Sequence record: MN850651.1
Reading direction: 5' to 3' (one strand)
Length of the DNA: 64,000 nt
Source of the DNA: Escherichia phage moskry
Part shown: positions 1-64,000 of the stretch, in pieces
How positions within the stretch are numbered: position 1 is the first letter of the stretch
Layout: every line of letters begins with the position of its first letter
Position numbers and translations under genes: made by a program
The notes under the pieces: model-generated
What the model was told of the DNA's origin: nothing
The model's input: only the letters and a program-made list of their open reading frames with translations
The model's database searches: none

Positions 1-1
1 T

Positions 2-319
2 GGGGCTACTCTAATTAGTGGGTCTCAGGTTGTTGGTTTTGGCCTAAGCAACGGTGTCGTGCCTGGTACAAGCCAATATATTGCAAAGTCGTCAACAGAA
101 GGTAACCACACCCATAGTTGGTCAGGAACTACTAGCGCTACGGGTAACCATGCTCATACTGTGGGTATTGGTGCCCATACACATACTGTAGGTATTGGTG
201 CCCACTCTCATTCGGTAGCGATTGGTTCCCACGGACATACAATAACTGTAAATGCCACAGGAAATACAGAAAACACAGTTAAAAACGTCGCTTTTAACTA
301 TATCGTTCGTTTAGCATAA
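2..319 (+). CDS. 37: long tail fibre distal subunit, C-terminal part (gp37-like); 5' end upstream of window
   Basis: Frame open from window start to stop at 317-319; His-x-His repeat block ([38 protein letters not shown]) and C-terminal ..NYIVRLA typical of T-even gp37 tip; followed by gp38 and holin as in T4. Confidence 0.7.
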
Positions 320-324
320 GGAGA

Positions 325-345
325 AGGGACTTCGGTCCCTTTTTA
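325..345 (+). promoter_or_regulatory. RNA hairpin GGGAC-UUCG-GUCCC plus U-run between the Shine-Dalgarno (GGAG near 320) and the AUG of gene 38
   Basis: Perfect stem with UUCG loop read directly; the SD is about 27 nt from the AUG and the hairpin would bring them together, as described for T4 gene 38. Could also act as an attenuator. Confidence 0.5.
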
Positions 346-349
346 TAAT

Positions 350-901
350 ATGAAACTCTATCACTATTATTTTGACACTAAAGAATTTTACAAAGAAGAA
401 AATTATAAACCATTAAAAGGCGTAGGATTTCCGGCTCATTCGACACCAAAAAAACCTTTAGACCCTAAAGAAGGCTATGCTGTTGTATTTGATGAACGCG
501 AACAAGAATGGGTATATGTTGAAGACCATCGTGGAAAAACAGTATGGACTTATGATAAGCAAAAAATTGTTATTGACACTCCAGGTGCTCTTCAAAATGT
601 TACTACAGAAGAACCCGGTGAATTTGACATTTGGACCGATGACGGGTGGAAGGAAGATGAAGCATATAAACGCGTAGTTCAACGTGATAAGAAAATTCAT
701 GAACTCTATAAATTATTCAGTGTTTTAAGTTCTCTTATTGACGCAGATGTTGCTAATAGAGAAGAAAAACGAAAATTTAAAGAGCTCAAAAAATTCTTTG
801 CTCTTTTAGAAAAACATGAACATCTTGGCGGCGAATTCCCTAAATTCCCTGACCTTGAAAACAAATCTATTATCAAAGCGATTATAAATATCTTTAAGTA
901 A
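350..901 (+). CDS. 38: tail fibre assembly chaperone gp38 (T4-type, 183 aa)
   Basis: 183 aa, N-terminus MKLYHYYFDTKEFYKEENYKP matches my recollection of T4 gp38; synteny gp37-gp38-t. Confidence 0.85.
   Translation: MKLYHYYFDTKEFYKEENYKPLKGVGFPAHSTPKKPLDPKEGYAVVFDEREQEWVYVEDHRGKTVWTYDKQKIVIDTPGALQNVTTEEPGEFDIWTDDGWKEDEAYKRVVQRDKKIHELYKLFSVLSSLIDADVANREEKRKFKELKKFFALLEKHEHLGGEFPKFPDLENKSIIKAIINIFK
883..890 (+). promoter_or_regulatory. T4 late promoter box TATAAATA upstream of holin t
   Basis: Exact TATAAATA octamer about 20 nt upstream of the t start codon, inside the 3' end of gene 38. Confidence 0.55.
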
Positions 902-910
902 GGAGGTATT

Positions 911-1570
911 ATGGCAACACCAAAAGTATCATTTTCGCCTAGTGATATTCTATTTGGGTTGCTAGATCGTATTTTCAAAGATAACGCTACTGGAAAGGTT
1001 TTAATGTCTCGAGTAGCGGTAATTATTCTTTTGTTCCTAATGGCACTAATATGGTACAAAGGAAGTATTTTGCTGGATTATTATGTAAGAGCTAAGTATG
1101 ATACTTATACTGAAATAATCCAAAAAGAACGAGCTTTACGTTTTGAATCTGCGGCTCTAGAACAACTGCAAATAGTTCATATCTCATCTGGTGCAGATTT
1201 TAGTGCTGTGTATTCTTTCAGACCTAAAAACTTAAATTATTTTGTCGACCTTATAGCTTATGAAGGCAAACTACCTAGCACAATTTCTGAAAAGTCCCTT
1301 GGCGGATTCCCAGTGGATAAAACGGCCGATGAATATATAATTCATTTAAGCGGCCGTCATTTCTCATCTAAATCAGAATTTGCATTTTTGCCTACAAAAT
1401 CTAAGACTGCCGAACTTTCTTATATGTATAGCTGTCCATACTTTAATTTGGATAACATCTATGCTGGAACTGTGACGATGTATTGGTATAAGGGGAATAA
1501 TATACTTGAGGAAGATCGCTTAGCGGCTATATGCAACCAAGCGGTCCGAATACTAGGAAGGGCTAAATAA
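911..1570 (+). CDS. t: holin T (lysis inhibition holin)
   Basis: 219 aa; N-terminus MATPKVSFSPSDILFGLLDRIFKDNATGKVL with one TM segment, matches T4 holin t as I recall it; SD AAGGAGG upstream. Confidence 0.9.
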   Translation: MATPKVSFSPSDILFGLLDRIFKDNATGKVLMSRVAVIILLFLMALIWYKGSILLDYYVRAKYDTYTEIIQKERALRFESAALEQLQIVHISSGADFSAVYSFRPKNLNYFVDLIAYEGKLPSTISEKSLGGFPVDKTADEYIIHLSGRHFSSKSEFAFLPTKSKTAELSYMYSCPYFNLDNIYAGTVTMYWYKGNNILEEDRLAAICNQAVRILGRAK

Positions 1571-1843
1571 TTAGTTGTTAGAATACATCGCTAAATGACG
1601 ATAAATATTTTCAAAACCTTCATTGAATTCACTAATCAGTGTTTTCTTTTCTTCGGCAGTTAAATTTGTAATTAGTTTTCTGAACGAATTCTGATTTAGC
1701 TGCCGACCATCTTTTTTAATTCCAATCTCATTCAAGAATCCGATGAAACTTGCTCGGTCTTCAACAATATCTTCCCTAGAGAATTTAATCAAAATAGAAG
1801 CAATAGTAATAATTTCACGTACGATTTCAATGTCTTTATTCAT
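1571..1843 (-). CDS. asiA: anti-sigma70 protein AsiA
   Basis: 90 aa, MNKDIEIVREIITIASILIKFSREDIVE.. closely matches T4 AsiA from memory; position after t as in T4. Confidence 0.9.
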   Translation of the reverse strand: MNKDIEIVREIITIASILIKFSREDIVEDRASFIGFLNEIGIKKDGRQLNQNSFRKLITNLTAEEKKTLISEFNEGFENIYRHLAMYSNN

Positions 1844-1889
1844 AACGTTTTATTCATTCCACTTAGTTGATATGGATATAGTACCATTA

Positions 1890-2105
1890 TCAGTGTTGAT
1901 TGTAAACGGCTTTTTCTACGCTTTTAACGTAATTGGTATAGTCTTCCTGTTCGTACGAGTGTAAGGCTAAGAACAGAGCTAATAATTCATTATAGACTAA
2001 GGCCTCACGCTCACGTTCGGCCTCTACTACGTTCTGAAGATTATGACTCATATCGTTCCTTATAACTATCAATGTAATCCTGTATGTCAAAGAATGACAT
2101 TTCAT
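1890..2105 (-). CDS. hypothetical small early protein (start uncertain, likely internal Met)
   Basis: ORF track only; overlaps the next ORF by about 65 nt so the 5' end is doubtful. Confidence 0.25.
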   Translation of the reverse strand: MKCHSLTYRITLIVIRNDMSHNLQNVVEAEREREALVYNELLALFLALHSYEQEDYTNYVKSVEKAVYNQH

Positions 2106-2439
2106 ATTCTAGGACATTAAGAGCCCGTTCTTCAGTATAGTCAGAACCAAAGACGATAGTGATTTCACCAGGCTTCATATGATTGAAATCGACACTAAAA
2201 GGAATACGAGAACATACTTCGTCTGCCATATCTACGATAACACTACGACACACTTCTCGGTTAACCTGATAAAGCTCTGCAAGTTCTTCACATCGAATAA
2301 CAAGTTCAGTGGCAGGATTTTCTTTGATTTTAGTAAGCATAGTCTTTACCCTTATGTTTTTGTTTACGTTTAGATTGAAGTTCTGATTTCTTTTTGTCCT
2401 TATGGACGGAAGCCTTATTGAAATCATGTTTTGCCACAA
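2041..2439 (-). CDS. hypothetical acidic early protein (occupies the arn position of T4)
   Basis: ORF track; basic N-terminal extension then acidic body; alternative start at 2340. Identity with Arn not verifiable from memory. Confidence 0.4.
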   Translation of the reverse strand: MWQNMISIRLPSIRTKRNQNFNLNVNKNIRVKTMLTKIKENPATELVIRCEELAELYQVNREVCRSVIVDMADEVCSRIPFSVDFNHMKPGEITIVFGSDYTEERALNVLEYEMSFFDIQDYIDSYKERYES

Positions 2440-2642
2440 GATTGTTCATAATGCTTTATAACCTCGTTTAAACATTTACTAGTGAAAGAAAACTTTTTAG
2501 CCACAGAACATTCGATAATGTGCTCTTTCAAATCTTTAGAGTCGGTATAACCCATCTCAATAATAAAGTGGCGAATTAAAGCTTTATTCTTATCATTAAC
2601 AGAATTAAAATAATCTGCTTTAGAATCAATTATTCTCATCAT
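2424..2642 (-). CDS. hypothetical protein
   Basis: ORF track, co-oriented with neighbours, small stop/start overlap. Confidence 0.4.
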   Translation of the reverse strand: MMRIIDSKADYFNSVNDKNKALIRHFIIEMGYTDSKDLKEHIIECSVAKKFSFTSKCLNEVIKHYEQSCGKT

Positions 2643-2907
2643 CTAATTTCCTTAATTGATATTGCAACGAGCTAATAATTTCTTCGTTCATTTTAATATA
2701 CATGTCACGCAAGAAAGGTTTTAATCCATCACGAATAATTGCTAACGTATCACCTTTACATAAATTAACCAAATAAGGATGGTCTAAAGCGTCCCAACCA
2801 GGCTGATTAGCATACATACCATAGTTTTCTTCCATCATAGCATTCAGGCGTTTGATATGATTAATGTGGGCTTCAATAGCATCAATCTGGAGTTGTTTAA
2901 GATTCAT
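2626..2907 (-). CDS. hypothetical protein
   Basis: ORF track; tight packing with neighbours. Confidence 0.45.
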   Translation of the reverse strand: MNLKQLQIDAIEAHINHIKRLNAMMEENYGMYANQPGWDALDHPYLVNLCKGDTLAIIRDGLKPFLRDMYIKMNEEIISSLQYQLRKLDDENN

Positions 2908-3368
2908 TAGTAAAGGTCCTCAGAGTAAAGTTCTTTTTCATTACCACCACGTTCAATACGTACTTGTCCAGCGTAAGTTGCAATAATCATTGCTTCTTCA
3001 CGTGTCCAGTAATTAGAGTATTGATCAATAAAGCCTTGGTCGTCGCCACAAACTTGCTGCGAGACTAATTGAGGACCAACTATATCAAGTACTTCAGCCA
3101 TATCTTTAGAGTAATGACGAGCACCTGGAATAATAAGAGTTCGTCCATCTTTTAATTTAAAACGATTAGCTGCACAGACAATTCGTCGTTGATACTTTTG
3201 GTTTTCATCCCAATACAGAGTCTGCCAACAGATTTCAGGAACTTCATCTAAAACATTTTGTTCTGTATATTCACCGCCGTAAGAAGCTAATTTAGCAGCC
3301 AGACTTTCCGGAGTCTCACGCGACAAAGCTTTATCTAACAGAGCTAAACGTTCTTTAAAAGTTTTCAT
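2907..3368 (-). CDS. hypothetical protein
   Basis: 153-aa ORF, start overlaps the stop of the upstream gene (coupled). Confidence 0.5.
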
Positions 3369-3694
3369 TTAAACCATCCTTTAATACGTTGCCAAATAGA
3401 TTTTTGTGCTTGTTTATTTACACCAATCGAACGAATAACCGGTTGTGACTGCTGATATTCTTTATAATCTTCTTTATAGATTTCGTAAGCTGCATCAACA
3501 AATGAACTGATCGCTGCCATGTAGTTTTTACGAAGGCCAAATGGCGCGTCATTATTTTCACGAATAACCGTATATTGGCCTGCTTTAATCTTTACAATTG
3601 TCCCTAAATAAGCCCCGTGGTACCAAATATCCCATCCTTCCTGAGTAGGTTCTGCACATTTACGAAGTTCGTTAATAATATTCAGCTTATTCAT
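3365..3694 (-). CDS. hypothetical protein
   Basis: 109-aa ORF immediately downstream of motA. Confidence 0.5.
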
Positions 3695-3704
3695 TATGTA
3701 TTCC

Positions 3705-4337
3705 TCACAGTACGTTAGTTACAAGGGTAATGATTTCTTTGGACACATTAGGGAAGTCAATGTAAGTATATTTACCACCGATCTTAATCTTAACATCATT
3801 TTCAAGAGAAGTAAACAGCTTTGATTCAGTTTCTGACATGTTGTATGCAAAGATTCTAAGAGAACCATCTCGACGAATTTCGATCTGACGAATACCTAGA
3901 ACTCGTTTAGCGAATCGAACTTCTAAGTTACTACGGTTTTCACCAATTTCTTTAACTTCAACTTTATCTTTAATATTTTCAAAAACAAAGTTTGCTAATT
4001 CATGCATTTCAGGAGTAACTCCACGTGCTTTTCTAGTGTTACGTTTCTGAAGAAGTTCTGGAGCATTTTCTTGGGCAAAGAGGTCTGCAGCTTTTTGGAT
4101 AATATCCATTGCTTCGCCTGTTGCTACAAGTCCATCACCGGATTTTTCGACTAAACCTTTCTTAATCAATACACCAATGTTAGAGTTAACAACCGACGCA
4201 TTGTATTCTGCTTCCAGAGCTTCACGGACATTGGCAGCAGTGGTGAAGTTGTTCTTAATGATATAAACCATTATTGCAGCAGTTTTTTCATTCAGAGCGT
4301 TTTCAGAAGCTTTGATGATGTAAGTAACTTTAGACAT
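3705..4337 (-). CDS. motA: middle-transcription activator MotA
   Basis: 210 aa; MSKVTYIIKASENALNEKTAA.. and NSNIGVLIKKGLVEKSGDGL motif match T4 MotA as recalled; SD GGAGAAA upstream. Confidence 0.9.
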   Translation of the reverse strand: MSKVTYIIKASENALNEKTAAIMVYIIKNNFTTAANVREALEAEYNASVVNSNIGVLIKKGLVEKSGDGLVATGEAMDIIQKAADLFAQENAPELLQKRNTRKARGVTPEMHELANFVFENIKDKVEVKEIGENRSNLEVRFAKRVLGIRQIEIRRDGSLRIFAYNMSETESKLFTSLENDVKIKIGGKYTYIDFPNVSKEIITLVTNVL

Positions 4338-4376
4338 TTTATTTCTCCAATTTGGGTGTTTTGTTTTGATAGGTCT

Positions 4377-4405
4377 ATACTATCATGTTTGAAGCAAAAG
4401 TAAAC
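4377..4405 (-). promoter_or_regulatory. early sigma70-type promoter for motA (GTTTAC-N17-TAGTAT)
   Basis: Read on - strand: GTTTAC, 17-nt spacer, TAGTAT, then conserved AGACCTATCAA; about 40 nt upstream of the motA ATG. Confidence 0.55.
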
Positions 4406-4424
4406 TGTTTTGTGAGAAAAATGC

Positions 4425-4448
4425 ACAAAAGGGAGCCCGAAGGCTCCC
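4425..4448 (-). terminator. rho-independent terminator hairpin downstream of gene 52
   Basis: GGGAGCC-CGAA-GGCTCCC stem-loop followed on - strand by a UUUUGU run. Confidence 0.6.
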
Positions 4449-4524
4449 TAATCATGTTTGTCCAACCAATACAGCCAAATCACTAGTACAGCTATTGCAC
4501 CGAGAAATCCTAAGGCTAGGGCAC

Positions 4525-5850
4525 TCAAAGTGCCTCCAAGTCTTTAGTGTACTCGGTCACAACATCAGTAGACTTCCAATACTCATTTTCTTCTTTCTTA
4601 GCTTTAGCTTCTTCTGCTAGTTTACGTGCTTCGTCGGAAGTGATATGGAAGATGTTAAGACCTACCAGTTTATCGACATGTTCTTTATACATTTCGATTT
4701 GTGCTAGCTCTTCAGTCAAAGCTTTACGAGTCTTGCCCTGAATCACAATTTCACCTGTAATAACTTTTTTGATGAAGTGTGCCTTAGCAAAAGCAAGTTT
4801 AAATGCTTTTTCAGATTCAAGGATTTTGTTGTCAATACGTTTCTGAACGTAAGTCTTACGGACTTCAACAAAATCTTTGATTAAGTCCACTACGTTATCG
4901 TAGACAGCTAATTTACCCTTTTCATTAATCACTGTGATGTTTTGTGAACGACGTTCGATTAGACTAAAATCTTTCATGATTTTTTCATGACGTAGCTCTT
5001 CGTCATCAGGAAGCGAGTACTCTTTACGGAACTTCACCTTAAACCCAAAGCCGTGTTCACCGCAATCATCTTCCCATGAGATTAGACCTTTGTCTTCCAA
5101 CGGGTCAAGAACCTTACTCACATACGTTTCACGGTCAAATTTATACGGGATTTCAGTTATCTGCATTTGAGTTCGAGATGTGAACTTATATGTCCCGTGA
5201 ATCTCATAACGCCCATCAACTTCATGTACTTCACCACGGAATTCCGGGAATTCAACTTTTGGCTTAGTGACATTTTTACCTTGAAGAGCTTGTAATACGG
5301 CCTTTTTGACTGATTTAAAACTATGAGGCAGAATATTTGTTGCGTAACCGGTTGCAATACCAGAGACGCCATTCAAAAGAACTGTCGGAATAATAGGAAG
5401 ATAGAATTTTGGTGGAATGTGTTCTTTATCTTCATGAGCTGGAGCATATTCAGTATCTTTATATACGTTATAGAAATTTTTACTTACACGAGCAAAAATA
5501 TAACGAGATGCTGCAGCTTTTTGGACTGTTCTAGAACCAAAGTTGCCTTGGCCATCTAACAGTGGATAGTTGTTGTTCCATGTGTTAGCCATCAATGCAC
5601 CTGCATCTTGTGCAGAAGATTCACCGTGGTGATAACCTAAATCTGCAACACCACCTGCAATTGACGCAAGTTTATGAAATTTTTCTTTATTACCACGAGC
5701 CAAATCTAACGCACGATGAACCACAAAACGTTGAACCGGCTTAAATCCATCAATCATGTTTGGGATTGCACGGTTTTCAACGGTGTACATCGCATATGCT
5801 AAGGCTTCGTTATCAATAATACTTTTTAGATTACGAGAATTCAATTGCAT
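4525..5850 (-). CDS. 52: DNA topoisomerase II medium subunit gp52
   Basis: 441 aa; GyrA-like N-terminus (..RAIPNMIDGFKPVQRFVV.., active-site region) matching T4 gp52. Confidence 0.95.
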   Translation of the reverse strand: MQLNSRNLKSIIDNEALAYAMYTVENRAIPNMIDGFKPVQRFVVHRALDLARGNKEKFHKLASIAGGVADLGYHHGESSAQDAGALMANTWNNNYPLLDGQGNFGSRTVQKAAASRYIFARVSKNFYNVYKDTEYAPAHEDKEHIPPKFYLPIIPTVLLNGVSGIATGYATNILPHSFKSVKKAVLQALQGKNVTKPKVEFPEFRGEVHEVDGRYEIHGTYKFTSRTQMQITEIPYKFDRETYVSKVLDPLEDKGLISWEDDCGEHGFGFKVKFRKEYSLPDDEELRHEKIMKDFSLIERRSQNITVINEKGKLAVYDNVVDLIKDFVEVRKTYVQKRIDNKILESEKAFKLAFAKAHFIKKVITGEIVIQGKTRKALTEELAQIEMYKEHVDKLVGLNIFHITSDEARKLAEEAKAKKEENEYWKSTDVVTEYTKDLEAL

Positions 5851-5854
5851 ATTT

Positions 5855-5995
5855 TCACCATATTAATGAACGAATAGCCATTATAACATCTGAAATGAAA
5901 AGCACTACTTGGATTAGTCCAAACATCACACCATAATACAGAACCGTAAGCAACAACAAGAGCCCGAAGGCTCCTGCTAGGATTTTCTTAATCAT
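5855..5995 (-). CDS. tiny hydrophobic protein (46 aa)
   Basis: Not in ORF track (<60 aa). MIKKILAGAFGLLLLLTVLYYGVMFGLIQVV..; start overlaps the stop of the upstream tiny ORF as TAATG; between gene 52 and ndd where T4 has 52.1/ac/stp-type small genes. Confidence 0.35.
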   Translation of the reverse strand: MIKKILAGAFGLLLLLTVLYYGVMFGLIQVVLFISDVIMAIRSLIW

Positions 5996-6141
5996 TACTC
6001 GCCTTTTAACACGTTAATAAGAGCTAAGACCGCTAAGGTGCCTTGTGATACGGCCTGTTGAAATACTGTTGTTTCGCCTGTAACTAAAGTGTTAACGAAT
6101 AAAAACGACCAACACAGCAATGCAATAATCCATGATACCAT
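5995..6141 (-). CDS. tiny hydrophobic protein (48 aa)
   Basis: Not in ORF track. MVSWIIALLCWSFLFVNTLVTGETTVFQQAVSQGTLAVLALINVLKGE; single TM helix. Confidence 0.35.
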   Translation of the reverse strand: MVSWIIALLCWSFLFVNTLVTGETTVFQQAVSQGTLAVLALINVLKGE

Positions 6142-6193
6142 TTTAATTACCTCAAAAATAAATTAAAGGCCCAACTTAATAGGCCCGTATAAA

Positions 6194-6640
6194 TTAGTAA
6201 CTCTGCAGAATGAATTTGAAATTATCTGCCAGAAGACGGTTCATTTCAGTGAGTGTTTGATATTCTGATGTATGGTTGCGAGTGAATGCCAGAGCCAATT
6301 GTCCTTTACCATAACCAGTAGTCAGGGGTTTCATGTTCTTAGCTGCAACAAAGATTACATCATATTCAATATTGTTAGTGCCCATAGTACGGGCTAGTTG
6401 CGAACGGCCTTGACGAATGTGAGAAAGAATTGCATCCAACCCTTGTTTAGAACGTTGACGTCCTACAAAGAATCGTGCTGCTACTTGTCGCCAATCAGAT
6501 GAACCTTTAACAAAGAAGTAAAAACCTTCACGAGAACGAAACTCTTTAGAAACTTCAGAACCGTATTCACCATTACGAACTACTGCAACAACTTCACCGC
6601 CAACTGCCAGAAGGTCTTTACGAGTTAAATATTTGGACAT
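6194..6640 (-). CDS. ndd: nucleoid disruption protein Ndd
   Basis: 148 aa; ..[70 protein letters not shown] matches T4 Ndd from memory. Confidence 0.85.
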
Positions 6641-6684
6641 GCTAATTTCCTCAATTGATTAATGTTTTTGTAATCCATGAGAGC

Positions 6685-6713
6685 ATTATACTCTGCTCTC
6701 AAGAGTTTGTACA
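6685..6713 (-). promoter_or_regulatory. early promoter upstream of ndd (TGTACA-N17-TATAAT) with dyad GAGAGCA/TGCTCTC flanking the -10
   Basis: Read directly on - strand. Confidence 0.5.
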
Positions 6714-6716
6714 ATT

Positions 6717-6917
6717 TTATTCGGCCATATCAGAACGTTCAAAAAGCTCTTCAACAGTTAAACATTCAGTGTCATCTTCAATAAAGAATCGAGTCCAACA
6801 CGTTGGGGCGATACAGTTATGAGTTTGTCCGGCGATAGAAGCTACACGAATAAGCTGCTGACCATTATTCAGAACAAATTTTTCACCAATTTCAACATCT
6901 TTAAAAAGCTTAGCCAT
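6717..6917 (-). CDS. hypothetical protein (66 aa)
   Basis: ORF track; SD GAGGAA before ATG; own promoter upstream. Confidence 0.45.
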   Translation of the reverse strand: MAKLFKDVEIGEKFVLNNGQQLIRVASIAGQTHNCIAPTCWTRFFIEDDTECLTVEELFERSDMAE

Positions 6918-6945
6918 TTTGTGTTCCTCATGTTTCAGTAGGACT

Positions 6946-6975
6946 ACTATACCATAATCCTACCTTGATGTAAAC
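6946..6975 (-). promoter_or_regulatory. early promoter GTTTAC-N18-TATAGT
   Basis: Consensus hexamers plus downstream AGTCCTA box; upstream of the 6717-6917 gene. Confidence 0.5.
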
Positions 6976-7167
6976 AATTAAATTACATTAAAATATGTTA
7001 AAGCCAACCATGTTCCAGTGAACGAACATGCGATGTAAAACCCCGTATCACAAATTGTTCTTAGTACAATAAGAAGTGCATTTTTCATAAGTACCTCAAC
7101 ACAATTGAAAATATTATACAAATCATAGGGATACTAAGCAACCATATTCCGATCCACATTTTAGAGC

Positions 7168-7431
7168 TCATATCTCAACTTCCGTGAGTTCCATATATCC
7201 TTTGTTGATAACCTCTTTAAGATCTTTAGAAAGAATAACACCAAAATGGTCATTCATATGTCCATTAACTAAACGAGTTATTTCGGCTTCAGATGACATA
7301 TAAGGCACGTCTGAGTCCCAATGAGATAGACTTAAATGAGTATAAATCATCCCTTCGTCATCTGCAGTGTTGTACATTGAAACAAATTCGCCTGTTACTT
7401 TATGTTTTGCGTAGAAAAATTTAAATTTCAT
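7168..7431 (-). CDS. hypothetical protein (87 aa)
   Basis: ORF track; SD AAGAGGA before ATG. Confidence 0.5.
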   Translation of the reverse strand: MKFKFFYAKHKVTGEFVSMYNTADDEGMIYTHLSLSHWDSDVPYMSSEAEITRLVNGHMNDHFGVILSKDLKEVINKGYMELTEVEI

Positions 7432-7457
7432 GATGTTATCCTCTTTTAGATAGGACT

Positions 7458-7487
7458 ACTATATCATAGTCCTACTTAGTTGTAAAC
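7458..7487 (-). promoter_or_regulatory. early promoter GTTTAC-N18-TATAGT embedded in dyad TAGGACT/AGTCCTA
   Basis: Read directly; upstream of the 7168-7431 gene. Confidence 0.5.
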
Positions 7488-7499
7488 ACTTTTATGAAA

Positions 7500-7976
7500 T
7501 TAAAGATGAAGATACCACCCGTTGTAGTTGCTCTTGCGGACGATTTTCTTTAGGTCTTCATGGTCTCCCACAAACTTTATAGAATAAGAGAAGACGTCAG
7601 GTGAGGTTTCTTTGACATCTAATATAATAATGCAATCTGCGACTCGATGATTCAAGAAGGGCCCTATATTGATTCCATTACCACCCGGATAATCACCACT
7701 GTATCCTGTGGTAACCGAAATCCATTTAGAATCTATCTGGTGTGTCTTGACTTCTACACGAATTCCACAATACTTGGGATGAGCTAACACGTCCCATGCA
7801 TACGTGTACGGGTCTTCTACGTCTTCAATACCTTTATTAACATATCCATCTAGCCAATTTGCTACTACATACTCTGCAAAGACTGCAACCTTACAACGTC
7901 GAACAACGTCTTCTTTTATTTGACCTGGATCTTGTTTCAACGAGTACCGAGCAGTATCAGCGATCTTAACCTTCAT
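7500..7976 (-). CDS. hypothetical protein (about 158 aa; track ORF extends to 8120)
   Basis: ORF track 7500-8120 overlaps the upstream gene by 128 nt; internal Met (MKVKIADTARYSL) gives a non-overlapping start. Lies at the position where T4 has denB; identity unverified. Confidence 0.4.
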   Translation of the reverse strand: MKVKIADTARYSLKQDPGQIKEDVVRRCKVAVFAEYVVANWLDGYVNKGIEDVEDPYTYAWDVLAHPKYCGIRVEVKTHQIDSKWISVTTGYSGDYPGGNGINIGPFLNHRVADCIIILDVKETSPDVFSYSIKFVGDHEDLKKIVRKSNYNGWYLHL

Positions 7977-7992
7977 TTCGCTAGTCAAAAAC

Positions 7993-8280
7993 TCATTCGA
8001 CAGGATAAATGTCGGAAGACTCTTCAGCCTCAACAGTCCCAAGTTCGTCTTTACCATAGATACCTCTGATGTGTAGTTCACCAAAATAAATGCGGTCACC
8101 TTCTTCAAGATATTCTGCATCTACAGGCGGAATTTCAATAACAACTTCGTCGCATTCTAACCAGCCGTAGTGTGCATCACCAGGATGTTTTACCAATTTA
8201 GCACAATAAACTGATTTACACTTATGATGACCACGAAGATTAGCAATTTTGGATTCTGATACGTCAAATGGATGAATCAT
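7993..8280 (-). CDS. hypothetical protein (95 aa)
   Basis: ORF track; first gene after the rIIB terminator. Confidence 0.4.
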   Translation of the reverse strand: MIHPFDVSESKIANLRGHHKCKSVYCAKLVKHPGDAHYGWLECDEVVIEIPPVDAEYLEEGDRIYFGELHIRGIYGKDELGTVEAEESSDIYPVE

Positions 8281-8295
8281 AATTACCCCTAAAGA

Positions 8296-8315
8296 AAAAG
8301 GGGACCGAAGTCCCC
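8296..8315 (-). terminator. terminator hairpin downstream of rIIB
   Basis: GGGGAC-CGAA-GUCCCC followed on - strand by UUUUUCUUU. Confidence 0.6.
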
Positions 8316-8320
8316 AATTA

Positions 8321-9268
8321 TTATTCTGTAAATAATTCAGTAACGTCTGAAATTACTTCATAACGACAAGTACGCATCTTAGCATCGCCATAGTCAACCG
8401 GGATGGATACAACATCACGTGGATGAACTTTAACCTTAACAACTTTATCTGAGCTAGAACCAAAGTAACGAATATATGATTTAGCACAAACATGTAGACC
8501 ACGGGAGCAGGTTTGAGTATCATCATCGTTAACACGAGTACGAGGCATTGAAACAACTTTACCTGGCGAGTTATCAAATGTGCCACTATAGCAATCTAAA
8601 TAGTCTTTACGAACTACTTTCCACGCATAGAAATGCCCATCTTCAGTGATTTCAATATCGTTTGCAACCAAGAAGTCGAATAAACGTTGTACAGCTTTTT
8701 CGCTTGGGTTTTCTAACAGGTTTTCAAGGAACGGCAGATAGAATTTAAAGTCTTCGCCTTTTTCCATAGAATCAATAATACGATTAACCAGTCCTGAACG
8801 AATTTCTATACCTTGATAAAATAAACTACCACCTTCAATAGTAACATTACCGTCAACAAACTTAGTAATAGCTTTCTTGATGTTAATAAGTTCGACAGCT
8901 TTACTAAGGTTTCCTGCGACCAGATTAGCTTTAATTTCTTCAAAATTTGCATGACTTGATGGGGTCGCATTGTATGCTACGCGTCCTTCAATGATTGAAA
9001 TAAATTTAGATGACGCGTTCCATACGATTTCTGGACGATGACCTGTAATAATAGGTTCATTATTTTCTGGAACTTCTTCGATTACATAAGAGGCATCGTT
9101 TGCTTCAGGGACAACGCCTTCTGCTTTAAAATTCTTAACAATCTTACGAAGAGTATCTGTTGAAATGTCGAAGTAATCGGCAATTTCTTTACGAGTCCAT
9201 TTGCCTGATTTGACCAGGCCGTAAGCTTCTAACTGTTCTTCTTGGGACAAGCATTTGATATTGTACAT
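8321..9268 (-). CDS. rIIB: rIIB protein
   Basis: 315 aa; MYNIKCL.., ..RVNDDDTQTCSRGLHVC.KSYIR.FGSSS.KVVKVKVHPRDVVSIP.. match T4 rIIB from memory. Confidence 0.95.
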   Translation of the reverse strand: MYNIKCLSQEEQLEAYGLVKSGKWTRKEIADYFDISTDTLRKIVKNFKAEGVVPEANDASYVIEEVPENNEPIITGHRPEIVWNASSKFISIIEGRVAYNATPSSHANFEEIKANLVAGNLSKAVELINIKKAITKFVDGNVTIEGGSLFYQGIEIRSGLVNRIIDSMEKGEDFKFYLPFLENLLENPSEKAVQRLFDFLVANDIEITEDGHFYAWKVVRKDYLDCYSGTFDNSPGKVVSMPRTRVNDDDTQTCSRGLHVCAKSYIRYFGSSSDKVVKVKVHPRDVVSIPVDYGDAKMRTCRYEVISDVTELFTE

Positions 9269-9277
9269 AATGTTTCC

Positions 9278-11491
9278 TTATTTGGCCGCTTCCACGGCCT
9301 TCATGAATTTAACGATTTGAGCGACCTGTTCTTTAGAAAGAGTACCACGTCGTCCCATGTATTCTGACACAATATGATAATTGGTTTCAAATTCAATAAC
9401 CATTTTATCATCATTATCGTAAGCATTATCTTTAAGCTTATCGAAAATTTTAGCACACAATTCTAACTTCTTATTCAGGTCTGTATTAGTAGCACCTGCG
9501 AATCGATTCCATCCCCAGCGATTATTTACTGTTGAGAGTTTTGCAAAGTCTTTACTGATTTCTTTGTTCTTAGAGCTAAAATACTTACTAAGGAAGTTAA
9601 GCTCTTCGTTACGAGTAATATGATTCAAATAAGGCTGTGCTCTACGACTTGGTGATACATACTCATCATAATCCACTTTATCAATTAGCGTAATATAGTC
9701 GTTAATTGATTTTTCGAACAAGCATTCTACTTCACCAAGTTTACGAACTTTCTTAGCAATCTGTGGACGGACTACAGTGAACTCTTTAATACCTGACAAA
9801 TCAGCAATACGGGTCAAGAAATTAGAGTCATAGTTCAACCAACCTTTATCTGCGTCAAGACATTCAGCATTAGAACGATTACGAACTATAGCATAACCTT
9901 GGATTTCATCAGCTTCACTCGCTGGAATAAAGAGATCTTCCGATACCCAAACATCGTTTTCATTCTTAAAGAACCGATGAGCACTTGGGGATTTAGGACG
10001 AGGCCCATTAGAACGAGTCTTGACTTCAATCCACGGCTTAACGATTTGTAAAAGCTCTGAAGTCTTGTACATGTTAATGTTGTCGCCATCAAAGATAACT
10101 TTAAGACGTTCCAGAAGTTTCATTGCATCTTCGTCTGTAGGGTCAACGAATAGTACGCTTTTACCAAAACCTCGTGGAACTTTACCGTTTAATTTAACCT
10201 CGTCTTTAGACATTTCAATTGAATTAAGAGCTCGCATTAACGGAACGCGTCCCTTAACGTCGTCAATAACAATTTCAACGTTTTTAATGTTAATGCCAAT
10301 CAGACTGTTAATTGAAATAGTTGCCGATGAGCTACCACTTTCACGAATACGACGAAGACGAGGGGATTCAACGATATCGTATACGACGCCAAGATTACAC
10401 CACTCAGGCCCCATTTTAAAACGTTTGTACAACTCAGAATAAGTTAGTTGTTCTTTAGAATATTTCAGTGATTCAATATTAGAACCAGCTTTTTCCATGT
10501 ATTTACGAGCGGTATAACCAAGAGAATCAATTTCACGGAACACATGACGTGGATATTCACAATCAATCCATTTCTTAGAATCTTCAGCAAATAATTTTGC
10601 ATCGATTTCTGCAACGCGTTTATGGATATTTGCTACTGTACGTTTATCAAATGACAATGCTTCACGAGACGGGGCTACATCTAGTTCACCCATAGGGAAT
10701 TTAATATAAGCTGTAGTGCATCGCGTCATCATCCATGTTTGTTCTTTAATAACACTTCCGATTGGATATACAATACCACCATAAACAGCCATGATATTAC
10801 CACGTTCACCCCATGGAGCTTCCTTGGCCAAATATACATCGTCAAATTCAGGAAAGTATTTAATATCTTTAACACCACGAACTTCTGCAATATCACCTAG
10901 AGGACGCATAACATATGCAATTTCGGATGCGAACTTTTCAAAATCTTCTGGGTTAACCGGTACAACTACTTCTACACCCGTACGGTCATCAGGGCCCATC
11001 TTATCTACAAAGGTTGGCTTAATCTGTGGACCACTGTCATCTTGGTAGATTACGTAACCACGAACTTCACCGTTGTGATAAGACGTAAGGTTAAACGTAT
11101 CAGTATATGCTAGTGGAGCTTTAGAGCCGAGTCCGAATCCACCAATGAAATCGTTACTCGATGTTTTAGTTGAAGCAAAATATGAGTTATAGATTCCTGG
11201 CTCTTCGTCATTACCTCGAATGGTGAAATCACTCATACCAGGACCAAAGTCTCGAACTACAAAACGTGGGTCTAAACGACCTGGAGCCTGAACAATAAAT
11301 TTATCAGTGCAACCATTAAGAATTTGTCCATCGATACAGTTTGTGATTAATTCACGTACACAAGCCAATTCTTTGTTTGTATAAAGGTCGTTAGACAAAA
11401 TCTTATAAACTTTGCTATTGCCTTGAATAGTGAATGCTGTGCTCTTACCGCCTGAACCAATAATCGTTTCTTTAGCCGTTTCAATAATCAT
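9278..11491 (-). CDS. rIIA: rIIA protein
   Basis: 737 aa; N-terminal ATPase-like region (..VRELITNCIDG..FGPGMSDF..GGFGLGSK..) matching T4 rIIA. Confidence 0.95.
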   Translation of the reverse strand: MIIETAKETIIGSGGKSTAFTIQGNSKVYKILSNDLYTNKELACVRELITNCIDGQILNGCTDKFIVQAPGRLDPRFVVRDFGPGMSDFTIRGNDEEPGIYNSYFASTKTSSNDFIGGFGLGSKAPLAYTDTFNLTSYHNGEVRGYVIYQDDSGPQIKPTFVDKMGPDDRTGVEVVVPVNPEDFEKFASEIAYVMRPLGDIAEVRGVKDIKYFPEFDDVYLAKEAPWGERGNIMAVYGGIVYPIGSVIKEQTWMMTRCTTAYIKFPMGELDVAPSREALSFDKRTVANIHKRVAEIDAKLFAEDSKKWIDCEYPRHVFREIDSLGYTARKYMEKAGSNIESLKYSKEQLTYSELYKRFKMGPEWCNLGVVYDIVESPRLRRIRESGSSSATISINSLIGINIKNVEIVIDDVKGRVPLMRALNSIEMSKDEVKLNGKVPRGFGKSVLFVDPTDEDAMKLLERLKVIFDGDNINMYKTSELLQIVKPWIEVKTRSNGPRPKSPSAHRFFKNENDVWVSEDLFIPASEADEIQGYAIVRNRSNAECLDADKGWLNYDSNFLTRIADLSGIKEFTVVRPQIAKKVRKLGEVECLFEKSINDYITLIDKVDYDEYVSPSRRAQPYLNHITRNEELNFLSKYFSSKNKEISKDFAKLSTVNNRWGWNRFAGATNTDLNKKLELCAKIFDKLKDNAYDNDDKMVIEFETNYHIVSEYMGRRGTLSKEQVAQIVKFMKAVEAAK

Positions 11492-11503
11492 ATTTTTCTC
11501 TCA

Positions 11504-11704
11504 TCACAAGTTACGTTTAAAAATTTCTGCTACTTCAAGAAGTTCTTCTTTAGTAGCTGTATCGGTTTGTATTTTATATCGAATTTCTTTAAAGCGTTCT
11601 TTAAAGGACTCTGCTGACTCGATATCAAAAAATCTTTGGATAAGCCGGAATTCCCGGAGCACTGCTTTATCAAAAAGTTCCAAGTCCACGTTATATGTTC
11701 TCAT
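11504..11704 (-). CDS. rIIA.1: rIIA.1-like small protein
   Basis: 66-aa ORF directly downstream of rIIA, as in T4. Confidence 0.55.
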   Translation of the reverse strand: MRTYNVDLELFDKAVLREFRLIQRFFDIESAESFKERFKEIRYKIQTDTATKEELLEVAEIFKRNL

Positions 11705-11796
11705 AATATTCTCTTCAGTAGATTCCTAGGGCACTATTACTAAAGACCATATAATTTATCATCTTATGTGTAATAGTGCCTCAGGCTATTCAGGAT

Positions 11797-12897
11797 TTAC
11801 GCTGTGAAGATTTTATCCCACATCGCAACAACTGCATCTCGATTATACTTCTTCCATACTGCTTCAGCACGTTTAACTCGAGCTTCGTATGTGTCAGTGA
11901 ATTCTAATACAGCTTTTGTGTAAAGCGCAACTACTTCTTTCTTAGGAGTAGAGGAATCAATTTCTACACGCACAGTATCTGGGTCGTATTCGAATGTCGC
12001 ATGAGGATAATCCTTAAAAACTAACTGGATTACAGGGACACCTTTAGAGATGGCTTCAATAGAACTATTCTCTACCGTACCTGTGTCAGGACACGTATTA
12101 ATAAGTGCTTTAGCTGTTTTAAGACATTCCATAATTTCACTGTGTGGAGCATCAATAATAACAGGATATTTAGCTGGTGGTGCCCATTTGCTTGGACAAT
12201 AACCAATACCATTTTCGCCTAGTGCTTTAATCGCTTCAAGAGCAACATCAGTACGACGCATTTTAGTGTCATAACGTTGTGCACTAATAATCAGATCAGT
12301 CGCCGGAAGAACTTCAGGTTTCTCATTCAAACAAATAACCGGATAATCTTCGGCTTCAAACAACGGATTTGCTCGCCAATAATCATAATCGATTTTGTCA
12401 GTCAGACCTGAAGTCATATAACAATATTTGCGTTCAAATTCACGGAAGGCTTTAGTAGGAGCATAACTCTTACCGCCATTCTTATGAATTTGAATAGTTT
12501 GGTCCCAAATTTGAACAATGCCACGAGATACCGGTTCAAATGGTGTTGCCATAAAATTCTTGTGAACTTTAGAGAGACCTGCGTCTTTAATTGCCTGAAC
12601 GGTTAGTTTAGTCGGTTCCATAGTAACAACAAAATCGTATTCATGGATGCCGGCTAGTTCAACAATCTTACGAGCCATAGTATAACTCATACCTAGACTG
12701 AATTTAGTCAGATGACCAACAGGATGGTGTGTAACTTTCCAGTCACCAAACGTGTCGTTATCAAAGCCGATATAATCAATATCAGCACCGATGGACACAA
12801 GATATTTCAACACGTTCAAATGAACCGCTTCAAGACCACCTTGTACACGTTCTGGGTTAAATGGGACTGCGCGAGATGGGATAAACATAACTTTCAT
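11797..12897 (-). CDS. putative glycosyltransferase (GT-B-like), candidate DNA sugar transferase
   Basis: 366 aa; C-terminal ..ENSSIEAISKGVPVIQL.. resembles the E-x-G-x-PV(I/V) region of GT-B transferases; sits between rIIA.1 and gene 39 where T4 has gene 60/mobA. Fold assignment is inference only. Confidence 0.45.
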   Translation of the reverse strand: MKVMFIPSRAVPFNPERVQGGLEAVHLNVLKYLVSIGADIDYIGFDNDTFGDWKVTHHPVGHLTKFSLGMSYTMARKIVELAGIHEYDFVVTMEPTKLTVQAIKDAGLSKVHKNFMATPFEPVSRGIVQIWDQTIQIHKNGGKSYAPTKAFREFERKYCYMTSGLTDKIDYDYWRANPLFEAEDYPVICLNEKPEVLPATDLIISAQRYDTKMRRTDVALEAIKALGENGIGYCPSKWAPPAKYPVIIDAPHSEIMECLKTAKALINTCPDTGTVENSSIEAISKGVPVIQLVFKDYPHATFEYDPDTVRVEIDSSTPKKEVVALYTKAVLEFTDTYEARVKRAEAVWKKYNRDAVVAMWDKIFTA

Positions 12898-12923
12898 AAT
12901 TAAGCCTTATTAAAATTAAAATG

Positions 12924-12941
12924 AAGCTCCCGAAGGAGCTT
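12924..12941 (-). terminator. hairpin overlapping the gene 39 stop codon
   Basis: AAGCUCC-CGAA-GGAGCUU stem-loop followed by an AU-rich tract. Confidence 0.45.
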
Positions 12942-14757
12942 AGGACATCCATTCTTTACGAAGTTCTGAATCATCACCCATCAACATTTCAAAGAGTTCT
13001 TTCCAATTTTCAGGAAGTTTAACTACGTCGTACACAGGGTTCTGAATCATTTCACGATATTCTGTCTTTTCAAGGGAGCCCAATCCCTTGATGTATCGAA
13101 TACTATGCTTAGGCAGTGTATCTTTAACTTCTTCATACTCAGCTACAGTATAAAACCATTTTTGAGTTTTGCCAATTTGTGCAATAATTACAGGCGTTTT
13201 AACAAAGCGAATACGTCCTTGTTCAAACAATTCAGGCCAATTACTAAAGAAAGCAAGCAAAGCCGGATAGATACTTCCAAGACCGTCATGATCTGCATCG
13301 GTCATAATTGCAATATTACGATAGTTCGTATTCTCTGCCTTTTCACCAAGAATAAGACCTGTGATAGCACAGATATCGAAGAGCTCTTTGTTCTTCATCA
13401 TATCAGCATATGACATACCCCAGCTATTCATCACCTTACCACGTAATGGGAATCCGCCGTGTAGTTCACGGTCACGAACATCAATGAGATAACCAATTGC
13501 AGAATCACCTTCTGTTAAGAACAATGTCGTATCTGCATCTTTACCACATTGGTTAGCTTTAATATGCTTATGAACCTTAGCTTTAGTTGCCTTTTTAGCT
13601 GCTTTAGTTTCTGCAGCCTTTTCTGCTGCCAATTTACGAGCTAATGCTGCTTCAACAATAGGCATAATCAAGGCTTCGTTTTTAAGAAGTGCCTGAGCAA
13701 TTTTCTTAGCATCTAATTGGATATGATTACGAATATCACCATACGTTGACGTTAAACGTTCTTTAGTCTGAGAATCAAAACGCATGTTGCTCATGTCTCT
13801 AATAAACATCAACATTGTGAGACATTCTTTAACACGAGCTTTAGTGACTTCAATACCCTTATATTTCTTTTTAATACCCGGCAAAAGATGTTCGCAGATA
13901 TCATCCATTACACATTCAACATGATGACCACCATTTTTAGTATGGATGTTATTCACATAAGTTAAATGACGGAAGCCGTCTGGTGATGTTGTGAATGCTA
14001 TAGAGACTTTATCATTTTCTTGAATGATGTTATCTTCGCCAAATTGTTTAGCAAATCGTTTAAAATTACCATCAACCTTTTTACCATTAAATGTGAACTT
14101 GATATCAGGATAAACGACTGCCAATGTTTGAAGTCGGTCTAAAGTAATATCTAAATAAATTTGAGATAAATTATGCTCTTCAAATGAAGAGAAATCAGGA
14201 GTGAAGATTACTTTAGTGCCTTTACCTTTAGATTTCTTAGAAGACCATGATTTGTTTTCCATTCCGTTTGAACAGTTAACAGTGATTTCATTTTCGCCAT
14301 CTGACGTGATGCCTGTAAACAACGTAGAGAAGATATTAGTTAAACTACTCCCGACGCCGTTCATACCACCAGTCTTGCGTTCAGAGTCATCACCAAAGTT
14401 ACCACCGGCCTTTGGAATAGTCCAGGCTGCTACAGGCCCAGGAATTTGTTCACCTGTTTGGTCGGTAACTAAACCTTGAGGAATACCACGTCCATTATCT
14501 TCCACCGAAACTTGATTATTTTTAATTTGCACATCAATTTTATTTGCAAACTTAAATGATGTACGAATAGCTTCATCAACCGAGTTGTCAATAATCTCAT
14601 CGATTAATTTAACCAGACCAGGAACATATTCAACTTGTTGATATTTACCAAACAAAAAACGCTCATGTGCTTCTTTAGCTGAAGAACCAATATACATACC
14701 ACTACGTTTCTTAATATGTTCTACATCTGACAATACCTTAATTTCATTTTTAATCAT
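12940..14757 (-). CDS. 39: DNA topoisomerase II large subunit gp39 (unsplit, GyrB-like ATPase + Toprim)
   Basis: 605 aa single ORF; ..DNSVDEAI.., ..ENEITVNC.., C-terminal Toprim ..IMTDADHDGLGSIYPALL..; includes the region encoded separately by gene 60 in T4. Confidence 0.95.
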   Translation of the reverse strand: MIKNEIKVLSDVEHIKKRSGMYIGSSAKEAHERFLFGKYQQVEYVPGLVKLIDEIIDNSVDEAIRTSFKFANKIDVQIKNNQVSVEDNGRGIPQGLVTDQTGEQIPGPVAAWTIPKAGGNFGDDSERKTGGMNGVGSSLTNIFSTLFTGITSDGENEITVNCSNGMENKSWSSKKSKGKGTKVIFTPDFSSFEEHNLSQIYLDITLDRLQTLAVVYPDIKFTFNGKKVDGNFKRFAKQFGEDNIIQENDKVSIAFTTSPDGFRHLTYVNNIHTKNGGHHVECVMDDICEHLLPGIKKKYKGIEVTKARVKECLTMLMFIRDMSNMRFDSQTKERLTSTYGDIRNHIQLDAKKIAQALLKNEALIMPIVEAALARKLAAEKAAETKAAKKATKAKVHKHIKANQCGKDADTTLFLTEGDSAIGYLIDVRDRELHGGFPLRGKVMNSWGMSYADMMKNKELFDICAITGLILGEKAENTNYRNIAIMTDADHDGLGSIYPALLAFFSNWPELFEQGRIRFVKTPVIIAQIGKTQKWFYTVAEYEEVKDTLPKHSIRYIKGLGSLEKTEYREMIQNPVYDVVKLPENWKELFEMLMGDDSELRKEWMS

Positions 14758-14803
14758 GTTGTCTCCTCGTTATGAAGGTATTCTATCATCCGAAATCTAA
14801 AGC

Positions 14804-14820
14804 AAAAAGGGCCGAAGCCC
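14804..14820 (-). terminator. terminator hairpin after the 14821-15243 gene
   Basis: GGGC-CGAA-GCCC preceded on + strand by an A-run (U-run on - strand). Confidence 0.5.
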
Positions 14821-15243
14821 TTATTTAAATTTAATTTTCTGAAGTGCATCAATTGCAGCCAAACGCCCTTGTTCACTTTTAACTGTAATGACCACATCGC
14901 CTGATACGATCACCGAACCATCAACAAATTCTATAGAGCCTTTTTTGAAATCGACAGCTGTATCTGGTTCCGGAACTTCTTCAAAGAATTTAAATTCTGC
15001 ACCATAAAGCAGAATATCACCTTGCATACTAATGATTGTACGTCCAGGTCCATCGGTTTCAGCGGCAATCATTGAAACACCGTAACCAATCATCTCTTCT
15101 ACAATAAAATCTCTTGATAATAAAACTGTATGCAGAGTAGTGTTAAGACGTTTACCAGTTGTATTAAGAATTCTCAAGAAATTATCTTCTTGACCTTTGA
15201 TAATACGATATTTCTTACCAACTTCAAAACCTTTAAAAGCCAT
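14821..15243 (-). CDS. hypothetical protein (140 aa)
   Basis: ORF track; position corresponds to the 39.x/goF region of T4, identity unverified. Confidence 0.5.
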   Translation of the reverse strand: MAFKGFEVGKKYRIIKGQEDNFLRILNTTGKRLNTTLHTVLLSRDFIVEEMIGYGVSMIAAETDGPGRTIISMQGDILLYGAEFKFFEEVPEPDTAVDFKKGSIEFVDGSVIVSGDVVITVKSEQGRLAAIDALQKIKFK

Positions 15244-15245
15244 AA

Positions 15246-15425
15246 TTAACCCTTCTTAAGTAAGTCGTAAAAACCACCGTTCACATGTTTAGGAGCAGAA
15301 ACCCGACGAGTAGACAGACGATGACATTCAGGGCAAACATCGTTTTCTCGTTCAGAAATTCTTTTAATTTTTTCATATTCATGACCACAATCTTCAGATT
15401 GGCATTTATAGTCGTATAACGGCAT
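15246..15425 (-). CDS. zinc-ribbon protein (FmdB-like, 59 aa)
   Basis: Not in ORF track. [47 protein letters not shown]..; CxxC..CxxC; start overlaps the upstream stop as TAATG. Confidence 0.5.
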   Translation of the reverse strand: MPLYDYKCQSEDCGHEYEKIKRISERENDVCPECHRLSTRRVSAPKHVNGGFYDLLKKG

Positions 15426-15856
15426 TATTGTTCCTTAAAGTGAGCTTTCAACATTTGATACAATGACCATGCCTGGTCATTATTTTCGATAGTAATCGTC
15501 ATCACAGGAAATTCAGACAATTCGTCAAGTTCACCAGAATCTTGCTCTTCAGACGCTTGATATGGATTTCCAACTTCATCAAAAAACTCTGCTTCATTCG
15601 TGGAGAGCCAGATAAAGTTTTCATCAAGGATATCACCGCCTGTTGCGTATCCAACCATGCCAGTAGATGTCACAATTTTAGTAGGACGACCAAGATGGTC
15701 AACATCTAATACTTTAAATGGTTCCATGCCAAGACGTCGTGCATAAATCCCATTATCAGTGTGGTCTTTAATAAACTCTTCTTGGGCACGTTTATCTTTA
15801 AATTGGTACCATGAATTAACGCGGAATTTATTAGCCATTAGTAAGTTTCCTTCCAA
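15425..15856 (-). CDS. hypothetical acidic protein (143 aa)
   Basis: ORF track. Confidence 0.5.
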
Positions 15857-16065
15857 TAAGTTGTACCGTTTTCAGTGATTTCACGGAAGATACCATAGAT
15901 AGGCATTTCATCACCGAGTTTTTCGTAAACGTAAACCACTTCAGTGTAGCATAAAAATTCAGTCCAGTTTTTCTGTACAACAACTAAATCAGGATTAAAC
16001 AGAACATCTTCAAACTCATCGATGTTTGAATCAGTAGTTACGTTTTTAATGATTTGACGTTTCAT
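15838..16065 (-). CDS. hypothetical protein (75 aa; track ORF extends to 16110)
   Basis: The track's 5' extension runs into the promoter; internal Met MKRQIIKNV.. is preceded by SD GAGGAG. Confidence 0.45.
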
Positions 16066-16093
16066 AATATTCTCCTCTTGTTTTGATAGGTCT

Positions 16094-16122
16094 ATAGTAT
16101 CATAGACCATAGTTGTTGTACA
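16094..16122 (-). promoter_or_regulatory. early promoter (TGTACA-N17-TACTAT) with dyad GGUCUAU/AUAGACC
   Basis: Read directly; followed by AGACCTATCAAAAC box. Confidence 0.5.
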
Positions 16123-16647
16123 TCATTTTAGCAAAATAAAATCAACTTGTTCTGCCAATGAACGTCTAAACATTAATTGACAACTTCCGAGGATGAAATC
16201 AGGTGCTTCATAGACCGCGATGTAGTATCCTTTAGCTTTCAAGAGTTCAACATCCACCTGGTCATCAAACCATGCATAAACCGCGTCAACACTTTCAAAT
16301 CCAAAATAGAACTCTTGAGCCCAATCTTCGTTCAATTCAAATGTGTGCTCAATTCTATAGTATCTTAAGATATTTTGTTCAAGGAGTTTGTCTTCATTTA
16401 CTGTAGGACGATTAGGGACATTATAGTTGTCGCCGTGATGGTAGAAGTTACCTGAGAGTATTCCATGTTTATCAAGGAATTCCCATGTTTCTTCAGAGTT
16501 GTCAGTGCCAGACCAACCGTATGGCGAACGAGGTTCTTTATTCCAAGAGGTTTCCCAAATTCTGACGGCTTTACCGTCTTTGATAGCAATTCCTGGTAAT
16601 GATTCACGTTGAGTACAAAAACTACGTTCTACGCGGTAAACTAACAT
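16123..16647 (-). CDS. hypothetical protein (174 aa)
   Basis: ORF track; SD GAGGAG 8 nt before ATG; own promoter. Confidence 0.5.
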   Translation of the reverse strand: MLVYRVERSFCTQRESLPGIAIKDGKAVRIWETSWNKEPRSPYGWSGTDNSEETWEFLDKHGILSGNFYHHGDNYNVPNRPTVNEDKLLEQNILRYYRIEHTFELNEDWAQEFYFGFESVDAVYAWFDDQVDVELLKAKGYYIAVYEAPDFILGSCQLMFRRSLAEQVDFILLK

Positions 16648-16652
16648 ATTAT

Positions 16653-16695
16653 TCTCCTCTGGTTGACATGGTTATAATATCAAAACCAGAGGAGA
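16653..16695 (-). promoter_or_regulatory. 13-bp inverted repeat (UUCUCCUCUGGUU / AACCAGAGGAGAA) able to sequester the SD of the 16647 gene in read-through RNA; promoter -10 lies in the loop
   Basis: Perfect complementarity read in sequence; the 3' arm contains the GAGGAG SD. Confidence 0.5.
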
Positions 16696-16702
16696 AGTAA
16701 AC
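16674..16702 (-). promoter_or_regulatory. early promoter GTTTAC-N17-TATTAT
   Basis: Consensus hexamers; transcripts starting here would lack the 5' arm of the SD-occluding hairpin. Confidence 0.5.
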
Positions 16703-16706
16703 AATT

Positions 16707-17126
16707 TTATGCGAAAGCAGCTGGGCTATATTTTTTAATTTGGAATTCAGGAACTACCATGAACTGACCAGCGAAAACGATGTTATAAAGCTTAACACCA
16801 TCTTCTACCCAACGGTCGCTAATAAATCCGGCGATTTGCTTAGTTTTCCATGGCGTTCCATCAGTTGCCGCAGCAATAGTGAATTCATGGTCTTTTTCAA
16901 CAGAAACTGATCTGCATAGTCCCCATTTGAACGCTTTTTCTTCTGGTTCAATGAACTGGCTTGAGACGTAGCCAATATTACCATTAGCATCACGAACTTT
17001 AACTTGGTTACGACCAAAAACCGGATCACTCACAGAAAGAACTTCAACCAACTTCCCGGCAACTTTAGAGCGAGAAGCAACAGATACATATACGTAATCA
17101 CCTGTAGAGAGATTTACAATATTCAT
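16707..17126 (-). CDS. hypothetical protein, member A of a tandem paralog trio
   Basis: 139 aa; shares N-terminal ..ASRSK.AGKLVEV.. and C-terminal ..GFISD.WVEDG.KLYNIVF.G.F.VV.. with the next gene. Confidence 0.55.
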   Translation of the reverse strand: MNIVNLSTGDYVYVSVASRSKVAGKLVEVLSVSDPVFGRNQVKVRDANGNIGYVSSQFIEPEEKAFKWGLCRSVSVEKDHEFTIAAATDGTPWKTKQIAGFISDRWVEDGVKLYNIVFAGQFMVVPEFQIKKYSPAAFA

Positions 17127-17135
17127 AATAATTCC

Positions 17136-17600
17136 TTAAGCTTTACGAGGAGACACATAGCGAGTGATTTCAGATTCTTTAACAACTCGGAAGTCACCTA
17201 AGAATACGATATTGTATAACTTTTCACCATCTTCAACCCATTGGTCACTAATGAAGCCACACATAGTATCAGTTTTGCTTGGATAACCGTATTCATCGAT
17301 GAAGTCAAATTCTTTATCAGTCTGGAATTCAACGCCTTTGCAAAGGGCCCATTTGAACTGTGTAGTAGGCTCAACTATATCGCTTGAAGCAAAGTGGGCA
17401 CTTACACGAGTTTCCAAGAATTTAGGACTTACATAGGCGAACTGAGTTTCAGTTTTTCCAGAACTAGGAATGATTCGAACTTTAACTTCTTTAATACGGC
17501 CCATGCCATTAGTACGAAGTCCTACTACTTCAACCAGCTTTCCTGCAGCTTTAGAACGAGACGCTGTCGATACACGTTTAATTTCACCAATATTAATCAT
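17136..17600 (-). CDS. hypothetical protein, member B of the tandem paralog trio
   Basis: Track ORF 17136-17663 begins inside the promoter; internal Met MINIGEIKRVSTASRSKAAGKLVEV.. aligns with the N-terminus of member A. Confidence 0.5.
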   Translation of the reverse strand: MINIGEIKRVSTASRSKAAGKLVEVVGLRTNGMGRIKEVKVRIIPSSGKTETQFAYVSPKFLETRVSAHFASSDIVEPTTQFKWALCKGVEFQTDKEFDFIDEYGYPSKTDTMCGFISDQWVEDGEKLYNIVFLGDFRVVKESEITRYVSPRKA

Positions 17601-17630
17601 ATTTTTTCTCTCTTTGTTTAAATTGAATTC

Positions 17631-17660
17631 ATTATACTCCATCCATCCTTGGATGTACAA
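17631..17660 (-). promoter_or_regulatory. early promoter, copy 1 of a repeated about 30-bp module (TGTACA-N17-TATAAT)
   Basis: ATTATACTCCATCCATCCTTGGATGTACAA on + strand. Confidence 0.5.
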
Positions 17661-17662
17661 CA

Positions 17663-18157
17663 TTAATTTAGAATATTAACTACTGCACTACGTGGAACAA
17701 CGCTAAAATCACCGGCATGAACAACGTTCAGAAGTTCAACCCCATCTTCAATCCACTGATCAGTTACCCATCCACTCACTGGACCTGCGAACGGACGACG
17801 AATTGAAACAGCTTTACACAACAAATCAGTAGGCTCAATAGGCTTAATCAGAGTACCGTACATACAAGCGATATCCATATCAATACAGATGTCTTTAACG
17901 GGTTCTACTTCTTCAACCAACAGTTCAAAGTCGGTGCTTGGAAGGGCGGTAGTAGAAATTGTACCATATGAATTTTTAATTTCTAAGAATAACCAAGGGC
18001 CTTCAGCTTGTTTGATGAAGTTAACAATAGTGAAACTATTACCTTGAGTGGCACCTAAAATTTCACAAAACTTTTCATAAGCTCGCACTGAAGCACCATA
18101 CCAGTTGATTTGTTTTTCGTCTTTCAGGATGTAAGTAGCCGTAGTATTGATATTCAT
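17663..18157 (-). CDS. hypothetical protein, member C of the tandem paralog trio
   Basis: 164 aa; C-terminal ..SGWVTDQWIEDGVELLNVVHAGDFSVVP.. related to members A and B. Confidence 0.5.
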   Translation of the reverse strand: MNINTTATYILKDEKQINWYGASVRAYEKFCEILGATQGNSFTIVNFIKQAEGPWLFLEIKNSYGTISTTALPSTDFELLVEEVEPVKDICIDMDIACMYGTLIKPIEPTDLLCKAVSIRRPFAGPVSGWVTDQWIEDGVELLNVVHAGDFSVVPRSAVVNILN

Positions 18158-18188
18158 AATGTTTTTCCTGTTTGGTTAAGATAGAAAG

Positions 18189-18218
18189 ATTATACTCCAA
18201 CCATCCTTGGTTGTAAAC
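18189..18218 (-). promoter_or_regulatory. early promoter, copy 2 of the repeated module (GTTTAC-N18-TATAAT)
   Basis: ATTATACTCCAACCATCCTTGGTTGTAAAC on + strand; nearly identical at about 60265 and 61285. Confidence 0.5.
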
Positions 18219-18223
18219 TGATT

Positions 18224-18901
18224 TTATCGCTGTTTTACACTTAACGGGTCAGGATTCTCAGGGACATCTTCAAGGCCAAGCGCATAACGCTGAGCATATT
18301 TTAACATCAAAATATCTTTAGCACAATCGTGAATACTATCATGGGCAACGAATCCTTTTAGCGTACCCATCGGTAATGGACACATACTTAATCCTCGTGT
18401 CAACGAGTAAGCTTCGATTGCCGTACGAATATCGCGTTGGGCCCAGAATTTAACCGGTTCTAATTTATCAGTATCAATCTCTGGTTCAAGAACACCTTCA
18501 TCACGATAGAGGTCACGAATCAAATCAACCAAGATCGGGAAGTCAAAGCTCATACCACGGCACCACATCTGTGATTTCCATTGGTCAACTTTATTAGCTC
18601 GGCAATAGTCTAAAAAGATTTTAATGCCTTCAAGCGTAGTGACATCATCTTCAGACGGAGCCAGGTTTTTACGCGCTTCAGCCGATTGTTCTTTCCACCA
18701 TTTCATAGTGGATTTAGCGAAAACTCGCTTCCCTTTCTGAGAAGCTAAATTAAATTTAATTCGCTTACCTCGTTGAACAAGTTCTTCAAATGATTCAACA
18801 ACTTCAGGGTCGGAATTATATGCAATAACCGCAAGGTCAATAACAGCCGCTTTTGATGTATTGCCGAATGTTTCAAAATCTATAATAACATCAGTGCTCA
18901 T
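18224..18901 (-). CDS. dexA: exonuclease A (DexA, DEDD-type 3'-5' exonuclease)
   Basis: 225 aa; N-terminal ..VIIDFETFGN.. exonuclease motif; immediately downstream of dda as in T4. Confidence 0.8.
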   Translation of the reverse strand: MSTDVIIDFETFGNTSKAAVIDLAVIAYNSDPEVVESFEELVQRGKRIKFNLASQKGKRVFAKSTMKWWKEQSAEARKNLAPSEDDVTTLEGIKIFLDYCRANKVDQWKSQMWCRGMSFDFPILVDLIRDLYRDEGVLEPEIDTDKLEPVKFWAQRDIRTAIEAYSLTRGLSMCPLPMGTLKGFVAHDSIHDCAKDILMLKYAQRYALGLEDVPENPDPLSVKQR

Positions 18902-18910
18902 AATTTTCTC

Positions 18911-20224
18911 TCAAATAAAATGGACGTCAAACCGGCCACGAGTTGTGCCGACATACAATAACTGTTTAGCTAATTCTGAATCGGCATAATGGATACACGG
19001 TGTATAAACAAAGGCCGTGTCAACAGACATACCCTGGGCCTTATGGAAGGTTGATACTGGTAGTGCCTTCACCTTAGTGAACATACGTTTAGCATCCCAG
19101 AATTCGCTCCATGGAGCTTTACCACCTTTATTCCAGAATTTGTATGTTTCTGCGGTCTTAGCCAAAAACAAATTGAATTTATAAAGCTCTTCTTCAGAAG
19201 AAATAACCTTTATATCTTCTCGGATATATTCTTCATCATCCCCATATGTTTCTACTGTAAGATTCCAGTATCGTATCATATATTCGCCTGAAACGCCACG
19301 TGCTTTAACGAATGTAGACGTTTCTACAGCATCTCGAATACGAACGAATTGCCCGTTATTGAAAAGCATTTCAGTCATATTTTTGCCATCTAGCTTGTAC
19401 GTCTTAGTAAACGGCTCTTGTAGAACAATGACTTCGTCTTTAATAAATGGTTTTTCTGTTTCAAGAAGTTTTCGGCGAATAATTGAATTTAACTTGTCCA
19501 CCGACTTATTTGTGAATGCCATCATTCGATTTTCGAAAAGGTCTTCAGGAGTTTTAACGACGTTAAAATAGTTCGTCATATACGATTTAAGGTCTGTATA
19601 TCCATGAACACCGTGCCCATCAACTACTTTATCGTAAATCCATTTGCCATTACGAATATCGGTCGCAACATCAATAATTGGTGCATTGCTACGTTTAACT
19701 TCTGTAAGGTTGCATTGCACGAAGTCTTTGTGAGTGAAGAAAGGACTTAGATACGCAGTTGATTCGCCTGGGTCTACCGGACGAATCTGGCATCGGTCGC
19801 CGATGCCAATTACTGTACACCATTTAGGGATACTAGCTAACATTATTTTAAACAGAGAACGGTCGCACATTGACGCTTCATCAAATAACAGTACACGACA
19901 CAAGGCTAAGTCGGGAACCTTTTTCTGTTCAAACAATACGTTTTCTTCGTATGTAGTTGGGTTGATTTTAAGAATGCTATGAATAGTCGATGCTTCTTGA
20001 CCAGCAAGTTTGCTTAGAACCTTTTTAGCAGCATGTGTAGGGGCTGCTAAAATAATACCTGATTCTCCGGCAGAAATAAGAGCTTCAACGATGAATCTAG
20101 TAAGGGTTGTTTTACCTGTACCAGCAGGCCCATTAATAGTTACGTGATGTTTCTTTTCTTTAATAGCTTTCATAACAACGTTGAAGGCGTTTTTCTGGCC
20201 TTCAGTCAAATCATCAAATGTCAT
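18911..20224 (-). CDS. dda: Dda DNA helicase (SF1B)
   Basis: 437 aa; MTFDDLTEGQKNAFNVVMKAIKEKKHHVTINGPAGTGKTTLT.. matches T4 Dda from memory; Walker A/B motifs. Confidence 0.95.
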   Translation of the reverse strand: MTFDDLTEGQKNAFNVVMKAIKEKKHHVTINGPAGTGKTTLTRFIVEALISAGESGIILAAPTHAAKKVLSKLAGQEASTIHSILKINPTTYEENVLFEQKKVPDLALCRVLLFDEASMCDRSLFKIMLASIPKWCTVIGIGDRCQIRPVDPGESTAYLSPFFTHKDFVQCNLTEVKRSNAPIIDVATDIRNGKWIYDKVVDGHGVHGYTDLKSYMTNYFNVVKTPEDLFENRMMAFTNKSVDKLNSIIRRKLLETEKPFIKDEVIVLQEPFTKTYKLDGKNMTEMLFNNGQFVRIRDAVETSTFVKARGVSGEYMIRYWNLTVETYGDDEEYIREDIKVISSEEELYKFNLFLAKTAETYKFWNKGGKAPWSEFWDAKRMFTKVKALPVSTFHKAQGMSVDTAFVYTPCIHYADSELAKQLLYVGTTRGRFDVHFI

Positions 20225-20532
20225 CGTAAAGTCCCTGCAATTGGAATACTAACAATACGGCCTGTGTCCAGGATTCGTTGATATAATCTTTGCGTCTCCG
20301 CATCTAGTTTAATGTGTTTCATTTCGAGCTTATTAAACCAGAACTTACGCGGAGTTTCGACCATTCTTAGAACTCCCATTTTTAAATCTGTTTTATACTG
20401 TGTTTTCAAAGTATCGAAAACTTTATCTGCAATATCCTTTCTAAAAAATACTGCAGGACGATGCTCATCAAGTGGAACCGGGACAGTAAATCCTTCCATA
20501 TCTCGATAAACTATTGCATATACATAAACCAT
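20221..20532 (-). CDS. hypothetical protein (dda.1 position)
   Basis: 103-aa ORF whose stop overlaps the dda start. Confidence 0.5.
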   Translation of the reverse strand: MVYVYAIVYRDMEGFTVPVPLDEHRPAVFFRKDIADKVFDTLKTQYKTDLKMGVLRMVETPRKFWFNKLEMKHIKLDAETQRLYQRILDTGRIVSIPIAGTLR

Positions 20533-20534
20533 AA

Positions 20535-21281
20535 TTAACCTTTAATCAGTTGGAATAATGATGCGCTAAGTGGTAAGCCACGTTTCAATTTTAATTTACC
20601 AATGAAACCAATCTTTTCAAAACGTTGCAGACCTTGGATAACTTTATCATATGTATCGAAAAGCGATTCAGCGTCAGTTAATTTAGTTTTAGTTTTCCAG
20701 TCAGAGCCTTTAAGAAGAACATTGAGTTTAGTAAGTTCATGGCCTTCTGCTTGATGTGAGCCATTAATGCGTGCTTTCAAAGCAACAATTCTAAGTTTAG
20801 ATTCGTTAGATAAAGGTTGATTTTTCATCATGTTCGCCATATGCTTAACACGATTTTCACGTTTTGCTCGGATTTTTAAAATAGTACCATAAACCTTTTT
20901 AATTTGGGTCCATTTCTTCTCGTCGAGATTAAGTTTCTCTACTTTACGGACAGAAGGATTAGCAATACGTCTTGCAACAGCGTCACGTTTCTCAATAAGT
21001 TCTTCTAATGTTAAATCAGAACGAGCGGTGTTATATTTTTTCTTAACTGGGATAACATTACCTTTAATGTAGCCTATATCATTATTAAAACGTTCTAAGG
21101 ATAATTTCTCACCTTCAACAGAGTTATTAAAAGATTCACCTGAGTAAGCGCAGACCTTTTGATCAAGAATGTTTTTAAGGTAATTAAAGTCTAAGTTAAA
21201 ATCCTTAGAGCGTCTCTTCGCAGAAGCTCTGGTGTGGTCAAGACGACGATTGATTTTGTTAATTTTATTATTTGATAACAT
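20535..21281 (-). CDS. srd: hypothetical basic protein; Srd-like by position and size
   Basis: 248 aa, lysine/arginine rich; position dda-srd-modA as in T4. Sequence identity not verifiable from memory. Confidence 0.4.
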   Translation of the reverse strand: MLSNNKINKINRRLDHTRASAKRRSKDFNLDFNYLKNILDQKVCAYSGESFNNSVEGEKLSLERFNNDIGYIKGNVIPVKKKYNTARSDLTLEELIEKRDAVARRIANPSVRKVEKLNLDEKKWTQIKKVYGTILKIRAKRENRVKHMANMMKNQPLSNESKLRIVALKARINGSHQAEGHELTKLNVLLKGSDWKTKTKLTDAESLFDTYDKVIQGLQRFEKIGFIGKLKLKRGLPLSASLFQLIKG

Positions 21282-21331
21282 AATATTTTCCTCTGTCTTA
21301 CGGACGTTAAGGTCATTTAGCTGATAAGCTT

Positions 21332-21360
21332 ATAATATCACGCCCTCAGGTAGTGTACAC
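21332..21360 (-). promoter_or_regulatory. early promoter (GTGTAC-N17-TATTAT) upstream of the srd-like gene
   Basis: Read directly. Confidence 0.4.
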
Positions 21361-21434
21361 TCTTTTTTCATAAAATGCTTTAATTTTTTATGTGTTATAA
21401 TGGTTCTGAGTTCCATCCGGTTATTCCAATTCAG

Positions 21435-22043
21435 TCAGTAACTGACAATAGACAGATTCCAGATTGTATAACGTCCATCTTGAATAATAGAATCTACACG
21501 CAGTGTAGTCCCTATAGGGAGCATAAATTCACATTCGTCGGATATAAGTCTAGCATTAGACCGTCTTGTCGCTTCAGGGAAAGCTCCATTGAACTCACAA
21601 GATGGCGCAGCCAGAATCATGTTAAGCATATGTTCACGGAAGTTGAAAGCAAATGGTGCATCTTTGATGCAGAACATATTAAATGTTCCGTAAAAATTAT
21701 ACGAAGCAAAGTTACGTGCTACACCGAACACTGGGCTGAAGCTCATTACTCTGTCAAATTTAATAATACTACCAATGCCTTTATCATCGAGTGTGGCCAT
21801 AGTTTTCTTAGAGATTCCACGATACATTGTCTCAGGAACAGAAGACGTCCAATTTCTACGAACGATTGAACTTAACTCCTGTTGAATACAGTCTGGCTTG
21901 TTTTCCATACACTGCCAAAGGATGCTTTGTTCATTATCGTTGAATTGACTATCAATTTCGTACTGCAATACATCTTGATATTCGGGGTTTTGAGCACGAC
22001 GAACCATTTCTTCAATTTCACACTCGTTATACGGCATAAACAT
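21435..22043 (-). CDS. modA: ADP-ribosyltransferase ModA-like
   Basis: 202 aa; R (..TMYRGIS..), S-x-S (..SFSP..) and E-x-E (..DECEFMLP..) motifs of R-S-E mono-ADP-ribosyltransferases. Confidence 0.7.
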   Translation of the reverse strand: MFMPYNECEIEEMVRRAQNPEYQDVLQYEIDSQFNDNEQSILWQCMENKPDCIQQELSSIVRRNWTSSVPETMYRGISKKTMATLDDKGIGSIIKFDRVMSFSPVFGVARNFASYNFYGTFNMFCIKDAPFAFNFREHMLNMILAAPSCEFNGAFPEATRRSNARLISDECEFMLPIGTTLRVDSIIQDGRYTIWNLSIVSY

Positions 22044-22071
22044 TTAGGTTTCTCCTGTGGTTGATAAAGGT

Positions 22072-22100
22072 ATAGTATCATCATCGGAAGAGTTTGTACA
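22072..22100 (-). promoter_or_regulatory. early promoter (TGTACA-N17-TACTAT) for modA
   Basis: Read directly; followed by ACCTTTATCAA. Confidence 0.5.
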
Positions 22101-22682
22101 CTAAAAATTCAACATTTTCAAATGAATGATTTTGTATAATCGAGATAAAGGGTCATATTCTAAGTCTTCAATTTCCACAATCTCAAATCTAGAGATACCT
22201 GAGACCATGTACTCTTGTTCAGATTCAATCATATCTAGGACGTCAACACGCTTTTCTTCCATAACATGCTTAGGGTTCTTTCCGGCGAGTACAATGTTAA
22301 CCATGTTTTGGTAGTAATCAAAAATGAATGGAGCATTCCTGAGACTAAGAATAGTGTACGTCTGATATTCCCATCTCCCGGAGAATTGACGAGCTGTACT
22401 GAAATCAGTTGTGAACGATGTTACTCGTCCAGGAGACCAATGGCATCCAACAGAAAGAAGGGAAAGACGTTCTGCTTCTTCTGGAGTTACACCACGGTAG
22501 AGTTCTACCGGTACTGTAGAAGTCATATGCTTACGAACAAGATGGTCTAATTCATAGTGGAAATCCGGGTCTTCCTTAGAATCGGTGCAAGCCCAGAGAA
22601 TGTTTTGTTCTTGGCGGGTGAATTTGCTATCAATCAGATTTGTTAGGTATTCACGTTCTTGAAGTTCAGATTGACATGTCAT
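22101..22682 (-). CDS. modB: ADP-ribosyltransferase ModB-like
   Basis: 193 aa paralog of the preceding gene; ..LYRGVT.., ..SFTTD.., ..EQEYMV.. Confidence 0.7.
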   Translation of the reverse strand: MTCQSELQEREYLTNLIDSKFTRQEQNILWACTDSKEDPDFHYELDHLVRKHMTSTVPVELYRGVTPEEAERLSLLSVGCHWSPGRVTSFTTDFSTARQFSGRWEYQTYTILSLRNAPFIFDYYQNMVNIVLAGKNPKHVMEEKRVDVLDMIESEQEYMVSGISRFEIVEIEDLEYDPLSRLYKIIHLKMLNF

Positions 22683-22709
22683 GATAGACCTCCATTTAAA
22701 GATAAGCCT

Positions 22710-22738
22710 ATCATAACACGAGAGGAGGGAATGTAAAC
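22710..22738 (-). promoter_or_regulatory. early promoter GTTTAC-N17-TATGAT for modB
   Basis: Read directly. Confidence 0.5.
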
Positions 22739-22898
22739 TACTTTTTAAGCTTTCCTACTAAAGGTCCATCAGGACCAGGTTGTTCTAACATGAATAAGGA
22801 TGCTTTAAAAAGCAATGTCAACCCTTTCACCATTCGATACCATGTCTCAAAGTCTTTTTCCTTGATTTCTAGTAAGAATTTCTCTTTAAATTTCTCTT

Positions 22899-23087
22899 TC
22901 ATTTCCAAGGACTCCATGGTGGAGGGTCGTCATAATAAGAGGCAAGGTCTTTCAGGGCTTCAACAGGTAAACTAAAGCCGTGTCGTTGTATAATACTATC
23001 TAGTTCATCAATAAGTTCACTACGATGCACTTTAGGAGCCTCAACTTCAGGCTCGTCAAACATACTCATAAGGTCCATATTATTCAC
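22899..23087 (-). CDS. hypothetical protein (62 aa)
   Basis: ORF track. Confidence 0.35.
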   Translation of the reverse strand: MNNMDLMSMFDEPEVEAPKVHRSELIDELDSIIQRHGFSLPVEALKDLASYYDDPPPWSPWK

Positions 23088-23544
23088 CTAAATAAAAACT
23101 AGCAGGTTCAGAGAATGTTTCTAGTGCTACACCTTTTGTCTTAAAAAATTTCCAAATAGCTCGTTGCAAATGGATTAAATCTGCTAATGATGTAATAAAG
23201 TATTTTTTGGCAAAATACTTATGGTCTCGCTTTTCAAACAAGTCTAAACGCTTTTCAGGATTCACATAAACTGCATTTTCCGTAGATTCATAACCTAAGT
23301 CCTTTATGCCTTCTTCAAGACTAAACGGAGAATTTTTAGAACGAGTAATAGCTCCAACTCGCTCTACACGAATTTTGTAACCTTTAGGAATCTGTAATTT
23401 GCAGAATTCTTCTACGATATATTGCGGATTATTTAGACTTTTGTTAATGAGAATAGCTATTTCTAGTGGAGTCTTATCTTCCACTGGTATATGTTTAAAT
23501 GACTTGGCTTCAAGCAAATACATTTTAAATAGCATAGCATCCAT
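23080..23544 (-). CDS. hypothetical protein (154 aa)
   Basis: ORF track; coupled to the upstream gene. Confidence 0.5.
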   Translation of the reverse strand: MDAMLFKMYLLEAKSFKHIPVEDKTPLEIAILINKSLNNPQYIVEEFCKLQIPKGYKIRVERVGAITRSKNSPFSLEEGIKDLGYESTENAVYVNPEKRLDLFEKRDHKYFAKKYFITSLADLIHLQRAIWKFFKTKGVALETFSEPASFYLGE

Positions 23545-23750
23545 TATAATTTCCTCGATGGTTCACCCATATAAAGTTTTACAATACGTTCGCCTTCATC
23601 TTCGACGAGTTTTTCTTCATGTTTCTGGAATTCTTTAGCCATATTCTCTTCAAGAACATCCAGCCAATCTTCTGGACCGACACCATCGTCCCAGCTTTTA
23701 AACCATTTAACTATCTTGTTCATTCGCAGCTCCCTGAGCTTGAACCACAA
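23544..23750 (-). CDS. hypothetical protein (68 aa)
   Basis: ORF track. Confidence 0.45.
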   Translation of the reverse strand: MWFKLRELRMNKIVKWFKSWDDGVGPEDWLDVLEENMAKEFQKHEEKLVEDEGERIVKLYMGEPSRKL

Positions 23751-23908
23751 TCAGAATAACTTGACCCGGAATCACCAGGCCAAGACGATACGTATGAATG
23801 ATTATAACTTGAAGAGTTTGAAGCAGACTTAGGACGAATAACTTCTTCCATCATGCCGTCACCAATGTATTCCCAACTTTTTTCGTGTGTATCAGGAATA
23901 GGCATCAT
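23720..23908 (-). CDS. hypothetical Ser-rich small protein (track ORF extends to 24028)
   Basis: Internal Met preceded by SD GAAGG gives a non-overlapping gene. Confidence 0.3.
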   Translation of the reverse strand: MMPIPDTHEKSWEYIGDGMMEEVIRPKSASNSSSYNHSYVSSWPGDSGSSYSDCGSSSGSCE

Positions 23909-23921
23909 ACCTTCGCCTGGT

Positions 23922-24149
23922 TTAACAGCAAATAACTTCTTCAGTATCGTAAGCATTAATTGTTCCTCGAACAAAACGAACACCACCATCATCCCAGCGG
24001 ATTTCGGCATTAAATTTGACGTCTTCACTATCCATCATGAATGAGTGTACGACTACATCATCGTAATATCCAAGACCGTATTTCAACGAAACTTCTTGAG
24101 CAATCAAAGCACCTAATGTGTTATTAGGTTTAATCCAACGATTTAACAT
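23922..24149 (-). CDS. hypothetical protein (75 aa; track ORF extends to 24218)
   Basis: Internal Met MLNRWIKPNNTLG.. preceded by SD AGAGGAG and a promoter; the track extension overlaps the promoter. Confidence 0.4.
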   Translation of the reverse strand: MLNRWIKPNNTLGALIAQEVSLKYGLGYYDDVVVHSFMMDSEDVKFNAEIRWDDGGVRFVRGTINAYDTEEVICC

Positions 24150-24177
24150 ATTGTTCTCCTCTTGAGTAAGTAAGAAT

Positions 24178-24207
24178 ATCTTAACACAGTTTTTAGTGGT
24201 TGTAAAC
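24178..24207 (-). promoter_or_regulatory. early promoter GTTTAC-N18-TAAGAT
   Basis: Read directly. Confidence 0.45.
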
Positions 24208-24215
24208 TGTAGAAA

Positions 24216-24244
24216 CAAAAAAAAAAGGAATCCCGAAGGATTCC
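24216..24244 (-). terminator. strong rho-independent terminator downstream of soc
   Basis: GGAAUCC-CGAA-GGAUUCC stem-loop followed on - strand by a run of about 10 U. Confidence 0.7.
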
Positions 24245-24253
24245 TTAAATTAT

Positions 24254-24490
24254 TTAACCACTTACTGGTGTAGGGGTAAACATTGCAGCGTTCTTAGTTT
24301 TCCAGTCAGCTGCATCAGAAACTACAGTAGAATATGCCGCCTTTTCAGAAGGAAAGGTCTGATAATGAGAATCTGCAATACGATGCTCGTTAGAATAGAT
24401 TTCAAATGGTACAGAAACTTCCATACCTTTAACTTCTTTACCTTCACCAGCAGGATGCGTAAAGGTTTTGATGTTTACATAACCACCCAT
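24254..24490 (-). CDS. soc: small outer capsid protein Soc
   Basis: 78 aa; ..GYVNIKTF.., ..HYQTFPSEKAAYSTV.. match T4 Soc from memory. Confidence 0.85.
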   Translation of the reverse strand: MGGYVNIKTFTHPAGEGKEVKGMEVSVPFEIYSNEHRIADSHYQTFPSEKAAYSTVVSDAADWKTKNAAMFTPTPVSG

Positions 24491-24492
24491 AA

Positions 24493-24813
24493 TTAACTCC
24501 TTTGTTGTTTAATTACAGGTGTATTTATAATGAATTTCTTCGGGACAATAAAATATCCGAATTTAGCTAATATAACAACATCACCGTTAATTATTACCGG
24601 AGAATAATCATCTGGAGTATTAAATTTCCAGTGGAGTCTAGTATTATATCCATCAGAGCCGAATGCTTTATTAGCCGGTCTCCCGGCTTTTTGCCATGCA
24701 TAAAAATCAAGTTTCATTTGCAACCCAATCAACCATATGTAGATTGTCTGATAATTGACTAACATGCTGAAGCTGATTAGACAGGAGCTTACAAATAAGC
24801 TCACTGTTATCAT
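24493..24813 (-). CDS. hypothetical protein with N-terminal hydrophobic segment
   Basis: ORF track 24493-24831 (TTG start in track); first ATG at 24813; weak RBS. Confidence 0.3.
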   Translation of the reverse strand: MITVSLFVSSCLISFSMLVNYQTIYIWLIGLQMKLDFYAWQKAGRPANKAFGSDGYNTRLHWKFNTPDDYSPVIINGDVVILAKFGYFIVPKKFIINTPVIKQQRS

Positions 24814-24879
24814 TTTTAAATAGCTGGTCAATACGTTTCTTGTGGGCTTTCTTAAGCTGTCGTTTATTTAAACGAGCCA

Positions 24880-25401
24880 TTAGTAACCTCGGTCTTGGCG
24901 AGCGAAGTTTTCAGCATTCTTCAGGTAATACAGTTTAAAGATTTCTTCAGCGGAAAGACCCAGACCTTGGAACATATTCAGAACAAAGTGGAGGATATCA
25001 ATCATCTCGAATTTAATTTCAAGCTGGTCTTCAGGAGACAGTTCATCGATACGACGATTTCGATATTCAGCGTGTTGTGCCTTCCACGGCTTCCATACAC
25101 TGCTGGCGGCTTTTTCACCGTTGCTCATACCACCAAGTGAAGTCAGCAGTTCACGAAATTCATCATCAATATAATCTTTCTGATTACGCAGCCAATCAAC
25201 AACATCACCAGCAGTGGCCAATTCATCAGGATGTTTGTTATGTTCAGGCTTGTCATTTGCCAGACGAACCTGTAAAGATTTCTGCATATCAAGCATTACC
25301 TGCAGTGGGTCTTTATCTTCGTGAATCAGAGCATTAAAATAAGCTTCTTCTGCTTTATCAACACCAGAAATAAGTTGTGAACATTCGTTAAAGTGTGCCA
25401 T
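24880..25401 (-). CDS. 56: dCTP pyrophosphatase (dCTPase/dUTPase) gp56
   Basis: 173 aa from MAHFNECSQLISGVDKAEE..; ..DPLQVMLDMQ..LQVRLAN.., ..LEIKFEMIDILHFVLNMF.GLG.. match T4 gp56 from memory. Confidence 0.9.
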   Translation of the reverse strand: MAHFNECSQLISGVDKAEEAYFNALIHEDKDPLQVMLDMQKSLQVRLANDKPEHNKHPDELATAGDVVDWLRNQKDYIDDEFRELLTSLGGMSNGEKAASSVWKPWKAQHAEYRNRRIDELSPEDQLEIKFEMIDILHFVLNMFQGLGLSAEEIFKLYYLKNAENFARQDRGY

Positions 25402-25489
25402 TATTTTTCCTTTCAATTCAGTATAAGAGAGTTAATTCTAACATTAATTTTATAAAGCGTAATAAATAATAGGTAACTAAGGAGATATT

Positions 25490-25687
25490 ATGTTTAAACT
25501 TCCATCGTTAATCAACGCTATTAAAGGCAATAAAAAGAAAACTGCTATCGCTGCAATAGTTGTAGGTGGCATTATTTCATGGAACTTCGGGATTGCACCA
25601 TTGTTAGTTGCCCATGGTATTATAGTTCCTTCTGTTCCATTGGATACTGTAGTTGATTTGGCCTTTGCTATTATAGGGCTTGTTTAA
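25490..25687 (+). CDS. small membrane protein (65 aa), plus strand
   Basis: Strong SD TAAGGAG 7 nt before ATG; hydrophobic (..AIAAIVVGGIISWNFGIAPLLVAHGIIV..); 3' end converges on and overlaps the primase stop. Confidence 0.5.
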   Translation: MFKLPSLINAIKGNKKKTAIAAIVVGGIISWNFGIAPLLVAHGIIVPSVPLDTVVDLAFAIIGLV

Positions 25688-26706
25688 ATCTTCGAATAAC
25701 GAGATAATCTCATTTTAGCATGCAACCCACTTGAAATATTCTGTTTCATATATTCTAAAATTTCTTGTGGTGTTGCATTTTCTTTCATTACCATATCATT
25801 CACATCCTTTGATCTCCATGGAGCTCGATCCCAGAACATGACACGTTCGCCTGCATCAACTAATCGCTTCATACGAGCTATAGTATCCGGATGCCTAGGT
25901 TCATTATCCATTACCCATACCCGACGCTCTTTAAATGGTACCACATCTAAATCTATTGAGCCGCCTGTAATAGCGATTGCATTGGGTATGAATAAACTAT
26001 CAATAGGACCTTCCATTACCCAGACGTCCCCTTCCTTAACACGTTCAACACCATAAATTTTTGTTGCAGACTCAAACGCTTTAATAGTGATATATTTCTG
26101 AGGAGCATCTTTACGAAGTGCACGTCCTTGAAATGACTCGGCCTTCCCATCTTTATTAAAAATAGGAATAACTAAACGTGGTTCGGGAATCTCTTTCTTA
26201 TACGTACCAGGTTGAATCTTGTTGACCAATTTAGGCCATTCTAATGTGAACCATAATCTGTTCCATGATTCTTTAGGAATGCATCGAGACTTAACATATT
26301 TCACAATAGGATGCTCTTCAGGCAGCTTGTCCAGACGAGAACAAGACGGCAAAGAATTTATAGTCTTTTTCTCCGGTTCTGGTTTATGTTCAGGAACCTT
26401 TTCAATCTTTGGTTCCATTCTAGCTTTTTCTTTACGAACTTCCATTAGATACTCACGATAAAGCTCTTCATCATACTCTTTTAAGTATCCGGAAATTGTA
26501 TTGTGGTATTGACAATTATAGCAATGTACATTACCAGGAGTACCGCCATAATACCATCCGCGAGCTTTCATTGCATCTGTTTGGGAGTCGCCACAAACTG
26601 GACATCGAAATGTTAATTTAAATGTGCTTGAATTATTGATTTGTCTAAAACGAGGTAGGTGAGAAAACGCACGATAAGCAAATTCATTATCTATCCATTC
26701 AGCCAT
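25684..26706 (-). CDS. 61: DNA primase gp61
   Basis: 340 aa; N-terminal zinc ribbon (CPVCGDS..CYNCQ), Toprim-like core; matches T4 gp61 in length and motifs. Confidence 0.9.
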   Translation of the reverse strand: MAEWIDNEFAYRAFSHLPRFRQINNSSTFKLTFRCPVCGDSQTDAMKARGWYYGGTPGNVHCYNCQYHNTISGYLKEYDEELYREYLMEVRKEKARMEPKIEKVPEHKPEPEKKTINSLPSCSRLDKLPEEHPIVKYVKSRCIPKESWNRLWFTLEWPKLVNKIQPGTYKKEIPEPRLVIPIFNKDGKAESFQGRALRKDAPQKYITIKAFESATKIYGVERVKEGDVWVMEGPIDSLFIPNAIAITGGSIDLDVVPFKERRVWVMDNEPRHPDTIARMKRLVDAGERVMFWDRAPWRSKDVNDMVMKENATPQEILEYMKQNISSGLHAKMRLSRYSKI

Positions 26707-26745
26707 AGTATTCTCCAGAGGCCTTATTAATTTAAGGCCATCATA

Positions 26746-27240
26746 TCACAACTTATTAATATTTACTTTAATTCGCTTTCTTTTCTTGGAAGGAATTTGT
26801 TCTGGACCTTTATTTACGACTGCACCTGTAGTTGTTCCTGATGCAATAGCTTGAGGACTGCCGCCTGAATCACCAGCAACCATATCCTCAAATAAAGGGA
26901 GTTCTTTAAATATTTCTTTCTGTTGTTCTTCCGTAATGTTATAGCGTGAAGCTACAGCACTCCAGGCAGACATCATTGAGGCCATTCCATTAAGACCCGG
27001 AACAGTGCTCATCATTCGCTTCATTGAACGAACTGAAGCATGAAAAGGTGTATACGCCGCTTTTTCTTCGGGAGTAGAAGGACGTTTAAGAACACTTCCA
27101 CGTTCATCGATGATTTTGGCTTCGTATGCTTTCCATTCGGTAAAAGGTTTTTGCATTAGTCGAATAAACTTATATGCATAAACAGAATCTATTGCAGTGT
27201 TAATAATACCCATAGGTACCTCCTGAGTATATTTAATCAA
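26746..27240 (-). CDS. hypothetical protein (164 aa)
   Basis: ORF track. Confidence 0.5.
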   Translation of the reverse strand: MIKYTQEVPMGIINTAIDSVYAYKFIRLMQKPFTEWKAYEAKIIDERGSVLKRPSTPEEKAAYTPFHASVRSMKRMMSTVPGLNGMASMMSAWSAVASRYNITEEQQKEIFKELPLFEDMVAGDSGGSPQAIASGTTTGAVVNKGPEQIPSKKRKRIKVNINKL

Positions 27241-27430
27241 TTACAAAGATCGCTTTGTCACCATTTATATCTGTGACTTCATATGTAGTGCCTTCATACT
27301 GTGGAATATTCCAAATTACACCATCATTAGCTTTTACGCTAATATGGCATTGGCGTTTTGAAACAACTTCATAATCTTCAAAACTTGTAAAAACACTAAT
27401 TTTAGAACCAGTGCAAATTGCAGTAGTCAT
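27233..27430 (-). CDS. hypothetical protein (65 aa)
   Basis: ORF track. Confidence 0.4.
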   Translation of the reverse strand: MTTAICTGSKISVFTSFEDYEVVSKRQCHISVKANDGVIWNIPQYEGTTYEVTDINGDKAIFVID

Positions 27431-27431
27431 T

Positions 27432-28091
27432 TTAACCTCGATTCATAAATGCATTAAATATTTGGTCATCAACAGAAATTTCTAATTCGACTTCAATTGC
27501 TTCAGCCTTTTCTTCAGGTGGTAATTCATATCCACACACTACAATTTTTTCATCGATATCAAAATATACAGAAGCAATACGATTAATGTTATTTTCAGTT
27601 AAGTCTAAATCAACATCAACATCTTTTTGACCTACACTTAAAGGATAACTAATACGGGTTATTTTATTATCTTTAACAAAGAGTCCACCAACATACTCTG
27701 TACTACGTTTGAAGTCTACACGTTTCCGAATTGAAAGATATGATACATCTTTACCGTGAGCTCGGCTCATAGGACATAATGAATAGCTAGAATAAGAGAT
27801 GTCAAATCCTACACCTTCAATATGAGCCAACGTGTCATGATTAAACCAATTATAATCATATGCCAAATCCATTATATTGTAATATGTGAAAGGCACAGGA
27901 TTAACATCATATGTTGTACCTTTAAAATCTGCCCAGGCAACGATTTCGTTATCTTTAACAATTACAAAAATTACACCAATATGATATCCGTTATTATTTT
28001 CGTTCGGCGTTATATTATAACATTGTGCATTAGGAAATTTACCATATTTAAATGGTGCGTTTTTGTGCATATAATAAATCATATTATTCAC
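27432..28091 (-). CDS. hypothetical protein (219 aa)
   Basis: ORF track; start overlaps the upstream stop. Confidence 0.5.
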   Translation of the reverse strand: MNNMIYYMHKNAPFKYGKFPNAQCYNITPNENNNGYHIGVIFVIVKDNEIVAWADFKGTTYDVNPVPFTYYNIMDLAYDYNWFNHDTLAHIEGVGFDISYSSYSLCPMSRAHGKDVSYLSIRKRVDFKRSTEYVGGLFVKDNKITRISYPLSVGQKDVDVDLDLTENNINRIASVYFDIDEKIVVCGYELPPEEKAEAIEVELEISVDDQIFNAFMNRG

Positions 28092-28377
28092 CTGTGATTT
28101 CGGTTACGATATCTTTGTTATCGAAATTAGGGTCACAATACAAAACATAATTGTACTGCATGATACCGCCGGACTTAAGTTGTTCAACAACTTTATTGAC
28201 CATATTAGGACGGTCTCGTTTAGTGATGTTCATGATATCAGAGAAGATTTGTTGTTCAACATCTTCTTGATTTGCAGTCATTGACCACTCACAGAGGTCT
28301 TTATCATAACCTGCCGTAACTGGAGCCGGTGCACATGATACTGCAAGTAAGATTGCTGCCAATGATAACTTTTTCAT
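28084..28377 (-). CDS. sp: Spackle-like periplasmic protein (lysozyme inhibitor / superinfection exclusion)
   Basis: 97 aa with signal peptide MKKLSLAAILLAVSCAPAPVTAG, then ..YDKDLCEWSMTA.., ..GGIMQYNYVLYCD..; size and features match T4 Sp as recalled. Confidence 0.6.
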   Translation of the reverse strand: MKKLSLAAILLAVSCAPAPVTAGYDKDLCEWSMTANQEDVEQQIFSDIMNITKRDRPNMVNKVVEQLKSGGIMQYNYVLYCDPNFDNKDIVTEITGE

Positions 28378-28406
28378 TTTAACTCCTTAGTTGATTTGAT
28401 AGGACT

Positions 28407-28436
28407 ACTATAACATAGTCCATCTATAATGTAAAC
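28407..28436 (-). promoter_or_regulatory. early promoter GTTTAC-N18-TATAGT
   Basis: Read directly, with dyad GGACUA/UAGUCC around the -10. Confidence 0.5.
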
Positions 28437-28440
28437 AAGT

Positions 28441-28689
28441 TTATTCTTTTTCGCGAATAATAATTACTTGTTGAGGCTGCTGAGCAGATTTCTTTTCGGC
28501 AACGATAGACCAAATTAAAGTTCCAATCCAACCAATCATCGTCCAGTTAAAGAGTAAAGATACAAAGAAGATTGCTGTTGTGCCTTTTGTGCCACGAATA
28601 AGTGCGATTACCCAAGGCAACATGTAAATGATGATTGAACCAATACCTGCGATTAAAACTGCTACTGAACTAGCCACGAATAATTCCAT
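28441..28689 (-). CDS. two-TM membrane protein, superinfection-immunity (Imm)-like
   Basis: 82 aa; ..YMLPWVIALIRGTKGTTAIFFVSLLFNWTMIGWIGTLIWSIV.. resembles the LPxxIA..R....NWT.IGW pattern of Imm-family proteins (from memory). Confidence 0.4.
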   Translation of the reverse strand: MELFVASSVAVLIAGIGSIIIYMLPWVIALIRGTKGTTAIFFVSLLFNWTMIGWIGTLIWSIVAEKKSAQQPQQVIIIREKE

Positions 28690-28750
28690 GTTAATTTCCT
28701 CTTGATTTGTTATGTTTATAGTATCTTGTTTTAACTTTGGTGTAAACCAA

Positions 28751-29119
28751 TTAATTAAATTTGTTTAAACGTTCAATACACTGGACGTAGTTATTCGCTA
28801 TTTGTTTCTGGGTAGGCTCTTTACCAGTTGTTTCAACATAGCGAATGAATGCGATTTCAGTAGCCTGTAAACAATGCTCTTTAACACGTTGTTCTTTTGA
28901 CAATGCTACAGTATCAGAGTCACGATAACGTTGAGCATGGGCATCAGCTTGAATCATTCGATTACCTACAGTAACCGGGTCTTCCACTTCAACTTTAGGT
29001 TGTTCATATTGTTTAACATTCGGATTGTAAATCAATTGGCCAACGTTATTAGGGATAAAGCCATGGGCACCACATCCGGTTAATCCAAATACCATTGCTA
29101 AAGCGATTAATTTTTTCAT
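28751..29119 (-). CDS. putative lipoprotein
   Basis: Signal peptide with lipobox (..AMVFGLTGC) at the N-terminus; 122 aa. Confidence 0.55.
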   Translation of the reverse strand: MKKLIALAMVFGLTGCGAHGFIPNNVGQLIYNPNVKQYEQPKVEVEDPVTVGNRMIQADAHAQRYRDSDTVALSKEQRVKEHCLQATEIAFIRYVETTGKEPTQKQIANNYVQCIERLNKFN

Positions 29120-29147
29120 TTCAATTTCCTCTGTAGTTGATAGAAAG

Positions 29148-29177
29148 ATAGTAACACAGTATGTGGGGCCTGTAAAC
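29148..29177 (-). promoter_or_regulatory. early promoter GTTTAC-N18-TACTAT
   Basis: Read directly. Confidence 0.5.
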
Positions 29178-29179
29178 AG

Positions 29180-29437
29180 CTATTTTAAACTTTTGCGAAA
29201 TTTGCGTTTTTCTTGACGAATCTGTCGTTTAGTCGGACGTACAGCAAATTTAACGAAGTCCACTTTGCCGTGTGGAAACTTTTCAGATGCTTCACAGTCC
29301 ATCATTAGTTCCCATCCTTCCAGAATAAGAGCTTTCCATTGTGTAGTTGATGCAAATTCGTATGTTGATGGTTTAAACACAGTTGAATACATATTATCCT
29401 CTGAAATCAGCTTCAAAAACTTTCTCGTCATTAACAA
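29180..29437 (-). CDS. hypothetical protein (85 aa; TTG start in track)
   Basis: ORF track; 5' end overlaps dmd by about 44 nt, start may be the internal Met. Confidence 0.35.
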   Translation of the reverse strand: MLMTRKFLKLISEDNMYSTVFKPSTYEFASTTQWKALILEGWELMMDCEASEKFPHGKVDFVKFAVRPTKRQIRQEKRKFRKSLK

Positions 29438-29588
29438 ATGCTTTAACTAATGCGTTGTTCACTTCAGCAAACTGCATGGTAGCCCACATGATATGCTCTT
29501 TGTCTGTTATATCCATGCGGATTTCTTTGGTAAACATACTACCATTTTCAAACCAACCAATAAAAACTACTTTAGCAAACTCTTCCAT
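29394..29588 (-). CDS. dmd: Dmd-like antitoxin (discriminator of mRNA degradation)
   Basis: 64 aa; ..KVVFIGWFENGSMFTKEI.., ..WATMQFAEVNNALVKAF.. resemble T4 Dmd as I recall it. Confidence 0.55.
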   Translation of the reverse strand: MEEFAKVVFIGWFENGSMFTKEIRMDITDKEHIMWATMQFAEVNNALVKAFVNDEKVFEADFRG

Positions 29589-29906
29589 TTAGATTTCCTC
29601 ACAGAACGCCCATTCAGCATGATAAACTGTAGCGCCTTTAGTATCATTCATTTGAACTACATCTACCGGAGAAATTACTCGATAGAGACGTGGTTCACCT
29701 CCATAAGAGCGTGCTGCTCGTCCTGCATAAATCTTTGCTAAACCGATATCTTCAGTAAAGAATACACGATCCAAGTTTTTCTTACGTCCAGTTTCAGACA
29801 GAACTCCTGTTTCCTCAGGAGGACAAAGCATGTTTTCGATGTTAGCTGAACTACTTGAACCGTGATAAAAAATCTTAAATTCTGCTTTACAATCGATGGT
29901 TTTCAT
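29589..29906 (-). CDS. hypothetical protein (105 aa)
   Basis: ORF track. Confidence 0.5.
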   Translation of the reverse strand: MKTIDCKAEFKIFYHGSSSSANIENMLCPPEETGVLSETGRKKNLDRVFFTEDIGLAKIYAGRAARSYGGEPRLYRVISPVDVVQMNDTKGATVYHAEWAFCEEI

Positions 29907-29932
29907 TTTGTTCTCCAGTAGTTGATAGGTCT

Positions 29933-29960
29933 ATAATAACACAACTACTGGAGAAGTAAA
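29933..29960 (-). promoter_or_regulatory. early promoter GTTTAC-N16/17-TATTAT
   Basis: Read directly; followed by AGACCTATCAAC. Confidence 0.5.
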
Positions 29961-29961
29961 C

Positions 29962-30336
29962 TTAAAAACGTAATTTAGATATATCTGCGTTGATTTCGTT
30001 TTGGTTCGCGTCATATGCAATTAAACGAACCGCTTTAGATGGGTCATTCAATGCATAGAAATGATGGAACATTGCTCGAACGATATCACCATTTACGAGT
30101 TCTACCTGGATAGGAGAACCTTTTTCGAGTTGGAAATGTTCATAAGCTTTGATGGTTCGTAGATAATCAAGTTTTTGATTTCCAGCTCCAACTATTTGTA
30201 CGATACGTTTGCCCATGTTTTCCATACGAGATACAATAGTTTTAGGAGCAAGAATAACGTAGGTTGCCAGCGGAGAAACTACTTCAACAGTTGTGTTTTC
30301 GGTGATTGCAGTAAAAATTGCTTGAGACATATTCAT
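29962..30336 (-). CDS. hypothetical protein (124 aa)
   Basis: ORF track. Confidence 0.5.
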   Translation of the reverse strand: MNMSQAIFTAITENTTVEVVSPLATYVILAPKTIVSRMENMGKRIVQIVGAGNQKLDYLRTIKAYEHFQLEKGSPIQVELVNGDIVRAMFHHFYALNDPSKAVRLIAYDANQNEINADISKLRF

Positions 30337-30365
30337 AATGTTTTCCTCTTGGTTAGTGTAAGTAC

Positions 30366-30395
30366 ATCATATCATGCCTAGAGGAAGATGTAAAC
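30366..30395 (-). promoter_or_regulatory. early promoter GTTTAC-N18-TATGAT
   Basis: Read directly, between the gene 41 terminator hairpin and the next gene. Confidence 0.5.
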
Positions 30396-30401
30396 CCCGA
30401 A

Positions 30402-30424
30402 AGGAGACCGAAGTCTCCTTTTTA
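30402..30424. terminator. hairpin AGGAGAC-CGAA-GUCUCCU downstream of gene 41, with U-run on the + strand
   Basis: Perfect 7-bp stem; T5 run follows on + strand; may stop antisense transcripts or stabilise the gene 41 mRNA 3' end. Confidence 0.5.
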
Positions 30425-31867
30425 TTAAAATTTTAACTCATTGGCTAAGCTATCTAGGTCAGCACGTGTTGCTTTGGCTTTACCTACGCGTTCCGTACGA
30501 TTCACCTCTGCCTGACGCATCTGAGCACCTGCGTTTTCATTTACTGTGTTAGGTGTGTTCATGCCTTCTTGCTCAATCTCAATCCATTTCTGGTTGCCTT
30601 TACGTACACCCATCAGGAATTTATTCCACTTATTCTTATCACCATATCGTGATTTGATTTGTTTGATAAGTTGTTGTTCAGCTTGTGCAAGTTCTTCGGT
30701 TTCAATTACGGCCAACATGAAATCTGCCGTTGCTGGTAAACCTGCTGATTCTGCAATATCGCTCATGTTCATGTCTGAAGCATCCCATGCTGCACGTCCT
30801 ACTTGAGCTGCAGTCCATAGAACTGTTTCAGATTCTACTGCTAATGCACGAAGTTCTTCTGCGATAGCTTTAACTAATGTGTAGCTATTTTCAGTGTAAA
30901 CTCTGATACGACAAGACCCACAAATACCTAAGTAATCAACCATGATTACAGATGGCACAAAATTCTTCTTAAGTTTTAACTCATTAAGCAATGCACGGAA
31001 TGTATTAGCATTAGCTCCACCAGTAGGATACTGTTTAACTACTAAACGTCCTAATGTAGATTTTGAACGCCATTTTTCCATCTTGGCTTTATATTCAGCA
31101 TAAGATACGTTACCATCATCGATATCATCGAGTGATACGTCAAGCATGTTTGCATCTATACGCTTAGCACAAACTTCTTCAGCCATTTCCATGGAAATAT
31201 AAAGAACATTATGACCTGTTTGAAGATAATCTGCAGCAAGTGAACAAAGGCCTAAAGATTTACCAACGTTAACACCAGCCATTAAAACATTCAGTGTACC
31301 TGTTTCTGCGCCGCCTTTGGTGATTTTATTCAGAATGTTTAATTTGAACGGGACCTTACGTGCTTTATTTAGATAAGAAAGCCAGCGTGCTTCGTAGTCT
31401 TCCATCCAGTCATGTCCAACATAACTATCAAACGAAATTGAAAGTGCTTGACGCATAATATCAGGAATAGCTCCTACATCAGGCATTTTCTTGTTACGTT
31501 GTTCTGGAGGTAGTTCAGCATTAGACTGAATCTCAATGATTTTGGATGTAGCATTATACATCGCTTTTTGCTGGACATATTTCTCAGTTTCTTTAACCAA
31601 CCATTCGTGGTCTTCAGGAGTATCAGCCAATTTTTCAATTAGGTCTGAAGTTCCTTTATATTCGGCTTCAGTTAAAGAACTGTTATCTAAAGCCACCTTT
31701 AATGCATTGATGGATGGCATTGCATTATATTCGTTAACGTGGCTCTTTATAATTTTAAAGACATTTTTTGCCGGTCCACGCTCAAAATACTCAGAATCCA
31801 TATAAGGCCAGACCTTAGAAAAATAAGCCTGGTCGTATACTAGATGAGACAAAATAATTTCTACCAC
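30425..31867 (-). CDS. 41: replicative DNA helicase gp41 (DnaB-like)
   Basis: 480 aa; near-identical to T4 gp41 as recalled (MVEIILSHL.., Walker A ..GVNVGKSLGL..). Confidence 0.95.
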   Translation of the reverse strand: MVEIILSHLVYDQAYFSKVWPYMDSEYFERGPAKNVFKIIKSHVNEYNAMPSINALKVALDNSSLTEAEYKGTSDLIEKLADTPEDHEWLVKETEKYVQQKAMYNATSKIIEIQSNAELPPEQRNKKMPDVGAIPDIMRQALSISFDSYVGHDWMEDYEARWLSYLNKARKVPFKLNILNKITKGGAETGTLNVLMAGVNVGKSLGLCSLAADYLQTGHNVLYISMEMAEEVCAKRIDANMLDVSLDDIDDGNVSYAEYKAKMEKWRSKSTLGRLVVKQYPTGGANANTFRALLNELKLKKNFVPSVIMVDYLGICGSCRIRVYTENSYTLVKAIAEELRALAVESETVLWTAAQVGRAAWDASDMNMSDIAESAGLPATADFMLAVIETEELAQAEQQLIKQIKSRYGDKNKWNKFLMGVRKGNQKWIEIEQEGMNTPNTVNENAGAQMRQAEVNRTERVGKAKATRADLDSLANELKF

Positions 31868-31876
31868 GATAACTCC

Positions 31877-32239
31877 TTAAAAGAATTTAAATTTTTTCTT
31901 GGTTCGTTCATTAAAAGCTTGTTGTACTTGCATTGTAACACATTTTTCAACATGTGGTGCAAGTTCTGCTTTTCTGTCCTGATCAAGAACTGCAAAGTCC
32001 ATTACGATTTTACCATCAACCCAGTCTAGTTTTGTAATATAGACTATATGATGAGAACCGTCTTCAAGTGTAATCAGAATCTCTTGAATGACATTTTCCA
32101 TTGCTGAACGGACAATTTTAAGAGATTCATTAAACACTCGTTCTTTGCGAATGTCTTCCCCTTCCGAAGAAGGGGATTCATCAACGATTTCTAGATTTAA
32201 ATCATCGAGATTATTCATCGAAATCTTCCATTTCGTCAA
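31877..32239 (-). CDS. 40: gp40-like protein (by position between gene 41 and uvsX)
   Basis: 120-aa ORF; synteny only. Confidence 0.45.
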   Translation of the reverse strand: MTKWKISMNNLDDLNLEIVDESPSSEGEDIRKERVFNESLKIVRSAMENVIQEILITLEDGSHHIVYITKLDWVDGKIVMDFAVLDQDRKAELAPHVEKCVTMQVQQAFNERTKKKFKFF

Positions 32240-33383
32240 GGTCGTTTTCTATATCTGCTGCAGACGGAGCATCAGAAGTTTTAACAGGAACTTTAGTTGT
32301 TGCTTTGCAATTAATAAGGTCGTTAACAGCGTCATCAACTTCTTTAATAGAAGAGATAGCACCTAGTTTATATTTAGTTTCAATTGCATCTCGGAAAGGT
32401 TTGTGTTTAAACAAAGGTCCCCAGAATTCTACACAATCAGTAGCTTTAGCACGCCATGATTTTTCTTCACGAATCATTTCACCTGTTTCTTCGTCAAGGA
32501 ATTCACGAGCATACCAACCGGCTTTAGGCTTAACTACAAAACCAATTTCAGTTGCCATTTCTAACAAGCCACTGAATGGGTCAATACCGCCATCAAAATT
32601 AACCGTGATTGGGAAAGTAGATTTCTCTTTAACTGTACGAGATTTTTCTGCTTTCAACGTGAAGTCATAACCGGTCAATTCTGTACCTTCTTTAACCTGA
32701 CGTTTAGAGATAAAGAATACAGTGTTAGCAGAGTAAAGAATACCTGTACCACCACCCATAATCTCTTTAGGATATAGTCCGCCGATTTCCATTGCTGTAT
32801 GGTTGATTGCAACACACGGAATATCTTTAATAGTCAGATAAGGAGTCACAATACGGAACAGAGATTTAAGTGCCTTAGCACGAGACATATCACCTACAAC
32901 TTTCTCGTTCAATGCATCTTCGGTTTCTTTCTTAGATGCAGTATTACCAATCGAGTCAATAAAGATAATAACTTTATCACCGCGTTCAATAGCGTCAAGC
33001 TGATTAGTCATATCGACTTTAAGTTGTTCGACAGACTGAATTGGTGTATGAACTACACGGTCTAAATCGACACCCATCGAACGGAAGTAAGATTCTGAAG
33101 CACCGAATTCTGAGTCATAAAACAAACAGATTGCATCTTTATATTTCTTCATATACGCTGCAACCATAGTTAGTCCAAACAATGTTTTAAAATGTTTAGA
33201 AGGTGCAGCAAAAATAGTCAAGCCTGATTGCAATCCTGCATTCAGAGCACCACCTAGTGCAATATTCAACATCGGAATACGAGTAGGGACTTCATCACGA
33301 TTATTAAACAGCTTAGACTTAGTCAAGTCTGCAGTCATTTTAGAAGTAGAAGCTTTAATCAGACGAGATTTTAAATCAGACAT
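32211..33383 (-). CDS. uvsX: UvsX RecA-like recombinase
   Basis: 390 aa; ..RIPMLNIALGG.., Walker A-like ..FAAPSKHFKT.., overall match to T4 UvsX. Confidence 0.95.
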   Translation of the reverse strand: MSDLKSRLIKASTSKMTADLTKSKLFNNRDEVPTRIPMLNIALGGALNAGLQSGLTIFAAPSKHFKTLFGLTMVAAYMKKYKDAICLFYDSEFGASESYFRSMGVDLDRVVHTPIQSVEQLKVDMTNQLDAIERGDKVIIFIDSIGNTASKKETEDALNEKVVGDMSRAKALKSLFRIVTPYLTIKDIPCVAINHTAMEIGGLYPKEIMGGGTGILYSANTVFFISKRQVKEGTELTGYDFTLKAEKSRTVKEKSTFPITVNFDGGIDPFSGLLEMATEIGFVVKPKAGWYAREFLDEETGEMIREEKSWRAKATDCVEFWGPLFKHKPFRDAIETKYKLGAISSIKEVDDAVNDLINCKATTKVPVKTSDAPSAADIENDLDEMEDFDE

Positions 33384-33481
33384 TGTATTTTTCCATAGGC
33401 ATCATTATATTTTACTCATGTTTAAAAGATAAGATGATTATATACTAAGGGTTATACAGCATTTAAAAATTTAAATGGCTC

Positions 33482-34030
33482 TTAACGAGCCCATTTAATG
33501 ATTTCTGTAATCAAATAATTACGTTCGCTTGCATTAAATCCTATAACTTTGTTAGCACCATCATGATTAAGTAATTGATACGTTTGGATTTTGTTATGAA
33601 TTGCAAACTCTTCAAAATATGAAATGACTGTATTAAAACCGAATGAAGACAAAGTAATAAGGTCGTCTTCAAAACTTTCAGTCATTTCGTTACGTGTTAA
33701 AATAATTGTGAACACATCATGGTTTTGGCAAAGACGAACATAATCCTGTTCATAAACATCAAGAACCGAGTCCGCATCTTGTCGAATACGTCCATAAACC
33801 CAGTTACTAATATATCCACGGTCTAACAGATAAATCTTAGTAGGGTCTAAATAATTCAACATCGTTTCGAAACAGCCGACTTCATTTCGAGACTTAACAT
33901 CGAAACGCCCATCAACTGTTCGTTTAGGGAAATCAATCTTTACATATCTTTCACTAATTTCCATTATGTCATTAATGAAAGTTGTTTTACCAGCATTATC
34001 CGGCCCGTCTACTAAAATAATTTTAGCCAT
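33482..34030 (-). CDS. P-loop kinase (nucleotide- or sugar-kinase-like), function unknown
   Basis: 182 aa; Walker A ..ILVDGPDNAGKTTF.. near the N-terminus, ..YLLDRGY.. downstream; not present at this position in T4. Confidence 0.5.
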   Translation of the reverse strand: MAKIILVDGPDNAGKTTFINDIMEISERYVKIDFPKRTVDGRFDVKSRNEVGCFETMLNYLDPTKIYLLDRGYISNWVYGRIRQDADSVLDVYEQDYVRLCQNHDVFTIILTRNEMTESFEDDLITLSSFGFNTVISYFEEFAIHNKIQTYQLLNHDGANKVIGFNASERNYLITEIIKWAR

Positions 34031-34031
34031 T

Positions 34032-34931
34032 TTATTCCTCGATTACGACATCTTCGTATTTAGGTATATTATACGGTGAAGAAATTAAAGCATTAAAGTA
34101 GATGAACTCACCAAGACCTGGATGGAATACTTCTTCAGGATTTTCGAAATATTGAATCTTCGGACGTCCTTTAAGAATTTGATAGTACTCAGTTTTAGTT
34201 GGATTAAAAATTCGAATCAGCGCTTCTTCAGGATACTTATTTCTGTCGAAGCTATTATTTGGATCGGTTATATAAAGCGGTTGACCTAATTGAATTGCGC
34301 ATTCAACCACTTGTTCAAAACGATAACACGGGTCACTAATTCGAAATGGATGAAAAATACCATCTAGATGAATAGGAGCCAAATCACCTACAAGACGCTG
34401 CATGATGGAAGGACGTATAACTTTCTGAGTTACGATAATCTTATTACCATCTGCACCTGCGTTAACCAGCACTTCTTTTTGACGTTCATTCAACACAGTA
34501 GTTTGAAGTGAACTATTAACTGACAACATATCGGTTTTTAAGAATTCGTCAATATAAAAACGTGGTTTATTAGGGTCTGCCGTGATATTGAAATTGAATT
34601 CTACATCAAAAGCGCCGTCATAACCAGTGATATCTGTTATTAGAAAATCACAATCATAATAAGCAATTAATGAATCAACCACAAATTCATTTTCAGACCA
34701 GAAATATTTACGAGTGTTATACGCGTTATCTTTATACCATAATGGAACAAACTTAAATTCCGGGAAAAGACGTTCACATTCTTTAATATCAGATGCATTA
34801 CGTGGATATGTAATCACATCACCTGGATTAGCACGGTGCAAATGAAGTTGGAAGTTGCCATCCTTAAGGATAGCATACTGTCCAGTTTCATAAGACCGCA
34901 TACTCAAAATAGGTACGCGGAAAATAGCCAT
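34032..34931 (-). CDS. hypothetical protein (299 aa) occupying the T4 beta-glucosyltransferase position
   Basis: ORF track; stop/start coupled to the kinase and hydroxymethylase genes; no motif I can assign with confidence. Confidence 0.5.
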   Translation of the reverse strand: MAIFRVPILSMRSYETGQYAILKDGNFQLHLHRANPGDVITYPRNASDIKECERLFPEFKFVPLWYKDNAYNTRKYFWSENEFVVDSLIAYYDCDFLITDITGYDGAFDVEFNFNITADPNKPRFYIDEFLKTDMLSVNSSLQTTVLNERQKEVLVNAGADGNKIIVTQKVIRPSIMQRLVGDLAPIHLDGIFHPFRISDPCYRFEQVVECAIQLGQPLYITDPNNSFDRNKYPEEALIRIFNPTKTEYYQILKGRPKIQYFENPEEVFHPGLGEFIYFNALISSPYNIPKYEDVVIEE

Positions 34932-35647
34932 TAGTCAAGAAATCCTTTAACATAATCAAAATCACGTTCAAACACATGGGCACTTACCATGGTATGAGTA
35001 TAATCACCAACTTCTACACCACATTCGTTAGCGATATAATGAAGTAATTTTCCTTGGAGATAAAAATCCAACTGCATAACAACAGCACAGTTCTGAGAAC
35101 GCATATGACAGTGGGTATAAAGCTTACCATCACGAATATAATAAGTCACTGAGTCAGTACATGGATATTCAAGTGTTTCGTCCGAATCAAGCAAAGCCTG
35201 ATCAGAACTTTCTAGAATTTGGAACACAACTCTTCGAGAGTTAGGTTTCTCTTTAAGTTCTTTTAGAAGAGCCGGTAATTGGGCCGCAATGCGAGGACCG
35301 TAGAAAGTGTTGAAGTTTGCAGGCAAAGCGTCTGATTTAGGTTTAGAAATAAATTTAGCGACATTAGGATATGCCTTAAACGCTTCTTCTGCATCAGTAC
35401 CACCAGAAATCATAAACTTCCAGAAGTCTTCGGCATATTCATAAGAGATGCGGTTAATACGTGGGTCGGTCATTTTGAATGATGATGGATTGTCAACAAC
35501 TACTGTCATGGACCCGATTTCATTACAACGTCCAATACGAGAATTAGTTACGAATTCGGGGTTTTCTAAAATTTCACGATTGACTGCTTTAAATGCGGTT
35601 TGAAAATCTGCGGCTTTGATATATTTCATTGTGTTATGTTTTCCCAT
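34931..35647 (-). CDS. 42: thymidylate-synthase-fold dNMP hydroxymethylase (gene-42-like, probably dCMP-specific)
   Basis: 238 aa; ..LEYPCTDSVTYYIRDGKLYTHCHMRSQNCAVVMQLDFY.. aligns with the TS/dCMP-HMase catalytic Cys segment (P-C..Y.(I/V)RD(G/K)K..(Q/N)..RS.D) with Asp at the base-specificity position. Confidence 0.65.
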   Translation of the reverse strand: MGKHNTMKYIKAADFQTAFKAVNREILENPEFVTNSRIGRCNEIGSMTVVVDNPSSFKMTDPRINRISYEYAEDFWKFMISGGTDAEEAFKAYPNVAKFISKPKSDALPANFNTFYGPRIAAQLPALLKELKEKPNSRRVVFQILESSDQALLDSDETLEYPCTDSVTYYIRDGKLYTHCHMRSQNCAVVMQLDFYLQGKLLHYIANECGVEVGDYTHTMVSAHVFERDFDYVKGFLD

Positions 35648-35689
35648 GTTTACCTCAATACAATTTATTATATACTCAATTCGTAAAGC

Positions 35690-35929
35690 TTATTTGAATT
35701 TCTTAGCAATGTTGATATAACGTAAAGCTTCAGAATCTATACTTCCAAGAACACTATGAAGGAATGCATCAGCGTAGTATTCTAGTTGAACAGGTTCTTT
35801 AATCGCTTTAGCCGCTTTAGTTTCAAACAGGCCCATAAGGGCCTTTTTAAGAATTTGTTCGTTGCTATTAATTTTTATGGTCAAAATCTCTTCATTAAGT
35901 TGGTGGTTAAAAGTTTTTCTAGAAATCAT
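35690..35929 (-). CDS. hypothetical protein (79 aa)
   Basis: ORF track; overlaps the upstream gene by 4 nt. Confidence 0.4.
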   Translation of the reverse strand: MISRKTFNHQLNEEILTIKINSNEQILKKALMGLFETKAAKAIKEPVQLEYYADAFLHSVLGSIDSEALRYINIAKKFK

Positions 35930-37104
35930 TCCGGGTACCTCAAAGCGTCGTCAGAGTTAGTTATATCAATAATAGATATAGAATTTTCTGATAACCCATT
36001 TTTAGATAACTGGCGTTTATAATATCTTTCACAATATGTACACGTCGTCCCGCAGATTTCATTAGCACAATCGAAATCTGGATGTCTGAACCACCTTTTT
36101 TCTAAAAAGCCGTCTAACAAAGAGGTTTCAATATTTACCGTATGTGAAAACTCGGTCTCATTTTCAAGAGTGAAAATGGTCTCTAAAGGCTTCCACAATT
36201 CCAACAAATTACCTTCAAACTTTTCAGAAGCATAAGCTTCAAGAACTTTCAAAATGTAGTCGGTGCTACCTGTACGTCCCGAAACTTTAAATTGAGTGAT
36301 ACCAATATCGTTATAAAGTTTCAAATCTTGGGGACGAACAAAACGAGTTCTCAACCAGTTAAATGGGTCTGTATCACGAGCTTTAATACAGTGCTGCATA
36401 GGATATCCGTTTAAGGATTTAGCATCATCAGCCGTAACATCAGTACTATGGAAAATATAGCAAGAGTCACGATAGCTACAATGTGTTGTATACCCTTTAC
36501 CAGCATTAGAACAGAACTCATTTACAAGAACTTCAAATATTATATTGTTCTTATTGCAAAACTCTGCTGCACGCTTCAGGAAAGAAACTGAACGGTTCTT
36601 ATGAATTCCACAGCAGACCTTTTTGATATTATATTGGTCATGCAAGTATTTGATTTGAGTTACAGCATCGACATGTAGAATTGTTGAAACTTCAATCTCA
36701 ATGTCTTTATTGACTTCACGAACAATTTCCATAACAACAGGGTTAGCGATAGTAATACGCCATACGCCTATTGACCAAAGATACTGAACATAATCCTGAA
36801 TAGCTTTCTTCTTCCACTCAACTAGTTCTCTTTTTGAACCAGGATTTATCGTGTTGAGTGTATAGTTAAAGCAAATACCTAATTCGTTACAACGTTTAAC
36901 GTAGTCTTCTAACATCTTTTTGTCAACGTCAGGAAGCCTAAAATCAGGTCTGGCTGCTACAAAAGCCATTTCTCTTGTAGAGCCGTATACTTCGTTTATC
37001 AAGCTATTAGGATAAGTTTTATTGAGCTCTACGATTTTATCAAGAAGAGCTAAATCAAAATTCGTTCCGATTTTAAAAGTATTCATTTTTTTTTTGCATC
37101 TCAC
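35926..37104 (-). CDS. Cys-rich protein of unknown function (392 aa); candidate metal-dependent enzyme/transferase
   Basis: ORF track; Cys clusters (..EFCSNAGKGYTTHCSYRDSCY.. and C-terminal ..CANEICGTTCTYC..); part of the sugar module. Confidence 0.5.
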   Translation of the reverse strand: MRCKKKMNTFKIGTNFDLALLDKIVELNKTYPNSLINEVYGSTREMAFVAARPDFRLPDVDKKMLEDYVKRCNELGICFNYTLNTINPGSKRELVEWKKKAIQDYVQYLWSIGVWRITIANPVVMEIVREVNKDIEIEVSTILHVDAVTQIKYLHDQYNIKKVCCGIHKNRSVSFLKRAAEFCNKNNIIFEVLVNEFCSNAGKGYTTHCSYRDSCYIFHSTDVTADDAKSLNGYPMQHCIKARDTDPFNWLRTRFVRPQDLKLYNDIGITQFKVSGRTGSTDYILKVLEAYASEKFEGNLLELWKPLETIFTLENETEFSHTVNIETSLLDGFLEKRWFRHPDFDCANEICGTTCTYCERYYKRQLSKNGLSENSISIIDITNSDDALRYPE

Positions 37105-37145
37105 GTTAATTGATGCGATGGTTTTTGCAGGTCTTACTTAAATTA

Positions 37146-37547
37146 TTATAGATTAGGTTTATATGATTTAAATGTTTCGAATTCGCCTTTATTCATAAGA
37201 GCTTTGAATTCGTCAGGACGCATAGCTTTGTCGTCGATAATCCAATCATATACTGGTTTATGTGTTAGCAAATTATGGTACTTCAAGCCAATGTTTGCTA
37301 AGTTCTGAATCAGACTTGGGAGAATGTCAATTGCTATACGACCAGGACCTACTGACTTCATACCGCGAGCAGTGTAAAGCGTTATGGTATGCCCTGCATC
37401 ATACAGGGCATTAATGGCAGACACCATTTCGACGTCTGGTTTGAAGTTCACGTAATCACGATTGTTATTCCACTCTGTTATACAATCATCGACATCAAAA
37501 CAAAGATTAAGCATGTTTTCTACACGGTGCATTAGATTCGTTCCCAT
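37146..37547 (-). CDS. HAD-superfamily phosphatase (small, cap-less)
   Basis: 133 aa; motif I ..LCFDVDDCIT.., motif II ..TLYTARG.., motif IV ..WIIDDK.. Confidence 0.55.
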   Translation of the reverse strand: MGTNLMHRVENMLNLCFDVDDCITEWNNNRDYVNFKPDVEMVSAINALYDAGHTITLYTARGMKSVGPGRIAIDILPSLIQNLANIGLKYHNLLTHKPVYDWIIDDKAMRPDEFKALMNKGEFETFKSYKPNL

Positions 37548-39217
37548 TGATGAGTGATATCGCCACCAATTGGGCGATAAGAAACACCAGTTTCTTTATC
37601 AGTTAGTACCCATTTACCAGGATTTTTTGTAATCAGAGTAGCCGTTACAGGTTCTGCTACGTCATAACTAATAGAGCCGTCTTGAAGTACACGGCCCATG
37701 TTACGTAATTGCTTAGTCAGAAGTTCCATACCTTTATAATATGCAGCTACCGCTTTAAGTGGATTATTCTTGAAATAACCACCTAATGCAATCCAGATAA
37801 TTGCCACTGCCAAATGATGATACTCGTTAAACGAACTCATCTTTCCATATTTGTAAACTAATGGATTGATGTTAATAGTCACATTACAAGTTGTTTCATC
37901 AATAGTAAACTGTCCCCAGGTCGGATTAGCGTTGAATTCATCATAACCTGAAACAGCATAAAGCACTTTAGCTTCATCGTACAATTTTGGCCCGTAAATC
38001 TTGGTTTCCCCAAAATATCCACGAGGGTCGATAAACTTGACTTCGCCGTTATCAGTAATCATAGTATTACTGAAGTTCGGGTCACCATGAATAACAGAGT
38101 ACTGTCCCTGAGAACGGTTATGATAACGAATAAGGTGTTCTAAAGCTTGTTTCAGCATTGGCTTCAGACGCCCAATCTTAGTGTAGTTCACATGGGTGAT
38201 TTTACCAAATGAATCAATCAATGGTTGAATGCTTTCACAACGATCAATAACTTTCGTATAGAATTCTTTAGTGAAATCACGGCGAACAGTTTCAGGACTT
38301 ACAAAATAAGTGTCTGTGCTGAATTTCAGTGCATCTAAAATTGCATCAACAATTTGTGGACGAGCAAGACTTGATTTGGATTTAATATATTCAAATGCCG
38401 GCTTACCTTTAATGCGTTCCATTTCAAAGTTATTTTCATTAACAGAAACTAACTGAGGAACTGAATCTGATTTCACTTTAAGATACCATGAAATCTCATC
38501 TTTCTGAAGAGCTCGACCCTGTTCGGTTAATGCGAATTTAGTTACAGTTTCTTCACCAATTTCAACTGCATTAAAACTACGATTAAGTTCACGAACTTCA
38601 TGAGCTTTTTCAAGTTTAGGCATATCACCTAAATCAATTAGATTCATAAGCTCTGATTTATTGAATGCGCTGCCGTAAAGGAATTCTACGAAATCGCGTC
38701 CTTTGCAGTATTCATGAATTTCCTCATCGGTAGAACCCATATAGAATTCCCAGTCTTTGAACTGATAAATTCCTACAACATTACCACCTGTTGAACCTAC
38801 GTTAGTGATATTTTCACCGTCGAAATTATATCGACATTCGTCACCCTTAACATAGATTGCGTTAACATTCCAAGACCATGAACCAAAATCGGGAATAATA
38901 TCACACCAGTTAACAATTACATTATGGCCGTCTAAATCTTTGTGTAATTTAGCAAGAGCATAAGCAGAACCGTACGCTTCATCAACTGTACGAATAGTCA
39001 CATTGAACCCTTCTTGCTCACAATAAGCTCGAACAGTTTCAGCAAATTTTGAATGAACTACTACAATAATTTCATCTGCGCCAAGGTCAGAATAAATTGT
39101 ATACAAATTGCTCAGAATAGTGTCTTGTTTATAGTTAACAAGCACCTTAGGAATATGATGCGTTATTGGATATAAACGAGTCGCCAGTCCAGCACCAAGA
39201 ATAACAGCTTTTTTCAT
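37532..39217 (-). CDS. bifunctional sugar-1-phosphate nucleotidyltransferase (N) / APH-choline-kinase-like anomeric sugar kinase (C)
   Basis: 561 aa; N-terminus MKKAVILGAGLATRLYPITHHIPKVLV (G-x-G-x-R-L-x-P-x-T..PK-x-L nucleotidyltransferase signature); C-terminal ..VIHGDPNFSNTMIT..VKFIDPRGYFG.. (H-G-D-x-x-x-N and I-D-x-x kinase motifs). Confidence 0.7.
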   Translation of the reverse strand: MKKAVILGAGLATRLYPITHHIPKVLVNYKQDTILSNLYTIYSDLGADEIIVVVHSKFAETVRAYCEQEGFNVTIRTVDEAYGSAYALAKLHKDLDGHNVIVNWCDIIPDFGSWSWNVNAIYVKGDECRYNFDGENITNVGSTGGNVVGIYQFKDWEFYMGSTDEEIHEYCKGRDFVEFLYGSAFNKSELMNLIDLGDMPKLEKAHEVRELNRSFNAVEIGEETVTKFALTEQGRALQKDEISWYLKVKSDSVPQLVSVNENNFEMERIKGKPAFEYIKSKSSLARPQIVDAILDALKFSTDTYFVSPETVRRDFTKEFYTKVIDRCESIQPLIDSFGKITHVNYTKIGRLKPMLKQALEHLIRYHNRSQGQYSVIHGDPNFSNTMITDNGEVKFIDPRGYFGETKIYGPKLYDEAKVLYAVSGYDEFNANPTWGQFTIDETTCNVTININPLVYKYGKMSSFNEYHHLAVAIIWIALGGYFKNNPLKAVAAYYKGMELLTKQLRNMGRVLQDGSISYDVAEPVTATLITKNPGKWVLTDKETGVSYRPIGGDITHQWERI

Positions 39218-39245
39218 GTTGAAGTCCTCATTGGTAAGTAGGAGT

Positions 39246-39270
39246 ATTGTACACTATTCTAGTTAAAGCA
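39246..39270 (-). promoter_or_regulatory. candidate MotA-dependent middle promoter (MotA box TGCTTTA, 12 nt, -10 TACAAT) upstream of the nucleotidyltransferase/kinase gene
   Basis: Read on - strand: GAATGCTTTAAC..TACAAT about 30 nt upstream of the ATG. Confidence 0.4.
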
Positions 39271-39398
39271 TTCATACTTTGCTTGTAGTCCAATCATAAT
39301 CCATCCAATTACAAGTGTTGGAATCATTACTGGAGCCGTTAAGCTCCAGTAGATAGTCATGACAAGCATCAATAGTAAAAGTCCTATTGTTATTGCTT

Positions 39399-40034
39399 TC
39401 ATTGTTCGCCTCGTAACATGGCACCTAGTGCACCGCCTGGATGGAACTTAAGGAAGTCATTAGAGGTAAATCCACGCTCAGACGAAAGGTTGATAGCGAA
39501 CGTATCGATAAGCGCTAACAACAATGTAGTGGACATAGTCGGAGCTAAAGAGTTCTCGTCAACTTCTACCGCGATACCGGTACAGAACGTATAATCAAAA
39601 AGAGCTTCGTATTCTTGTGGAATGTCAGGGTTACAATGCAACAGAATCTGTTTGACGTTCGGGCGAATCATTTTAAGATGCTTAGCCACGCCTATCATTT
39701 CTTCAGTTTTACCAGAACGACTAATATGAATCAACACATCATTAGGCGCAATGAATCCTGCATCACCGTGAGAATAATGCCCAGTGTTCAAGTACATACT
39801 AGGGATACCGAGTGAAGCAAATGTCTCAGAAGCTTTAGTTGCAATATTAGCATTCTTACCAACACCTGTAATAATTACTCGGCTTTCATAATTACTAAGT
39901 CCCGGGCGTCGAAGAGTTTCTAGAATAGCATTATAACGAGCAGGGTTTTGACTAATTACTTTGGCCATAGCGGCCAAAGAAGAAGCTTGTTTTATGATTG
40001 CGTCAATAGCGATAGTAATAGGAGTAGTTTTCAT
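39399..40034 (-). CDS. SIS-domain sugar-phosphate isomerase (arabinose-5-phosphate isomerase-like, no CBS domains)
   Basis: 211 aa; ..ITGVGKNANIATKASETFASLGIPS.., ..HISRSGKTEE.. typical SIS (KpsF/GutQ/KdsD-type) motifs. Confidence 0.65.
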   Translation of the reverse strand: MKTTPITIAIDAIIKQASSLAAMAKVISQNPARYNAILETLRRPGLSNYESRVIITGVGKNANIATKASETFASLGIPSMYLNTGHYSHGDAGFIAPNDVLIHISRSGKTEEMIGVAKHLKMIRPNVKQILLHCNPDIPQEYEALFDYTFCTGIAVEVDENSLAPTMSTTLLLALIDTFAINLSSERGFTSNDFLKFHPGGALGAMLRGEQ

Positions 40035-40074
40035 ATTTCTCTCATTTAATTAGTTTACCGTCCATGTCATTATA

Positions 40075-42786
40075 TCAAAAATCGAACATATCGAACAGAG
40101 ATGCTTTCTTCTCGTAATCGAGTTTCGCCGCTGATGTGAATCCTTCAAGTGGTTTAATAAATGTCTTCTCAAGGAGAACCGTGTAGTCCATCCAATGAAG
40201 TACATCATCTTTGATTAAATCAGTGATTTCAGTACCAGAAGGCCATGCGATACATTTATCACCGAATGGGTTTCCTTCACGTAAAGGCAGAACATATACT
40301 TTTTCACCTTCTACAACTTGTGGTGCATCGATATTACCTTTGATAGCCCGGTTATACGTCAGAATTCCACGAATATGGAACGGGCATTTAGGACCAGGGA
40401 ATCCACCTACATCATATTTAGCAATGTTATTCGCAGAAGATACCGACGCGATGCTAATATAATTCAATTGACGGAATTCTTTTTCAAACTCTTTAAAATA
40501 TTCTTGTAATGATTCTTCACCTTCTTGAAGCATACGACGAATACATTCCTTAAGAGCTTTCTGTACTGCTTTAGGGGTTGAAGATTTCTGTGTTTCGAGA
40601 CCCATGATTTTAAGCTTAGGTTCAGCGTATCTAGTTCCTTCCATATCCCACACGTTTAATGCATAACGTTTCTTACCAGTCCAAAATCCACCAATACCTT
40701 TAGAACCAAGCGGAGGTCCAGCGATAGCTTCTCGGTCCATGAACATCAAATGTTGCTTATTATTCATGTATTCGCACATTTCACGGAAACCTCTATCAAT
40801 AGCAGGTTCCATACGTTCACGAGCGAACTTATCTAAGAAGTCTACCCAATGGTTAGTATCGCGGAATTTAGATTCACCAACCTTATCAATAATTTTATCT
40901 GCAGATACGTAAATGGAGTCTGTATCACCATATAGAACGAAAGCTTCACCTTCTGTACCACAAACTTCATTCAGATATTCATTAACTTTACGTTCAATCC
41001 ACTGTAAAGCCATTTGACCAAATGTTGTGATTGCAGTAGCATTACGCAAATCGTAATAACGGAACCAAACGTTGCCAAGTGCACCATAAAGTGAGTTGAT
41101 AAGCAATTTACGGTTAATTTGGGCAGTCATACCTGCAACTTCAGTACGTTGAGCTCTAAACAACATTTCATTAAGAGATTTAGCAGACAACTTTTTAATC
41201 TTTTCTTTAATCTCATCGCTAAAGTCGAAACGATAATCAACATCTAATGGTTCGTCAACAGAAAGATTAGGATTATGCAACGCCTCTTTAATTATTTCAC
41301 CATTACGTTGAGCCGCAAGCATATAACCTTTATGTTCTTTACGTTGATTAAAGACTTTAGTGATTTCAGTTGGAACTACACCATCACGGTCTTTATAATA
41401 CATCATGCCGTTAGGAGAGCAACTGTACACATCAGAAGGACGTTCAGCAACAGCGTTAATATAATCATGCAATGGAGCTACTTTAAACGTTCCTGCTATT
41501 GTTTCTGGGCTAATATTCACTTGGCGAATAATACTTGGATACAGAGATGTAAGGTCGAAACTCATTACATATTTGTATCGATTTGGAATAGGTTCCTTAA
41601 CAAAAGCGCCAGGATAAGGTTGAACTGGATGCGAACGACCTTGTGGAATCACCTTGTTCTGCTCTTTAAGGCTATTGAAAATAATAGCGTCCCAAGTTTT
41701 AATTGGACTGAACACAGATTGAATCTGAATTTTAGCATAATACCCCATGTCCAAACTCAAGTTAATGAACTGGCGTTTAGCATCAATTTGCAATACACGA
41801 TACACGTCGATAATGTTATAAGAAATATATCGTTGGTGATTGCTTTCACGAAGCTTAGAAATAGGGCCGTCATATTTCAGTTTACCAACGTTCAATTCAA
41901 ATTCTGAAATGTAATCCAGAGAATATGACGGTTGGTTCGTGAAAGAGAACTTTTTGTAAAGGTCAATGTAATCAAGAACAGAGATACCGAACAATGTAAT
42001 GATTTCACGAGAACCATACATGTTTTCGATAACTTTAACACGAGTTTTACGATGTGGTGATAAACGTTTCGCAGTAGATTCGCCAAAAATATTCTTGATT
42101 CGGTTATACACATATGGAATATCAAATGACTCAACGTTCCATCCAGTCAAAATGACAGGAGTTTTCTGTTGCCAGAAGTTGAGATATTCCATCAATAATT
42201 CTTTTTCATTATCAAACGGCATATAAACGATTTTGTCGATAATTTCGGATGGAACTTCATCACCACCTTGTTCTTGAAGCTTAGCTGCAATTTCGATAGA
42301 CCATTCTTCTACATTACCATATGGAGAATTCAATAGATCAAATACGTAGAACCTGTCGTCAATTGAGTCATAATGGGTGATGGCATCAATTGGATGTTTT
42401 GCTTGTGACGGCTCAGGGAACCCATCCGGAGATGTTACTTCGATGTCGAAGTTAGCCACACGAATTTTTGTATGGTCGTATTTGATTTCATAGTTATAAG
42501 TGTCAGACAAATACGCCAATTTGAAATCGTCCATGCCAAGTGCTTCAAGTCCGATATCTTCCATGCGTTTAATCCATTGGGAGGCATCACGCATATTAGC
42601 GAACAACTTACGAGTACACGGCTTACCGTAGATATCGAAATATTTCGTAGCCTGACTTTCTGGACAATGAGCAAACAGTGATGGTTTATATTCTACTTCA
42701 CGAGTACGTTCACGGCCATTAGAATCGATGTAACGTTCAAAAATTGAATCACCAATCTGTTCAACCGTTAAGTAAAATTCTTTCAT
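40075..42786 (-). CDS. 43: DNA polymerase gp43 (family B, RB69-type)
   Basis: 903 aa; N-terminus MKEFYLTVEQIGDSIFERYIDSNGRERTREVEYKPSLFAHCPE.. and exo/pol motifs (..FDIEV.., ..YGDTDS..) match the RB69 polymerase sequence as I remember it. Confidence 0.97.
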   Translation of the reverse strand: MKEFYLTVEQIGDSIFERYIDSNGRERTREVEYKPSLFAHCPESQATKYFDIYGKPCTRKLFANMRDASQWIKRMEDIGLEALGMDDFKLAYLSDTYNYEIKYDHTKIRVANFDIEVTSPDGFPEPSQAKHPIDAITHYDSIDDRFYVFDLLNSPYGNVEEWSIEIAAKLQEQGGDEVPSEIIDKIVYMPFDNEKELLMEYLNFWQQKTPVILTGWNVESFDIPYVYNRIKNIFGESTAKRLSPHRKTRVKVIENMYGSREIITLFGISVLDYIDLYKKFSFTNQPSYSLDYISEFELNVGKLKYDGPISKLRESNHQRYISYNIIDVYRVLQIDAKRQFINLSLDMGYYAKIQIQSVFSPIKTWDAIIFNSLKEQNKVIPQGRSHPVQPYPGAFVKEPIPNRYKYVMSFDLTSLYPSIIRQVNISPETIAGTFKVAPLHDYINAVAERPSDVYSCSPNGMMYYKDRDGVVPTEITKVFNQRKEHKGYMLAAQRNGEIIKEALHNPNLSVDEPLDVDYRFDFSDEIKEKIKKLSAKSLNEMLFRAQRTEVAGMTAQINRKLLINSLYGALGNVWFRYYDLRNATAITTFGQMALQWIERKVNEYLNEVCGTEGEAFVLYGDTDSIYVSADKIIDKVGESKFRDTNHWVDFLDKFARERMEPAIDRGFREMCEYMNNKQHLMFMDREAIAGPPLGSKGIGGFWTGKKRYALNVWDMEGTRYAEPKLKIMGLETQKSSTPKAVQKALKECIRRMLQEGEESLQEYFKEFEKEFRQLNYISIASVSSANNIAKYDVGGFPGPKCPFHIRGILTYNRAIKGNIDAPQVVEGEKVYVLPLREGNPFGDKCIAWPSGTEITDLIKDDVLHWMDYTVLLEKTFIKPLEGFTSAAKLDYEKKASLFDMFDF

Positions 42787-42845
42787 TTAATTTCCTTTAG
42801 ACGAGTTATTGTCTTTTGTTTGTTGATGAACTTATTATACTCCAA

Positions 42846-42863
42846 ATGGGACCGAAGTCCCAT
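42846..42863 (-). terminator. hairpin AUGGGAC-CGAA-GUCCCAU between regA and gene 43 (terminator/RNA-stability element); TATAAT box follows at about 42834-42839
   Basis: Perfect stem read directly; flanks are not strongly U-rich. Confidence 0.4.
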
Positions 42864-42867
42864 TGCT

Positions 42868-43236
42868 TTAATTACCAATTGTATATTTTGCTTTCAAAGT
42901 CCAGTCATCTTTCTGTTTAAAAGAGATAACACGGAAGTTATTAGTTAGGCCAAACAGATCTTCACGAGCAGAGTCTTCAATAACAATCAATCCCCAGTCT
43001 TCAAGCAACTGGGCAATCGAATCACGTCGTTGGTAGTCTTCACCATCAATATCAACTTGACGCCCGTCCATACGCAACATTTCTTTAAAGTGGACGATGT
43101 AATATTTACCTTGCTTTTGGAGGATATGACAGGACTGATAAAGAACTTTATCCTTGTTATTAGCGATGCCCATACGGGTCAGAGTCTCTTTGACTTTAAG
43201 AAAATCTTCGGGGTTCTTCAATTTAATTTCGATCAT
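42868..43236 (-). CDS. regA: translational repressor RegA
   Basis: 122 aa from internal Met MIEIKLKNPEDFLKVKETLTRMGIANNKDKVLYQSCHILQK.. matching T4 RegA; track ORF has a 3-codon extension. Confidence 0.9.
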   Translation of the reverse strand: MIEIKLKNPEDFLKVKETLTRMGIANNKDKVLYQSCHILQKQGKYYIVHFKEMLRMDGRQVDIDGEDYQRRDSIAQLLEDWGLIVIEDSAREDLFGLTNNFRVISFKQKDDWTLKAKYTIGN

Positions 43237-43238
43237 TT

Positions 43239-43802
43239 TTACCATTCCAATGCTAATTTTTTAAATTGTTTTTGTTCTTTCACATTTTTTGTAACTTCTT
43301 TGAGAAACTCATCAGTGACCATGGCCTTCAGTTCTTTAAGGACTATTGGCAGCTTGTTATTTTTTTCAAGGAGCCGCTTATACTCGGTAGCATCATTCAT
43401 GTTGATTGTGTAACGTTTCATCAACAGTTTGATAACTAGTAACTCTGAAGTGTCTTCGACTAGTTTAGCCCATTTAGAGAATCGACGACCATGCGGAATT
43501 GCCGCCATCATATAGTTGAAGTGCGCTTCATCACTTAATTCAGAACCGACTAAGTTCATCATGTAAACGGCTGGCATACATTCCGGGAACTGTGATAATG
43601 AGTTCTCAACCATAAATTTTGAGTAGTCGACCTGAGCAATTGACATAGATTTCTTTTCATTAATAGCATTAATGATTTTAAAGAATTCATTCTCAGGTTT
43701 TTCTTTAAACATGTCAGCACATTTTTGAATCGCATCAGCGTCGTTAGACTTCCATGCGATTTGGTGCTCGTTAAGCTGGACGTCATCATCAAATAAGTTC
43801 AT
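43239..43802 (-). CDS. 62: clamp loader small subunit gp62
   Basis: 187 aa, position and size as T4 gp62. Confidence 0.85.
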
Positions 43803-43803
43803 A

Positions 43804-44766
43804 TTATTTCCAAGTCAGTTCGCAGGTCAGTTGAAGAAGCATATACATAACATGTAATTCAATATTACTTGCTAATCCATGAAACTTATTATTTTCGCCT
43901 GCAATTTCATAAAGCGAAATAATACTTTTACCAGGTGCAACTTGGTCATAACATTCTGAAACTAATTTATCGATGAACCATGAATAATCTGCAGCATATT
44001 TTGGAGCTAATGCACGAAGTTGTTTGATATCTTTGTTCTTCATTGCTTCGATAACATCAGAGACTGTGCCACGGTCATTAGTTACGATAGACAAAATACC
44101 AGCATCAAGAACACCTTTAGACGAGTACTGGTCTAATTGTCCAATTGTACGGCGAAAGTCCGGAAAGTTCTTTTTAACCAGAGCTGCAACAACTTTCATA
44201 TCAGCGATTTCGATATTTTCGTTCTTACAGATTTCAACCATACGATGAATCATTTTCTTCATCATCGAGATTTTATCTTCTTCGGTTGGACGTCCGAATT
44301 CGATAACTCGACAACGACTACGTAATGGTTCAATAATTCCATCGATGTTGTTAGCAGTAATAATAATAGAACAGTTACTAGAGAATTCTTCCATGAATGT
44401 ACGAAGATGGCGTTGTGATTCGGCGAGGCCACTACGGTCAAATTCATCGATAACGATAACTTTCGGCTTGCCTTCCATTGAGACTGAACGAGCAAATGCA
44501 GTTAACGGACCGCGTACAAAATCAATCTTACAATCAGAACCGTTGACGAACATCATTTCAGCATTGATATCATTACATAATGCTTTTGCTACGGTTGTTT
44601 TACCTGTACCAGGAGAAGGAGAGTGCAAAATAATATGAGGAAGTTTTCCTTTAGATACTAAAGACTTGAATGTTTCATGGTCATACGCAGGCAGAATACA
44701 TTCGTCAATGGAAGAAGGACGATATTTCTGTTCTAGAATGTGTTCTTTGGAATTGATAGTAATCAT
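43804..44766 (-). CDS. 44: clamp loader ATPase subunit gp44 (AAA+)
   Basis: 320 aa; Walker A ..[10 protein letters not shown].., Walker B ..VIVIDEFD.., SRC motif ..LRSRC.. Confidence 0.95.
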
Positions 44767-44841
44767 GTAATTTTCCTCATTATCATTAAACTGGAGGATT
44801 TCTCCTCCATAATCGTATCACAATAAACGTAAAGCTTTGAC

Positions 44842-45528
44842 TTAGAAGTCGTGAGTAGAATCGGCTTCCATCGCAATAACATAACTTACTTGAGAGCTTT
44901 CAAACTTGGCTGCAACTTTATCACCGGCTCCCCACAACATTACTTTATAGTTACCTGGTTGGATTTTCATATTAGCCATATTGATTACGAAGTTAAAGTT
45001 ATTAGAACCGTCATAATCAGTAAGAGTCAAAGAATACTTAGGACGAGTTAGTCCGGAATCTTCAACTTTATTGTAACCGTTGATAACAATTTTACCATCT
45101 TTATTTGTAATAGCAATTGTATCAATCTGAAGACCACGTGAAACTCGAAGCAATTGTTGAAGGTCTTCAGCTTTAATTTCAGTAATCACAGAAGCCACTG
45201 GGAATTGAATTGGCTTATTAGGAAAAACAATGGTGCTCTTGTCAGCGGCAGGCCAATAAACTGTGGAACGTGTATCTGCAATTTTAATGTTGCCATCAGT
45301 GTGCATTGAAATTTCAGCATCATCAGACACTAGACTCAAAATGCTTAAGAAGCTATTCAAATCATAAAGTGCTACGTCAAAATCAATTTCATCAGAGATA
45401 TTTGCTTCCGCATAAGTGGTGCCATTAACTGCACGAGTCATAATAAATTTACCTTGACTCAGCAGAATGCCGGAGTTAATAGAGGCAAAGTTTTTCAGAA
45501 TAGCGATAGTATCTTTAGACAGTTTCAT
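44842..45528 (-). CDS. 45: sliding clamp gp45
   Basis: 228 aa from MKLSKDTIAILKNFASINSGILL.. matching RB69/T4 gp45; track ORF has a 5-codon extension. Confidence 0.95.
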   Translation of the reverse strand: MKLSKDTIAILKNFASINSGILLSQGKFIMTRAVNGTTYAEANISDEIDFDVALYDLNSFLSILSLVSDDAEISMHTDGNIKIADTRSTVYWPAADKSTIVFPNKPIQFPVASVITEIKAEDLQQLLRVSRGLQIDTIAITNKDGKIVINGYNKVEDSGLTRPKYSLTLTDYDGSNNFNFVINMANMKIQPGNYKVMLWGAGDKVAAKFESSQVSYVIAMEADSTHDF

Positions 45529-45570
45529 TTTATTTCCTTTCAAGACAATTCAAAGTTTATAACAAATTTA

Positions 45571-45987
45571 TTATGCAGCAACCATCTGCTTTTTAATAGC
45601 TTCAGGCAGTGATTCAATATATTCTGGAATTTTAGAAGCAACAATTTCGCCAGCGGCAATTAGTTGTTCGTCGGCATCAACACAGTAGAAATCTTCCAGA
45701 CGCTCAGAACCGTCTTTATCAAGAATGATTTTTCCGCCGGCTTCAATAGAATCTTTATAGTGCTTACGCATCAGATGAATCCACATATCAGATACATCAT
45801 TATCAATAAAACCATAAATCATAAAACGAGTTTCTTGTGGCAAAGATTGGAGTTTTTTAGCACTTGCGTCATCACAATGCAGGACCCATGCTTTACGAAC
45901 ACGATTATGGTTATGTGGGTTAGCGTCAGTACGGATAGAAGTAACTTTCAGATCAGCAGCAGTGAAACCTTTAGCAGTAGTAAACAT
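45571..45987 (-). CDS. rpbA: RpbA-like protein (by position)
   Basis: 138-aa ORF between gene 45 and 45.2, as in T4. Confidence 0.45.
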   Translation of the reverse strand: MFTTAKGFTAADLKVTSIRTDANPHNHNRVRKAWVLHCDDASAKKLQSLPQETRFMIYGFIDNDVSDMWIHLMRKHYKDSIEAGGKIILDKDGSERLEDFYCVDADEQLIAAGEIVASKIPEYIESLPEAIKKQMVAA

Positions 45988-45999
45988 ATTATTTCTCTC

Positions 46000-46200
46000 T
46001 TATTCGTAGAAGTCGGTAACTGTCCATGCGGAATTGCGATTAGACATTATTTTATTATACTCATCTTTAAAAGCAGATTTGAGCATTTGTTCAGTAACAA
46101 TATGTTCTTCACCTGAAAACGTATTGGTCAAAACATATTTTTTAATTTCAGGGACAACGAGAAGATGTTGGCCAGTTGAATACTCCATGTTGTTCTCCAT
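46000..46200 (-). CDS. hypothetical protein (45.2 position)
   Basis: 66-aa ORF. Confidence 0.45.
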   Translation of the reverse strand: MENNMEYSTGQHLLVVPEIKKYVLTNTFSGEEHIVTEQMLKSAFKDEYNKIMSNRNSAWTVTDFYE

Positions 46201-46242
46201 TTAATTTGATGTGGTCATTATAACCACATCGTGTTAAAGCGT

Positions 46243-47931
46243 TTATGAAACAGTCATTACCGTAAATCGTCCAACTTTGCTCATCTGAAGATGTTGTCCA
46301 TAACGTTGAGGGTCATGGTCTCGATGAGAGATAATGAACACATTAGTATTTTGTAAACTTCCAAGAATGGTATCTATAGCCTTAACAGCCTCAGAATCGA
46401 CAGCACCATCAAAAACCTCATCAAGAATCAGAGTGTTGATTTTAACACCAGAGACCTTTTCAGCAATATCTCGCCATGTAAACAACAACGCGATATCGAT
46501 ACGTGCCTTTTCACCTTGACTAAATGAAGCATAACTAAAATCTTCACGACCACGTGATTTTATAGATTCATTGAATTCTTCATCAATAGAAAACACGTAA
46601 TCAGCTTCCATGATTTTAAGATAATGGTTAATCTGCTTGTTGAACAGAGGCACATATTTTTTAATGATAGCACCTTTAATACCAGAATCTTTTAACATAT
46701 CTGTGATAATACCACGATGGTATTTTTCAAGAACGATATCCGATTTTGTTTTAATGATTTTATCAAGTTCTTTTTGAAGCAAAGCTATCTCATCGGCATG
46801 GTCGATAAATTCCGCCGAGGCTTGTTCTATTGCAGCTTTAACTTTCTTAGCTTTATCAATAGTGGCAATCATTGCTTGTTTCTTGGTACGAATATCAGAT
46901 GCAAGGTCCTGTTTAGTCTTAACATTAGCTCTATATTCGTCCACTAGGACACTCAGATTATCTCTGTGACAGGTAAGTTGCTCGAATGAGTGATTACATT
47001 CATGAAGCTTATCGGTAATCTTAGAGACAATAGGATCACCCTGGTGCAACTGTGATGCACAAGTAGGACATGTACCACCATCATGATACATCTTAATAAC
47101 TTTGTTATATGAGTCGATTTTAGATTTAATCAAGAATGCTTCTTGTCCGATCTTGTTGAATGCCTCAGTAGGGTCTTCATCAAGAACGATATTAAGTAGT
47201 CGCTCATTAGCTTCTTCGATTTCTGCTTTTAATGAACGAGCTTCTTTGGCTAGGTCGTCATACATATTCTGTAGACGCGCTACATTATCACCAGATAATT
47301 TCTTTTGACGTTCGATATTCTCGTTATAAATCTTAATTTGTTGGATAACACCATCTTTCTTAGCATCGAGAACTTGTCCCTGGGAATTAAGTTCTCGAAC
47401 TTGAGACTTATTGATTTTATCCATTTCGGCGAGTGTGCCGACTTCTAAAAGGTCTTCGACAAGTTTTCTACGAGCAGGGGTGCTAAGAGCCATGAAAGGG
47501 GTATACCCTGCCGTCCCAAGCACAACGATCTGTTTAAAAGACGCGTATGACATTCCGATGCTACGTTCAAATTCTTCTTGGAAGTCACGACTGCTGGCAG
47601 ATTCATCAAGACGAACACCGTCAACGGAGATTTCGAAAATATTGGGCTTTTGGCCTCGTTTAATGAAGTATTTTTTATCATCGAATTCCATCCAAAGCTC
47701 AACTAAGAGCTCTTTCTTGTTCGTGCTATTAATGATTTGTCCTTTCTTAACATCACGAAATGGTTTACCGAAAAGTCCGAAAGTAATGGCTTCTAACATC
47801 GTAGATTTACCACCGCCATTTTTACCAGTGATTAATGTCTTTTGGACTTTATCTAATTGGATATCAATAGGATTCCCACCTACCGACATGATGTTTTGAT
47901 AACGAACACGATTTAATTTAAATGATTTCAT
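46243..47931 (-). CDS. 46: recombination endonuclease subunit gp46 (Rad50/SbcC-like ATPase)
   Basis: 562 aa; Walker A ..ITGKNGGGKSTMLEAI.., long coiled-coil middle, C-terminal signature/D-loop (..LILDEVFDG..). Confidence 0.95.
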   Translation of the reverse strand: MKSFKLNRVRYQNIMSVGGNPIDIQLDKVQKTLITGKNGGGKSTMLEAITFGLFGKPFRDVKKGQIINSTNKKELLVELWMEFDDKKYFIKRGQKPNIFEISVDGVRLDESASSRDFQEEFERSIGMSYASFKQIVVLGTAGYTPFMALSTPARRKLVEDLLEVGTLAEMDKINKSQVRELNSQGQVLDAKKDGVIQQIKIYNENIERQKKLSGDNVARLQNMYDDLAKEARSLKAEIEEANERLLNIVLDEDPTEAFNKIGQEAFLIKSKIDSYNKVIKMYHDGGTCPTCASQLHQGDPIVSKITDKLHECNHSFEQLTCHRDNLSVLVDEYRANVKTKQDLASDIRTKKQAMIATIDKAKKVKAAIEQASAEFIDHADEIALLQKELDKIIKTKSDIVLEKYHRGIITDMLKDSGIKGAIIKKYVPLFNKQINHYLKIMEADYVFSIDEEFNESIKSRGREDFSYASFSQGEKARIDIALLFTWRDIAEKVSGVKINTLILDEVFDGAVDSEAVKAIDTILGSLQNTNVFIISHRDHDPQRYGQHLQMSKVGRFTVMTVS

Positions 47932-48182
47932 ATGTATTCTCTTCGAATGAAGTCCTCTACATATTTTAACATGTCATCTCTATCAGCAAAATATTCATCT
48001 AGTTCTGCATACATAACAACACCTGGCGCGTACTCACAGGTAACATACATTGTTCCAAAGAAACGAGGAGTTGATTCCTCGTAATTCTCAGTCCATTCAA
48101 CGATACCAATATAACCGTCACCAATACTAAATTCATGACGATGGATTTCATAATCAGTCTTCGTCATTATACGCATCCTCAA
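47928..48182 (-). CDS. hypothetical protein (46.1 position)
   Basis: 84-aa ORF overlapping the gene 46 start by 4 nt. Confidence 0.5.
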   Translation of the reverse strand: MRMRIMTKTDYEIHRHEFSIGDGYIGIVEWTENYEESTPRFFGTMYVTCEYAPGVVMYAELDEYFADRDDMLKYVEDFIRREYI

Positions 48183-48411
48183 TACACGCTTCAGCCATTT
48201 TAAGAATAGAACTGGGAGTATCGTTGTCCATTATATTAAAGCTAAATTCAATAGCCCAGTCGGTGCAGACATGAACTGCTTTAACTTCATTGCCTTCAAC
48301 GCGTAATGGCTCAATCCAATACTTGATAGTGTTCTCGAATCCATCATCATCTTTAACGTCTATTTCAACTTCAAGCCCGAGCCCAGCATTGTTAAATTCA
48401 TCTAAAGTCAT
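48154..48411 (-). CDS. hypothetical acidic protein (46.2 position)
   Basis: 85-aa ORF. Confidence 0.45.
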   Translation of the reverse strand: MTLDEFNNAGLGLEVEIDVKDDDGFENTIKYWIEPLRVEGNEVKAVHVCTDWAIEFSFNIMDNDTPSSILKMAEACIEDAYNDED

Positions 48412-49427
48412 TGTGTTGCCTCAATATAAAGTTCGTTGGAATATTTGACCAGCGCTTCTCTGTCTTCGTCTGAGATATCTGGAATCGCGTCAATATATTC
48501 TTTAATGATATCTTGAAGTGATTTAATCTCGATTTCCTGGTCGTCATCAGATTCAACACTGTTATCAACTTTAGAAACCATACGAAGAGAGTGAACTACT
48601 TTTTCAAGTTCAGATTCAAACTTAGTCAAATCTGAATCAATTTCTGATACTATAACACGTACGGCTAGATTAGTATAATCAGAATAATTGATTTTGCCTT
48701 TAAACGGATAAGTGATTCGTCGATGCCATGTTGTTTCATTAGGAATAAATTCCATACGTTCAACATCAGTGTCAAATACCCAGAATCCTCGAGGGTCGTT
48801 CTCATCACCTGCAGTAAGGGTCCATGGTGTCCCAATATATTTGACGTTAGCAGCTTCAGAGATTGTGTGGAAGTGGCCGGACCAGACTTGTTTATAGGTC
48901 TTTAAGAAATCAGGTTCAAGCCCATGAGACTTCATTCCTTTATAGAAATAAAAGCCGTTCAGTTCCCAGTGACCAACACAATACGCAGCAGAAGAAGTCT
49001 TGATGTGCTCTAAGATTTCACCTGTATTTTCTTCACACATCCATGGAACGATATCAATCAGACATCCGTCAAAATCTACAGTAGTTGGATGTTCGTAAAT
49101 AGTAAAGTTTTCAAATTGAGTTAACAATTCAGAAACAGTGTTAGGTGTTATTGTATTTTTAAACGCCATGTCATGGTTTCCTATCGTGACATGAACGTGA
49201 ATGCCTGCTTTAGAAATCATATCAACGATTTCACGATTGAATTCCATTGTACGATGTGTTATTGCTTTACGGACGTCAAACCAATCACCGTACTGAATCC
49301 AAGTTTTAATCCCGTGTTTCTTAGAGTATTCAATTGCTTGACGAATACCGTCACGTTGAATATCTTGGACCCATGGGTCGTCTTGTTTGACTCCGATATG
49401 GAAGTCGCCTAAGTGCAAAATTTTCAT
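48408..49427 (-). CDS. 47: recombination endonuclease subunit gp47 (Mre11/SbcD-like phosphoesterase)
   Basis: 339 aa; calcineurin-like motifs ..MKILHLGDFHIG.., ..GDWFD.., ..GNHD.. Confidence 0.95.
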   Translation of the reverse strand: MKILHLGDFHIGVKQDDPWVQDIQRDGIRQAIEYSKKHGIKTWIQYGDWFDVRKAITHRTMEFNREIVDMISKAGIHVHVTIGNHDMAFKNTITPNTVSELLTQFENFTIYEHPTTVDFDGCLIDIVPWMCEENTGEILEHIKTSSAAYCVGHWELNGFYFYKGMKSHGLEPDFLKTYKQVWSGHFHTISEAANVKYIGTPWTLTAGDENDPRGFWVFDTDVERMEFIPNETTWHRRITYPFKGKINYSDYTNLAVRVIVSEIDSDLTKFESELEKVVHSLRMVSKVDNSVESDDDQEIEIKSLQDIIKEYIDAIPDISDEDREALVKYSNELYIEATQ

Positions 49428-49473
49428 ATTATTTCCTCATTAGTTAATTCATTTTATCATCCGTTTATAAAGC

Positions 49474-49499
49474 AAAAAAAAGGAACTCCGAAGAGTTCC
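49474..49499 (-). terminator. terminator hairpin upstream of gene 47 / downstream of a small ORF
   Basis: GGAACUC-CGAA-GAGUUCC followed on - strand by a U8 run. Confidence 0.6.
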
Positions 49500-49672
49500 T
49501 ATCCACATAGTACACCGTACAGAGGCTCATTTGAACTTTTAAATCGAATGGGCTTGTATGTAATAGTTCCTTCGGCTTTAGCTTTATCATAAGACTCTTT
49601 AAAACGTCTCATTCTTTCTGCTTTGCCTTTACTGATTTTATCGAAATTTTCAGAAGTCGGGATGTTCGTCAT
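49499..49672 (-). CDS. small hypothetical protein (57 aa)
   Basis: Not in ORF track; MTNIPTSENFDKISKGKAERMRRFKESYDKAKAEGTITYKPIRFKSSNEPLYGVLCG; occupies the region where T4 carries alpha-gt. Confidence 0.3.
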   Translation of the reverse strand: MTNIPTSENFDKISKGKAERMRRFKESYDKAKAEGTITYKPIRFKSSNEPLYGVLCG

Positions 49673-49711
49673 GCATAATCACCTCTCAGAAAATACCTAA
49701 ATCGATTTCTC

Positions 49712-49918
49712 TCATCGTTTCCACCATTTCTTAACTTGAAATGAATCAACCCACACGAGTTGTTTTGGGTCTGCCTTTACAATAGGCGGACAAATTTCTG
49801 TAATAGAACCGTCGTGATATTCCTTTTCGGAAATTTTAACACAAAGAGGACCACCTAATTTAATGGTGAACCCTGCGTTCAGCTTCAGACGTTTAAACTT
49901 TGTTTGAACTAGCGCCAT
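49712..49918 (-). CDS. hypothetical protein (track ORF extends to 49933)
   Basis: ORF track. Confidence 0.35.
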   Translation of the reverse strand: MALVQTKFKRLKLNAGFTIKLGGPLCVKISEKEYHDGSITEICPPIVKADPKQLVWVDSFQVKKWWKR

Positions 49919-50216
49919 TAATGATGTCCTCAATAGCCTGACGAGTAGTAATCCACTGGATTTTAATTAACTTGTCATTATATGGTTGTCGTAGAATATC
50001 CCGAGATTTCTTAATAGCATATTCATAAGCTTCGAAGTTGTTTTGAATTGCTGCTTCTTGAGCATGAGCATAAAGACGGTTTAGTTCAAAACGATTCTTT
50101 TTAAGAATCTTTTCAGATTTTTTACGTGCTTCAGCTTCATTTTTCTTTTGGATTTCTTGTAGCATTTTAGCTACTGCATCTTCTGCTTCTTTATTTTCAA
50201 TAATCTCGGTAGTCAT
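49893..50216 (-). CDS. hypothetical protein (107 aa), Lys/Glu-rich
   Basis: ORF track. Confidence 0.45.
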   Translation of the reverse strand: MTTEIIENKEAEDAVAKMLQEIQKKNEAEARKKSEKILKKNRFELNRLYAHAQEAAIQNNFEAYEYAIKKSRDILRQPYNDKLIKIQWITTRQAIEDIINGASSNKV

Positions 50217-50217
50217 A

Positions 50218-50433
50218 TTATCTCATTAAATTAAAATAAAAACGTCCATCCTCTTCAATACAGAACTCATACTCAACCGGAGTCCCATTTATCGAAAATG
50301 ACACGTCATGTGGGTTCAAAGGGTCGATGTCAAAATTAATTTTAAATTCACGACCCAACAATTTTACCAAATAAGGGATTGCTTCGTCAAAAGGTTCTTC
50401 TAAGTAGTTAGAGATGTCAATTGTCATCCTCAT
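50218..50433 (-). CDS. hypothetical protein (track ORF extends to 50511 into gene 55)
   Basis: Internal Met ([10 protein letters not shown]..) just downstream of the gene 55 stop. Confidence 0.4.
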
Positions 50434-50974
50434 ATAAAAAATCCAAACTAGGCGAATCGCTAACAACTTCCTTCTTTTCAGCCCCAGGAGCTTTATAAGC
50501 GGATTCTTCATAATGCGTCATTTTATCGTAGATGTCTTGAATAAACGTTTCATCTACCAACGCTACCATATCATCGTCATGACTGTCGTAGACATTATGA
50601 ACGAAGTAACTATATTTCTTTGCAACTTCCTTACGTTCTTTTTTGATACGTTGGACAAAAGCATTAAAACAAGCTCGAGTTATGTATGCATGTGGGTTAT
50701 TGTACTTAGTTTCGTCGAAATTATGAAGTCCCTTAATAGAGGCTTCAATCCCATCTGCAATCATCTCCTGCTTCCAAGACTGGGTATATCCTGAAAAGTT
50801 GAAACGTTTGGACAGGCCTTCGGCGATAAGCATAATTGCTAAACCGATGGTATCATTCTGACGAATAATTTTGTTTGGGTCTTTATTATTTAAGAGCTCC
50901 TTTTTCCACTCGATTATAGCGGCGAGAAGCTCTTTATTATTCACATAGTTATTTTTAGGTTTTTGTTCAGTCAT
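50417..50974 (-). CDS. 55: late-transcription sigma factor gp55
   Basis: 185 aa from ATG ([17 protein letters not shown]..); ..[49 protein letters not shown].. matches T4 gp55 from memory; the track start at 50992 is a TTG. Confidence 0.9.
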
Positions 50975-51046
50975 AAGTACCTCTTGGCTCAATTCATAGG
51001 TCTATTATATCATAATATTTAGAGACCTATCTTAAAGCACGAGATA

Positions 51047-51316
51047 CTATCGGAGCAAACAATACGCCTGGAATACTTTTTCCATTAAACGTTTGAACTC
51101 ATGGATATCGATATAAAGCTCAGTAAGACCGGCATTATAAAGAAAATCTAAAAAGTTCTCATGTGTTTCGTTATAGTCGCCTTCGTTTAATTGAGATACA
51201 TGAGTTTCCCAAAAACCAACACCTTTAACGAATGGAAAATACGTGACTTTCATGTATTCGTCAACATAAAATTCGCCCAGCTTTTCTTCAGTTATACTGA
51301 TTCGAGTTATTTTCAT
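51047..51316 (-). CDS. hypothetical protein (89 aa)
   Basis: ORF track. Confidence 0.45.
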   Translation of the reverse strand: MKITRISITEEKLGEFYVDEYMKVTYFPFVKGVGFWETHVSQLNEGDYNETHENFLDFLYNAGLTELYIDIHEFKRLMEKVFQAYCLLR

Positions 51317-51540
51317 TCTAGTTCCTTTGCTGCTTCAAGAGCAGCATCCAGCGAATCAAATTGGTCAACGAAATCAATATTCAACGCATCGTCAACCGTA
51401 GCATATAACCACCATTGTTTGAATTCGTATTCTAGGATAAATCCAGGCCCTTCAATCTGAGGAAGACCTAGGCTATTTGTACCAACTTCGTAACCAGCTA
51501 GACGCAGGTCATTAATCAAAGTTTCTGTTAATACGCTCAT
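51313..51540 (-). CDS. hypothetical acidic protein (75 aa)
   Basis: ORF track; coupled to flanking genes. Confidence 0.45.
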   Translation of the reverse strand: MSVLTETLINDLRLAGYEVGTNSLGLPQIEGPGFILEYEFKQWWLYATVDDALNIDFVDQFDSLDAALEAAKELE

Positions 51541-51869
51541 TTTACCGCCTTAACAATTTTCAGGTCAACGAATTTTTTCTTACGTTGATTTTTCATACGA
51601 CGGATAGTCTTTTCAGAGATTTCATGTTTCTGATAAGCTTTAGATTCAACACCAAATGCAGCAACGTCAAATTCAGAAAGAATATATTGTACTAGAATTT
51701 CACGAATAGAATTACGTCCAATTTTCTGGTCGTGTTTTTGCATGATTTCATAAAGACGGAATTCCCACGCATCAAGAACTTGAGGAGTAACAATATTGCC
51801 AGATTCCAGAAGAGCAACAACTTTATCGAAAGCGAAAGAATTAACTACGTTTTTGATTTTAGTAGACAT
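51537..51869 (-). CDS. hypothetical protein (110 aa; track ORF extends to 51917)
   Basis: Internal Met MSTKIKNVVN.. preceded by SD GAGGAA; the track extension overlaps the promoter. Confidence 0.45.
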   Translation of the reverse strand: MSTKIKNVVNSFAFDKVVALLESGNIVTPQVLDAWEFRLYEIMQKHDQKIGRNSIREILVQYILSEFDVAAFGVESKAYQKHEISEKTIRRMKNQRKKKFVDLKIVKAVK

Positions 51870-51906
51870 ATTATTTTCCTCGGTTATTTTATTATCCAAC
51901 GAGAGA

Positions 51907-51935
51907 ATTATACTCATCTCTCAAGAGTTTGTATA
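51907..51935 (-). promoter_or_regulatory. early promoter (TATACA-N17-TATAAT) with dyad GAGAGA/TCTCTC
   Basis: Read directly. Confidence 0.45.
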
Positions 51936-52175
51936 CTATTTTTTAAGCATGAAAAGTAAGTAATTTGTATCACGTGGAGTAATATCAACACCCATATCAA
52001 AGATGCCTTTATAGATTGGGTATTTGTTTTCGGTTGTATCGAAGCTGAAACTATTTCCATCACAACTAACAGTAATAGCATCTGTTAAAATGTCATACTC
52101 AATCCTAACAATTGAATCCCCAATTTTAACGTCGAGGTGTTTTTTGAATTTGATAAAATCTAATTCTTGGGCCAT
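51936..52175 (-). CDS. hypothetical protein (79 aa)
   Basis: ORF track. Confidence 0.4.
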   Translation of the reverse strand: MAQELDFIKFKKHLDVKIGDSIVRIEYDILTDAITVSCDGNSFSFDTTENKYPIYKGIFDMGVDITPRDTNYLLFMLKK

Positions 52176-52238
52176 GATATTTTACTCATTTTAAGACGAT
52201 AGGAAGATAATAACATGTCTTCCTATCGTTGTACATTA

Positions 52239-52451
52239 TTAACCGAACTTTTTAGCGCCTTTCCAGCCTTCGTACATAACTGCACAAGTCAATAGTACAG
52301 CGTGCTGGCATTCTTTGTATTTGTAAACCCAGAACCAGCGTAAGAAGTCTTCATCCTCAACGCCGTTGAGTTTCATATTGGCAAAGAATTCTGCACGTTC
52401 TTCACGAAGCTTTTGCGATAACATAGATTCAGGATTCATTTTGTGTTCCAC
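52239..52451 (-). CDS. hypothetical protein (70 aa)
   Basis: ORF track. Confidence 0.4.
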   Translation of the reverse strand: MEHKMNPESMLSQKLREERAEFFANMKLNGVEDEDFLRWFWVYKYKECQHAVLLTCAVMYEGWKGAKKFG

Positions 52452-52570
52452 GCCCCATTTTCATCGATGAACTTAATCCAGTCATTTACAGACCATTTAG
52501 TTGTATCACCCTTTGGATTAACATTTAAAGTGTATAATCCCTGCTTAAAAAGCATTCGTTTGATATTCAT
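52436..52570 (-). CDS. small hypothetical protein (track ORF extends to 52663)
   Basis: Track ORF overlaps the upstream gene; internal Met start suggested. Confidence 0.3.
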   Translation of the reverse strand: MNIKRMLFKQGLYTLNVNPKGDTTKWSVNDWIKFIDENGAWNTK

Positions 52571-52577
52571 AATTTCC

Positions 52578-52871
52578 TCAACTGTAACGATAACATTCGT
52601 TAGCTTTACGTTTGGCTTCAGTATGAGAAGTATTATAATCATAATCTTCTTTACTGTAAACATCTTTTTTCAACTTACGAACTTCTTTGCGGAGTTGTCG
52701 ATTCATTTCGTTCTTGACTTCAGAATCAACGCCTTTCATACGTTTCCATTTATCTGAGCGGAAGATGTTTTCAACCATGTCTTTGTGGCTAACACCGTCA
52801 GGAGCTTTACGCTTACCAAAATAGTCGTAATCGCGAACTTTCAAATCTTTACGACGATATGTTTTACCCAT
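52578..52871 (-). CDS. hypothetical basic protein (track ORF extends to 52901)
   Basis: ORF track; Lys/Arg-rich. Confidence 0.4.
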   Translation of the reverse strand: MGKTYRRKDLKVRDYDYFGKRKAPDGVSHKDMVENIFRSDKWKRMKGVDSEVKNEMNRQLRKEVRKLKKDVYSKEDYDYNTSHTEAKRKANECYRYS

Positions 52872-52878
52872 AAGTACC

Positions 52879-53127
52879 TCAGAGGTTGATTGATACGACA
52901 CGTTTGATAAAATTCACTTCACTTACTGAAAGGTCTTTAAGACCGATTGATTCTAAACGCTGAGTAAGCGTCAACATCGGGATATAATCCCAATGAGTTT
53001 TATTTGCTTGATAAGTACGGACGCCATTAGCAATTTCAACATGCAAATCGGAAATGGTAACGAATACCAGACGCTCGTCATCAACTTTAAGGGTTAGAAC
53101 AACTTTCTTTGAATCTAAACTAATCAT
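52879..53127 (-). CDS. hypothetical protein (82 aa)
   Basis: ORF track. Confidence 0.4.
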   Translation of the reverse strand: MISLDSKKVVLTLKVDDERLVFVTISDLHVEIANGVRTYQANKTHWDYIPMLTLTQRLESIGLKDLSVSEVNFIKRVVSINL

Positions 53128-53306
53128 GGCTTAATTTCCTTCGCAATTGAACAGAAGATACCACGGTCACAAAGCATTTCGCCAATTTCTGGATATTTGA
53201 TTGAACGGTACCAAACATCCAGGCTTGAAACTCTGGTTATCTGTACTGCATTACCGTTGACAGAATAGTACTGGTCAACCTTAATTTCTTTATCTTCAAT
53301 TGTCAT
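53124..53306 (-). CDS. hypothetical protein (60 aa; track ORF extends to 53468)
   Basis: Internal Met MTIEDKEIKV.. preceded by SD AGAGGA and a promoter; the track extension spans the promoter. Confidence 0.4.
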   Translation of the reverse strand: MTIEDKEIKVDQYYSVNGNAVQITRVSSLDVWYRSIKYPEIGEMLCDRGIFCSIAKEIKP

Positions 53307-53334
53307 TTTATTTTCCTCTATAGTAGATGGTTTA

Positions 53335-53363
53335 ATCTTAACACATTTATTGAGGATGTAAAC
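53335..53363 (-). promoter_or_regulatory. early promoter GTTTAC-N17-TAAGAT
   Basis: Read directly. Confidence 0.45.
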
Positions 53364-53472
53364 TGTTTTATGAAAATATTTTTTGATTTGAGAGGGGCAC
53401 AAGGAGATAGTGAAGTGAAGATTCCAATGGATTATATTAGAAATGAGATAAAGAAGACCAGGCGGCACCTGG

Positions 53473-53796
53473 TCAATCTTCTATGATATCAGAGTCATAT
53501 CCTAATGAAATCAAGGACTTTTTAAACTCTGCAATATTCTTTTGTTTCTTATCATTTAAAAATATGACAGGATAACGAATATTAAGTGAAGTGAATCCTG
53601 CACGTTTAGCAAGAGATACGATTAAAGGACGGTCATATTCAATCTTACCATTATTAGTGAGGACTTTATAAAATGTATAAGGAGCATTGAGCTCCTTTAA
53701 AAGTTTTGTAACAGTATAACATCCTGGACAACGTCCAACTTCTTCAGGGATGCCATAAATTTCAATCTTGTTCTTTAAGTTCGAGTTTTGTTCCAC
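53473..53796 (-). CDS. thioredoxin/glutaredoxin-like protein with CxxC (NrdH position)
   Basis: ..IEIYGIPEEVGRCPGCYTV.. redox motif; probable GTG start at 53796 preceded by SD AAGGAA (track ORF begins at 53925 and overlaps the upstream gene). Confidence 0.4.
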   Translation of the reverse strand: MEQNSNLKNKIEIYGIPEEVGRCPGCYTVTKLLKELNAPYTFYKVLTNNGKIEYDRPLIVSLAKRAGFTSLNIRYPVIFLNDKKQKNIAEFKKSLISLGYDSDIIED

Positions 53797-54079
53797 GAGA
53801 AATAATTCCTTGGTAAGCCCAATAAGGAGGATTAACAGAATCCTCACCAGAGTTTTCTTCAGGAAAATAAACCTGGATAACGAAGCCGGATTCATCAAAG
53901 GTAAAATAAACCGTAGGCAGTTCACCTAACAAATCGGCACGAGCGTTGATTTCTTCGAGGTCTTGTTCACGTCCAGCCCAAAAACTAGGATTTAGACTAC
54001 ATTCATAGAAATAATAGTCATTACCGAACATATCAAAACCTTTCCAACTCTCTACCACATACCGCTCAAAACTAATCAT
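53762..54079 (-). CDS. hypothetical protein (105 aa)
   Basis: ORF track. Confidence 0.4.
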   Translation of the reverse strand: MISFERYVVESWKGFDMFGNDYYFYECSLNPSFWAGREQDLEEINARADLLGELPTVYFTFDESGFVIQVYFPEENSGEDSVNPPYWAYQGIISRGTKLELKEQD

Positions 54080-54081
54080 AA

Positions 54082-54297
54082 TTAAGCCTTTTTATCAAGA
54101 ACAGAATTCAGTTTATTAGTAATTTTGTCCAAACGTTCATTGAATTCGCTGGAGGATAAACCCTTTTCTGGAGAAATTAAACTAATCACGAAAAATACAC
54201 CAGTAAAAGGAATAAGAAAAATAGCTCCAACTGCCATAAACAAAAAGAACGTTACAGTTGTAAGAAAATCAGCTAAACCTTTACGAAATTTATACAT
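54082..54297 (-). CDS. small membrane protein (71 aa)
   Basis: ORF track; central hydrophobic stretch. Confidence 0.4.
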   Translation of the reverse strand: MYKFRKGLADFLTTVTFFLFMAVGAIFLIPFTGVFFVISLISPEKGLSSSEFNERLDKITNKLNSVLDKKA

Positions 54298-54407
54298 ATT
54301 TACCCTTAATTAACTAAGCATTGATAAGCACTAAACTATATTGGGAATAAAATTCTGGACCAAAACGAAAAATCATATCATTTATAGTATCCATAATATA
54401 ATTCAAT

Positions 54408-54878
54408 TTAATCATGTTTCCACACCCCATCTGTATTTGACCAAAGTCGCTGATTATCTGATCCTCGCCACAGCTTTTTAGTCGGAAGATTTTTCTCATA
54501 CTTCCCATCAATAATAACATCAACATATTTAAGCATTTCTAGTTGTTTAATATCTTCAAACTTATATCCTGTCCACAACCAAATGCTTTTATTAGGATAA
54601 AGATTTTTTACTGTTTGAGCAATGCGATGAATAACATCTCGGTTATCAGGATAGAGAGGGTCTCCTCCTGTTATAGTTAATCCTTCTATATAATCATTAT
54701 TCAAACATTCAATTAATTGTTCTAGTGTCTCTCCAGTGAATGGAGCACCATTTCTAGCGTTCCATGTTGATTTATTATAACACCCTTCACATTTATGCAA
54801 ACAACCTGTAACGAAAAGAACGACCCTACAACCAGGGCCATTCACAAAATCGCAAGGATAAAATCTATCATAATTCAT
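54408..54878 (-). CDS. nrdG: anaerobic ribonucleotide reductase activating protein NrdG (radical SAM)
   Basis: 156 aa; CxxxCxxC (..GCLHKCEGCYN..), ..GLTITGGDP..; overlaps the nrdD stop. Confidence 0.9.
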   Translation of the reverse strand: MNYDRFYPCDFVNGPGCRVVLFVTGCLHKCEGCYNKSTWNARNGAPFTGETLEQLIECLNNDYIEGLTITGGDPLYPDNRDVIHRIAQTVKNLYPNKSIWLWTGYKFEDIKQLEMLKYVDVIIDGKYEKNLPTKKLWRGSDNQRLWSNTDGVWKHD

Positions 54879-56692
54879 TGGTGTTTAACCCTATGCATGA
54901 TTTCTTTATTTTTGCCTAGATTAAATCCGCGTTCGTTCGGGTTTCCAAGATAACCGCATGTTCTTCTTATAGTGTTCATCTTTTTAGGATCAGTTTCTCC
55001 GCAAACTGAACAAACAAATCCATTTTCGGTAGGAGTCATTTCATGAGTACTTCCACATGTAAAACATTTATCTACTGGCATATTAACACCAAAATAATCT
55101 AAATGTTGTGCAGCATAATCCCAGACAGCCTCAAGTCCCTTTAAATTGTTTTTCATATCTGGAAGTTCAACATAAGAAATGTGACCACCTGTCGCAATGA
55201 AATGATATGGCGCTTCACGAGAAATCTTTTCAAACGGAGTAATATTTTCTTCTACTGAAACATGGAAACTATTAGTGTACCAGCCTTTATCAGTGACATC
55301 CTTTACACTTCCATATTTTTCTGTATCAAGTTTACAGAAGCGATAACAAAGGTTTTCAGCAGGAGTGGAATATAAACTAAAAGCAAATCCGGTTCTTTCA
55401 GTCCACTGTTTAAGATGAGCATTCATTTTAGTTAAAATTTCTTGTCCAATATCACGACCGACAAGAATATTCAATTCGTGAATACCAATGTATCCTAGGG
55501 ACACTGAACTTCTACCGTTTTTAAATAACTCAATTATATCGTCATCAGGTTTAAGACGAACCCCGAATGCACCTTCTTGGTAAAGAATAGGAGCAACAGT
55601 CGCTTTAACTCCTTTTAAGGAACTAATTCTACACATCAAAGCTTCAAAACACAGGTCCATTCGTTCATTGAACAATTCGGCAAATTTCTGTTCATTGAAT
55701 TGTGTTCCAATATAAGAATCTAACGCAATACGAGGAAGATTCAGTGTTACAACGCCAAGATTATTGCGTCCATCAAGAATTTCATTGCCAGTTGAATCTT
55801 TCCATACGCTCAAGAAACTACGGCAGCCCATTGGAGAAACAGGAACTGAAGAACCGGTAATAGCTTTATTATTCTTAACCGAAATAATATCAGGATACAT
55901 TCTTTTGCTTGCGCACTCTAGAGCAAGCTGCTTAATATCATAGTTCGGATCATCTTTATAAAGATTAACACCTTCTTCAACAAACATAACAAGCTTAGGG
56001 AAAATAGGAGTTATTCCATCACGACCAAGACCTTTAATGCGGTTTTTAAGAATTGCTTTCTGAATCATTCGTTCAGTCCAGTCGGTTCCTGTACCAAATG
56101 TAATTGTTACAAAAGGAGTCTGTCCGTTTGAACTAAAGAGAGTATTTACTTCATATTCATAAGCTTGGAATGCATCGTATACGTCTTTTTCTGTTTTAGA
56201 TTGAGCATAATTCAACGCATCAGCGATTTGCCATTTTTCTGCATCTTCAACATGTTTAGCGTATGTGCGTTTAACATAAGGAGAAAGAACTTTATCGACA
56301 TTCGCAAATGTAGTTCCGCCATATTGGTGTGAAGCAACTTGTGCGGTAATTTGTGCCATAATTGCAGTAGCAACGCCAATAGATTTAGGCGTTTCAATTT
56401 GAGCATTGCCTAATTTAAATCCATTCTCAAGCATCCCCTTTAAATCGACTAAACAGCAATTGGTAAACGGAAGAGCAGGAGAATAATCAATATCATGCAT
56501 GTGAATGATTCCGCTTTCATGCGCATGCATAATAAAAGACGGGACCATATTTTTGGCAATGTGCTTAGACACAATACCAGCCATAAGGTCCCGTTGAGTT
56601 GGAAAAACACGAGAATCTTTATTAGCATTCTCGTTCAAAAGATCTTTATTAGTTTTATAAATTAATCCTTCAATTTCTTTTTCAATTTTCAT
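54875..56692 (-). CDS. nrdD: anaerobic ribonucleotide reductase large subunit NrdD (class III), intronless
   Basis: 605 aa uninterrupted; C-terminal Zn ribbon (CFTCGS..CSVCG) and glycyl-radical motif ..RRTCGYLG.. Confidence 0.95.
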   Translation of the reverse strand: MKIEKEIEGLIYKTNKDLLNENANKDSRVFPTQRDLMAGIVSKHIAKNMVPSFIMHAHESGIIHMHDIDYSPALPFTNCCLVDLKGMLENGFKLGNAQIETPKSIGVATAIMAQITAQVASHQYGGTTFANVDKVLSPYVKRTYAKHVEDAEKWQIADALNYAQSKTEKDVYDAFQAYEYEVNTLFSSNGQTPFVTITFGTGTDWTERMIQKAILKNRIKGLGRDGITPIFPKLVMFVEEGVNLYKDDPNYDIKQLALECASKRMYPDIISVKNNKAITGSSVPVSPMGCRSFLSVWKDSTGNEILDGRNNLGVVTLNLPRIALDSYIGTQFNEQKFAELFNERMDLCFEALMCRISSLKGVKATVAPILYQEGAFGVRLKPDDDIIELFKNGRSSVSLGYIGIHELNILVGRDIGQEILTKMNAHLKQWTERTGFAFSLYSTPAENLCYRFCKLDTEKYGSVKDVTDKGWYTNSFHVSVEENITPFEKISREAPYHFIATGGHISYVELPDMKNNLKGLEAVWDYAAQHLDYFGVNMPVDKCFTCGSTHEMTPTENGFVCSVCGETDPKKMNTIRRTCGYLGNPNERGFNLGKNKEIMHRVKHQ

Positions 56693-57162
56693 TTTAAACT
56701 CTTTCTAAGCTGCTTTTTGAATGAAGCTATTAATTGTGTTTTAGTATCAGATTCATTATATTCAAATCCTCTTTGAAGCATCTCGGTCATCATTTCCTCT
56801 TTACCTAGTCTTGAGAACTCTTTAGTTTTGTCTGGAACAAAATTAGGATGGACATTATTATCAGAATAGTCTTGTTTCAAATAAGCAAGAAGAGCTTCAA
56901 GCCATTCGAGGTAATCAACGTTTTGACCTTTAAGACCAGAACGGTTGAACTTATGCTTCATTTGACCTTCTGCTGCATTGCACAGGTTACATAGTAAACC
57001 ACGAACCTTACCAGCTTTTGGCCCGTTTAATTCATGGTCGTGGTCAAGATGGTTACCTTGAACATCAGGGTCTAATTCACGGTGGCAAATAGGACACTTA
57101 CCATTCTGTGCATCATAAAATTTTTGTTTTTCTTCTTTATATTTTGCGCCTGATAATAACAT
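56689..57162 (-). CDS. 49: endonuclease VII (Holliday junction resolvase) gp49
   Basis: 157 aa; MLLSGAKYKEEKQKFYDAQNGKCPIC.. and ..HLDHDHELNGPKAGKVRGLLCNLCNAAEG.. match T4 endo VII from memory. Confidence 0.9.
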   Translation of the reverse strand: MLLSGAKYKEEKQKFYDAQNGKCPICHRELDPDVQGNHLDHDHELNGPKAGKVRGLLCNLCNAAEGQMKHKFNRSGLKGQNVDYLEWLEALLAYLKQDYSDNNVHPNFVPDKTKEFSRLGKEEMMTEMLQRGFEYNESDTKTQLIASFKKQLRKSLK

Positions 57163-57197
57163 GATAAACCCTTACCTTAAATAGATAAGGGTATTTA

Positions 57198-57623
57198 TTA
57201 ACTTAAACGTCTTTCTAAATATTCAATGTATTCTGCGGCTGCTTGCATCAGGTTACCTTCATAGCCGTCGTTATTTTCTTGTCCGGCTAATTTAGCTAAT
57301 GCATAAGAAATTCGTTCACCTTCGAATTCACCAAGTTTACTACCTAGCACATCCGCAATATCAGCCGAATCAATTTCTTCGAGTTCATCTATTGAATGGG
57401 ATTCCCAGAAGCACCAAAGAGAAGTATCACGGTCATAGATGCAAAGTTTCTCACCTGTGTTCAACATCACTTCGATAATGCCATGGTCGCCATAACCATC
57501 TTCGGTAGTAGTACCAATTACCTTGATGATCGTATCTTTCTTTAATTCAGGAAACTTGACTTGTAGTTCTTCATCTTCTTTAACAATCTTGAACCATTTA
57601 CCGCGAGTTTCAGAAATATTCAT
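57198..57623 (-). CDS. hypothetical acidic protein (pin position of T4; track ORF extends to 57761)
   Basis: Internal Met start chosen to avoid overlap with the upstream small ORF. Confidence 0.4.
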   Translation of the reverse strand: MNISETRGKWFKIVKEDEELQVKFPELKKDTIIKVIGTTTEDGYGDHGIIEVMLNTGEKLCIYDRDTSLWCFWESHSIDELEEIDSADIADVLGSKLGEFEGERISYALAKLAGQENNDGYEGNLMQAAAEYIEYLERRLS

Positions 57624-57624
57624 A

Positions 57625-57795
57625 TCAATATTCTCTATAAAAGTTACGATGAGAACGTTTAGCTTTGCGAAGCTGACGTTTAGTAGGACGAACTGTAAAT
57701 GGTTGTCCAGAGAAAAAATTCGGATCGGTTTTAATAAGCAAATACCAATCATGTTTGCCATTTTTTAATAAACGGTACAATAATTTAACTTGCAT
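57625..57795 (-). CDS. small basic protein (track ORF extends to 57822)
   Basis: ORF track. Confidence 0.3.
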   Translation of the reverse strand: MQVKLLYRLLKNGKHDWYLLIKTDPNFFSGQPFTVRPTKRQLRKAKRSHRNFYREY

Positions 57796-57923
57796 AATAA
57801 TCTCTTCCCATTTCCATATCAATTAATTCATTTATTGAAGGTTCATCATAACACGTTTCTTCGTCGTTGTAAACTGATTCGACGTCTGGCTCGACCGTCT
57901 CCCATCGAGCCGAATACCATGGT

Positions 57924-58133
57924 TTAACCGCGGAGCTTATTGAGCTCTTCATAATCAACCCAAGATTCTAGCCCAGATGGCAAATCAGATTCAATTTCCC
58001 AAAGAAGCTCTTCAATTTTCTGAAGACGATCTAATTCTTCAACAGGAATAGTAACCATTGATGGAGCTCTTGCTGCACTAATATCGTAAATCATATTTAC
58101 CCCAGTTTGACCACACAATCGCCATATTTCCAC
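57924..58133 (-). CDS. hypothetical protein (69 aa)
   Basis: ORF track. Confidence 0.35.
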   Translation of the reverse strand: MEIWRLCGQTGVNMIYDISAARAPSMVTIPVEELDRLQKIEELLWEIESDLPSGLESWVDYEELNKLRG

Positions 58134-58312
58134 TTAGAAATAGACTTTTCGCCATTAGAATAATAAACTTCGAGTTTAGCACGATTATTTTTAATTTGAA
58201 TAACCTTGGCTGTCATCAAAGTTCCATACCCATAGTAAACTGCAACTTCATCACCTACATATACCGCGTTTCCACGGTAGTCATGGATATAATCAGTTCC
58301 TTTAAGCATCAT
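58097..58312 (-). CDS. hypothetical protein (71 aa)
   Basis: ORF track. Confidence 0.4.
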   Translation of the reverse strand: MMLKGTDYIHDYRGNAVYVGDEVAVYYGYGTLMTAKVIQIKNNRAKLEVYYSNGEKSISKWKYGDCVVKLG

Positions 58313-58572
58313 TTAAAATATTCCCGCAGTTGATCAAATCCACCAATGTGACTTCCGTCAGGAGCAAACACTTGAGGCATAGTCAATCCAACTTGTGATT
58401 TACGTCCAAGCTTAACCAGAAGCTCAGCAATTTTTTCTTCATCGAATACACCTTTTTCTGGCATAACATTAATGAATTCAAATGGCTGTTTCTTAACAGT
58501 CAGCAATCGTTTAGCATTATCACAATAAATGCATTTATGAATAGTAGAGTCATACCCGTACACTTTAAACAT
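58309..58572 (-). CDS. nrdC: thioredoxin/glutaredoxin NrdC
   Basis: 87 aa from MFKVYGYDSTIHKCIYCDNAKRLL..; ..GLTMPQVFAPDGSHIGGFDQLREYFK matches T4 NrdC from memory. Confidence 0.85.
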   Translation of the reverse strand: MFKVYGYDSTIHKCIYCDNAKRLLTVKKQPFEFINVMPEKGVFDEEKIAELLVKLGRKSQVGLTMPQVFAPDGSHIGGFDQLREYFK

Positions 58573-58978
58573 TATTTTTCCTTTCATCGATTAAATATGC
58601 AACGCCAAATACAATACATGTAATAAAACCTGTGATACAGATAGAAACCAACAACACTGTACCAAAGAACCAAATCAGGTTATCTTTAGTAGTTTGTTTG
58701 ATATCCATCTCACGAATTTCTATAGCTATCGTATCACCTTTATTCAGAAGCGTATAAAACGAAGGTGATACACGCCTGTCAAAAACTCGTCCTTGTTCAT
58801 CTTTATAAACTGCAATAAATTCTAATTTAGAATATTTTCCTGTAGATTGTCCTGAGATTAATTCCACTACCTCCACAGGAATTACTTTAGTTTCCATGTA
58901 AGTATTCTGGCTGTTCCAAATGAATGGAATGATGGCAAAAACTAAAGCTGCGATAAAACAACGAAGGCTATATCTCAT
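58565..58978 (-). CDS. membrane protein (137 aa, N- and C-terminal TM segments)
   Basis: ORF track; hydrophobic termini. Confidence 0.5.
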   Translation of the reverse strand: MRYSLRCFIAALVFAIIPFIWNSQNTYMETKVIPVEVVELISGQSTGKYSKLEFIAVYKDEQGRVFDRRVSPSFYTLLNKGDTIAIEIREMDIKQTTKDNLIWFFGTVLLVSICITGFITCIVFGVAYLIDERKNNV

Positions 58979-59283
58979 TATAATGTTCTCTCAAATTTGT
59001 GGAAGCATTTACGGCATTTCAATTTCAAGTTATCAGTGGTCCAGTTAACCAGTTGGACTTGGATAGTTCCACATTCCGGGCATGGATGTTTTGCTGCCGA
59101 TTTGGCAGCATTTTCACGTCGTTCAACCATTTTCATTATTTCGTTCCATGCCGGAGGAACGAACTCTTCTTCACCGTGGATTTTATCTCGCTGAACAAAT
59201 TCGATCTTTGAACTATCGTCAATAAACTTAACCAAGCCATGATTAGTGCTCATATCAATATCCTCTAAAAGACGTAGTTTCAT
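58978..59283 (-). CDS. zinc-ribbon protein (101 aa)
   Basis: ..CPECGTIQV..CRKCFHKF.. near the C-terminus. Confidence 0.5.
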   Translation of the reverse strand: MKLRLLEDIDMSTNHGLVKFIDDSSKIEFVQRDKIHGEEEFVPPAWNEIMKMVERRENAAKSAAKHPCPECGTIQVQLVNWTTDNLKLKCRKCFHKFERTL

Positions 59284-60233
59284 TATAACACCTCAATGGC
59301 ATTTCGTAAACCATCCGCTTTCGCATTCAGAGCTTTTAACGATTTAGTTTGTTCTGCAATCTGGGCTTCGACTTCTTTCAGACGAGATTTGAGATATTCG
59401 CGTTCTTCTCTTAAGTTATCAACTTTTTCTGCTTTAGGCTCTTTAATAGGCTTAGGCTTATACTCGTTAGGGTTCTTCAACTTAATTTGAATGCGAGAAC
59501 TGTATAACATTGAACCATTATCTTCGGTTTCATCATACATTTCTACCACGTCCATGATTCTTAACATCATGCGAAGTTTATAAGACAGCGAACGAACGGT
59601 TTTGTTGCGCTTATTAATTTCTTCGGCTTTCATGGTACCGAGATTACGTGAGTAGTAATAAGGAACCTGGATATCAATTGATAATGATGCGTTACCATTA
59701 CCGGTTGGTTTGAATACTGCAGTAACCCAATCTTTAACATGAACTTTATTTGTACGATCATCGCCGCCTGTGAATAATTTACGAGAATGTTTAAAAAGCA
59801 TATTCACTTGGTTATTGAATTCACAAGCAAATTTATCAGCAAATTTAGTTTCAGGAATGGTAGATAACCAATCAGCCAAATGAGTCTTTTTAACATCATT
59901 AACAATAGTGAATTCAACCAAATCGGTTTTAGATGTCACAGATTTAATAAAGCTCGGCTTCATAAAGTTTTTAATGTTATCGCGAGCTACAGTAGAAGAT
60001 AATAAACGAGAACGTTTGAACCATTGAAGCAACGTCCCTAACGAATGAGAATACGCATTTTGAGTATCTTTACAGATATGATTTTCTTGGCCTATGTATG
60101 TACCAAAATCGCGAAGAATACCACTTACTACATCTCGGTGTGGAACATCAAATCCTAGTGCACCAGAAGCACGTTGGGCATGAACGTTAGCGATAAGACC
60201 TGCAAAGTATTCAATGTAATGTGAACGTGTCAT
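59283..60233 (-). CDS. hypothetical protein with C-terminal coiled coil (316 aa)
   Basis: ORF track; heptad-like C-terminal 50 aa (..LKSRLKEVEAQIAEQTKSLKALNAKADGLRNAIEVL). Confidence 0.5.
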   Translation of the reverse strand: MTRSHYIEYFAGLIANVHAQRASGALGFDVPHRDVVSGILRDFGTYIGQENHICKDTQNAYSHSLGTLLQWFKRSRLLSSTVARDNIKNFMKPSFIKSVTSKTDLVEFTIVNDVKKTHLADWLSTIPETKFADKFACEFNNQVNMLFKHSRKLFTGGDDRTNKVHVKDWVTAVFKPTGNGNASLSIDIQVPYYYSRNLGTMKAEEINKRNKTVRSLSYKLRMMLRIMDVVEMYDETEDNGSMLYSSRIQIKLKNPNEYKPKPIKEPKAEKVDNLREEREYLKSRLKEVEAQIAEQTKSLKALNAKADGLRNAIEVL

Positions 60234-60260
60234 AATATTTTCCTCTCATTAAGATAGATT

Positions 60261-60290
60261 CATTATACTCCAACCATCCTTGGTTGTAAA
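60261..60290 (-). promoter_or_regulatory. early promoter, copy 3 of the repeated module (GTTTAC-N18-TATAAT)
   Basis: ATTATACTCCAACCATCCTTGGTTGTAAAC, identical to the copy at about 18189. Confidence 0.5.
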
Positions 60291-60295
60291 CTATT

Positions 60296-61255
60296 TTATG
60301 ATTTTAATGCATTCATTGCGTTAAAAAGTTTAGAATACTGCAACTGGAGATTCGTTACAACACTTTGAGCATCACGAAGTTTAGCTTGTGCTTTGTCAAG
60401 TTCAACAGACAGTTGGTCCATAGTGGCCTTGATTTGATTATAATGGTAATCTTCGGCCGGAAGAAGGTCATTAGAAACATTTAGTTTTACTGCAGACAGT
60501 TTGCACACATTTGGCAAACCTTTAAACATTGATTTACCCGAAGTAGAATAAGCACTTAGGACTTCGGCCTGTTCAATTGGGGTCCCAGTAAGCGATGCTT
60601 CAAACGTTGCATTTTCCTTTTTAAGATTTTGATAATATTCGGAGTCTTTGTGCCACCATGGCGCAGGAACCTTTTTACCAATAGATACACGAGCCTGGAT
60701 AGCGATATGGCCCTTATTCTTGATAGGGTTGATAATATTAAGCTCACGAGAATAAATTGCTTTAATCTGGTGAATATTATCACCTAAAACTTCCAACGCT
60801 TGGTGGAATACACGAGCAACGTTATCATTCTTAGGTTTATACGTAAGAGTGAACTCATTCTCACTGATAACCATGATTTCCAACTTATCGTAAGTATATT
60901 TCAAATGTTTCATGTTAATTGCTTGAGGATGAATACGAGAAGCAATGGCCATCAGATTGTTAAGGTTATTCCGGAACTGCTTAGCGAAATATTGTCCTTC
61001 ACCGCCAATACAAAAATTACGAAGTTTCTGTTTGGCTAATAAACGGCTGAACTCACCATTTTTAATGAACTCTTTAACGGGTGTGTTAGTAACGCATTCA
61101 AATTGAGTAAACTTACGAGAAGTAATCCCATAATATGAACAGACTTCCTCAATCTCTTCAGGAGTCTTTACAGGCATACGGATAGGATTAGGTCCTGGAG
61201 TATATGCGTTCGAGGTAAATTCTTTGATAAGTTCTTTACGTGTAATAAAAGCCAT
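60296..61255 (-). CDS. hypothetical protein with C-terminal coiled coil (319 aa)
   Basis: ORF track; C-terminal ..LDKAQAKLRDAQSVVTNLQLQYSKLFNAMNALKS. Confidence 0.5.
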   Translation of the reverse strand: MAFITRKELIKEFTSNAYTPGPNPIRMPVKTPEEIEEVCSYYGITSRKFTQFECVTNTPVKEFIKNGEFSRLLAKQKLRNFCIGGEGQYFAKQFRNNLNNLMAIASRIHPQAINMKHLKYTYDKLEIMVISENEFTLTYKPKNDNVARVFHQALEVLGDNIHQIKAIYSRELNIINPIKNKGHIAIQARVSIGKKVPAPWWHKDSEYYQNLKKENATFEASLTGTPIEQAEVLSAYSTSGKSMFKGLPNVCKLSAVKLNVSNDLLPAEDYHYNQIKATMDQLSVELDKAQAKLRDAQSVVTNLQLQYSKLFNAMNALKS

Positions 61256-61281
61256 TTTATATTCCTCATGTTGAAAAATTT

Positions 61282-61310
61282 ATTATACTCCAACCATCCT
61301 TGGTTGTACA
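61282..61310 (-). promoter_or_regulatory. early promoter, copy 4 of the repeated module (TGTACA-N17-TATAAT)
   Basis: ATTATACTCCAACCATCCTTGGTTGTACA. Confidence 0.5.
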
Positions 61311-62306
61311 TCATTCCTTAAGAAGTTTTACTACTTGAATAAGATTAGCTCGTTCTGTTTTATTTTTACCATTTAAGCCTGCTAATCGTGAGATTTCATC
61401 GTCAGTCTGTTGAATAGTTACATTAAGTTCGTTAATCAAAGCTTCAAAGTATTTGATTTGCTCAGCATGTTTTGATTCAAATTTCTGAACAGGAATAACG
61501 TCTTGGTTCAGTTCATCAATAAGGTCTTTAAGAGCATCTTCTTGGTTGATATCATATTCAACTTCTTTTATTTCTTCAACGAGCTCGTCTTTATATCTAA
61601 CGTCTTTTAGTCCTGGTGCTGGTCCTGAAATCTCTTCTTTAAGAGTACAAACATATCCAATACGGTATCCAATGCCGTCTCGCTTGATATCAACTTCGTC
61701 GATAAATCCACAATGTTTAAGACCAGAGCCGATTAGGTCAAAATATCCTTGACGTCGTCCTTCAAACGTTACACGAACTACTAAGACAGTTTTACCTGCA
61801 ACCTTTTGAAGCTCACATTTATAAAAGTCAGTTGAACCTGAATAACTTGGATGAGTTTTAAAGTTCATCTGACGATCTAGGCCCATTTGTAAGCGTGCTG
61901 TTACGGCCATAAAACGTGTTTGGTTCTCGTTAAGATGAGCAACAATCCATTTCAAAGGCATTTTACACTGTTCACGACCGAACAAATCAGTACGTCCTAG
62001 ATTACGCAGGATGTTGTTAGAGTTAATCATCGACAGAACGTTAAGTTTATTCAGCGCGCTGAAGATTCCATCAGCCATTGATTTTCCATAACCTTTACAC
62101 GCTTTAATAAGTGCTCGCGGCAGATTAGTATAGATTTCAGACGGCATATGAAAATCAAATTTACTAACCAGTAATTGATGAACTTGGATAGCAATTTGTT
62201 CATAATTAAGTGCTCTGCGATCGTTATGGTCTTTAAACCACACTTTAATCTGTGAAGCACATAAACCGTTAATTTCATGTTTTACCGCATCAGATGTAAT
62301 GCTCAT
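61311..62306 (-). CDS. hypothetical protein with C-terminal coiled coil (331 aa)
   Basis: ORF track. Confidence 0.5.
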   Translation of the reverse strand: MSITSDAVKHEINGLCASQIKVWFKDHNDRRALNYEQIAIQVHQLLVSKFDFHMPSEIYTNLPRALIKACKGYGKSMADGIFSALNKLNVLSMINSNNILRNLGRTDLFGREQCKMPLKWIVAHLNENQTRFMAVTARLQMGLDRQMNFKTHPSYSGSTDFYKCELQKVAGKTVLVVRVTFEGRRQGYFDLIGSGLKHCGFIDEVDIKRDGIGYRIGYVCTLKEEISGPAPGLKDVRYKDELVEEIKEVEYDINQEDALKDLIDELNQDVIPVQKFESKHAEQIKYFEALINELNVTIQQTDDEISRLAGLNGKNKTERANLIQVVKLLKE

Positions 62307-62368
62307 AACTATTTCCTCAGATTGAATTGGAACTCAAAACCATTATAACCCGTCCTTGGGTAAAGCGT

Positions 62369-62893
62369 TTATGCGTGAACCGTCTTTAAACGTTCTTCAA
62401 ATTTCCGAAGAAGTGCTTGGCGTTCTGCTCGTTGTTCCGTATAAGTTTTAATACGACCTGAAGTGAGGGCGTATTGTTCGTTTACCGATTCCTTCATAAA
62501 ATCAGGAATCTCACGACAAGCTTTTATTTCGTCGAACTTGTCAATAACTGCTTGTTGTTCTGCAATCAGATTGTTGTAGTATTCGATATCCGATTTAATG
62601 TTTTGGATATCAGACTCAGTAGGCATGTTACGTGCTTTACGTTTTGCCTGATACTCTGCGTTTGTAGCACGACTCCAGTGAAGAGTACGTTTTTTGTTAG
62701 TGTTTTTATAGACTTCCAAAATCCCAACTGAATCGATGATAACAATCCAGTTCCAACGGCTTTTGTAAATCTCTCCTCCAGAAACGGTAATCTCGTTACC
62801 GCATGCTACTTCATTAAAGAACTTGCTTTGTGCTTCAGATTTAAATTTACCGTCGTTATAATTTACCAGGTTGAAAATATCTTTAGCGTTCAT
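62369..62893 (-). CDS. hypothetical protein (174 aa)
   Basis: ORF track. Confidence 0.5.
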   Translation of the reverse strand: MNAKDIFNLVNYNDGKFKSEAQSKFFNEVACGNEITVSGGEIYKSRWNWIVIIDSVGILEVYKNTNKKRTLHWSRATNAEYQAKRKARNMPTESDIQNIKSDIEYYNNLIAEQQAVIDKFDEIKACREIPDFMKESVNEQYALTSGRIKTYTEQRAERQALLRKFEERLKTVHA

Positions 62894-62920
62894 GTTTTAC
62901 CTCCAGTAGTTGATAGGTCT

Positions 62921-62949
62921 ATAATAACATAACTATAGACCTTGTAAAC
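62921..62949 (-). promoter_or_regulatory. early promoter GTTTAC-N17-TATTAT
   Basis: Read directly; followed by AGACCTATCAAC. Confidence 0.5.
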
Positions 62950-62951
62950 AA

Positions 62952-63239
62952 CTAAAAGAAACTTTTTTCGGTATTTTTTCCACTGAACCAAACCGACTTC
63001 GGGATTTTTTGTAATTTTTCAGATTTAAGTTTCTCTTCCAGTTCTTTCTTATATACACCCTTGTCGTACTGGAGCATCTCTATGGCATTCTTTTGCAAAC
63101 GATCTAAGGTAATTAAGGCTTTAGTTTTTCCTTTCAAGGAAGAGTCCTGGCGAACCTCCTCGCTATATTGCATCGTAGAACTAACCATACGATGAGCATA
63201 CAGTTCGACTGCGGCTTTAATTTTTTGCATAAAATCCAT
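62952..63239 (-). CDS. hypothetical protein (95 aa)
   Basis: ORF track. Confidence 0.4.
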   Translation of the reverse strand: MDFMQKIKAAVELYAHRMVSSTMQYSEEVRQDSSLKGKTKALITLDRLQKNAIEMLQYDKGVYKKELEEKLKSEKLQKIPKSVWFSGKNTEKSFF

Positions 63240-63377
63240 AACATATCCTCTTTGATTTGTACATCATTATTTTTAAATATTTCTATGCCCTCAGTAGGTT
63301 CCTGGTGTCCTTCTTTGAGGTAAGCCATATGATTATTCATCTTTATGGCTTTTGTTACCTCAGAACTTCCTATAAGC

Positions 63378-64000
63378 TTATTTCAGTAAAGTTACTTCAG
63401 AGATTTCCTCCCAACCATCTTTATCAGTTGAAATAAAATCTGCTACATAAAGAGCCGTACGTAATGATACATTGCGAAGACGAGATACGTTAGCCTTCAT
63501 CCAGGACAATGCTTTATACGTTTCTGCATCAGTCAGACCACGTTTCTGCATCATGTCAGTAGATAATATTACATCTTCAACTCGAACCATAATCTCTTCA
63601 TTAGAGTGTACTCCAAGGTCGAGATACACTGAACGAGATACTAAAGCTTGAAGGTGTGGAGCAAGTTTCGAACCGCGTTCTAACTCTTTATCGATATCAA
63701 CGTTTGTAATGAAAACGATAGTACCTTCAAACTCAAATTCTTTATCAATACCCTTATCATCGAGATAAGATGACGCAGTGCTCCAACAAACTTTGCGTTT
63801 ATCTCCGGTATCTAATGCTGCTTTAAGAAGATTCAAGATGTCCATATCTGAGAATACGTCAACGTCATCGATTAAGAGAACGCTGTCTGCATCACGGTTG
63901 AGCCAAAGTTGTTCGTAAAGGCCAATACCAGAGATTTTACCATTAATGCTTTTGTATTTGATGAAACCATTATCATTAGCATTATTAAGTGCTTTATCCA
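63378..64000 (-). CDS. hypothetical protein, N-terminal part beyond window end; possible ATPase (Walker-B-like LLIDDVD)
   Basis: Track ORF 63378-63845 starts at a Met with no RBS, and the same frame stays open to position 64000 (..SINGKISGIGLYEQLWLNRDADSVLLIDDVDVFSDMDILN..). Confidence 0.45.
   Translation of the reverse strand, partial: DKALNNANDNGFIKYKSINGKISGIGLYEQLWLNRDADSVLLIDDVDVFSDMDILNLLKAALDTGDKRKVCWSTASSYLDDKGIDKEFEFEGTIVFITNVDIDKELERGSKLAPHLQALVSRSVYLDLGVHSNEEIMVRVEDVILSTDMMQKRGLTDAETYKALSWMKANVSRLRNVSLRTALYVADFISTDKDGWEEISEVTLLK

Follow-up and report, generated by a model that had tools for sequence, protein, structure and literature searches.

The 64,000-nt stretch of Escherichia phage moskry DNA analyzed in this study (MN850651.1; hereafter the window) contained, at positions 16652-16702 of the minus strand, a promoter-early stem-loop (PeSL), a cassette described by Arbiol et al. 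(2010, PMC2839356) and Comeau et al. (2014, PMC4122927) in T4-type phages. The hairpin of this cassette included the Shine-Dalgarno (SD) sequence of the gene that starts at 16647. The reading that we favor, with moderate confidence, is that this PeSL-type cassette, a sigma-70 early promoter with an anti-SD sequence in its spacer, licenses translation of the gene, a homolog of T4 motB.2, from its own promoter only. We infer the transcription start, the read-through RNA, the translation block, the protection from the endoribonuclease RegB and the purpose of the arrangement from structure and precedent.

On the minus strand the element reads GCATAA AATT GTTTAC TTCTCCTCTGGTT TTGATATTATAACCATGTC AACCAGAGGAGAA TAAT ATG. 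Its -35 hexamer was GTTTAC (16702-16697), which is of the T-even early type, and its -10 hexamer was TATTAT (16679-16674). The spacer between them was exactly 17 bp, as in T-even early promoters, and GTTTAC-N17-TANNNT occurred 7 times in the window vs. 1.0 expected. The spacer contained the 5' arm of the hairpin, UUCUCCUCUGGUU (16696-16684), an anti-SD sequence, and the -10 hexamer was within the hairpin loop. The 3' arm, AACCAGAGGAGAA (16664-16652), contained the SD, GAGGAG (16659-16654), 6 nt before the ATG at 16647. A repeat search and a separate scan agreed that the arms were 13 nt each, 100% complementary and 19 nt apart. Six extra inner pairs extended the perfect 13-bp stem to about 18 bp, with a folding energy of -23.9 kcal/mol. 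Thus, the perfect 13-bp inverted repeat around the -10 box and the position of the GAGGAG SD inside the 3' arm, both of which were claimed in the preliminary description, were borne out. Of the interval given there, 16653-16702, the upper end coincided with the G of the -35 hexamer, whereas the lower end missed the last base of the 3' arm, 16652. According to the sigma-70 position rule, the predicted +1 ranged from A16669 to G16667, 5-7 nt past the -10 hexamer, and fell in the loop, immediately ahead of the 3' arm. The 5' arm UUCUCCUCUGGUU is present only in RNA begun upstream. In addition, a site similar to the targets of RegB/S1, GGAGAAUAAUA, was found at 16657-16647 and matched the consensus GGAGRAYARAA at 10 of 11 positions.

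The probability that the SD is unpaired, as calculated by partition-function folding, was 0.000 in the RNAs begun at 16900, 16760, and 16710 and 0.51 in those begun at 16669 or 16667, the predicted +1. The proposal that read-through transcripts fold and hide the SD was therefore confirmed in silico by all three long RNAs. It had also been proposed that RNA from this promoter starts inside the loop and leaves the SD free. The start in the loop was supported by prediction, and the freedom of the SD in part, with about 50% unpaired in silico. Similarly, the folding of long versus short RNA, suggested earlier as a check, gave the expected contrast, but the SD of the short RNA was just half exposed. 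The SD-hiding logic held in all computational and comparative tests made and is partly supported by them.

The window belongs to a Mosigvirus (an RB69-like T-even phage), and about 1.3 kb at the element were 98-99% identical to many Mosigvirus coliphages. All genes around the hairpin were on the minus strand. By the annotation of PhAPEC2, they included dexA (18901-18224), a MotB.1-like gene (18157-17663), a MotB-like gene (17663-17136) and, immediately upstream of the hairpin, another MotB-like gene (16707-17126), which was also supported by the list of open reading frames, Pfam, and PHROG. The 139-aa protein of the latter matched Pfam PF17613 motB (E = 5e-21) and PHROG 1671. Its TAA stop codon, at 16709-16707, was 10 nt ahead of the hairpin, and the intergenic gap to the motB.2 homolog was 59 nt. 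The three MotB-like paralogs, of 164, 175, and 139 aa, were arranged in tandem at 16707-18157 and had a common C-terminal motif, GFISDxWVEDGxKLYNIVFxGxFxVV. The motB-family genes varied in number and order among Mosigvirus, Tequatrovirus, and Dhakavirus.

The gene downstream of the hairpin (16123-16647), which the preliminary description had called an uncharacterised early gene, proved to be a homolog of T4 motB.2, a gene of unknown function, according to the annotation of PhAPEC2. Its 174-aa protein was 38-39% identical to the MotB.2 proteins of JS98 and T4. A Pfam search with this protein gave no match, and PHROG assigned it only to a family of unknown function (PHROG 1106). The next gene was cef-like (15838-16066), and its product starts with MKRQIIKNV. 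The mechanically assigned start of this open reading frame, 16110, falls within a promoter; the true start is the ATG at 16066, with which the annotation of relatives agrees.

The nearest upstream early promoter that reads into the hairpin was found by sequence scan at 17631-17659 and a further one at 18217-18189, both on the minus strand. A scan of 12000-22000 found no terminator-like site on the minus strand between the promoters at 18217 and 17659 and the start at 16647. Given these upstream promoters and no intervening terminator-like site, read-through across the hairpin is expected. A UUCG-type hairpin, AAGGGCTTCGGCCCTT, at 14807-14822 scored as terminator-like on both strands and is probably where the transcription unit begun near dexA ends.

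The significance of the 13-bp length by itself was borderline: among 100 dinucleotide-shuffled versions of the window, 6 also contained a perfect inverted repeat with arms of 13 bp or more and a 3-40 nt loop. The folding energy of the 53-nt hairpin, -23.9 kcal/mol, was compared with -7.6 ± 2.7 kcal/mol for shuffled sequences (z = -6.1, 0/200). Moreover, only one perfect repeat of the 64 kb was longer (14 bp, 29911-29955), and its layout was identical. Despite the 6 of 100 shuffles on length, a chance origin is ruled out by position, recurrence, and covariation. No Rfam covariance model matched at the hairpin. The search gave a sub-threshold isrD match on the other strand at 16888-16941 (E = 0.3, 19 bits vs. 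a gathering score of 37).

A locus search with one protein identified only relatives that were 98% identical, and alignment with the MotB.2 proteins of JS98 and T4 extended the comparison to five lineages. Among the motB.2 orthologs of these lineages, which include T4, the protein identities ranged from 31 to 49%, and the SD was in the 3' arm of a hairpin in all of them. The 5' arm was always part of the promoter and preceded the predicted start, and the hairpin sequences differed between lineages, with compensatory changes and with G·U pairs in the sense strand. In T4, the hairpin surrounds an early promoter in the gap between dexA and motB.2 (NC_000866, 8162-8224), as found by folding of the orthologs, and consists of UCCUCGGU-UAGUUGUGGU/ACCAUAGCUACUGAGGA (17 bp, z = -6.7). 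From its map position, the T4 promoter at 8217 may be P8.1, a much-studied early promoter that is named in PMC2988021. The arms of the JS98 hairpin were UUCUCCUCAUG/CAUGAGGAGAA. In the L146/L159 and L147 lineages, the 5' arm was formed by the -10 hexamer and the discriminator region, and the AUG was paired too. Thus, the constant feature of the motB.2 orthologs is an SD predicted to be hidden in read-through RNA. The T4 hairpin had a folding energy of -23.7 kcal/mol in the sense strand vs. -12.4 to -14.3 kcal/mol in the antisense strand, and that of L147 -14.8 vs. -7.8 kcal/mol, in both cases through G·U pairs. This strand asymmetry favors RNA in the mRNA sense over a DNA cruciform. The gene upstream of motB.2 was dexA in T4 and JS98 and motB-like in the window; because the upstream gene varies by lineage, the hairpin appears to travel with motB.2.

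Similar elements were searched for in IMG/VR. A first scan, for GTTTACTTCTCC-N11-TANNNT, returned matches that were mostly due to chance and from unrelated contigs. For this reason, a second scan also required GGAGAA and an ATG (GTTTAC-TTCTCC...GGAGAA-ATG), and it identified 36 distinct elements. In at least 8 gene contexts, the stem exceeded the fixed 6 bp by 5-10 bp, and these extended stems differed in sequence from context to context. Among them were AGTAGTTG/CAACTACT, TCTAGTTG/CAACTAGA, and GGTTTGACAT/ATGTCAAACC, as well as TGTAGATG/CATCTACA ahead of a denV gene and GGTGGTT/AACCACT, which contains a G·U pair. Among 24 non-redundant GTTTAC-TTCTCC...GGAGAA elements, the covariation score was 0.208 vs. 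0.087 ± 0.015 for shuffles, none of which (0/500) reached it, and 0.06-0.12 for slid registers. The cells with double changes numbered 41 vs. 22 ± 3.

PeSLs are bounded by an upstream stop codon and by a downstream SD and ATG and consist of a strong sigma-70-type early promoter with a stem-loop; they occur in many copies in plastic regions, grouped among small accessory genes and at the boundaries of indels and replacements, and are recombination sites (PMC2839356; PMC4122927). Their promoter consensus in the T4/PST group is TTTACW-N17-TAYWAT (PMC2839356; PMC4122927). The element at 16652-16702 had all of these features. Its promoter, GTTTAC-N17-TATTAT, fits the consensus and lies between two genes of the same strand. 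It was bounded by the TAA at 16709-16707 and by the SD at 16659-16654 with the ATG at 16647, its stem-loop of about 18 bp and -23.9 kcal/mol is stable, and about 25 such cassettes were found on the minus strand of the window. PeSLs also have an AT-rich tract ahead of the -35 box; upstream of the -35 hexamer at 16702, only AATT followed the stop codon, and the A/T-rich sequence AAATTAAAAAATATAG was within the upstream gene. Five positions of PeSL stem-loops have been published: upstream of the -35 box, over it, between the boxes, over the -10 box, and between the -10 box and +1 (PMC2839356). The stem-loop at 16652-16702 overlapped the -10 box, which is a described class, but its 3' arm passed the predicted +1 and covered the SD, which is not. 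The preliminary description was supported in its hairpin mechanism and overlooked the identity of the element as a repeated, recombining PeSL cassette.

The next PeSL (16067-16122, minus strand; TGTACA-N17-TACTAT) preceded the cef-like gene. Its hairpin, GGTCTAT/ATAGACC, surrounded the -10 box, and its SD, AGAGGAGAA, stayed free. In phage ST2 (GenBank OM982647), which has the same upstream gene and lacks the motB.2 cassette, the gap at 1395-1456 was an exact chimera, of which the first 20 nt were those of the PeSL at 16702 and the last 41 nt those of the PeSL at 16122. F2 had the same arrangement as ST2. By its sequence, the ST2 gap is a textbook footprint of PeSL-PeSL excision or insertion. 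Homology with RB3-type phages also ended at 16702, and in T4 and JS98 motB.2 with its hairpin directly followed dexA. The ST2 record is labelled Guernseyvirinae/Kagunavirus, yet contains a T4-like genome of 171 kb, and the label is probably wrong.

Promoter-associated hairpins were present in most of the minus-strand promoter-SD-ATG cassettes, of which the window had about 25. Pairing of -12 kcal/mol or stronger between a cassette's own promoter and its own translation start was found in 4 of the 25 vs. 3% of cross-pairings (permutation p = 0.004). These four were the cassettes at 16701, 29960, 22737, and 30394 on the minus strand; two are strong cases and two are moderate ones. In the remaining cassettes, the hairpin stopped before the SD or was inside the spacer. 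SD masking as the role of all PeSLs is thus ruled out, and, given how few cassettes show the pairing, SD masking appears to be a gene-specific option.

The second strong case was at 29907-29961 (minus strand), where a repeat scan and folding identified a promoter inside a perfect 14-bp stem. From 5' to 3', it consisted of GTTTAC, UUCUCCAGUAGUUG (29955-29942), TATTAT in the loop (29938-29933), CAACUACUGGAGAA (29924-29911), caaa, and the ATG at 29906. Its middle stem differed from that of the hairpin at 16652-16696 on both sides. The SD hidden by this stem, GGAGAACAAAA, belongs to a 105-aa gene (PHROG 2110, unknown function) two small genes downstream of the gene 41 helicase, and it agreed with the RegB/S1 consensus in all 11 positions. 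The Dhakavirus ortholog of the 105-aa gene had a stem of 6 bp only, and the stems of the orthologs of two further genes were short as well. The weaker cases, both on the minus strand, were at 30366-30394 (UUCCUCU/AGAGGAA, -12.8 kcal/mol) and 22710-22737 (CCUCC/GGAGG, -13.3 kcal/mol), and in full-length folds their SDs were masked only in part.

Additional promoter-associated structures were observed in the window. [quoted passage not shown] At 61253-61310 (minus strand), a helix of AUUUUUCA/UGAGGAAU with two U·G pairs gave an SD unpaired with a probability of 0.01 in long vs. 0.61 in short RNA. As the 5' arm of this helix straddles the predicted +1, the outcome hinges on where exactly transcription starts. 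The third-longest perfect inverted repeat of the window was a 12-bp palindrome at 52196-52229, ACGATAGGAAGA...TCTTCCTATCGT, with a loop of 10 nt, which overlapped the -10 box of the early promoter at 52235. Finally, a perfect 11-bp inverted repeat with a 29-nt loop was found at 11730-11780, in the gap between a 366-aa and a 66-aa open reading frame and upstream of a 737-aa one, where no early-promoter consensus was seen.

With these results, the following sequence of events can be proposed for motB.2. RNA polymerase from the upstream promoters at 17659 and 18217 would copy both arms, and the nascent read-through RNA would fold into the hairpin (about 18 bp, -24 kcal/mol) and bury the SD and the GGAG of the RegB site. 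A ribosome that ends translation of the upstream gene would halt 10 nt short of the stem and be unable to open it. Given the geometry of ribosomes and the stop codon 10 nt from the stem, the stem should stay closed. In read-through RNA, motB.2 would be untranslated and probably spared from RegB cleavage, and this RNA may become prone to Rho-dependent polarity. RNA from the cassette's own promoter would start in the loop without the 5' arm and, with a leader of about 20 nt and a free SD, would be translated at once. Being open to RegB, it would be translated and then inactivated. Against this scheme, the kinetics of nascent RNA, on which RegB may act before folding, could also let some ribosomes load. 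The net effect would be a brief immediate-early burst of MotB.2, with read-through or later transcripts silent. The cassette would also be insulated from its upstream context, which would suit its shuffling among genomic contexts.

Other explanations have to be weighed against this one. First, the selected role may be RNA protection, in which the hairpin shields its transcripts from RegB and/or stabilizes the 3' end of the upstream message, the lost translation of motB.2 being a side effect. Long polycistronic transcripts would then persist for the expression of cef, goF, and topoisomerase. The same hairpin necessarily shields the GGAG, for RegB needs a single strand; the motB.2 SD and that of the sibling at 29911 matched GGAGRAYARAA at 10 and 11 of 11 positions, respectively, and the T4 motB.2 SD is an in vivo RegB site (PMC1702504). 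Many RegB-like SDs in the window were left unsequestered, however, and a simpler route to protection would be an altered A-rich tail, as in T4 denV. As the main explanation, RNA protection is unlikely. The two explanations are not exclusive, as both follow from the same structure.

Somewhat less likely still is that the hairpin is chiefly a terminator or attenuator, as proposed for published PeSLs, which would halt or reduce the polymerases from upstream and leave the cassette to its own promoter, and that SD masking is incidental. The stem-loop of RB49 PeSL211/210, placed between promoter and lacZ in a transcriptional fusion, cut expression as much as rrnB T1 (PMC2839356), which points to termination or attenuation and not to a block of translation, and the hairpin of this study is also strong (-24 kcal/mol). 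The sequence after its stem (UAAUAUGUUAG; UAAUAUG) is, however, not a U-tract; the terminator scan of 12000-22000 made no call here, and an intrinsic terminator is ruled out on sequence by the lack of a U-run. Moreover, termination does not call for an SD in the 3' arm, yet the 3' arm was the SD in all five motB.2 lineages though the 5' arm moved from the spacer to the -10 box and discriminator. Other PeSL hairpins of the window stopped before the SD; as hairpin placement is thus free, the inclusion of the SD looks specific. Rho-dependent polarity is possible as a consequence of the translation block.

A role without any RNA function, that is, a DNA-level repeat with homology for PeSL-PeSL recombination or a by-product of templated (strand-switch) quasi-palindrome mutation, in which the pyrimidine run of the spacer pairs with any strong SD by accident, is improbable: the element is exactly at a recombination junction, as seen from the ST2 chimera and the end of RB3 homology at 16702, and the 5' half GTTTACTTCTCC recurs at many loci, but the middle of the stem covaried across different genes above all shuffles and slid registers, G·U pairs stabilized the sense over the antisense strand in T4 and L147, and the 5' arm was relocated within the promoter in two lineages and still paired with the SD. 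Such templated mutation of quasi-palindromes is well known from T4, and a 19-nt loop is unfavorable for cruciform extrusion.

We more tentatively suggest, and with distinctly less confidence than for motB.2 itself, that a subset of the mobile promoter cassettes of T-even phages has a built-in switch for translation only from the cassette's own promoter and that the hairpin also sets which class of transcript is destroyed by RegB. If so, each shuffled gene would receive a self-contained, context-independent window of immediate-early expression, and a level of early-gene control would have been overlooked, even in T4 for motB.2 and in some relatives for denV. This would provide a mechanism for the PeSL stem-loops without terminator features and would link PeSL shuffling, translation initiation, and mRNA inactivation by RegB in one 50-nt element. 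For annotation and phage engineering, it would mean that a gene with a perfect SD in a T-even operon may stay silent on polycistronic RNA.

The published stem-loops of PeSLs all end ahead of the transcription start and have been read as terminators or attenuators (PMC2839356; PMC4122927). Different from them, the 3' arm at 16652-16702 is the SD in the transcribed leader, no U-tract follows, and the predicted effect is translational, with a RegB-related discrimination between transcripts. The combination of an early promoter with an SD-hiding PeSL hairpin appears undescribed in the literature within reach; no genome-wide transcription start maps for T4 were found in the literature searched.

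RegB/S1 targets follow the consensus GGAGRAYARAA, and RegB needs its target single-stranded, structure in the RNA being inhibitory (Durand et al. 2006, PMC1702504). In vivo, RegB cleavage has been mapped to the T4 motB.2 SD, which is one of just two GGAU sites that are cut (PMC1702504). Since RegB cuts there in vivo and structure blocks it, at least part of the T4 motB.2 mRNA should have a free SD. Durand et al. also suggested that RegB may cut nascent RNA before structure forms (PMC1702504). Similar to these sites, GGAGAAUAAUA has a GGAG that is followed by an A-rich, C-free tail. It is predicted to be single-stranded only in the promoter-proximal RNA, its GGAG being base-paired only in read-through RNA. 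Different from the described sites, it would be exposed or hidden depending on which promoter made the RNA.

In the free-standing homing endonuclease genes mobE of Aeh1 and segB of T4, an intramolecular helix likewise sequesters the ribosome-binding site and lowers translation of a gene that is read through from upstream (cited in PMC3014915). As described in that review, they are without a nested promoter that removes the 5' arm, unlike the element at 16652-16702.

The closest analogs are the T4 genes e, soc, 49, and I-TevI, in which the SD and/or AUG are in a helix in RNA from a distal promoter, and a proximal promoter within the DNA of the 5' strand gives RNA that is without this strand and translatable (PMC3014915). 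These proximal promoters are late (TATAAATA, gp55-dependent) and delay translation to late infection; in gene e, masking of the SD lowers lysozyme synthesis 100-fold (PMC3014915). Similarly, at 16652-16702 the SD was sequestered in long RNA in silico, the 5' arm was in the promoter spacer, and the predicted +1 was in the loop. No late promoter TATAAATA was found at this element, which has -35 and -10 boxes of the early type instead. The earlier view that this is the promoter-dependent translational control described for some T4 genes was therefore correct in its hairpin logic and not in its class of precedent, whose promoters are late. Because its promoter is early, the element is a functional analog and not a member of the T4 late-switch set, and the logic of timing would be reversed, with translation only while the early promoter fires. 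Confining early genes to a burst and insulating portable cassettes would then be a third use of the promoter-in-hairpin device, which here, different from e, soc, 49, and I-TevI, belongs to a mobile cassette.

Follow-up and report, generated by a model that had tools for sequence, protein, structure and literature searches.

A motB.1-motB-motB' cluster of putatively exchangeable modules in the early region of an RB69-like T-even phage

MotB of phage T4, the best-studied protein of its family, coats DNA, which it binds non-specifically, is toxic on expression and increases the burst size twofold; H-NS and StpA co-purify with it, the H-NS footprint is altered and H-NS-regulated genes are de-repressed (PMC6070864, PMC7827196). 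Compaction of DNA by T4 MotB was described by Son et al. 2021 (NAR 49:9229), as quoted in PMC12152347 and PMC12449154. As for MotB.1, deletion and amber mutants of the T4 gene have no phenotype, and an RNA reporter assay showed no effect of the protein (PMC12152347). RB69 carries two motB genes together with motB.1, with the C-terminal domain in common (Patterson-West et al. 2021, PMC7827196). Since that description covers the RB69 cluster, the finding of a tandem array that we report here was already known: the cluster is published biology, and no new kind of system is added. What is new is the acidity of the C-terminal domain, the mosaicism at domain boundaries, the exchange of a B-A gene pair and the frameshifts in motB.1.

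The stretch of DNA analysed (64,000 nucleotides of Escherichia phage moskry, MN850651.1; hereafter the window) comes from a Mosigvirus, that is, an RB69-like T-even phage. Three genes lie side by side on its minus strand, in the leftward-transcribed early region dda-dexA-motB-cef-goF: gene C (17663-18157; 164 aa, acidic, pI 4.5), gene B (17136-17600; 154 aa) and gene A (16707-17126; 139 aa, near neutral), followed by a motB.2 homolog (16123-16647). All plus-strand ORFs of the region are at most 75 aa long, overlap A, B or C and were taken as non-coding. The three products have a C-terminal block in common (GFISDRWVEDGVKLYNIVFAGQFMVV in A, GFISDQWVEDGEKLYNIVFLGDFRVV in B and GWVTDQWIEDGVELLNVVHAGDFSVV in C), and A and B also share an N-terminal motif (ASRSKVAGKLVEV and ASRSKAAGKLVEV, respectively). 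The similarity is significant for all three pairs by pairwise BLASTP: A and B are 44% identical over their full length (E 4e-33), while C resembles them in the C-terminal block only, with 35% identity to A across 57 C-terminal residues (E 5e-11) and 44% to B across 36 residues (E 3e-10). A six-frame HMM scan and a motif scan of the window both found exactly these three copies of the C-terminal domain. The genes are thus evidently true paralogs in tandem. A sequence-only reading of this DNA had already proposed three adjacent early genes of these sizes, with the same C-terminal block and, in A and B, the N-terminal motif; the ORFs, the motifs, the alignments and the Pfam scores given below all agree with it, as do the gene context and the sigma-70 consensus promoters for the early assignment. 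That reading did not identify the array as the named, published genes motB.1, motB and second motB.

By orthology, C evidently corresponds to T4 MotB.1 and B to T4 MotB, and A is a second MotB copy. This identity follows from (i) Pfam and PHROG assignments, (ii) synteny with T4 and RB69 and (iii) identity to T4 MotB and MotB.1. All three proteins score above the curated whole-protein gathering score of the Pfam motB model PF17613, set at 25 bits (A 75.6, B 139 and C 36.2 bits), the match of C being confined to positions 77-153, in the C-terminal half of the model; A and B match phrog_1671 (E 6.6e-51 and 9.5e-66) and C matches phrog_2333 (E 1.3e-82). We took as T4 MotB orthologs those proteins that align to T4 MotB over their full length and carry both the SRSKxAGKLVEV N-terminal and the DQWVEDG C-terminal motifs. 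B does so with 49% identity (residues 1-148), A with 37% identity over 96-99% of the length; C, having a different N-terminal domain, falls outside the definition. B also lies where an ortholog of T4 MotB is expected, after motB.1 in the dexA-cef interval and behind its own early promoter. For C, an alignment that spans 99% of the protein gives 47% identity to the T4-type MotB.1 of 143 aa (cluster P0131), the predicted structure recovers T4 P39415 (E 1.3e-9, BFVD Foldseek) and both the LSm and the C-terminal-domain HMMs match. C belongs to the MotB.1/LSm-like fold family (Tevenvirinae MotB.1, GoF and Frd.2), defined here by a bent five-stranded antiparallel LSm/SH3-type N-terminal sheet plus sequence similarity to MotB.1. 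A Pfam search at E up to 1 reported no KOW (PF00467) profile match.

Domain HMM scans placed an LSm gene with the C-terminal domain immediately upstream of a KOW gene with this domain in all 20 related loci; the third gene, of the KOW type, was confined there to Mosigvirus-type loci, and the annotations of RB3 and pSe_SNUABM_01 also contain one. The IMG/VR scan yielded 17 loci only, and the main basis of the copy-number counts is therefore the INPHARED phage set, sorted into bands of tblastn identity. The family is small: a C-terminal-domain profile run against 1.84 billion representative proteins gave 29 matches and no extension into other protein families, and the family comprises about 25 representatives at 50% identity, the named ones being from T-even-type phages. 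Three long matches (570-934 aa), each made of 6-7 short stretches, look spurious.

C is preceded by an early sigma-70 type promoter on the minus strand (18189-18218, GTTTACA-N17-TATAAT, 11/12 consensus matches), and the 30-nt cassette that holds it is found again at 60262-60291. A second promoter of this type (17631-17659, minus strand, TGTACA-N17-TATAAT, 10/12 matches) lies within the 60 bp that separate the C stop codon from the B ATG at 17600; its 22-nt spacer plus -10 region is one base off the copy upstream of C, and the T4 counterpart between motB.1 and motB reads GTTTAC-N18-TATAAT. A hairpin in the conserved spacer was considered and dismissed, the folding energies being ordinary (z -0.7 and -2.2). 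From its first ATG, the B ORF would span 17136-17663 and encode 175 aa, but this in-frame ATG at 17663 is upstream of B's own promoter; the 154-aa start is the one used in the APCEc01 RefSeq record, and alignment to PF17613 (model positions 2-157) begins at residue 22 of the long ORF. A starts 9 bp past the B stop codon, the gap holding a Shine-Dalgarno sequence (AAGGA) only, and a scan of the minus strand within the 3' part of B found no promoter-like site for A. A is therefore most likely co-transcribed with B: C would be transcribed from its own early promoter, and B and A together from the second. Individual promoters, earlier assigned to each gene, thus hold for C and B and not for A.

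Single-base frameshifts, missing from re-sequenced or related genomes, explain why motB.1 is truncated in the reference records of T4 and RB69. In the T4 reference, MotB.1 is a 119-aa protein ("13.8 kDa"), and the extra G responsible is missing from two re-sequenced T4 genomes, which led us to reject programmed +1 frameshifting of the RF2 type as the source of the truncation. In the RB69 reference, two extra T residues lie behind a split into ORFs of 132 and 29 aa, whereas C is a single intact 164-aa ORF in the window. These frameshifts matter for the choice of the protein to clone and for interpreting the absent phenotype of T4 motB.1: if the T4 stocks behind the published motB.1 work encode the 143-aa form, any construct designed from the 119-aa annotation is missing half of the conserved domain.

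Each protein is predicted to consist of two small domains and a linker. In C, an LSm-like N-terminal domain (residues 1-84, 17906-18157) is followed by a linker (85-106, 17840-17905) and the C-terminal domain (107-164, 17666-17839); in B, a KOW/SH3-like N-terminal domain (1-62, 17415-17600) by a linker (63-81, 17358-17414) and the C-terminal domain (82-154, 17139-17357); and in A, a KOW/SH3-like domain (1-58, 16953-17126) by a 7-residue linker and the C-terminal domain (66-139, 16710-16931). AlphaFold2 models, built from an alignment without a T4 sequence row, have pLDDT values of 78.6 for C and 82.6 for B; confidence is high inside the domains (85-95 in the C-terminal one) and below 50 at residues 86-106 of C and 66-79 of B, the linkers being disordered and that of B also variable. 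The linker of C contains the peptide DMDIACMYGTLIKP (residues 93-106; 17840-17881, minus strand), and related motifs occur in other MotB.1-type proteins (P0124-P0126, P0149, P0150, P0155, P0159, P0177, P0178 and P0194), where their positions differ. The common C-terminal domain is predicted as a small beta-barrel of about 55-75 residues with the motif G(F/W)(I/V)(S/T)DxW(V/I)EDG.(K/E)L.N(I/V)V, and the N-terminal barrels of A and B bear the SRSKxAGKLVEV motif. A sequence search with B against all PDB chains gave nothing meaningful (best E 0.52) and no solved structure for any MotB family member. The C-terminal domain of MotB has been published as an OB-fold, either domain being allowed as the DNA binder (PMC7827196). 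In our models it looks SH3/Tudor-like, and it is acidic in B and C, which makes it a candidate interaction module rather than a candidate DNA binder. A strongly basic N-terminal domain is found in B alone (net charge +8, pI 10.7, against -4 for its C-terminal domain).

By analogy with T4, the locus is probably a motB.1-motB-motB' cluster of exchangeable modules in which B acts like T4 MotB. Three early genes would have been assembled from a common C-terminal barrel and a KOW/SH3-like or LSm-like N-terminal domain, with a disordered linker between them whose length varies. As a nucleoid-associated protein of the phage, B would bind DNA of host and phage alike, regardless of sequence, compact it and displace or re-arrange H-NS/StpA, with a modest gain in burst size. 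Charge suggests a division of labour: the basic N-terminal barrel of B may be the main DNA-binding surface, and the acidic-to-neutral C-terminal barrel a common interaction or oligomerisation module bridging one DNA-bound protein to another or to a shared partner. A may be a short-linker version of the B-type activity. C is acidic throughout and so unlikely to bind DNA alone; more likely, it would join or modulate the same complex through the common C-terminal domain. Against this explanation stand the modest identity of B to T4 MotB (only 49%), its lower basicity (pI 8.5 versus 9.2) and the near-neutral charge of A. On the same side are, as regards C, the lack of a phenotype in T4 motB.1 mutants and of an effect in the RNA reporter assay, and the AlphaFold3 predictions for MotB.1, which gave no confident homomultimers (PMC12152347) and are thus not in favour of a C-terminal domain that oligomerises. 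The C-terminal barrel could also be, instead of a DNA-binding OB-fold, a Tudor/SH3-like module by which MotB, second MotB and acidic MotB.1 assemble with each other or on a single host partner, part of a phage "chromatin" kit, an idea that we hold to be rather unlikely. If it were true, basic KOW-type heads would sit on DNA, linker length would set the bridging distance, MotB.1 would tune or cap the assembly by means of its LSm-like head and of DMDIACMYGTLIKP as a mobile docking peptide, and domain-boundary recombination would reshuffle the parts between phage genera.

Recombination of this kind is apparent from the alleles. A, B and C are intact and under purifying selection (pairwise dN/dS 0.03-0.39). 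Within Mosigvirus, the flanking dda and dexA are 99-100% identical, whereas the figures are 80-99% for B and 86-100% for A. In the B of L006, 40 of the 59 residues of the N-terminal domain and 10 of the 19 of the linker are identical, as against 71 of 73 in the C-terminal domain; in A, the swapped domain is the N-terminal one in some phages and the C-terminal one in others. Natural hybrids join a T4-type N-terminal domain to a B-type C-terminal domain (P0033 and P0035), the reverse (P0037), or an N-terminal domain from B to a C-terminal domain from A (P0036). When Mosigvirus is compared with the Tequatroviruses RB3 and pSe_SNUABM_01, identity is 79-89% in the B-A pair and only 43-78% in its flanks, where dS is saturated; the pair is thus far closer than its surroundings, which argues for horizontal exchange of a cassette. 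A and B are therefore evidently mosaic at domain boundaries within the genus, and the B-A pair has apparently moved between Mosigvirus and Tequatrovirus. As a tidy natural case of module shuffling, A, B and C illustrate the hyperplastic early region of T-even phages.

Such variation might be read as an arms race, in which the copies and mosaic alleles are each tuned to a different target of the host or of mobile elements (e.g. H-NS, StpA, Hha or plasmid- and prophage-encoded H-NS-like proteins), with specificity set by the variable N-terminal part and linker, and the common activity provided by the constant C-terminal domain. The variability of A and B beside nearly constant dda and dexA, its focus in the N-terminal domain and linker of B, the domain swaps in A and the exchanged cassette are all in line with it, as is the B linker in one comparison, where dN (0.352) exceeds dS (0.131). 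That signal, however, comes from 19 codons, dN/dS of whole genes stays below 0.4 everywhere, and the raised dS of divergent segments (up to 1.6) fits recombination with old, diverged alleles and not recent positive selection. Moreover, direct contact between MotB and H-NS was not found, the two associating only with DNA present (PMC7827196). We thus consider an arms race improbable, though it deserves to be kept in mind; of the "diversifying" array of the sequence-only reading, the high mosaic allelic diversity stands and positive selection does not.

A role as transcription regulators, acting on RNA polymerase or specific promoters to regulate phage middle genes, is suggested by the database names ("modifier of transcription", "MotB-like transcriptional regulator") and by the historical recovery of MotB in an RNA polymerase complex (PMC6070864). 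It is very unlikely, however: RNA-seq of a T4 motB-amber mutant found early and middle transcripts not significantly changed and a few late genes mildly so, MotB binds DNA without sequence specificity (PMC6070864, PMC7827196), and a KOW match is not among the Pfam results. Inhibition of a bacterial immune system by the array, as proposed earlier, is just as hard to credit, for although an early, dispensable, hypervariable region with a horizontally exchanged mosaic cassette is circumstantially suggestive and H-NS silencing of AT-rich foreign DNA can be viewed as a form of defence (PMC7827196), Pfam, PHROGs and the literature consulted offer no link to inhibitors of restriction, CRISPR, CBASS or similar systems, the family is small and T-even-type in its named members, and its known phenotype concerns DNA and H-NS. 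The earlier proposal of host takeover or anti-defence thus survives as takeover, for the characterised T4 MotB only, and nothing in these analyses or in the literature consulted points to anti-defence.

A motB.1-motB-motB' cluster in which B acts like T4 MotB, which we prefer, has several points of comparison. Archaeal chromatin contains Sso7d and Cren7, small proteins with an SH3-like barrel and non-specific DNA binding. The eukaryotic Royal family barrels (Tudor, PWWP, chromo, BAH) and the KOW domains of NusG/Spt5 have sequence identities of 7-20% only, a fold-class match that confers no family membership and implies neither methyl-lysine nor RNA polymerase contacts. T7 gp5.5 and T4 Arn, other phage anti-H-NS factors, are functional analogues through interference with H-NS (PMC7827196, PMC12449154). 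T4 MotB (NP_049626, PF17613) and B are alike in two-domain architecture, early promoter and place after motB.1, with 49% identity over 96% of the length. A has this architecture as well (37% identity), but its linker is not long and its N-terminal domain is without the "RIIPxxGK" hairpin insert, and the window has two MotB-type copies where T4 has one. T4 MotB.1 (P39415; 143 aa in re-sequenced T4) and C both have an LSm-like N-terminal and a C-terminal domain and lie upstream of motB, but C has a 22-residue linker insert with DMDIACMYGTLIKP that T4 MotB.1 lacks; motB.2 lies between dexA and motB.1 in T4 and after A in the window. In RB69, RB69p013, p012, p011 and p010 are motB.1, the 29-aa ORF, motB and the "MotB-like" equivalent of A: genus, gene order and the three paralogs are all as in the window.

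Three minus-strand ORFs follow one another at 16707-18157: A (16707-17126, 139 aa), B (17136-17663; 175 aa with its first ATG as the start, 154 aa with the ATG at 17600) and C (17663-18157, 164 aa). In pairwise comparisons A and B aligned from end to end (44% identity, E 4e-33), and only the last 36-57 residues of C aligned to A and B (E 5e-11 and 3e-10). The motif G(F/W)(I/V)(S/T)DxW(V/I)EDG.(K/E)L.N(I/V)V lies near the C-terminus of all three proteins, and A and B also carry ASRSK.AGKLVEV close to their N-termini; a six-frame profile scan of the 64-kb window found exactly three copies of the C-terminal block. The similarity is thus real and far beyond chance. The sequence-only reading, which had proposed three paralogous genes with a common C-terminal block and an N-terminal motif shared by A and B, is confirmed as an observation, while its interpretation was only partly right (see below).

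All three proteins exceed the gathering score (25 bits) of the Pfam model PF17613 'motB' (A, 75.6; B, 139; C, 36.2), and PHROGs places A and B in phrog_1671 ('MotB-like transcriptional regulator') and C in phrog_2333. By its sequence, B is the orthologue of MotB (49% identity to the T4 protein); A is a second MotB-type protein, shorter and 37% identical to T4 MotB, and C is the MotB.1 orthologue, 47% identical to the T4-type form of 143 aa. Many Mosigvirus (RB69-like T-even) phages match the A-B-C region at 96-98% identity, and the B protein is 100% identical to one in the 'Mosigvirus mar005p1' assembly.

The functional data available for the family concern T4 MotB only (PMC6070864, PMC7827196). 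This protein binds tightly, without sequence specificity, to both unmodified and glucosyl-hydroxymethylated DNA, doubles the burst size and leaves the T4 transcriptome unchanged; H-NS and StpA co-purify with it only when DNA is present, it alters the H-NS footprint, and 75 host genes are up-regulated, of which about one in three belongs to the H-NS regulon (PMC6070864, PMC7827196). Compaction of host and phage DNA has also been attributed to it (Son et al. 2021, as cited in PMC12152347 and PMC12449154). For MotB.1, AlphaFold predicts an LSm-like N-terminal fold, as in GoF and Frd.2, and neither plating nor burst was affected in T4 motB.1 mutants (Kim et al. 2025, PMC12152347).

No solved structure exists for any MotB-family member, and AlphaFold2 models of B and C were built with family alignments (pLDDT 82.6 and 78.6, respectively). 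In each, a disordered linker (pLDDT <50; residues 66-79 in B, 86-106 in C) lies between two all-beta domains. In B, the N-terminal domain, of the KOW/SH3-like type also found in A, carries a net charge of +8 (pI 10.7) and the C-terminal domain a charge of -4 (pI 4.7). Whole-protein values are +1 (pI 7.8) for A, -9 (pI 4.5) for C and +6 (pI 9.2) for T4 MotB, the last in agreement with the published pI of 9.23 (PMC6070864). The only domain that A, B and C share, the C-terminal one, is non-basic in both B and C, which makes it an unlikely non-specific DNA binder. Our inference is that DNA is bound mainly by the KOW-type head, with the conserved tail serving for interaction or oligomerisation. With moderate confidence, B may be assigned the activity of T4 MotB by orthology; A may share it, at lower confidence given its short linker and near-neutral charge. 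C, being acidic, would most likely work by way of the shared tail rather than on DNA. The linker of C (residues 93-106, 17840-17881, pLDDT <50) holds the motif DMDIACMYGTLIKP, D(M/F/T)D(I/V)A(C/S)MYGTLIKP, which T4 MotB.1 lacks. Related versions occur in P0124-P0126, P0149, P0150, P0155, P0159, P0177, P0178 and P0194, at varying positions: N-terminal, between the copies of a duplicated LSm domain, or within the linkers of KOW-type proteins. The motif resembles a mobile short linear docking motif.

Two minus-strand sigma-70 sites come close to the consensus, one upstream of C (TTTACA-17-TATAAT, 18217-18189) and one in the 60 bp separating the C stop codon from the ATG at 17600 (TGTACA-17-TATAAT, 17659-17631); T4 has GTTTAC-N18-TATAAT at the equivalent site, between motB.1 and motB. 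The second promoter falls within the 21 extra N-terminal codons of the long B ORF, the PF17613 alignment begins at residue 22 of that ORF, and its upstream ATG has no Shine-Dalgarno sequence. The 154-aa start at 17600 is therefore the likely one, and the size of about 154 aa guessed earlier for B is favoured on the same grounds. A starts 9 bp after the B stop codon, behind an AAGGA Shine-Dalgarno, and a minus-strand scan found no promoter-like site in front of it; A and B most likely share a transcript, with A as its second cistron. The earlier proposal of a separate promoter for each gene thus holds for B and C but fails for A. The promoters upstream of B and C share a 22-nt core, CCAAGGATGG(T/A)TGGAGTATAAT, present in four minus-strand copies in the window (17631-17652, 18189-18210, 60262-60283 and 61282-61303) against a chance expectation of none. 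In the copy before B, CAACCA..TGGTTG is replaced by CATCCA..TGGATG, a paired change that preserves a 6-bp inverted repeat. Each of the other two copies precedes an ORF (59283-60233, 316 aa; 60296-61255, 319 aa), and a third ORF of comparable length (61311-62306, 331 aa) adjoins these, all three being of ~320 aa. The arrangement recalls the repeated early-promoter cassettes reported for T4-type hyperplastic regions.

Directly after the A stop codon, a strong minus-strand hairpin (CUCCUCUGGUU...AACCAGAGGAG, 16650-16696, -24.1 kcal/mol, z -6.2) pairs with the GAGGAG Shine-Dalgarno of the following 174-aa gene (16123-16647). An intrinsic terminator is ruled out, since no U-run follows the hairpin. 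A minus-strand promoter-like site (TTTACT-16-TATTAT, 16701-16674) overlaps its 5' arm, so the ribosome site of this gene would be masked on read-through B-A transcripts and unmasked on those from the local promoter. The 174-aa gene is the homologue of T4 motB.2 (T4 locus L003, 2662-3162); it has no Pfam match and is unrelated to A, B and C and, despite its name, to MotB. In phage F2, the motB.2 homologue is wholly absent.

The family is taxonomically restricted. By tblastn, matches occur in 771-777 of 50,697 phage records, almost all T-even relatives with Enterobacteriaceae hosts. B-type alleles (at least 60% identity) are found in ~201 records and A-type genes (at least 80% identity) in 207, numbers from which the two appear to occur together. 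A profile built from the three C-terminal domains and run against 1.84 billion representative proteins returned only 29 matches, nearly all of 100-251 aa with the domain C-terminal; as the named members come from T-even-type phages, the family is very narrow. Across 20 related loci, the gene combining an LSm domain with the tail always lies directly upstream of the one with a KOW-type head, and the third, A-type gene is confined to Mosigvirus-type loci; the annotations of RB3 and pSe_SNUABM_01 show the same three-gene arrangement. In some Gaprivervirus-type loci (L007, L009 and L010; about 5320-6117), MotB.1 reaches ~250 aa, with two tandem LSm-like N-terminal repeats before the C-terminal domain.

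Compared with ten Mosigvirus-type loci, A (86-100% protein identity, dN/dS 0.00-0.22), B (80-99%, 0.09-0.39) and C (93-99%, 0.03-0.16) vary more than dda and dexA (99-100%, 0.00-0.05). In two of the loci compared (L006 and L028), the N-terminal domain of B is only 40/59 identical (dS about 1.6) and the C-terminal domain 71-73/73 identical (dS about 0.1); in A, the divergent part is the N- or the C-terminal domain depending on the phage. A and B are thus mosaic by domain, and the high dS of the divergent blocks speaks for exchange with old alleles and against recent positive selection. N- and C-terminal domain trees conflict for several proteins: P0033 and P0035 join a T4-type head to a B-type tail (99% identical to that of B in P0033) and P0037 is the reverse, a B-type head with a T4-type tail. 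P0036 (173 aa, on a 3.8-kb contig), in which the N-terminal domain and linker of B-type are joined to an A-type C-terminal domain at an FKW motif, looks like the product of an unequal crossing-over that collapsed a B-A tandem. In the Tequatroviruses RB3 and pSe_SNUABM_01, B and A are 79-89% identical to the window (16707-17600, dS about 0.55) whereas dda, dexA, cef and motB.2 reach no more than 39-78% identity and their dS is saturated; the B-A pair has thus passed between genera as a cassette.

Two reference records disrupt motB.1. In T4 (NC_000866.4, L003 2295-2320), one extra G (TGGATTGGAAGATGG vs TGGATTGAAGATGG) cuts MotB.1 to 119 aa (13.8 kDa, the size given in published work) in the middle of the conserved GWVTDQWIEDG motif; the re-sequenced T4 genomes MT984581.1 and OZ035787.1 lack this G and encode 143 aa, a form (P0131) present on 256 contigs. 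Compared with the window and with other Mosigviruses, RB69 (NC_004928, L021 3877-4373) has a single T inserted at two places, which breaks motB.1 into ORFs of 132 aa and 29 aa, the latter being RB69p012. On sequence grounds, this 29-aa 'Category 3' peptide, listed separately in the literature, is a motB.1 fragment, and the split is most likely a frameshift artefact of sequencing or of the strain. In a metagenomic contig (L019 5402-5918), motB.1 spans two frames, split elsewhere than in T4 and RB69.

Gene order in the window is dda, dexA, C, B, A, the 174-aa gene, cef, goF; in T4 it is dda, dexA.2, dexA.1, dexA, motB.2, motB.1, motB, cef, goF. The window thus lacks dexA.1 and dexA.2 between dda and dexA, and motB.2 lies downstream of A instead of between dexA and motB.1. 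The RB69 reference annotates the same set as the window: motB.1, the 29-aa ORF, motB, a 'MotB-like' gene and motB.2. An earlier study aligned 102 phage homologues, reported that MotB and MotB.1 have a conserved C-terminal domain in common and different N-terminal domains, and suggested that one derives from duplication of the other (Patterson-West et al. 2021, Viruses 13:84, PMC7827196). Together with Kim et al. 2025 and with some GenBank records that name all three genes 'MotB', this makes the array a known, named and already published gene cluster.

Follow-up and report, generated by a model that had tools for sequence, protein, structure and literature searches.

Four genes in two distant clusters of Escherichia phage moskry (sequence record MN850651.1) are preceded by almost the same 30-bp sequence, which has the layout of a promoter and is alike throughout, including a spacer that contains an inverted repeat. 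This raises the question of what holds the whole sequence constant. An initial annotation of the stretch of DNA analysed here, a window of 64,000 nucleotides, had offered a protein-binding operator, a recent duplication, or recombination cassettes that shuffle accessory genes. We propose, as the likely answer, a joint explanation in which each copy of this module is a sigma-70 early promoter and at the same time a recombination substrate, and in which its spacer carries a hairpin acting on read-through RNA.

Sequence matches place the window in an RB69-like T4-type phage of the genus Mosigvirus; the top match is vB_EcoM_WFbE185 (99.2%), with further matches to APCEc01, JS09 and RB69. Using the annotations of RB69 and JS09, the gene order on the (-) strand is dda, dexA, motB.1, motB, a motB-like gene, motB.2 and cef in the first cluster, and nrdC.9, nrdC.8, nrdC.6, nrdC.5, nrdC.3 and nrdC.2 in the second. 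The genes concerned and the module copies are as follows:

17136..17600, (-) strand: motB (PF17613), predicted to be served by the module copy at 17631
17631..17660, (-) strand: module copy 5' of motB, TTGTACATCCAAGGATGGATGGAGTATAAT, with -35 TGTACA, a 17-nt spacer and -10 TATAAT
17663..18157, (-) strand: motB.1, a homolog of T4 MotB.1; cassette between two module copies, missing from ~17 related phages with junctions inside the module
18189..18218, (-) strand: module copy 5' of motB.1, GTTTACAACCAAGGATGGTTGGAGTATAAT; the dexA stop codon is 6 nt upstream
59283..60233, (-) strand: nrdC.3 (phrog_1435), predicted to be served by the module copy at 60262
60262..60291, (-) strand: module copy 5' of nrdC.3, all 30 nt the same as in the motB.1 copy
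60296..61255, (-) strand: nrdC.5 (DUF7235); cassette between two module copies, missing from 21 of 155 related records
61282..61311, (-) strand: module copy 5' of nrdC.5, ATGTAC plus the identical 24-nt remainder, overlapping the nrdC.6 stop codon

Exact copies of the 30-mer are found at 18189-18218 and 60262-60291, and one with two mismatches at 61282-61311; no match is expected by chance (100 shuffles). The fourth copy (17631-17659) was recovered with a degenerate pattern and over the full 30 nt has four differences, two of which compensate for one another, exchanging an A-T for a T-A pair in the dyad. We can thus confirm that there are four near-identical copies, two of them exact; the two distant sites had also been correctly recognised, and only their positions required a correction by one base, to 60262-60291 and 61282-61311. 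Read on the (-) strand, every copy consists of (G)TTTACA or TGTACA, 17 nt and TATAAT, and the copies are the top sigma-70 matches in both regions, with 10-11 of the 12 consensus positions. All four are followed on the same strand, at 26-31 nt, by a Shine-Dalgarno sequence and ATG, the stop codon of the upstream gene is 0-6 nt from each module, and in one GenBank record the module site is annotated as a promoter, by consensus only. The module shares its hexamers, spacing, orientation and position before early genes with the early promoters of T4 (GTTTAC, ~17 nt, TATAAT, A-rich upstream region), but it lacks the TGn extended -10 box that many other early promoters of the window possess, and its spacer is conserved throughout, beyond what a promoter needs in order to work. 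From this anatomy we infer that each copy is a T4-type sigma-70 early promoter, active early in infection, that drives one accessory gene (motB, motB.1, nrdC.3 or nrdC.5).

It is the spacer, not the hexamers, that sets the module apart. A generic search for GTTTAC-N17-TATAAT found 16 sites against 13.9 expected from shuffles and so was not enriched, whereas spacer identity among the four copies is 0.89-1.0 compared to a mean of 0.40 and a maximum of 0.72 for 12 other early-promoter candidates in the same window. The suggestion that the spacer is conserved beyond the needs of a promoter, and that the copies resemble one another more than they do other early promoters once aligned, is therefore upheld. 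Similarity between copies stops ~5 nt upstream of the core and fades over ~15 nt downstream, taking in a few leader bases.

The module is also present in related genomes, being found in 242 phage records, with three to four copies in Mosigvirus and one in Dhakavirus. We compared the window with APCEc01, EP02SG, RB69 and JS09, relatives that were retrieved via the flanks and not via the motif, and found the module changed at 4 of 330 positions (1.2%) and the leaders at 24 of 324 (7.4%; Fisher p = 6.6e-5), with only two of the four module changes falling in the spacer. Flanking coding sequence (300 nt) diverged by 4.0-6.6% in these relatives, and overall the module has diverged 4-6 times more slowly than its flanks. 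Moreover, each copy retains its diagnostic bases in every relative examined, namely GTTTAC...AACCA for motB.1 and nrdC.3, ATGTAC for nrdC.5, and TTGTAC...ATCCA..GGAT for motB. Because each keeps bases of its own, the copies appear to be old and individually maintained, and not young duplicates. The leaders are patchwork. In RB69 and AV116 the -10 box of the nrdC.3 copy is followed by 'cttt', like that of the motB.1 copy, but in the window and JS09 by 'gaat', like that of the motB copy, which suggests short-patch exchange between copies.

The downstream genes do not account for the repeat either. They had been described as members of a paralog trio and as coiled-coil genes, but they are not two sets of paralogs: nrdC.3, nrdC.5 and nrdC.6 have no mutual similarity and belong to three different PHROG families, while motB and motB.1, both of which encode MotB-family proteins, have only a C-terminal stretch in common. 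The nrdC.5 product of the window is itself a distant homolog of T4 NrdC.5 (24% identity, E = 2e-11). Paralogous downstream genes as the source of the repeat were ruled out, the genes being unrelated or only distantly related.

The conserved part of the spacer is a dyad, a 6+4+6 inverted repeat with half-site centres ~10 bp apart, that can be drawn as a hairpin in each copy; a fifth, related element lies in a promoter of another class:

17640..17655, (-) strand: spacer hairpin of the motB copy, CATCCA-AGGA-TGGATG, a compensated stem variant
18198..18213, (-) strand: spacer hairpin of the motB.1 copy, CAACCA-AGGA-TGGTTG, followed directly by GAGTATAAT, whose last G starts GGAG
60271..60286, (-) strand: spacer hairpin of the nrdC.3 copy, CAACCA-AGGA-TGGTTG
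61291..61306, (-) strand: spacer hairpin of the nrdC.5 copy, CAACCA-AGGA-TGGTTG
62342..62366, (-) strand: MotA-box-type middle promoter 5' of nrdC.6, GCTTTACCCAAGGACGGGTTATAAT, with a hairpin of the same kind, ACCC-AAGGAC-GGGT

In the motB copy the stem CAACCA/TGGTTG has become CATCCA/TGGATG, so that the changed pair is compensated, and the same core with other stems is found in promoter spacers of T4, before nrdC.3 (AGCCA/TGGCT), nrdC.4 (CCACA/TGTGG) and nrdC.7 (TACCA/TGGTA), the last of these being a MotA-box middle promoter. Dhakavirus JS10 carries the core before nrdC.4, nrdC.6 and modA, and Yersinia phage TG1 (Tegunavirus) has the same hairpin in a MotA-type promoter near alt. A set of 11 distinct variants was assembled from Mosigvirus, Dhakavirus, T4 and TG1, several of which were found by motif or stem; in this set 90.9% of cells are paired as against 62% in shuffles, a fraction that is inflated by the way these variants were found. 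The covariation score is 0.697, compared to 0.146 for shuffled sets (0 of 500 reach the observed value) and 0.05-0.18 for controls with slid partner columns. One stem pair is represented by five types (AU, UA, CG, GC and GU), and none of the 11 variants departs from the closing C-G pair or from the loop AAGGA, giving an invariant C[AAGGAN]G.

Scanning the window for C-A-N-G-G-A-N-G with at least three flanking pairs returned six hairpins on the (-) strand and two on the (+) strand, against 0.87 expected for both strands, and all five window hairpins with a CAAGGAYG loop sit in promoter spacers. Likewise, 147 kb of T4 contain only three CAAGGATG hairpins, which are those of the nrdC.3, nrdC.4 and nrdC.7 promoter spacers. 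Folding energy alone gives the hairpin no support, as it is thermodynamically weak: the z-scores of 81-nt folds range from -0.9 to +0.8, and in one copy a different fold is favoured. Wobble pairs are balanced and do not distinguish the sense from the antisense strand. Nor is the hairpin perfect in every phage, since the motB.1 copy of JS09 has the loop AAGA instead of AGGA and JK42 has a mismatched hybrid stem, and both phages are viable.

Wider searches placed the element in no described family. Rfam returned no family at the modules and only sub-threshold chance matches elsewhere, and a literature search for the core sequence returned unrelated primer sequences only. Loose scans of the sequence collection with GCTTTA..AAGGA..TATAAT and TTTAC..AAGGA..TATAAT gave, among the matches listed, mostly chance hits, most with 0-1 flanking pairs; these listed matches served as a null set only, and the TG1 example came from them. 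The L260 match is cyanophage-like and was treated as chance. A metagenome scan added no new stem variants besides one G.U intermediate. We also considered AAGGAUG as a mini-ORF or a Shine-Dalgarno sequence and rejected this, as it is wrongly spaced and its frames are not conserved, and the AUG is lost in the ACG variants.

Is the dyad, then, read as double-stranded DNA or as a folded strand? The operator put forward initially would be bound between the -35 and -10 boxes by a dimeric phage early protein, for example a MotB-family protein from the genes just downstream, or by a host regulator, which would co-regulate the four genes. In favour of this are half-sites centred ~10 bp apart, a position in which a bound repressor would obstruct RNA polymerase, the presence of one sequence before four genes of two clusters, and the fact that two of the genes served encode MotB-family proteins, T4 MotB being reported to bind DNA. 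However, a symmetric dimer would be expected to conserve its half-sites, and so the covarying arms (A-T, T-A, G-C, C-G and G.T at one pair) around an invariant, asymmetric 8-nt centre, CAAGGAYG, count against an operator. The distance from the hairpin to the -10 box also differs between T4 nrdC.4, T4 nrdC.7 and the module, and the hairpin occurs in promoters of two classes, sigma-70 and MotA-type. In addition, the DNA binding reported for T4 MotB is non-specific, and heavy modification of the cytosines in T-even phage DNA would hinder host proteins from reading the major groove. Operator function is thus disfavoured, and we regard it as unlikely. Covarying arms, an invariant asymmetric centre, a variable distance to the -10 box and two promoter classes together point to a nucleic-acid structure that is read at its loop, and this comparative evidence favours a hairpin over a double-stranded operator.

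The distribution of the hairpin also bears on whether the identity of the copies needs any function beyond that of a promoter. The copies could be young duplicates or be held together by gene conversion, with the palindrome kept by templated (quasi-palindrome) mutation, and the short-patch exchange suggested by the patchwork leaders, the crossovers within the module that are documented below and the viability of phages with an imperfect hairpin would all agree with this. On the other hand, homogenisation is evidently not continuing, because across the genus each copy can still be told by its diagnostic bases; the genes that the copies precede are unrelated, the module diverges several times more slowly than its flanks, and the occurrence of the same loop with different stems, and in another promoter class, in T4, Dhakavirus and TG1 needs long-term selection. 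We therefore consider this explanation very unlikely, and recent duplication, for the same reasons of unrelated genes, copy-specific variants and hairpins in T4, Dhakavirus and Tegunavirus, is not supported.

The third suggestion of the initial annotation, that the copies delimit recombination cassettes by which accessory genes are shuffled, is borne out: relatives lack the gene between neighbouring copies, their breakpoints lie in the module, and three crossover points can be distinguished. AV116 is without nrdC.5, and its two alignment blocks with the window have exactly 27 nt of module in common, such that the junction joins the -35 side of the nrdC.5 copy to the leader of the nrdC.3 copy; an uninterrupted nrdC.5-less junction, at 90-100% identity, is present in 21 of 155 records. 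For motB.1, the junction expected from its loss (the end of dexA, the module and the motB leader) was built in silico before the search and was found as a single unbroken match in ~17 phages, including PTE-Eco05, AV114, AV115, AV116, AV118, JK42, JK45, G2285, S143_2, PNJ-9 and PTK. Breakpoints were inside the module in all junctions read, and the nine motB.1 junctions that were read fall into three classes: 1) a crossover in GGAGTATAAT, in seven of the nine phages; 2) a crossover in the loop core, in JK42, which leaves a hybrid AACCA...TGGAT stem with an A.A mismatch; and, 3) a crossover in TACA, on the 5' side of the stem, in G2285. Three classes within ~27 nt imply several independent crossovers. 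The two indels are not strictly linked, as JM10 lacks nrdC.5 but has motB.1, and both types of junction also occur in metagenome contigs. It is therefore well supported by these natural relatives that the putative early promoter also serves as a recombination substrate for accessory-gene indels.

The mechanism could be simple. Selection on the boxes and the hairpin would leave ~27 nt identical between copies, and this homology would suffice for the efficient recombination system of the phage to cross over between neighbouring copies. Such a crossover would remove, or in reverse re-insert, the intervening gene together with one promoter, and a working hybrid promoter would remain before the next gene. 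An alternative is that the hairpin is itself a recombination signal at the level of DNA, where, as single-stranded DNA or a cruciform, it would be used by a phage nuclease or recombination protein that promotes cassette exchange. Natural breakpoints do lie within or beside the hairpin, one of them in the loop core; even so, the crossovers are spread over the whole 27-nt shared stretch, as they would be for plain homologous recombination, and for a cruciform to be extruded a stem of 6 bp is very short. In T4 and TG1, furthermore, the invariant asymmetric loop occurs at single sites with no partner copy nearby. A protein targeting a stem-loop was raised as a speculation by the authors who described the promoter-early stem-loop (PeSL) cassettes of T4-like phages, although T4 was reported in the same literature to need only small (<50 bp) patches of homology (PMC2839356; PMC4122927). 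Taken together, we find a DNA-level signal quite improbable.

If, as we prefer, the hairpin acts as RNA, it would do so on a particular population of transcripts. It lies upstream of the start of its own promoter and nothing terminates upstream of it, and because of this it would be present in RNA only on read-through transcripts. Near the four copies we found no terminator-like site on the (-) strand, and nothing but the stop codon (0-6 nt) lies upstream, which makes read-through across the modules plausible; the hairpin would then act on RNA begun at an upstream promoter and is probably read there. GGAG comes next to the hairpin, ahead of the -10 box. We infer two possible roles: a loop-specific factor could recognise the hairpin as a tag, or the hairpin could be the 3' structure that remains after cleavage at the adjacent GGAGUAUAA. 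Either role would tell read-through RNA from RNA of the gene's own promoter. Were intergenic RNA of any kind sufficient, the strict confinement of the hairpin to spacers would rest on the intergenic regions being very short, which is an assumption on our part. Comparative sequence evidence shows the features on which the joint explanation is built, namely the repeat and its conservation, the anatomy of a promoter, the covariation of the stem and the indels with breakpoints in the module.

RB69-like phages are widely used in phage therapy collections, and the motB.1 and nrdC.5 cassettes comprise accessory genes of the kind that set host range. NrdC.5 enables T4 to overcome Dsr1, a defence system, and T4 that has lost it by deletion has a narrower host range (PMC9391042); T4 MotB.1 has a predicted RNA-associated LSm-like fold. 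The module would offer RB69-like phages a sequence-defined route by which such genes are gained and lost, at junctions that can be predicted, and its use plausibly changes their counter-defence and regulatory repertoire.

There are precedents in T4 for hairpins divided by an internal promoter. Those of e, soc, 49 and I-TevI are confined to long transcripts (PMC3014915) and, like the module hairpin, have the structure or its 5' half upstream of an internal start, so that two RNA populations differ. They sequester a Shine-Dalgarno sequence or AUG, however, whereas the module hairpin excludes the ribosome-binding site. Other promoters in the window follow this classical T4 design of hairpins masking a ribosome-binding site.

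The sequence beside the hairpin, GGAGUAUAA, resembles a cleavage site of RegB/S1, and we regard this as a lead. The published site is GGAGRAYARAA, with GGAGUAUAAAA, from T4 motB, as the model substrate (PMC1702504). The module sequence, GGAGUAUAAU, has the first 9 nt of that substrate and continues with G, C or A; it is intergenic, A/U-rich and in the early region, as RegB sites are, and is unpaired in most predicted folds. It differs in having U at position 10, which is rare in good RegB substrates, and in overlapping the -10 box, so that it would be present on read-through RNA only; the hairpin versions in middle promoters are without GGAG. As to cleavage within the loop, only two of 30 intergenic GGAU sites in T4 are reportedly cut by RegB, and neither of these appears to be in the nrdC region, so RegB cleavage inside the T4 loop was set aside.

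The loop also resembles the site of the host protein CsrA, again a lead, and a resemblance rather than membership. The SELEX consensus of CsrA/RsmA is RUACARGGAUGU, with GGA in the loop of a hairpin and 'ACA' 100% conserved (quoted in PMC4347634). In the phage element GGA is likewise in the loop of a short hairpin, with CAAGGAYG in all variants and a covarying closing stem. T4 nrdC.4 matches 10 and TG1 11 of the 12 consensus positions, both with ACA, but the module agrees at 9 of them and has CCA at the ACA position. Further differences are that motB is without a second GGA site at its Shine-Dalgarno sequence and that the element is phage-borne; our literature search found no link between CsrA and T4 mRNAs. 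In a group as well studied as the T-even phages, a hairpin of this kind, with a covarying stem and a CsrA-like loop, in promoter spacers of several genera would be a candidate for a new layer of post-transcriptional control, or for the use of a host factor. More speculatively, C[AAGGAN]G may be an unrecognised RNA element of enterobacterial T-even-type phages, placed in spacers to mark read-through transcripts and bound by CsrA or another loop-specific protein, where binding, perhaps with RegB cleavage at GGAGUAUAA, silences, processes or stabilises the read-through RNA. This extended hypothesis we hold only tentatively, as a rather unlikely one.

The closest known system is that of the PeSL cassettes (Arbiol et al. 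2010, PMC2839356; Comeau et al. 2014, PMC4122927), which have been reported in RB49/phi1, T4/PST and KVP40/nt-1; in the literature searched we found no description of them in RB69-like phages. In both systems a conserved early-promoter motif recurs between the genes of variable parts of the genome, here as four copies in two accessory-gene clusters, and recombination between neighbouring copies deletes, inserts or swaps ORFs, with indels among close relatives that have their breakpoints in the element. The PeSL crossovers, from the -35 box to the ATG, are also like those of the module. A stem-loop is common to both, but by the published definition that of a PeSL is a terminator upstream of the promoter (PMC2839356; PMC4122927), while that of the module is inside the spacer, has no U-tract, is weak and has an invariant GGA loop. 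There are only four to five copies of the module per genome, compared to dozens for PeSLs. As judged from its sequence and that of its relatives, the module behaves as PeSL-type modular shuffling in all but the terminator. If the hairpin does mark read-through RNA in the manner hypothesised, each accessory-gene cassette would be insulated after transcription, and the hairpin would replace the terminator of classical PeSLs. An early-promoter cassette of the PeSL kind is already known, and what is distinctive here is the conserved hairpin inside the promoter spacer.

The GGA-loop hairpin carried in the spacers of the four early modules before motB, motB.1, nrdC.3 and nrdC.5 is independent of the motB and nrdC clusters, because it is also present before modA in JS10 (a Dhakavirus) and beside alt in Yersinia phage TG1. 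Outside those modules its sites include the following:

Window 62342-62366, minus strand: MotA-box-type middle promoter before nrdC.6, GCTTTACCCAAGGACGGGTTATAAT, with a GGA-loop hairpin of the same kind as in the four early modules
JS10 (L023), about 8830-8870: GGA-loop hairpin in the promoter before modA, its stem including G.U pairs
Yersinia phage TG1 (L102), about 2317-2342: GGA-loop hairpin in the MotA-type promoter beside alt

The promoter hairpin of the window's nrdC.6 has an orthologous version at nrdC.7 of T4 and at nrdC.6 of JS10, where the stem is different and the changes are compensated.

The motB cluster has been both trimmed and shuffled, since the order of its genes varies between genera: T4 and JS10 have dexA, motB.2, motB.1, motB, whereas the Mosigvirus order (window 16123-18157) is dexA, motB.1, motB, motB-like, motB.2. 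The Mosigvirus-type dexA-module-motB junction, from which motB.1 has been deleted, is present in both ST2 (OM982647.1) and JK45 (MK962757.1), and the GenBank taxonomy lines of these records, Guernseyvirinae/Kagunavirus and Tequatrovirus respectively, look inconsistent with their sequences. In RB69 (AY303349, 2877-3373) motB.1 is annotated as two ORFs, motB.1 and RB69ORF012c, as against a single gene of 164 aa in the window (17663-18157) and in JS09, which suggests that the RB69 record contains a frameshift or a sequencing error. At RB69 motB, the -10 box of the module copy is weakened to TATAAA and the leader is shorter. Within the motB.1 coding sequence of the window there is also a sub-threshold Rfam match to Y_RNA (17919-18007, minus strand), scoring 26.6 bits where the gathering score is 38 (E = 0.006), most likely a chance match.

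In the T4 motB leader the classic RegB substrate, GGAGTATAAAA, lies just 3' of the real -10 box (GAGTATAAT). It resembles a degenerate repeat of the module's 3' part, a hint that the promoter upstream of motB was duplicated long ago or that slippage occurred there.

The window also holds a small family (D10) of G+C-rich hairpins adjoining an A-run:

Window 4423-4449, plus strand: D10 hairpin
Window 24219-24245, plus strand: D10 hairpin
Window 49474-49500, plus strand: D10 hairpin

Read on the minus strand, these comprise a stem, a UUCG-type loop, the stem again and then a U-run, and they look like intrinsic terminators of the early transcription units.

Repeated early-promoter modules form at least three more families in the window (D1, D3 and D9), located as follows:

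Window 6939-6992, 7451-7504 and 28400-28453: one module family
Window 16654-16717, 29913-29976 and 62901-62964: a second module family
Window 6665-6721 and 51887-51943: a third module family

Recombination may use these promoter families as substrates too. Among modules of these families the classical T4 design is seen, in which the ribosome-binding site is masked only in read-through RNA started at an upstream promoter.
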